Position numbers and translations under genes: made by a program. A stretch of 17,297 nt of DNA, taken from positions 1-17,297 of the forward strand of contig CAVSBT010000005.1 in assembly GCA_963726245.1 (NCBI GenBank). Direction: 5' to 3'. Below the pieces are notes generated by a model, which was given only the letters and a program-made list of their open reading frames with translations, searched no databases and was not told where the DNA came from. Of the stretch, positions 1 through 17,297 are shown piece after piece. Position 1 is the stretch's first letter. Each line of letters opens with the position of its first letter. This stretch comes from an uncultured Chloroflexia bacterium (GTDB lineage Bacteria; Chloroflexota; Dehalococcoidia; DSTF01; JALHUB01).

Positions 1-497
1 GCAGGTGGTCCACCATGCGCCTGCAGCTCCCGCGGCCGGGGGATGCCCCGGAAGGTGAACTTCGGCACCGTTCCCGCCGTCTGGCAGTTGATGTCGCCGA
101 AGTCGAACATCGTGCCCAGGACGCCGCTGCGAATGACGCTCATGTCCTCGATGTCCACCAGGTCGGCCGTCGACATCTGGAGGTGGAACCAGTTGTTCTT
201 GACGCTGTCGACGATGCGCTGGTTGGTCACGGCCCAGATGTCGTTGTCGTAGCGGTACTTGACGAAGTACAGCCTGACGGCCCAGTACACCAGCCAGACG
301 GCCGTGGCTACCAGGGCTATCCAGCGCGGGAGGGCGTTGTCTGTCCAGTCGAGGCGGGCCATGGCCCACCAGAGGGCGCCCACCGGCACCAGGGCGACGA
401 TGGCCTCCGCCACCAGCTTTGGGTAGGCGAACAGCCAGTGGCGCTTGGACAGCGTCAGAACCTGCTCGCCCTCCTGTAGGGGAAAGGGAAGCTTCAT
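1..497 (-). CDS. Bacterial PH-domain (bPH_2/YdbS-like) membrane protein, 3' end runs off the window
   Basis: Translated by hand (not in the ORF track) from ATG 497 with upstream GAGGT: MKLPFPLQEGEQVLTLSKRHWLFAYPKL...two hydrophobic helices...DIWAVTNQRIVD...DIEDMSVIRSGVLGTMFDFGDINCQTAG, a typical bPH_2 pattern. Possible indel near position 17. Confidence 0.75.
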   Translation of the reverse strand, partial: MKLPFPLQEGEQVLTLSKRHWLFAYPKLVAEAIVALVPVGALWWAMARLDWTDNALPRWIALVATAVWLVYWAVRLYFVKYRYDNDIWAVTNQRIVDSVKNNWFHLQMSTADLVDIEDMSVIRSGVLGTMFDFGDINCQTAGTVPKFTFRGIPRPRELQAHGGPP

Positions 498-531
498 GGC
501 TACGACCTCGCTTCGCGCTGGCCTCTGCGGC

Positions 532-2082
532 CTACGGGCTCGTGCGCACCTCCGTGTCGGCGGGGCGCTGGATGGCCAGGAGGCGGTTGAGGGCGTTCAT
601 CAGGGCCTTCGCCGAAGCGACGACGATGTCGGTGTCGGCGCCGCGGCCCACGTAGGTCTTGCCTTCGTGCTCGGATGCGCACCGTCACCTCGCCCTGGGC
701 GTCGATGCCCTCGGTGATGGCCTTGATGGAGAACTCCAGTCAGCTCGTTGGGCACCCCCACGAGGGCGTCGATGGCCTTGTAGGCGGCGTCCACAGGGCC
801 GGTGCCGGTGGCTGTGTGCAGCAGGACCTGGCCCTCGGGCCCGATGAGGCGGACGGTGGCGGTGGGCTACCAGCTGGCTGCCGCAGGAGACCTGCACCAG
901 GTCCAGGTGGTACGTCTCCTCGACGGTGCGGAGCTTGTCGGCCACCAGGGCCTCCAGGTCGCGGTCGTCCACCTCCGCCTTCTTGTCGGCCAGCTCCTTG
1001 AAGGCCACGAAGGCGCGGGAGAGCTCCTCCTGGGTGAGCTCGTAGCCCAGCTCCTCCAGGCGGGCCTGGAAACCGTGGCGTCCCGAGAGCTTGCCGAGGA
1101 CGATCTCGGCGCCGGCCGGCCAGCCGATGTCGTGGGCGTCCATGATCTCGTAGGTCTCGCGCATCTTGAGGATGCCGTCCTGGTGGATGCCCGACTGGTG
1201 GCGGAAGGCGTTGCCCCCCACGATGGCCTTGTTCGGCTGGACGCTCATGCCGGTGAGGTCGGAGACCAGGCGGCTGGTCCGGTAGAGCTCCCTGGTCTTG
1301 ATGTTGGTGGTGAGGCCGAAGAGGTCCTGGCGGGTCTTCAGGGCCATCACCACCTCCTCCAGGGAGGCGTTGCCCGCCCGCTCGCCGATGCCGTTGATGC
1401 AGCACTCGATCTGGCGGGCGCCGGCGCGGACGGCGGCCAGGGAGTTGGCCACCGCCAGCCCCAGGTCGTTGTGGCAGTGGACCGAGACCACCGCCTTGTG
1501 GATGTTGGGCACCTTCTCGAAGATGTTGCGGATGAAGTTGCCGAACTCCTCCGGGATGGCGTAGCCCACGGTGTCCGGGATGTTGACGGTGGTGGCGCCG
1601 GCCGCGATGACCTGCTCCAGCATCTGGTAGACGTAGTCGGGCTCGGAGCGGCTGGCGTCCATGGGGCTGAACTCCACGTCAGAGGTGTAGCCCTTGGCGC
1701 GGGCCACCATGGTGCGGGCCATCTCCAGCACCTCGTCCCGGTTCTTGCGGAGCTGGTGCATGAGGTGGATGTCGGAGGTGGAGAGGAAGATGTGGATGCG
1801 CGGATGGGCGGCGTGCTGGACGGCCTCCCAGCAGCGGTCCACGGCTTCCGGGTGGGCGTGCGCGAGGCCGGCGATGGCGCAGCCGCGCACCTTCTTGGCG
1901 ATGGTGCTCACGCCTTCGAAGTCGCCCGGGGAGGAGAGCGGGAAGCCGGCCTCGATGATGTCGACGCCCAGCCTCTCGAGCTGGCGGGCGATCTCCAGCT
2001 TGTCGTCTACGGTGAGGGCCACGCCGGGGGACTGCTCGCCGTCCCTCAGCGTGGTATCGAAGATGTATACCTTGTCCGTCAT
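532..2082 (-). CDS. leuA: 2-isopropylmalate synthase (C-terminal regulatory domain split by apparent indels near ~870, ~740 and ~680)
   Basis: [45 protein letters not shown] and LGKLSGRH motifs. The C-terminal domain continues in other frames (...[10 protein letters not shown]...; [26 protein letters not shown]...TSP, TAG at 532-534). ATG 2082 lies behind AAGGAG. Confidence 0.95.
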
Positions 2083-2115
2083 GGTTGTCTTCACTCCTTC
2101 GCCTGGTAGAGACGG

Positions 2116-2452
2116 GGATGTAGAGGAAGGCTTCAGCCTTCCAGTGGTCGCCTCTGGCGACCGCTACCGTCGTCGGTGGAGGTCTGAAGACCTCCGCTAC
2201 ATCCGGGCCCTCCGCTCCGCCTCAGGCGGAGGAGGGCCGGCGAAGGATGAGGCGGTCTTTGACCGCACGGGAGGCTCGAAGGCGGCCCAGATACGCGGTC
2301 TATCAGCGTTCATGGTTCTCGTTAGTCGTGGAGGCCTGAAGGCCTCCGCTACTGGGCAATGTCTCCCGTCGCGCCCAGGGCCTGGGCTGCGCCCGTGTAG
2401 CGGAAGGCTTCAGCCTTCCACCCTCGCTGGAGGCCTGAAGGTCCTCCCCTAC
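2116..2452. repeat. Cluster of five GTAG-type REP palindromes (BIME/REPIN-like)
   Basis: (+) GTAG[A/C]GGAAGGCTTCAGCCTTCC at 2120-2143 and 2397-2420. (-) GTAGCGGAGG[C/T]CTTCAG[G/A]CCTCC-like copies at 2177-2200, 2329-2352 and 2428-2452. They form two inverted pairs (2116-2204 and 2397-2452). Confidence 0.85.
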
Positions 2453-2873
2453 TTCTCCAGTACCGTCTCCCAGGTGTTGGCGTGACCCTCCTCGTCCTCC
2501 AGGATCTCCTCGAGCAGGCGGCGGGTGACGGGGTCGTCCTCTTTCGCGGCCAGCTTGATGTGGCCCTTGTACATCTCGATGGCCCGGTATCTCGCCCTCC
2601 AGGTCGTCGCGGATCATCTTCGTCAGGTCGCCGCCCACCTGGATGGCGCTTATCTCGATGGTCGGAACGCCGCCCAGGAGGTCGATGCGCTCCGCGAGGG
2701 CCTCGGCGTGCTTCATCTCGGTCGATAGAGCTGGACTTGAACGTGTCCAGGATGGCCGGCGAGGCCAGGCCGCGACCCATGACGTGGTGGTACATGTACT
2801 GGATGACGGCGGCCAGTTCGTCGGCGAGGGCGTTGTTCAACGCCTGTAGCAGTTCCTTGCTTCCTTTTGGCAT
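2449..2873 (-). CDS. Short bacterioferritin-like protein, copy B (~140 aa after removing two apparent 1-nt insertions at ~2720 and ~2585)
   Basis: Reconstructed sequence: MPKGSKELLQALNNALADELAAVIQYMYHH...[23 protein letters not shown]...DDLEGEIRAIEMYKGHIKLAAKEDDPVTRRLLEEILEDEEGHANTWETVLEK. It has the Bfr-type E / EMKH / E / EEGH ligand set. RBS GGAGG. Confidence 0.88.
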
Positions 2874-2883
2874 GGCAGTCCTC

Positions 2884-3309
2884 CTACGCCTTCTCCAGGA
2901 TCGTTGCCAGCTTGTGGGCGTGCTCCTCCGTCTCGCCCAGGATCTCCTCCACGAGCCGGAGCGTGACGGGGTCGTCCTCCTTGCGGGCCAGCTTCACCAG
3001 GTTGCGGTACAGCTCTACGGCGTCCTCCTCGGCCTTGAGGTCCCCCTTGAGCATCCGAGCAGGTCGCCTTCCACCTTGACGGGGCCGACGGCGGTGGTCG
3101 GCACGCCCCCGAGCAGGTCGATGCGTTCGGCGACCTTGTAGGCGTGGTCCATCTCCACCATGGAGAGTCTCCTTGAAGACGCCTGCGATGGCAGCGCTCT
3201 CCAGGCCGCGCGCTACGACGTGCTGCCACATGTACTGGATCACGGAAGCCAGTTCCTCCGACAGGCCATCGTTCAGGGCGTCTAGCAGTTCCTTGCTGGC
3301 CTTGGGCAT
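2884..3309 (-). CDS. Short bacterioferritin-like protein, copy A (141 aa, two compensating indels at ~3168 and ~3056)
   Basis: [30 protein letters not shown]...; the alternative frame gives [35 protein letters not shown], then ...[12 protein letters not shown]...[31 protein letters not shown]. Clearly paralogous to copy B. RBS AAGGAGG. Confidence 0.88.
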
Positions 3310-3354
3310 CGGAGCCTCCTTCCCGATTCGAATTCCCGCCGGTGCGGTCCCAGC

Positions 3355-4367
<1,013 letters not shown>

Positions 4368-4376
<9 letters not shown>

Positions 4377-4970
4377 GAAAGCGCTCCTTTCTCGTACAGC
4401 AGGCTTCCCACGCGGGCGCTTGCCTTCGCCGGCCGGGTCGGAAGCGGATGGGCTTGGCGCCCTCGGCGCCTCTCGATGCGTGGCAGCGGCGCCGCGCGTC
4501 ATGGCCACGCGGCCCGTGCGCACCAGCTCCCGGATGCCGTAGGGCCGCAGCATCTCGAAGATGGCGTCCACCTTGTCCTCCGCGCCCGTCACCTGGACGA
4601 TGACCGACTCCGGCGACACGTCGATGATGTCGGCCCGGAAGATGTCCACGACCTCGATGACGGCGCTGCGGTTGGCGGGGCTGGCGCTCACCTTGATGAG
4701 GGCCAGCTCCCGGGCCACCATGTCCTCGTCTGTGAGGTCGCTGATCTTGACGACCTCGATGACCTTGTAGAGCTGCTTGGTGACCTGCTCGACATCGGTG
4801 GTCGCGCCGTCGACGACGAAGGTCATGCGCGAGAGGCCCGGCATCTCGCTGTGGCCCACGGCCAGGCTCTCGATGTTGAAGCCCCGCTGGCGCCACTTGC
4901 TGGCGATGCGGTTGAGGACGCCGGGCTTGTTCTCCACCAGGGCAACGATGGTGTGCTTCACCGTCTTCAC
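4368..4970 (-). CDS. ilvN: Acetolactate synthase small (regulatory) subunit; true 3' end uncertain
   Basis: HTIVALVENKPGVLNRIA...RGFNIESLAVG...SRMTFVV...EQVTKQLYKVIEV...RELALIKV...IRELVRTGRVAM (ACT domain). The GTG start overlaps the ilvB TGA (GTGA). Confidence 0.92.
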
Positions 4971-6700
4971 GGCCGCACCTTCTCTTTCTCCCGCCGCGGC
5001 GAGGACGCGGGCGCTTCTATCTTGGGCTGGTCGATGGTCTCCGCCAGGCTGGCCCCCGGCGGCACCATCGGGTAGACAGTTCTCCATCCCCTCCACCTGG
5101 AAGTCGATGAGGACCGGGCCCGGGTGGTCGCATGCGCCTTCTCGATGGCCGGCTCCACCTCGGCGCTTGTCGGTGACCCGCAGGCCCACCAGGCCGAAGG
5201 CCTCGGCCAGCTTCACGAAGTCCGGGCTGAACTCGCGGGTGGAGACCAGCCGGTTGCCGTAGAAGAGGGTCTGCCACTGGCGCACCATGCCCAGGTAGCC
5301 GTTGTTGATGATGGCGAACTTGATGGGCAGTTCGTGCTCAACGATGGTGGCCAGGTCCTGGAGGGTCATCTGGAAGCTGCCGTCGCCGCAGATGCACCAC
5401 ACCAGGTCCTTCGGGTAGGCGAACTGGACCCCCATGGCGGCGGGCACGTCGAAGCCCATGGTGCCCAGGCCGCCGGAGGTGACGAAGGAGTTGGGCTTGT
5501 CACCCCAGAAGAACTGGGCCGCCCACATCTGGTGCTGGCCGACGCCGGTGACATAGTAGGCGTCGGCGCCTGCTGAGCTCGTAGATCTTCTTGATCACGA
5601 ACTGGGGCAGGAGCTCGTCGTTCTCCGGGATGAGGATGGAGGGGTGCTCCCGGCGTACCTCCGCGATCCGCTCCAGCCAGGCGTCGTGGCGCGCGGGCTC
5701 CACCTGCTCGTTGAGGGCTGCCGAGCACGTTCTTCACGTCGCCCGACGATGGGCACCGTTGGCTTGACGTTCTTGCCGATCTCCGCCGGGTCGATGTCGA
5801 TGTGGATGATCTTGGCGTGGGGCGCGAAGTCCTTGAGGCGTCCCGTCACCCGGTCGTCGAAGCGCATGCCGATCGCCACGAGCAGGTCGGACTCGGTGAT
5901 GGCGATGTTGTTCCAGTACATCCCGTGCATGCCCGGCATGCCCATGAAGAGAGGGTGGGAGCCGGGGAAGCTGCCCAGTGCCCAGCAGGGTGGTGATGAC
6001 CGGGATGTGGGCCTTCTCCGCCAGCTCGCGCAGCTCGTCATAGGCGCGGGAGATGATGACGCCGTGGCCCGCCAGGATGAGCGGCCGCTCCGACTCGGCG
6101 ATGAGCTGGGCCGCCTTCTTCGATCTGCGTCGGGTGGCCCTGGACGGTGGGCCGGTAGCCCCGCAGCTCCACCTTCTCCGGGTAGTGGAACTCAGTCTGC
6201 TGCTGCAAGACGTCGCGGGGCACGTCGATGAGCACCGGCCCCGGCCGTCCCGTGCCGGCGATGTAGAACGCCTCGCGCACCGTGCGCGCCAGGTCGTCCA
6301 CGTCCAGCACCAGGTAGTTGTGCTTGGTGATGGGCAGGGTGATGCCGGTGATGTCCGCTTCCTGGAAGCCGTCGCGGCCGATGAGCCAGGTCACCACCTG
6401 GCCGGTGATGGCCACCATGGGCACCGAGTCCATCCAGGCGTTGGCGATGCCGGTCACCAGGTTCGTGGCGCCCGGGCCGGAGGTGGCGAAGCATACGCCT
6501 ACCTTGCCGGTCACGCGGGCATAGGCGTCGGCGGCGTGGGCGGCGCACTGCTCGTGGCGCACGAGCACGTGCTTGATCTGCGGGTACGAAGGCAGGGCAT
6601 CGTAGAGGGGCAGGTTGGCCCCGCCAGGCAGGCCAAAGATGACCTCTGTGCCTTCTCTGGCGAGGCATTCCATGATGATCTGGGCCCCGTTTAGCTTCAT
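4967..6700 (-). CDS. ilvB: Acetolactate synthase large subunit, biosynthetic type (several apparent indels)
   Basis: [49 protein letters not shown] and the TPP motif GDGSF...NN, distributed over ORFs 6038-6700, 5595-6041, 5500-5703, 4368-5528 and 4967-5158. Confidence 0.95.
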
Positions 6701-6809
6701 GGTTTCAAGATCCCCCTGTTCAGGGACCGGCGCCCACTGCGCTGGTCTCCGCTATCTTCTGAGTGCCCGCTGAGATATTGGTCTGTCTGCCCGGCAGTCT
6801 CGCGGGCGA

Positions 6810-6977
6810 CTATAGGCCGAGAAGGGCCACCACCGCAAGCAGCAAGGGCCCTTCGAGGAGGGAGAGGACTACGGCGCGGTCCCGGGCAACGACCAGACCC
6901 GCATCGCGGGCGCCGGCCTGCGCCGAGACCGTGAAAACCTCCTGAAGAGGAAACCGAGGCAACTCCAAACTAGTCAT
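6810..6977 (-). CDS. Putative Leu/Val-rich leader peptide (55 aa) between the T-box and ilvB
   Basis: ATG 6977 is preceded by GGGGAAAG. Sequence MTSLELPRFPLQEVFTVSAQAGARDAGLVVARDRAVVLSLLEGPLLLAVVALLGL*; 16 of the last 28 codons are Leu or Val. Confidence 0.5.
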   Translation of the reverse strand: MTSLELPRFPLQEVFTVSAQAGARDAGLVVARDRAVVLSLLEGPLLLAVVALLGL

Positions 6978-7004
6978 CTTTCCCCAAGACCTGCGAGCAT
7001 CCCT

Positions 7005-7037
7005 AACGAAATAGTCCCGCCCCCGAAGAGACGGGAC
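7005..7037 (-). terminator. Intrinsic terminator of the T-box
   Basis: GUCCCGUCUC-UUCG-GGGGCGGGAC followed by UAUUUCGUU. It is mutually exclusive with the antiterminator. Confidence 0.88.
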
Positions 7038-7270
7038 GGATGCCCGCGGTACCACCCTTCTTGCTTCGCCACGGCCGCCACGGTGGTGGCCACAAACGAA
7101 GCCACTCGATGCGCGCTAACGGGCGCCTCCGGCCGGACCTACCGTCCGCCCCCGGCGGACCTGGGCTCGGCGGCTCCGGGGCGAGTTCGGGCTTTCTGCG
7201 GCGCCGGGCTTTCACCTGCTCCCGGCTCTCTTTAGCCTTCGAATAGCCCTACTACTCCCCTTCACAGCCT
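7005..7270 (-). promoter_or_regulatory. T-box riboswitch, Leu specifier (CUC), transcriptional type
   Basis: Stem I has a GA/K-turn motif (GGCUGUGAAGGGG...CCCCGGAGCC), AGUA, an AGAGA bulge, a GGUGAAAG loop and specifier GAA-CUC-G (7185-7183). A CCGUUA element and stem III (GCUUCG...CGAAGC) follow. The antiterminator is AAGGG-UGGUACC-GCGGG...CCCGU-CUCUU (T-box 7044-7059). Confidence 0.95.
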
Positions 7271-7291
7271 TCTGAGGGGCTAGTGTCGCCT

Positions 7292-7320
7292 AGTCTAGAG
7301 GCGGCTTCACAATTTGTCAA
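7292..7320 (-). promoter_or_regulatory. sigma70-type promoter of the T-box/ilv-leu operon
   Basis: TTGACA (7320-7315), 17-bp spacer, TAGACT (7297-7292), about 20 nt upstream of T-box stem I. Confidence 0.85.
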
Positions 7321-7346
7321 GCGCGCGCGATTGGAAGCGGACGCGC

Positions 7347-7375
7347 TTGACAGGCCGCCGCAAGCGGGGTAAACT
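7347..7375 (+). promoter_or_regulatory. sigma70-type promoter of the ArsR-family gene
   Basis: TTGACA (7347-7352), 17-bp spacer, TAAACT (7370-7375). Confidence 0.8.
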
Positions 7376-7411
7376 AGTTTTGACAGTTGTAGAAGTACCG
7401 GAGTAACTGGC

Positions 7412-7708
7412 ATGGCATCGAACGACGGCAACCGTGAGTTGGTGAAGGCCTACAAGGCGCTGGGCGACGCCACTCGTCTGCGGCTGATGCGGCTGCTCGC
7501 TACAAAGGGCGAGATGGGCTGCGGCGAACTAACCGAGGCGCTTCGCATCTCCGCTTCCACGCTCTCCTATCACACCAGCCGGCTGGAGGATAGCCGCCTG
7601 CTGGACGTACGCAGGGATGGGCAGTTCCGCTTCTTTACCCTGCGCAGAGACGAGTTGCGGCGGGTGGCCCCGGCGCTGTTAGAGGGCGAGCCGTCCCTGA
7701 AGGGTTGA
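7412..7708 (+). CDS. ArsR/SmtB-family transcriptional regulator
   Basis: 98 aa; YKALGDATRLRLMRLL...EMGCGELTEALRISASTLSYHTSRLEDSRLLDVRRDGQFRFFTL winged-HTH pattern. RBS GGAG. Confidence 0.92.
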   Translation: MASNDGNRELVKAYKALGDATRLRLMRLLATKGEMGCGELTEALRISASTLSYHTSRLEDSRLLDVRRDGQFRFFTLRRDELRRVAPALLEGEPSLKG

Positions 7709-7723
7709 AAGGCTCTCTTTTTT
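7688..7723 (+). terminator. Possible intrinsic terminator after arsR
   Basis: GAGCC...GGCTC stem followed by TCTTTTTT. Confidence 0.4.
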
Positions 7724-7819
7724 CAGGAAGAGTTCGATAGATGGGAAATTGTAGTAACGGGCAAATGTCTAAACAAGTCGCAGGATTCTGGCGACTGAGA
7801 TTCCGATAAGGAGGCTAAC

Positions 7820-8374
7820 ATGACTACGCAAGCAGCAACCGACGTAGCTACCTGGACGATCGACCCGTCCCACACCCTGGTCGAGTTCTCTGTTAAGCAT
7901 TTGATGATCGCCACGGTGAAGGGCCGGTTCGGTAGCGTCCAGGGCACGTTCAGGGGAACGCTGGACGACCCGCTCTCCGCTTCCGCCGAGGCCACTATCG
8001 ACGTGAGCAGCATCGATACGCGGGAGGAGAAGCGCGACGCGCACCTGCGCTCCGCTGACTTCTTCGACGCAGAGCATTACCCAACCATGCGCTACATTAG
8101 CCGCTCCGTGCGGCGGGTGGACGACGACGAGTTCGAGGTCGAGGGTGACCTCACGATCCGTGACGTCACCCGGCCGATCACCCTCAAGGTGACCCTGGAG
8201 GGGCATCTCCGCGACCCGTGGGGCAACGACCGCGTTGGGCTCAGCGCCGAGGGCAAGATCAGGCGCAGTGACTTCGGTTTGAAGTGGAACATGGCGCTGG
8301 AGGCCGGAGGCGTAATGGTGGGCGAGGACGTTCGCCTCTCGCTCCAGGTAGAGGCCGTCCGTCAGGCTGCATAG
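7820..8374 (+). CDS. YceI-family (polyisoprenoid-binding) protein
   Basis: WTIDPSHTLVEFSVKHLMIATVKGRF, IDT...RDAHLRSADFFD...YP, GDLTIRDVTRP, DPWGN and RSDFGLKWN motifs. RBS AAGGAGG. No signal peptide. Confidence 0.95.
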   Translation: MTTQAATDVATWTIDPSHTLVEFSVKHLMIATVKGRFGSVQGTFRGTLDDPLSASAEATIDVSSIDTREEKRDAHLRSADFFDAEHYPTMRYISRSVRRVDDDEFEVEGDLTIRDVTRPITLKVTLEGHLRDPWGNDRVGLSAEGKIRRSDFGLKWNMALEAGGVMVGEDVRLSLQVEAVRQAA

Positions 8375-8505
8375 CAGATTCGGATAGCGGACCGCTCTCC
8401 CGAAATCGTGACTCATGCACGCGCCCGCGCAGGCTGCGAACCATCCTGCCGGGCGCTGCGGCGTCCGCCAGCCTTCCCGCCGGAGCGCGGGGCGCGCTAC
8501 ACTAG

Positions 8506-9450
8506 ATGGTGATGTCGCACCGCTACCTGGCTATCCTCGTGGCTTTGGGCAGCCTCTGGGGAGCCAGCTTTCTTTTCATCAAGGTGGTCGTCGATGAGAC
8601 GTCGCCTGCTGAAGTTGCCGCCGGCCGCGTCTTCTTCGGGGCGGTGGCCCTGGCGCCTTTTGTCTGGCGACGCGGCCTCCGTCTCAGCGGCCGGCGCTGG
8701 CTGCTGAGGGACCTGCTGCTGCTCGGCGCCGTCTCCACCGCCATCCCCTTTGTGCTCATCTCCTGGGCCGAGCTGCACATCGACAGCGGCATCGCCTCCG
8801 TCCTCAACTCCACCATGCCGCTCTGGACCGCCGTCTTTGCCGGCATCTTCCTGGTCGAGGAGCGCCTGACGCCGTTGATGGTTGCGGGCCTGCTGCTGGG
8901 ATTCGTAGGAGTCGCCGTTCTCAGCGGGGGTGACCTTACCAGCCTGCGACAGGCCGGCCTCTTGGGTCACCTGGCCGTCGTGAGCGCTGCGGCCTTCTAT
9001 GGCGCCGGTGCCGTCTTCGCCCGCGCCCGGCTCCAGGCCGAGGACCGCGTAACCCTCTCGGCCATGCAGCTAATGATGGCCTTCCTCGTCCTGGCGCCCT
9101 TTTCGCTGGCTGTAGACGGAATCCCCAGGCTGAACCTGCCGGCCAAGGTGTGGCTGGCGTGGATCATCCTGGGCGTCTTCAACACCGGCCTGGCCAACGT
9201 CGTCTACTACTGGCTCATCCGGCACGTGGGGAGCGTGCGCAGCTCCCTGGTGACCTACATCATCCCCATAGTAGGCCTTCTGCTGGGCGCCACCGTCCTG
9301 GATGAGAAACTGGGACTCAACGCATTACTGGGCGCCGCTCTCATCGTGGCGGCCGTGGCGTTGGTGGCCGGCAGCTTCCGGCTCGCCACACTCAGGAGCA
9401 CCCTACCCCAGGGGGCCGAGCGTCATTCGGAGGCCACCGCCGGTAAGTAG
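8506..9450 (+). CDS. EamA/DMT-family transporter
   Basis: LWGASFLFIK...GIASVLNSTMPLWT...ERL and a second repeat ending YIIPIVGLLLGATVLDEKL; about 10 hydrophobic segments. Confidence 0.92.
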   Translation: MVMSHRYLAILVALGSLWGASFLFIKVVVDETSPAEVAAGRVFFGAVALAPFVWRRGLRLSGRRWLLRDLLLLGAVSTAIPFVLISWAELHIDSGIASVLNSTMPLWTAVFAGIFLVEERLTPLMVAGLLLGFVGVAVLSGGDLTSLRQAGLLGHLAVVSAAAFYGAGAVFARARLQAEDRVTLSAMQLMMAFLVLAPFSLAVDGIPRLNLPAKVWLAWIILGVFNTGLANVVYYWLIRHVGSVRSSLVTYIIPIVGLLLGATVLDEKLGLNALLGAALIVAAVALVAGSFRLATLRSTLPQGAERHSEATAGK

Positions 9451-9515
9451 CGACGGCGTGGCGCTCCGTCTAGGTAGAATCCCTTAGACCCGCCCCTGGA
9501 ATCCCTAGATTCATA

Positions 9516-9544
9516 TTGACAAATCCCTCACATAATGTTAGTAT
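9516..9544 (+). promoter_or_regulatory. Strong sigma70-type promoter in the EamA to pyrE-like intergenic region
   Basis: TTGACA (9516-9521), 17-bp spacer, TAGTAT (9539-9544), with an extended TG at 9536-9537. Confidence 0.75.
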
Positions 9545-9598
9545 CACATATGAGGCCATCTGGCCCCATGAGCGCACAATCCGAAAGGAGGGTGCTTC

Positions 9599-9646
9599 AT
9601 GGTAGTAGACCGCATACGTTGGGGTGTATGGCAGGTTGACACGTAA
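9599..9646 (+). CDS. Putative 15-aa small peptide MVVDRIRWGVWQVDT
   Basis: AAAGGAGGGT Shine-Dalgarno just before ATG 9599, about 50 nt downstream of the promoter. TAA is followed immediately by hairpin 9648-9669. Confidence 0.45.
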   Translation: MVVDRIRWGVWQVDT

Positions 9647-9802
9647 GGCCCTGTCGAGAACGGCAGGGCACCCCCGCGCGGCGGGCTCCACAGGCGATTG
9701 ATACAGTGTGGGAGCCTGTGAGAGGGAATGAGACCAGCTGTATCAGGGGATTACCCCTGCGGTGGGGCCTTGTGAGCCGCGAACCAACAGCGAAATAGAG
9801 AT

Positions 9803-9845
9803 TACAACAGAGACTACGTCTACACGGACGTAGTCTCTTGTTGTA
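9803..9845 (+). terminator. Long hairpin, probable terminator
   Basis: AGAGACTACGTC (9809-9820) / GACGTAGTCTCT (9827-9838) forms a perfect 12-bp stem, extendable by TACAAC/GTTGTA, followed by TGTTGT. Confidence 0.55.
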
Positions 9846-9868
9846 TCCTTAGCGCCGAGAGGTCGGCT

Positions 9869-10516
9869 GTGCCTCAGGCTCTCTACCGCCGAAGCAATCT
9901 CTGGCTCGCGGAGACCCTCTGGAAGCTGGGCGCCATTCAGTTCGGCGACTTCAGCTTCGGCCACACCGTCGTCCACTCGCCCGTCTACGTTAACCTGCGC
10001 CTGCTCGTCAGCAACCCCACGGCCCTCTGGCGGGCTGCGCAGGTTATCCTGGACGGCGTCGTGGCCCTCCAGAGGATGCGCGAGCCCCGCGTGACCCAGT
10101 TCGAACTGGTGGCCGGCGTGCCCTTCGGCGGCCTTCACCTGGCCACGGCCTACTCCCTCACTGCCAAGATCCCCATGATCTACCTCCACCCGCGACAGGA
10201 CGGGGCCGGAAACGACATCGAGGGTCTCTACAGCCCCAACCAGACCGCGCTTATCATCGACGACCTGATCACGGGCGGCCGCAGCATCCTGGAGACCGCC
10301 CTCTGCCTGGAGGAGGCGGGCATCCGCGTACGCGACGCGGTGGTGCTCGTGGATCGCCAGCAGGGCGGCCGCGAGCGCCTGCGGGAGTTCGGCATCAACC
10401 TGGTCTCCATCCTCACTCTAGAGGTCGTGCTCAACTACCTGATGGCGAGCGGCAAGATTCCCGAGGAATCGTATCGCCGCTCAATGGAGTACCTGAGGGC
10501 GAACCGCGGGTCCTAG
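9869..10516 (+). CDS. Type I phosphoribosyltransferase, orotate PRTase (PyrE)-like but divergent
   Basis: GAIQFGDF...SPVYVNLR, VAGVPFGG, PRPP-binding LIIDDLITGGRS and VLVDRQQGG motifs. Confidence 0.8.
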   Translation: MPQALYRRSNLWLAETLWKLGAIQFGDFSFGHTVVHSPVYVNLRLLVSNPTALWRAAQVILDGVVALQRMREPRVTQFELVAGVPFGGLHLATAYSLTAKIPMIYLHPRQDGAGNDIEGLYSPNQTALIIDDLITGGRSILETALCLEEAGIRVRDAVVLVDRQQGGRERLREFGINLVSILTLEVVLNYLMASGKIPEESYRRSMEYLRANRGS

Positions 10517-10551
10517 CCAGAGGGCACGGCCCATAGTGCATCGAATAGGCG

Positions 10552-10586
10552 CATGTCCTATGCCCTATGCGCTATGCATCATGCCC
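10552..10586 (+). repeat. Degenerate heptamer tandem repeat (YATGYNN x5)
   Basis: CATGTCC TATGCCC TATGCGC TATGCAT CATGCCC, with partly complementary units just upstream (10522-10551). Confidence 0.5.
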
Positions 10587-10651
10587 CCGCCTTGTGCTAC
10601 ACTCTCGCCGACGGCCGGGTTGGAGAGCTTCGGGGAGGTGCGAACTTGCGT

Positions 10652-11467
10652 ATGAACCGTCGTCCGCCACGCGCGTCTGCGTTCGGGCGATTCTCGTTGC
10701 GCTACCTTGCGGCTGCGCTAGTCCTTCTGGGTGCAATGATTCTTGCAGCCTGTGGCGGGGGTGGCAAGGACGAAGAGACGGCCAAAGACGAAGCCCCTGC
10801 CGCAGCGGCCACGGCGGGAGGTACGCCGGAGGCAGCGGCGACAGAGGTAAACACGGGGCCCGCGGAGGCGTTCGCCGAACTCAAGAGCTACCGCGTGAAC
10901 ATGCGGATGGTCATGGAGGGTGACGCCACGGCAACGCCGGGCGCTATAGCGCTGGACCTCCAGGGGGCTTATGTGGCCCCGGACCGTAGTCACGTCCAGG
11001 TCAGCGCCCATCTCGGCGAGCTTGCACTCGAAGAGGAGTCCGTCACCATCGGCGCTCAGAGCTGGGTGAAGGCTGGCGACAACTGGGTAGAGGGGGAGCC
11101 GCAGTTCCAGCTTAAAGACCTCTCGCCCGGTTCTCTCCTCCAAGAGCTGCAGCCGGAGCAGTTGCGGCTCCTGAAGCCCAGCAAAGAGACGGTGAACGGC
11201 GTCGATAGCCTTCGCTACAGCATCGACCAGGCGGATGTCGCGACGCTGCGTAGCCTAGGTGCCCTCTTCGGCCAGGAAGGAGACCTCACGAATCTGCCAG
11301 AAGAGTTCAATGTCGGCCTCTGGCTGGCCGAGGACGGCGGCTGGCCGGTGCGCGTCACCATGACGGCTCGAGGCGCCACGGACGCCGGCGGCGAGATGAA
11401 CCTGGACTTCTCGATGGATATCACAGACGTCAATGACCCCGGTGTGAAGGTCGAGCCGCCGGCCTAG
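10652..11467 (+). CDS. Lipoprotein, LppX/LprAFG-like
   Basis: Likely start ATG 10652 after GGGGAGGT and TGCTACACT. Basic N-region, hydrophobic stretch, lipobox LAAC and Ala/Thr/Glu linker, then LKSYRV..., ETVNGVDSLRY, LWLAEDGGWPVRV and VNDPGVKVEPP. Confidence 0.75.
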   Translation: MNRRPPRASAFGRFSLRYLAAALVLLGAMILAACGGGGKDEETAKDEAPAAAATAGGTPEAAATEVNTGPAEAFAELKSYRVNMRMVMEGDATATPGAIALDLQGAYVAPDRSHVQVSAHLGELALEEESVTIGAQSWVKAGDNWVEGEPQFQLKDLSPGSLLQELQPEQLRLLKPSKETVNGVDSLRYSIDQADVATLRSLGALFGQEGDLTNLPEEFNVGLWLAEDGGWPVRVTMTARGATDAGGEMNLDFSMDITDVNDPGVKVEPPA

Positions 11468-11498
11468 ACCACCGCGATTCAGCCACTGGGAAAGCCAA

Positions 11499-11523
11499 AG
11501 AGAGAGGGCTCTGCCCTCTCTCT
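11499..11523. terminator. Hairpin between convergent genes
   Basis: AGAGAGAGGGC-TCT-GCCCTCTCTCT, an 11-bp stem. Confidence 0.5.
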
Positions 11524-11525
11524 CG

Positions 11526-11590
11526 CTGTCACCCTGAGCGAAGCGAAGGGTCTCGCTGAACCAGATTCTTCGCTACGCTCAGAATGACAG
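11526..11590. repeat. TGTCA/CGTC-type miniature inverted-repeat element
   Basis: CTGTCACCCTGAGCGAAGCGAAGGGTCT-N9-AGATTCTTCGCTACGCTCAGAATGACAG, imperfect 28-bp terminal inverted repeats. Confidence 0.8.
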
Positions 11591-11609
11591 GGCCAGCGCG
11601 AAAGTGTTC

Positions 11610-11829
11610 CTACAGCAGGCGGCGGATGGCCTTGCGGCCGGGGCGCGGGTCGTAGTTGGCCTTGAACTGGTGCAGGGTGTCCCGCTCGATGAGATACTTG
11701 CCGGCGAAGAGGACGGCGGGCACCTTCTTCTGCTTGATGAGGCGGCGGAGACTCTGGGGATGGATGCCCAGCTCTCGGGCTGCTTCGACCAGGTCAAGGT
11801 AGTTCTCAAAAGGAGTCGGTGATCATCAT
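11610..11829 (-). CDS. Small helix-turn-helix (HTH_17/excisionase-like) DNA-binding protein, ~72 aa, with one apparent extra T near 11810
   Basis: Hand translation: MMITDSFENYLDLVEAARELGIHPQSLRRLIKQKKVPAVLFAGKYLIERDTLHQFKANYDPRPGRKAIRRLL*. The ORF track reports other frames here. Confidence 0.8.
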
Positions 11830-11932
11830 CACTCTGACCCTAGTAAGCGGCTAAGACGCATGAATAATACCACCCATGTCAAGCAAAAGGGAAGTGTCAC
11901 GGCCAACATGTTGCCGGAAAGCGGGCCGCCGC

Positions 11933-11941
11933 TGCTATAAT
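11933..11941 (+). promoter_or_regulatory. Extended -10 promoter of rsmG
   Basis: TGCTATAAT, 26 nt before the ATG. Confidence 0.65.
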
Positions 11942-11967
11942 CGGCCGATTCCAGAGCCCGGCAGGCG

Positions 11968-12696
11968 ATGTTATCTATTCTCGTCCACGGCGCCCGACAG
12001 CTTGGCATCGAGCTGGATTCGCACCAGCTGGACCTCTTCGAGCACTACTATCGACTCCTCGAGGCGGCCAGCTCCCGCGTCAGCCTCACTTCCGTGACCG
12101 GCTACGAGGCCGTGCAGCAGCGCCACTTCCTGGAGTCGCTGGCCGTGGCGCCCGCCCTTCGTGAAGCCGGCCTGCTCGCCCCGGGAAGGCGAGAGCGCGT
12201 GCTGGACCTGGGCGCCGGCGCCGGGCTGCCGGGGCTGCCCTTGAAGATCGCGGCGCCGGACCTCAGTTTGACGCTCGTGGAGGCAACGGCCCGCAAGGCG
12301 GCCTTCCTCCGCGAGGTGGTCGCTGAGCTGGCGCTGGAGGGGGTCGAGACGCTGACCGGGCGGGCCGAAGAGGCAGCGAGGCAGGCGGACCGGCGCGAGG
12401 CCTACGAGCTGGTGCTGGCGCGGGCGGTGGCGCCGCTGCCTACCCTGCTGGAACTGGCGCTCCCTTTTCTCTGCCTCGGCGGATTGCTGGCGGCGCCTAA
12501 GGGCAGCCGCGCCCCGCAGGAAGTGGCCCGCTCCGAGAGGGCGCTGGCCCTTCTCGGCGGAGAGGTGTTGTCGGTGGCGCGGCTGGCCGTTCCCGGCGCC
12601 TCACACCGGCCCTGGCTTGTCCTGGTGCGAAAGGTGGCGCCCACGCCGGAGGCCTATCCCCGCAGGCCGGGCATTCCTCTCAAGCGACCGCTCTAG
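11968..12696 (+). CDS. rsmG: 16S rRNA (guanine527-N7)-methyltransferase
   Basis: SLTSV...RHFLES, VLDLGAGAGLPGLPLKI, GRAEE, REAYELVLARAVA and TPEAYPRRPGIPLKRPL motifs. Confidence 0.95.
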   Translation: MLSILVHGARQLGIELDSHQLDLFEHYYRLLEAASSRVSLTSVTGYEAVQQRHFLESLAVAPALREAGLLAPGRRERVLDLGAGAGLPGLPLKIAAPDLSLTLVEATARKAAFLREVVAELALEGVETLTGRAEEAARQADRREAYELVLARAVAPLPTLLELALPFLCLGGLLAAPKGSRAPQEVARSERALALLGGEVLSVARLAVPGASHRPWLVLVRKVAPTPEAYPRRPGIPLKRPL

Positions 12697-12805
12697 AAAG
12701 TCGGGGGCATGGCTGGACAGGCGTGGTAAAATCCTTGCAGCCGTGTGCCCGATGGCTGGCTGCTGGACAGGGAAGTAAGCGGCGCTCGGCGAGAAAGGGG
12801 GCAGC

Positions 12806-13384
12806 ATGGAGTTCGAGGTCGTAGTGGGTAGGCTGCTGCGCTTGGCCCGGCTCGACACCAGTGTCTTCGATGAGGTCCGGATGGATCCGACGGCCACGGC
12901 CTCCTCGTTTCTGGTGGTCGCCGCCGCCGCTTTCGCCGCCGGCCTCGGTGGCTGGCTTTGGTGGGTACAGGAAGCCGAGTTCGACGAGGGCCGGGTGTTC
13001 GTGCAGTCTGTCATCCTGGGGAGCCTCTTCGCCATCGGGCTCTGGATAGTCTGGCTCTTTGTGGTCTACGTGCTGCTCACGCAGGTCTTCCGCGAGCGGG
13101 CGGACCTCCAGCAGCTCATCCGGACCATGGGAATGGCGGCGGCGCCCCTGGCTCTGTCGTTTCTTCTTCTCGTTCCGGGCATCAACTACGGGCTGGCACT
13201 GACGTCCATCGCGCTGTTCTTCGGCCTGAGCACCATAGCGATCCAGTCGGTGACCACGGCCGAGCCAGCGAAGGTGCTTCTGGCCAACGCCGCCGGCTTC
13301 GCGGTGTGGGCCGTCGTTCTCACCCTACTGGTCGACAACCGGACCTACCTGGCGCCGGGCATTTTCATCACCAGCGCCTTCTGA
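12806..13384 (+). CDS. Yip1-like integral membrane protein (hypothetical)
   Basis: 192 aa with five hydrophobic segments; RLARLDTSVFDEVRMDPTAT and QLIRTMGMAAAP patterns resemble Yip1-domain proteins. Confidence 0.6.
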   Translation: MEFEVVVGRLLRLARLDTSVFDEVRMDPTATASSFLVVAAAAFAAGLGGWLWWVQEAEFDEGRVFVQSVILGSLFAIGLWIVWLFVVYVLLTQVFRERADLQQLIRTMGMAAAPLALSFLLLVPGINYGLALTSIALFFGLSTIAIQSVTTAEPAKVLLANAAGFAVWAVVLTLLVDNRTYLAPGIFITSAF

Positions 13385-13476
13385 GGCCGAGCCCCGTTGG
13401 CGGGCTCCGAGGCACTACGCGTTGACGGGCGGCACCGCCGCTGCGGTGTGGCGCCGCCTTTCGCATTCGCCGCACT

Positions 13477-14781
13477 ATGACGAGGCAGACCCTTTCGCCC
13501 ATAGACCGCCGCTCCTACGAAGCGAACCTGCCCAAGGCCTACCTGTTCACGTTCCTGATGAGCTTCCAGCTTTGGTGGCCCATCTGGGTCCTCTATCTTC
13601 AGGAGAAGCGAGGGCTCTCCCTGACGCAGATCACGGCCCTGGAGTCCGTCTTCTGGCTGATCATTCTGGTGGCGCAGGTCCCCGCAGGTGTCATCGCCGA
13701 CCGCCAGGGGCGCAAGGTGGTCCTGGTCCTGGCCAGCCTTTTTCTTTCTGCTGGGATCCTGGTCTTCGGGCTGGCCGATAGCTACTTCCTTATCCTCATC
13801 TCCTACGCCGGCTGGGCTTTGGGGCTGGCCTTCCAGTACGCAGGCGACAGCGCCTTCCTGTTTGACTCCCTGAAGCTGCTGGGCCGCCCAGGGGACTTCC
13901 AGAAGGTGTACGGCCGCTACTGGGGGTTTGCCTCGCTGGGGGTTATTGGCGGGCTGCTCCTGGGGGCGCCGCTCGCGGCTGCCACCAACCTGTCGCTGCC
14001 CATCCTGTTGAGTTCCGGCATCTCCCTGCTGGCGACCGGCGTCGCCCTGAGCCTCAGAGAGCCCGTCCCTGGCACGCTGGAGGTCCCTGCAGACAGCGGC
14101 AGCGGACCGGCGGGCGGTCCGCTGCCCATCGAGACCAGGCTCTCGTTCGGCGACCTGGTCAAGGAGAGCTTCCGGCTGGCCTACCGACGGCCCCAGGTGC
14201 GCTACGTGCTCCTCTACGCCGCCTTCCTGGGAGTGGCCGCCTTCGCCCCCGTCATCTTCATACAGCCCTTCCTGAGGCGGCACGACGTGGGCGTGAGCGA
14301 CCTGGGGCTATTCCAGGTGCCCATGCGAGTCCTGGCTCTTGTCGGTGCCCTCTCGGCCTATCGAATTAGCGCTGTCCTGGGAGAGAGGCGGACCATGGTG
14401 CTAATGCCGGTGCTGCTCTTTGGCGGCTACGCCTTGCTGGGGTCTTGGGACGCCACCTATGCCTATGCTGCTTTTCCGGTGGTAAGTCTCCTGTCCATGA
14501 TGGCGAACCCCATCGTGGCGGACTACCTCAACCGCGTCATTCCGAGCGAACAGCGGGCAACCATGCTCTCCATGCGCCAACTCCTGTTTAGCTTCCTGGT
14601 GGTGCCGATAGCGCCGCTACTGGGCTTCGTGGCGGACGAGGTGTCGCTGATGGGGGCCTTCTGGGCCTCGGCTCTGCTGGTGGCCGTGCCTATGCCAGTT
14701 ATCTTCGCCCTCTGGTGGCGTGCCGAAGCGAGGGAGCGGGCGCATGAGCGGGCCGCGGAGGCGCCGCCCGATGGGGAGTAG
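13477..14781 (+). CDS. MFS transporter
   Basis: Motif A-like GVIADRQGRK, about 12 TM segments with a central hydrophilic loop, and IPSEQRATMLS. Confidence 0.92.
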   Translation: MTRQTLSPIDRRSYEANLPKAYLFTFLMSFQLWWPIWVLYLQEKRGLSLTQITALESVFWLIILVAQVPAGVIADRQGRKVVLVLASLFLSAGILVFGLADSYFLILISYAGWALGLAFQYAGDSAFLFDSLKLLGRPGDFQKVYGRYWGFASLGVIGGLLLGAPLAAATNLSLPILLSSGISLLATGVALSLREPVPGTLEVPADSGSGPAGGPLPIETRLSFGDLVKESFRLAYRRPQVRYVLLYAAFLGVAAFAPVIFIQPFLRRHDVGVSDLGLFQVPMRVLALVGALSAYRISAVLGERRTMVLMPVLLFGGYALLGSWDATYAYAAFPVVSLLSMMANPIVADYLNRVIPSEQRATMLSMRQLLFSFLVVPIAPLLGFVADEVSLMGAFWASALLVAVPMPVIFALWWRAEARERAHERAAEAPPDGE

Positions 14782-14795
14782 AGGTAATACGACTG

Positions 14796-14856
14796 TGAGG
14801 GTTGAAACCCTCAGCCTGCGGGAAGCTGCGGGATTCATCCCGCAGGGTGGAGTACA
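14796..14856. repeat. Two hairpins between the convergent MFS and CoA-transferase genes
   Basis: TGAGGGTT-GA-AACCCTCA (14796-14813) and CTGCGGGA-TTCA-TCCCGCAG (14826-14845). Confidence 0.55.
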
Positions 14857-14865
14857 ACCATTCTC

Positions 14866-16059
14866 CTACCCCACGGCCCCCAAGGTCCGCAGGCCCTCGA
14901 TCTGCTCCTGCGTGTAGCCGGCGGCGGCGAGCACCTCGTCGGTGTGCTGGCCGGGCCGGGGGGCCGTCGTGCGGATCGCGCCCGGCGTCTCCGAGAACTT
15001 GGGCCCGATGCCTACCTGCCGCACTGCGCCCAATCGGGGATGTTCCACCTCCACTACCATCTGCCGCGCCCGGTTGTGAGGGTCGGCGGCGGCCTGCTCC
15101 AGGCTGTAGACGGGCGCGACGCAGATGTCGTACTGCTTCAGGTGCTCGAACCACTCGTCGCGGGTGCGGGTGCGGAACCGCTCTCGGAAGGAGGAGAACA
15201 CCTCTTCCCGCTTCGAGGCGTCGAGCTGGTAGGGGATGAGGTCCTCGCGGCCCAGGGCCCGGCAAAGGTTGGCGAAGAAGTGGGGCTCCAGGCTGCCCAC
15301 GCTGATCCAGCCGCCGTCGCTGGTCTGGTAGACGTTGTAGTAGGGCGCGCCGCCGTTGAGGAGGTGCTCGCCGGGGCGGACCTCGCCGCCGCTGTGAAAG
15401 TACAGCGTGAACAACATGGCCATCAGGTACAAGACGCCGTCGCTCATGGCGATGTCCACCTGCTGGCCCCGGCCCGTCTTGTCTCGAGCCAGGAGGGCGG
15501 CCAGGATGGCAAAGGCGGCGTGGAGGCCGCCGCCCGCGAAGTCGGCGATGACGTTGAGGGGGATGGCCGGCGGCTGACCGGGCCAGCCGATGGCGCCCAG
15601 GGCGCCGCCAATCGAGATGTAGTTGATGTCGTGGCCCACCATGCCGGCGTAGGGGCCGTCCTGCCCGTAGCCGGAGAGCGAGCAGTAGACCAGGCGCGGG
15701 TTCAAGGGCCGCAGCGTCTCGTAGTCCACGCCCAGGCGCTTCACCACACCGGGGCGGAAGCCCTCCAGCACCACGTCCGCCGACTCCGCCAGTCGGTAGA
15801 AAACCTGCCTCGCTTCTTCCTTTCGCAGGTTAAGGATGATGCTGCGCTTGTTGCGGCCGAGGGCGTTGTGGGCCAGGGCGCGCTCCGCGCCCTCATCGTC
15901 CTCGGCGCTCAGGGGCCCGACGAGCACGCTGTGCAGGGCCTCGGGCGGCGGCTCAACCACGACGACGTCGGCGCCCAGGTCGCCGAGGAGCATCGAGCAA
16001 AACGGGCCGGGCGCCAGTCGCGACAGGTCCAGGACGCGGATACCCTCCAGCGGCATCAT
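14866..16059 (-). CDS. CaiB/BaiF family (class III) CoA-transferase, alpha-methylacyl-CoA racemase-like
   Basis: PLEGIRVLDLSRLAPGPFC...LGDLGADV, RNKRSI, EGFRPGV..RLG, GYGQDGP, GHDINY, ADFAGGG and P..GQHT motifs. RBS AGGAGG. Confidence 0.95.
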   Translation of the reverse strand: MMPLEGIRVLDLSRLAPGPFCSMLLGDLGADVVVVEPPPEALHSVLVGPLSAEDDEGAERALAHNALGRNKRSIILNLRKEEARQVFYRLAESADVVLEGFRPGVVKRLGVDYETLRPLNPRLVYCSLSGYGQDGPYAGMVGHDINYISIGGALGAIGWPGQPPAIPLNVIADFAGGGLHAAFAILAALLARDKTGRGQQVDIAMSDGVLYLMAMLFTLYFHSGGEVRPGEHLLNGGAPYYNVYQTSDGGWISVGSLEPHFFANLCRALGREDLIPYQLDASKREEVFSSFRERFRTRTRDEWFEHLKQYDICVAPVYSLEQAAADPHNRARQMVVEVEHPRLGAVRQVGIGPKFSETPGAIRTTAPRPGQHTDEVLAAAGYTQEQIEGLRTLGAVG

Positions 16060-16092
16060 GGCGGTACCTCCTGAGAATCAGGTGGGTTGGCA

Positions 16093-16116
16093 GACCTGCC
16101 TGCTGGCAGGCAGGTC
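16093..16116. repeat. Short palindrome upstream of the CoA-transferase
   Basis: GACCTGCCTGC-TG-GCAGGCAGGTC. Confidence 0.6.
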
Positions 16117-16161
16117 GCATCATCCGGCGCTAGAGGGGGAGTGTCAAGGCGGGCAGGCTGA

Positions 16162-16191
16162 TGTAGGGGCGCAGCATGCTGCGCCCCTACA
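16162..16191. repeat. Perfect 30-bp GTAG-type palindrome (second REP family)
   Basis: TGTAGGGGCGCAGCATGCTGCGCCCCTACA. Confidence 0.8.
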
Positions 16192-16232
16192 GGTCTAGCG
16201 TGAGCCCCGTAGGGAATGCGTAGGGCAGGGGC

Positions 16233-16649
16233 TCAACCGGCCTTTTCTGCGTAGAGCTTGAACATCACCCTCCCCAGGCCGCCGTGCTCCACGCCCACGT
16301 CCATGCACGAGACCTCCTGGGTGGCGAAGATGGACTCGTTGGGATCGATGCCTTCTGCCACACGGTCAACCATGGCCCGAATCTGGTTGGTCAGCGGGGC
16401 GATGGCCTCTATGCAGGGCGCGGCCGTGCTCTCGCTCACGTTGACCACCGGGAAGTTGAAGACGAACTTGTCGCCGGGCTTGAGGCCTGCGAAGCAGTAC
16501 TTGGACTCCGTCACCTCGGCTATGATCCGCCACTTCATCTTCTCCGGGAGGTTAGAGAGGAGCTTCTCCATGCCGGGCGACAGCCTGTCCAGGTCATCGT
16601 CTGTGATCTTGATGACCTGCTTGACGATCTGCCGGGATACCTCATCCAT
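16233..16649 (-). CDS. Hypothetical protein with three Cys, TIGR04076-like pattern
   Basis: Start ATG 16649 after AGAAGGAGG; 138 aa; AEVTESKYCFAGLKPGDKFVF...PCIEAIAPL...SCMD...GRVMFKL. Confidence 0.65.
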   Translation of the reverse strand: MDEVSRQIVKQVIKITDDDLDRLSPGMEKLLSNLPEKMKWRIIAEVTESKYCFAGLKPGDKFVFNFPVVNVSESTAAPCIEAIAPLTNQIRAMVDRVAEGIDPNESIFATQEVSCMDVGVEHGGLGRVMFKLYAEKAG

Positions 16650-16800
16650 CGATTTGGTCCTCCTTCTCGCCCCTGCGTCGGGCGGGCACGACGGCCCCAT
16701 CCTGTGTGTCGGCCCCGCAGACGACACCCCTTCGGCGGGGTGGTGTCAACAATACCACGGCTGTCAACACCCCCAAGGTTCCAGGCAGCGCAGCAGAGCG

Positions 16801-16825
16801 GTGGAGGCCTGAAGGCCTCCGCTAC
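16801..16825 (-). repeat. GTAG REP overlapping the mfd stop codon
   Basis: Identical over 25 bp to 2328-2352. Confidence 0.85.
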
Positions 16826-17297
16826 GTCTGGGGGGCCGCCGCCCCGGCCACGGTGAGGAGGGTGCCCGCCAGCACGTCGCGCCACCTTTCGCCGAGGCGG
16901 TCGCGGTCCAGCCGCACCTGCGTCTGACCCACCGACACCTCGGGCGGCGCCCGACGCCGCAGCTCTTCCCTCGGCAGGTGGGCGCCCTCGGCGAGTCGCA
17001 CAACAATCTGCCCGTCTTCGGTCTGGATCGACTGCACGCCGGCGCGACGGGCCAGCAGACGCAACTGCACGGCGAAGAGGAGGTTGTGCACCGGCGGCGG
17101 CAGCGCCCCGAAGCGGTCCGCCATCTCCCCGGCCATCTCCTCCACTTCCGACTCCTCCTCGGCGGAGGCGAGGCGCTGGTAGAGCGCCAGGCGCAGGTTG
17201 AGGTCGGGCACGTAGGAGTGGGGGATGTGGGCCGTGAGGGGGAGGTCTAGGGTGACGGCCGGACGCGCCGTGGCCGCCACGGGCGGCTCCTCGCCCT
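16822..17297 (-). CDS. mfd: Transcription-repair coupling factor, C-terminal TRCF domain (partial)
   Basis: LDLPLTAHIPHSYVPDLNLRLALYQRLA...EMADRFGALPPPVHNL; the frame is open to the window edge. Confidence 0.92.
   Translation of the reverse strand, partial: GEEPPVAATARPAVTLDLPLTAHIPHSYVPDLNLRLALYQRLASAEEESEVEEMAGEMADRFGALPPPVHNLLFAVQLRLLARRAGVQSIQTEDGQIVVRLAEGAHLPREELRRRAPPEVSVGQTQVRLDRDRLGERWRDVLAGTLLTVAGAAAPQT

Follow-up and report, generated by a model that had tools for sequence, protein, structure and literature searches.

A conserved small open reading frame and structured RNA associated with an orotate phosphoribosyltransferase-like gene in uncultured Dehalococcoidia

The window studied here, the whole 17,297-nt stretch of DNA that was analysed, carries a short transcription unit directly upstream of a phosphoribosyltransferase (PRTase) gene, and this raises the question of whether the unit serves as a leader of that gene, as a gene in its own right, or as both. 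The original prediction, made from the sequence alone, described an orphan unit and offered three readings of it: a dual-function small RNA (sRNA), a peptide gene, or a leader or attenuator of the PRTase gene. We compared the unit with its relatives, searched it against RNA and protein families and looked for it in public RNA libraries.

Anatomy and conservation of the unit

The unit and the gene behind it comprise the following features.

9516–9544, plus strand: sigma-70-type promoter; TTGACA at 9516–9521, a 17-nt spacer and TAGTAT at 9539–9544, with an extended −10 TG at 9536–9537
9554–9565, plus strand: P0, 5'-terminal hairpin GGCC-AUCU-GGCC, from the predicted fold
9566–9602, plus strand: hairpin sequestering the SD and start codon; CAUGAGCGCAC pairs with GUGCUUCAUG, inner UCC-GAAA-GGA
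9599–9646, plus strand: small ORF (sORF) of 15 codons plus TAA with an SD upstream and a coding signature; peptide MVVDRIRWGVWQVDT
9647–9669, plus strand: H1, near-invariant post-stop hairpin (G)GCCCUGUCG-AGAA-CGGCAGGGC; 9648–9656 pairs with 9661–9669
9677–9781, plus strand: three-way-junction domain of helices P1, P2 and P3, with covariation
9683–9691/9762–9770, plus strand: P1, with an outer extension at 9677–9682/9776–9781; 94% of cells paired, both-side changes in 8 of 10 pairs
9699–9706/9738–9745, plus strand: P2; TGATACAG is exactly complementary to CTGTATCA
9746–9749/9754–9757, plus strand: P3, longer form 9744–9759; 88% of cells paired
9803–9845, plus strand: intrinsic terminator, a long hairpin with tail UUGUUGUAUCC; core of 13 pairs at 9809–9838, 6 of them GC; −27.1 kcal/mol
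9869–10516, plus strand: orotate phosphoribosyltransferase (OPRT)-like PRTase paralog of 215 aa; GTG start, SD GAGAGG at 9857–9862

The near-consensus promoter named in the original prediction is present, scores 10 of 12 matches (one such site versus 0.2 ± 0.4 in shuffled sequences) and places the predicted transcription start at about 9551. It is kept in relatives, where 75 of 78 distinct loci have a −35 box TTGAC(A) approximately 100–135 nt 5' of the conserved Trp codon, usually with a TAnnnT-like −10 on its 3' side. Relatives also have a GC-rich hairpin (GCCCG...CGGGC) at the position of P0. The predicted strong SD (GGAGG, 9587–9591) is likewise in place, 7 nt before the ATG at 9599 that opens the 15-aa ORF. 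SD and AUG are partly sequestered in the predicted folds: of 71 distinct 5' UTRs in their MFE folds, 38 have every base of the AUG paired and 49 have at least three of four SD nucleotides paired (mean z −2.3).

The sORF encodes a peptide of 13–17 residues that is nearly unchanged across one order of uncultured Dehalococcoidia, with the consensus R-[IV]-[RL]-[WYF]-G-[VIK]-W-Q-V-D for its last ten residues. An SD-preceded sORF of 12–32 aa is found in all 92 loci compared; the N-terminus varies in length and sequence and the C-terminal decapeptide is fixed, ending at a constant 6–7 nt from H1. The codon that follows Asp is a stop or any sense codon; the peptide ends in D or D-X. Its two Trp codons are separated by others, some members have C, L, F or Y in place of the first, and G, V, Q and D are as fixed as Trp. 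Variation is that of a protein: among 17 distinct sequences found by blastn, minor alleles fall on the three codon positions at 13, 12 and 59, and codon differences are synonymous in 438 and non-synonymous in 257 cases, as against 35/663 and 96/590 in the other two plus-strand frames. On this pattern of codon changes, the peptide is under purifying selection, and the sORF is probably translated.

The antisense frame that shares third codon positions with the sORF also has a synonymous excess (397/289); it was rejected as a conserved object on the sole ground that neither its start, its end nor its flanks are conserved. The minus-strand ORFs at 9470–9691 and 9743–10189 had no Pfam match and were discarded as conserved objects; the frame of a 73-aa minus-strand ORF has 90 synonymous and 605 non-synonymous differences. 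A literature text search with the string WGVWQVD gave no match. Few sequences in these loci are as well conserved as the peptide.

The fold predicted for 9551–9850 has a free energy of −140.5 kcal/mol versus −104.8 ± 5.4 kcal/mol in 200 shuffled sequences (z = −6.6), none of which equalled it. H1, the hairpin predicted directly after the stop codon, is near-invariant in relatives: it begins 1–4 nt (typically 1–2 nt) past the stop, 98% of cells are paired, compensatory changes occur in 4 of 9 pairs, and some loci carry the variant GCCUCGUCG/CGACGAGGC. Across all helices 91.8% of cells are paired versus 79.1% in shuffles (0 of 500 as high), both-side changes occur in 24 of 31 helix pairs, and the value in slid controls is 37–52%; these counts support the helices and are biased in that the alignment was fitted to the model's structure. 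The predicted alternative pairings are in the sequence, CAGGGG/CCCCTG at 9744–9759 and CACAGGC (9689–9695) with GCCTGTG (9714–9720). Of the proposed H-type pseudoknot, the complementarity between 9699–9706 and 9738–9745 holds and the pseudoknot itself does not: the long-range helix P1 is supported by relatives, so P2 is an ordinary helix nested inside it. The pairing becomes a pseudoknot only if a local hairpin at 9684–9716, which is mutually exclusive with P1, replaces it, and this alternative is confined to the window's genus. Judged by eye, the strands of the junction vary from group to group and its nucleotides are poorly conserved. In place of the overlap between expression platform and aptamer expected of a riboswitch, a linker of 6–48 nt separates P1 from the terminator, with no significant competing pairing.

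The long closing hairpin at 9803–9845 is also present as predicted and resembles an intrinsic terminator above chance. A terminal GC-rich hairpin occurs in 47 of 47 parsed loci, with a U-tail that is weak in some (e.g. L012 and L062). In a crude search for antiterminators, duplexes between the 5' arm of the terminator and upstream sequence had a mean z of −0.27, and 1 of 47 loci fell below −2. As in trp/his-type attenuators, a sORF lies in the leader and the terminator stands directly before a promoterless-looking gene; the run of regulatory codons within an otherwise free peptide is missing. The proposed attenuator, in its classical form, therefore finds no support: no conserved antiterminator was detected and the two Trp codons do not form a regulatory run.

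Distribution, linkage and RNA libraries

A signature of ORF plus H1 was found in 78 of the 93 genomes of the window's order, in 43 of its 48 high-quality genomes and in 37 of its 40 genera; a reversed control pattern gave one match in the same order-wide scan. A scan of about 185,000 species returned 71 matches, all of them Chloroflexota/Dehalococcoidia-type MAGs, one titled only 'bacterium'. The structural model R1, which excludes the ORF, matched 6 of 151 genomes class-wide, five of them in the window's order; the sixth, G164 (E = 6.8e-4, outside the order), was rejected on reading as the WQVD-codon motif is absent. In line with the original prediction, which recognised no known RNA family, no Rfam family matches the unit: at the gathering score the whole window contained only a T-box at 7024–7274 on the minus strand, and at E ≤ 10 the region 9400–9950 gave two chance-level matches (RSV_PBS, 14.3 bits; CC2171, 13.6 bits). 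ARAGORN found no tRNA or tmRNA. The PyrR model RF00515 had no match at E ≤ 10 on 9400–9950 or at E ≤ 0.1 on the loci L021, L005, L010 and L020; the same search found a site upstream of the genome's pyrR (45.8 bits). No literature combining 'structured RNA', Chloroflexi and orotate phosphoribosyltransferase was found, and the sole paper with 'leader peptide', pyrE and Chloroflexi was unrelated.

The PRTase gene begins 24 nt past the terminator and has no recognisable promoter of its own in the window. Its product scores below the cut-off of PF00156 (23.1 bits), NF010382 (144.5 < 208) and TIGR00336 (79.8 < 106.8) and matches PDB 2wns at 5e-32; the genome encodes a canonical pyrE and PyrR elsewhere, the latter with the PyrR-type site upstream of its gene. 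By these sequence comparisons, the PRTase is a second, OPRT-like paralog beside canonical pyrE.

Element and PRTase ortholog occur together in 75 genomes of the order, the element alone in three and the PRTase alone in 11; in 7 of the 10 examined from these 11, the element is present after all, and in G038 and G041, which have the PRTase, a looser pattern found no element. In 60 of the 75 genomes with both, the PRTase gene lies 153–234 nt 3' of the signature on the same strand. This adjacency is kept across four or more families (31 of 31 in f4, 14 of 15 in f5). Three leaders without a sORF (G018, G038 and G041) still have the terminator hairpin ahead of the PRTase gene. The upstream neighbour is not conserved, EamA being found there in the window's genus only; nearby lie EamA, a lipoprotein-like ORF, GT2, a sortase and a LytR protein, and conservation extends to no further genes for biosynthesis, export or immunity. 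The label 'orphan' is unfit for the window, where the unit is tied to the gene downstream.

Orphan copies do exist elsewhere. Element and PRTase are unlinked in 15 of the 75 genomes, 12 of which belong to family f1; 11 of the 15 unlinked cases are on different contigs, and at least one (G007) is a probable contig break. In four unlinked genomes the PRTase gene lies 180–270 kb away or on another contig, leaderless and behind a short region with its own −10-like box. Orphan units across at least four genera of f1 keep promoter, SD, peptide, RNA helices and terminator, and there is no co-directional gene 3' of them. G018 has both an orphan copy and a sORF-less leader before its PRTase gene. Because lineages with a displaced PRTase gene retain the unit and its peptide, a trans function of the peptide, of the RNA or of both is probable. 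Base pairing between the orphan RNA and the 5' UTR of the unlinked PRTase gene was no better than in shuffles in the three genomes compared (z = +0.7, +0.8 and −1.35). A conserved modifying enzyme was sought beside the orphan copies and none was found; the genes there encode an unknown 450-aa protein, GT2, a sortase, a LytR protein, a response regulator and others.

Metatranscriptome contigs from four runs of four studies lie on 9563–9798, and one of them, 81 nt long, matches the window at every position. Loose ends that resemble adapters abut 9558 and 9563 in run X2. As assembled contigs, the RNA data tell nothing of strand or ends. No contig of the four runs lies on 9300–9560 or 9828–9915, and these gaps are no evidence of transcript ends. 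Contigs of the unit have depths of 110–1456 (X1) and 160–806 (X2) versus 2.7–12.9 for the only PRTase pieces, a contrast that is a hint and not a ratio, since contig depths pool organisms and the identity of the PRTase pieces is no more than 90–93%. The RNA of the unit is apparently abundant. Its high contig depth was seen in wetland metatranscriptomes.

Candidate functions

Taken together, the sRNA or peptide reading and the leader reading each stand in part: the 15 unlinked genomes that keep the unit speak for an sRNA or peptide gene, and the 60 of 75 linked genomes for a leader of the PRTase gene. That the unit is a self-contained small gene, at once a leader and the source of a trans-acting product, we hold to be an even call. 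By analogy, our best reading is a previously undescribed leader-derived dual-function RNA and micropeptide whose logic would be closest to that of rnTrpL/peTrpL and mccA. A strong constitutive-type promoter would give an RNA of about 290 nt, from about 9551 to about 9845, with a protective hairpin at its 5' end; its strong, partly sequestered SD would direct translation of a peptide of 13–17 residues, the last ten of which appear to be under strict purifying selection. The RNA would fold into the post-stop hairpin and the three-way junction, and most transcripts would stop at the intrinsic terminator, whose efficiency we infer to be high, so that terminated RNA accumulates. A minority of read-through polymerases would allow expression of the OPRT-like gene, read-through being the presumed source of PRTase transcription, and lineages with a displaced PRTase gene, which would have gained its own promoter, would still maintain the whole unit, peptide included. 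For a dual-function sRNA one would expect a discrete transcript and a constrained peptide; the codon changes point to purifying selection, and promoter and terminator are predicted and conserved, with contigs inside 9563–9798 that bear neither ends nor strand.

In Sinorhizobium meliloti, according to the available part of the source, the trp attenuator RNA is an sRNA and its 14-aa leader peptide acts in trans (PMC7968998). The unit resembles this rnTrpL/peTrpL system in its short leader transcript, its Trp-containing sORF of about 14 codons and a terminator before a biosynthetic gene; there the liberated RNA and peptide are active beyond cis attenuation, and the orphan copies here would require the same. 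The two are unrelated in sequence and structure. In the present unit the Trp codons stand apart and Y, F, L or C can take the place of the first; conservation extends over the whole decapeptide; the search for an antiterminator gave none; the RNA, which contains a three-way junction, has about twice the length; an OPRT-like PRTase gene rather than trpE lies downstream; and trans activity is presumed.

A purely cis-acting, metabolite-sensing leader is unlikely in our view. It would work by small-molecule-induced ribosome arrest at ...WQVD, or by a ligand or protein binding the junction (e.g. the OPRT-like protein itself, just as PyrR does with its own leader); the position of the ribosome over H1 would set termination before the PRTase gene, and orphan copies would regulate something else or be relics. 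A conserved C-terminus behind a variable N-terminus is the pattern of arrest peptides, and TnaC and SpeFL are metabolite-sensing examples. The peptide shares with these a short leader ORF, conserved Trp and Asp residues towards the C-terminus that keep a set distance from its end, and the variable N-terminus; unlike them, it is shorter, its last codon is unconserved, arrest is only a candidate, and its orphan copies lack Rho-dependent logic or a downstream gene. The fixed 6–7 nt between decapeptide and H1 fits such a leader, as does the start of H1 1–4 nt past the stop, which means that a terminating ribosome must melt it; so do the partly sequestered SD and AUG, the missing promoter of linked PRTase genes and the terminator hairpin kept even in the sORF-less G018, G038 and G041. 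PRT-fold proteins can be RNA-binding regulators, and the genome has PyrR and a PyrR-type site. PyrR-dependent pyr attenuators (RF00515) likewise consist of a leader and terminator before a pyrimidine-type PRTase gene, but their model does not match the element. In the Thermus and E. coli pyr (pyrBI/pyrE) attenuators, leader-peptide translation is part of control; unlike in these, the sORF here stops short of the terminator by about 160 nt rather than extending into it, and no U-rich pause region is seen. Further points against a cis-only leader are that the crude search found no antiterminator complementary to the terminator, that junction nucleotides are poorly conserved between groups, and that a stop or any sense codon after Asp would be unusual for a termination stall. 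The full orphan units of at least four f1 genera, kept with no co-directional gene, are inexplicable by cis action only.

The autonomy of the unit in those lineages suits a plain, highly expressed small-protein gene, in which hairpins, 3' domain and terminator would stabilise the mRNA and the PRTase gene would be a functionally untied passenger of leaky termination. The amino-acid sequence carries the strongest constraint, RNA contigs are deep, and the unit has the 5'-terminal and terminal hairpins that are known to stabilise mRNA. We nonetheless judge this decidedly unlikely: PRTase adjacency is kept in 60 of 75 genomes and at least four families while the upstream neighbour is not, and a near-invariant H1 and P1 core and a junction with compensatory changes exceed what a stabiliser needs. 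Very improbable, finally, is that the peptide is the substrate or partner of the PRT-fold enzyme, with an abundant short transcript giving excess peptide and rare read-through giving an enzyme that would add a phosphoribosyl-derived group to it or act in complex with it. The PRTase, as a second paralog beside canonical pyrE, is free for another role, and peptide and ortholog co-occur (75 genomes with both versus 3 and 11 with one). However, we know of no PRPP-dependent peptide modification, no conserved biosynthetic, export or immunity genes lie nearby, the position past Asp varies or is missing, the looser pattern finds no element in G038 and G041 despite their PRTase, and the PRTase scores as OPRT-like in NCBIfam and PDB searches, at the sequence level. 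The layout is that of mccA–mccB in the microcin C operon, for which the available part of the source describes a very small ORF on an abundant short transcript, a terminator and an enzyme gene expressed from a minor read-through transcript, with ribosome binding controlling termination and stability (PMC4231749). The likeness is one of anatomy: here a type I PRTase replaces the ThiF/MccB adenylyltransferase, the peptide has 13–17 residues ending in Asp or Asp-X instead of 7 ending in Asn, export and immunity genes are absent, a 150-nt structured domain separates ORF and terminator, and the unit is chromosomal and core to an order.

Implications for the order

To our knowledge, hardly any work has been done on functional small ORFs and structured RNAs of uncultured Chloroflexota, and the unit described here occurs in no fewer than 78 of the 93 genomes of one order, with variants in more. 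It offers a natural case of a leader before a metabolic gene being kept after the loss of that gene, which indicates that leader peptides and RNAs can be selected products themselves; as far as we know, experimental documentation of leader products selected in their own right comes mainly from rnTrpL/peTrpL so far. The OPRT-like paralog is marked as a specially controlled enzyme distinct from canonical pyrE, and a defined peptide, RNA and enzyme are open to in vitro study without culturing the organism. A further, tentative and rather doubtful proposal is that the decapeptide ...R-I-R-W-G-V-W-Q-V-D works with its own structured RNA as a new kind of regulatory pair that spans the lineage, either a nascent-chain sensor of a nucleotide-pathway metabolite with H1 and the junction as readout, or a free peptide-RNA ribonucleoprotein acting in trans on nucleotide/PRPP metabolism. 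If true, this pair would be a new arrest peptide, or a new peptide-RNA regulator, and core to a whole order of uncultured Dehalococcoidia.

Anatomy of the unit and its encoded peptide

All features listed in the original prediction were found in the sequence, at the positions compiled here. A single architecture was common to 28 similar loci, which were aligned, and 47 diverse loci, which were parsed; its elements are included.

Features of the unit in the window (all on the + strand) and in the common architecture
9516-9521 and 9539-9544 (+): promoter, TTGACA, 17 nt, TAGTAT with extended -10 TG; score 10/12
Common architecture: P0, a 5'-terminal hairpin
Common architecture: initiation hairpin, in which the AUG is paired together with some of the SD
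9587-9591 (+): SD, GGAGG, 7 nt upstream of ATG 9599
9599-9646 (+): sORF encoding MVVDRIRWGVWQVDT; stop TAA 9644-9646
9648-9656/9661-9669 (+): hairpin H1, starting two bases 3' of the stop (one base if a possible extra pair of G9647 is counted); common form GCCCUGYC...GRCAGGGC, nearly invariant
9683-9691/9762-9770, plus 9677-9682/9776-9781 (+): P1; in the common architecture the closing helix, core GGCYCC/GGRGCC
9699-9706/9738-9745 (+): P2; in the common architecture it has an inner GGGA...UCCC helix and a small hairpin
Within 9744-9759 (+): P3; in the common architecture a G/C hairpin with UUAC-type loop
Common architecture: linker of 6-48 nt ahead of the terminal hairpin
9803-9845 (+): terminator hairpin, 13-pair core 9809-9838; in the common architecture a GC-rich terminal hairpin, usually with U-tail

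The promoter is the sole promoter-like site of 9300-10000 (shuffles, 0.2 ± 0.4). RNA 9551-9850 has a fold energy of -140.5 kcal/mol, compared to -104.8 ± 5.4 kcal/mol for 200 dinucleotide shuffles (z = -6.6), none of which had an equally stable fold.

The ORF was present in 92 of 92 loci (duplicates counted) with 12-32, mostly 13-18, codons, AGGAGG-like SDs 4-11 nt upstream, and mostly ATG as start. The peptide varies in length and sequence at its N-terminus and ends in the ten residues R-[IV]-[RL]-[WYF]-G-[VIK]-W-Q-V-D, with the stop immediately after WQVD or one codon on; eight loci are longer through stop loss. Coding potential was assessed on 17 distinct sequences found by blastn, a set free of codon-pattern pre-selection. 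Minor alleles at codon positions 1/2/3 numbered 13/12/59, and pairwise codon differences in the sORF frame were 438 synonymous and 257 non-synonymous, whereas the two remaining plus-strand frames gave 35/663 and 96/590. This pattern of variation marks the sORF as a gene, and the peptide conservation that the original prediction had proposed to check is evident in both the C-terminal decapeptide and the third-position bias. The antisense frame also gave an excess of synonymous differences (397/289) because it shares third positions with the sORF; it was rejected as coding, as its translation is conserved only across the overlap and a conserved start and end are absent. A 73-aa minus-strand ORF (9470-9691) was likewise rejected as a conserved object (90/605 in its frame, no Pfam match). 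At one locus upstream of the PRTase (L114, G029:C1), the sORF (...CGCTGGGGGTCTGGCAAGTCGAC) has one G fewer than the usual run and is shifted in frame, which may be a homopolymer error in a single-contig genome or a really broken sORF.

RNA fold and comparison with known families

Of 71 distinct 5' UTRs, 38 had a fully paired AUG in the MFE fold, and in 49 most of the SD was paired. To count covariation, 56 distinct sequences were aligned to R1, a covariance model of H1 and the junction that excludes the ORF. In this model-fitted alignment, which favours structure, standard pairs occupied 91.8% of cells versus 79.1% in shuffles (0 of 500 reached the observed value) and both-side changes occurred in 24 of 31 pairs (shuffles, 15.2 ± 1.6); a partner-sliding control was 37-52% paired. 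Independent compensatory variants in H1 (GCCUCGUCG/CGACGAGGC) and P1 (GGGUUCUGC/GCAGAAUC) help to offset the bias of the fitted alignment in part. Junction strands differ between groups, as judged by eye.

The pairing of 9699-9706 with 9738-9745, originally predicted as an H-type pseudoknot, holds, but its topology does not: P1 encloses both strands, and the pairing is therefore the nested helix P2. GGCUCCAC has two partners, GUGGGAGCC in a local hairpin (9684-9716) or GUGGGGCC in the competing P1 (9683-9691/9762-9770), and the sequences of the genus relatives L002 and L021 likewise permit both pairings. From these models, a structural switch limited to the window's genus is possible.

The element had no match in Rfam 15 at gathering score, the only match in the window being a T-box elsewhere, and at E ≤ 10 the region 9400-9950 gave two chance-level matches only, in agreement with the initial reading, which recognised no known RNA family in it. 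ARAGORN found neither tRNA nor tmRNA, the PyrR model did not match the element, and a literature text search did not find the peptide string. A scan of seven loci, related or control, at E ≤ 0.1 again left the element unmatched, and the single match was a PyrR-binding-site attenuator in the window's own assembly, G000 (L099 1963-2094, minus strand, contig C15), directly upstream of pyrR; at 45.8 bits (gathering score 54; E = 0.0016), it is likely a true site that the Rfam threshold would miss. The T-box leader (RF00230, 7024-7274, minus strand), which scores 102.9 bits against a gathering score of 93, precedes minus-strand ORF 6038-6700. As this ORF has the N-terminal TPP-binding domain PF02776 alone and is followed by minus-strand ORFs 5595-6041 and 4368-5528, the TPP enzyme may be encoded in pieces or by a frameshifted gene.

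Distribution and linkage to the PRTase

A blastn search with 9500-9870 matched 31 of 61 related genomes, with SD, ORF, and post-stop hairpin as the common core. Scanning one genome per species (about 185,000 species) for W-G-x-W-Q-V-D codons plus the hairpin arm recovered 71 loci, every one a MAG and titled Chloroflexi, Chloroflexota, Chloroflexia or Dehalococcoidia, with one exception titled just 'bacterium'. A shorter signature (W-Q-V-D codons, 6-7 nt, GCCCTR) was present in 78 of the 93 genomes of the window's order (43 of 48 high-quality genomes, 37 of 40 genera), in which a reversed control pattern matched once. Order-wide counts of signature, PRTase ortholog, and linkage include G045, a genome flagged unpublished. 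R1 matched 6 of 151 genomes sampled evenly across the class, five of them within the order; the sixth match is weak and, on reading, lacks the WQVD-codon motif. Eleven genomes had the PRTase but seemingly no element; of ten inspected, seven do have it, in a form that differs in the hairpin or, once, is frameshifted by one base in a G-run, and three have a short leader without sORF.

A second copy of the entire unit in G000 (L021, C35:5388-5753, minus strand; 84% identical) shares the window's context, with an EamA gene upstream and a PRTase (91% aa identity) and lipoprotein-like ORF downstream; given 6.28% contamination of the assembly, it looks like a co-binned sister population and not a paralogous duplication. 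Two signature matches each occur in G010, G022, G228, G231, G035 (one PRTase-linked, the other about 400 kb off on the same contig), and G048, where the second match (C156), atypical in its spacer, may have arisen by chance.

The downstream ORF 9869-10516 encodes a type I PRTase closest to OPRT, with profile scores of 144.5 bits for NF010382 and 79.8 bits for TIGR00336, below the respective cut-offs of 208 and 106.8; its closest relative of solved structure is the human OPRT domain (2wns, 5e-32), and relatives are named 'orotate phosphoribosyltransferase' or plain 'phosphoribosyltransferase'. Because other G000 contigs encode a canonical pyrE, which at 121.5 bits passes the TIGR00336 cut-off, and PyrR (NF003549, 240 bits), the PRTase behind the element is, by sequence, a second paralog. 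Orthologs (E ≤ 1e-40) occur in 86 of 93 order genomes, and in 60 of the 75 genomes having both, the PRTase starts 153-234 nt past the signature on the same strand (families f4, 31/31; f5, 14/15; f3, 2/2; f2, 10/12; f1, 3/15). Signature and PRTase are on different contigs in 11 of the 15 unlinked cases, at least one of which (G007) is probably explained by a contig break. In unlinked G003, G009, G011, and G012, the PRTase has no leader and lies behind a dehydrogenase-like ORF, from which a short spacer with a TGnTATTAT-like box separates it. Three f2 genomes (G038, G018, G041; L115-L117) have a short PRTase leader with TTGACA promoter, terminator-like hairpin GCCGGAGGCC...GGCCTCCGGCC, and U-tail, from which sORF, H1, and junction are all absent; G018 carries a full orphan unit elsewhere, encoding MKRFSTNIRVLYGVWQVDR. 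Orphan units are flanked by unrelated genes, often faced by a convergent GT2, with no conserved modifying enzyme in the vicinity, and retain promoter, SD, peptide, helices, and terminator.

Occurrence in RNA libraries and proposed function

The unit occurs in RNA libraries. Contigs from four metatranscriptome runs of four studies together span 9563-9798; among them, one of 81 nt (X1) matches the window exactly, one of 209 nt (X3) shows 4 differences from it, and one of 151 nt (X7) shows 2; any one RNA run contained ≤ 7% of sampled words of 9300-10600. Depths of the listed element contigs (110-1456 in X1, 160-806 in X2) hint at high abundance. The PRTase gene is covered solely by pieces of depth 2.7-12.9, which are 90-93% identical to the window and do not provide a true ratio to the element. 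In X2, loose adapter-like ends adjoin 9558 and 9563, on contigs that carry no end or strand information. Another X2 contig (depth 277) fuses 9595 to 9678, skipping ORF and H1; this join (85% likeness, metagenome) may stem from a divergent relative and not from RNA processing.

It is well supported that peptide sequence and RNA fold of this strongly promoted, predicted translated and terminated unit are both under selection, and equally that the unit is retained where the PRTase is unlinked. At linked loci, it would feed the OPRT-like gene through read-through. On these grounds, we favour, with medium confidence, a leader-derived dual-function RNA and micropeptide, and rate three rival readings lower. 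A leader acting only in cis and sensing a metabolite or protein, arrest peptide included, is unlikely given the unlinked genomes that keep the unit. No conserved antiterminator was found: at a mean z of -0.27, and with z below -2 at just 1 of 47 loci, the best duplex of the terminator 5' arm with the preceding 60-100 nt did not stand out from shuffles. In the three genomes compared, orphan RNA did not pair significantly with the 5' UTR of the unlinked PRTase. Slightly less probable than the cis-only leader is a plain small-protein gene with stabilising RNA structure.

The nearest analogues in logic are rnTrpL/peTrpL, an attenuator RNA and 14-aa leader peptide each acting in trans (PMC7968998), and mccA, whose tiny ORF lies on a short transcript that is abundant, stabilised by ribosomes and terminated ahead of the enzyme gene (PMC4231749); the element belongs to neither. 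An mccA-like peptide-enzyme pair is highly improbable. The element also lacks features that define classical attenuators, riboswitches, and PyrR sites, and we rate it as a new family with unusual properties that is core to an uncultured order.
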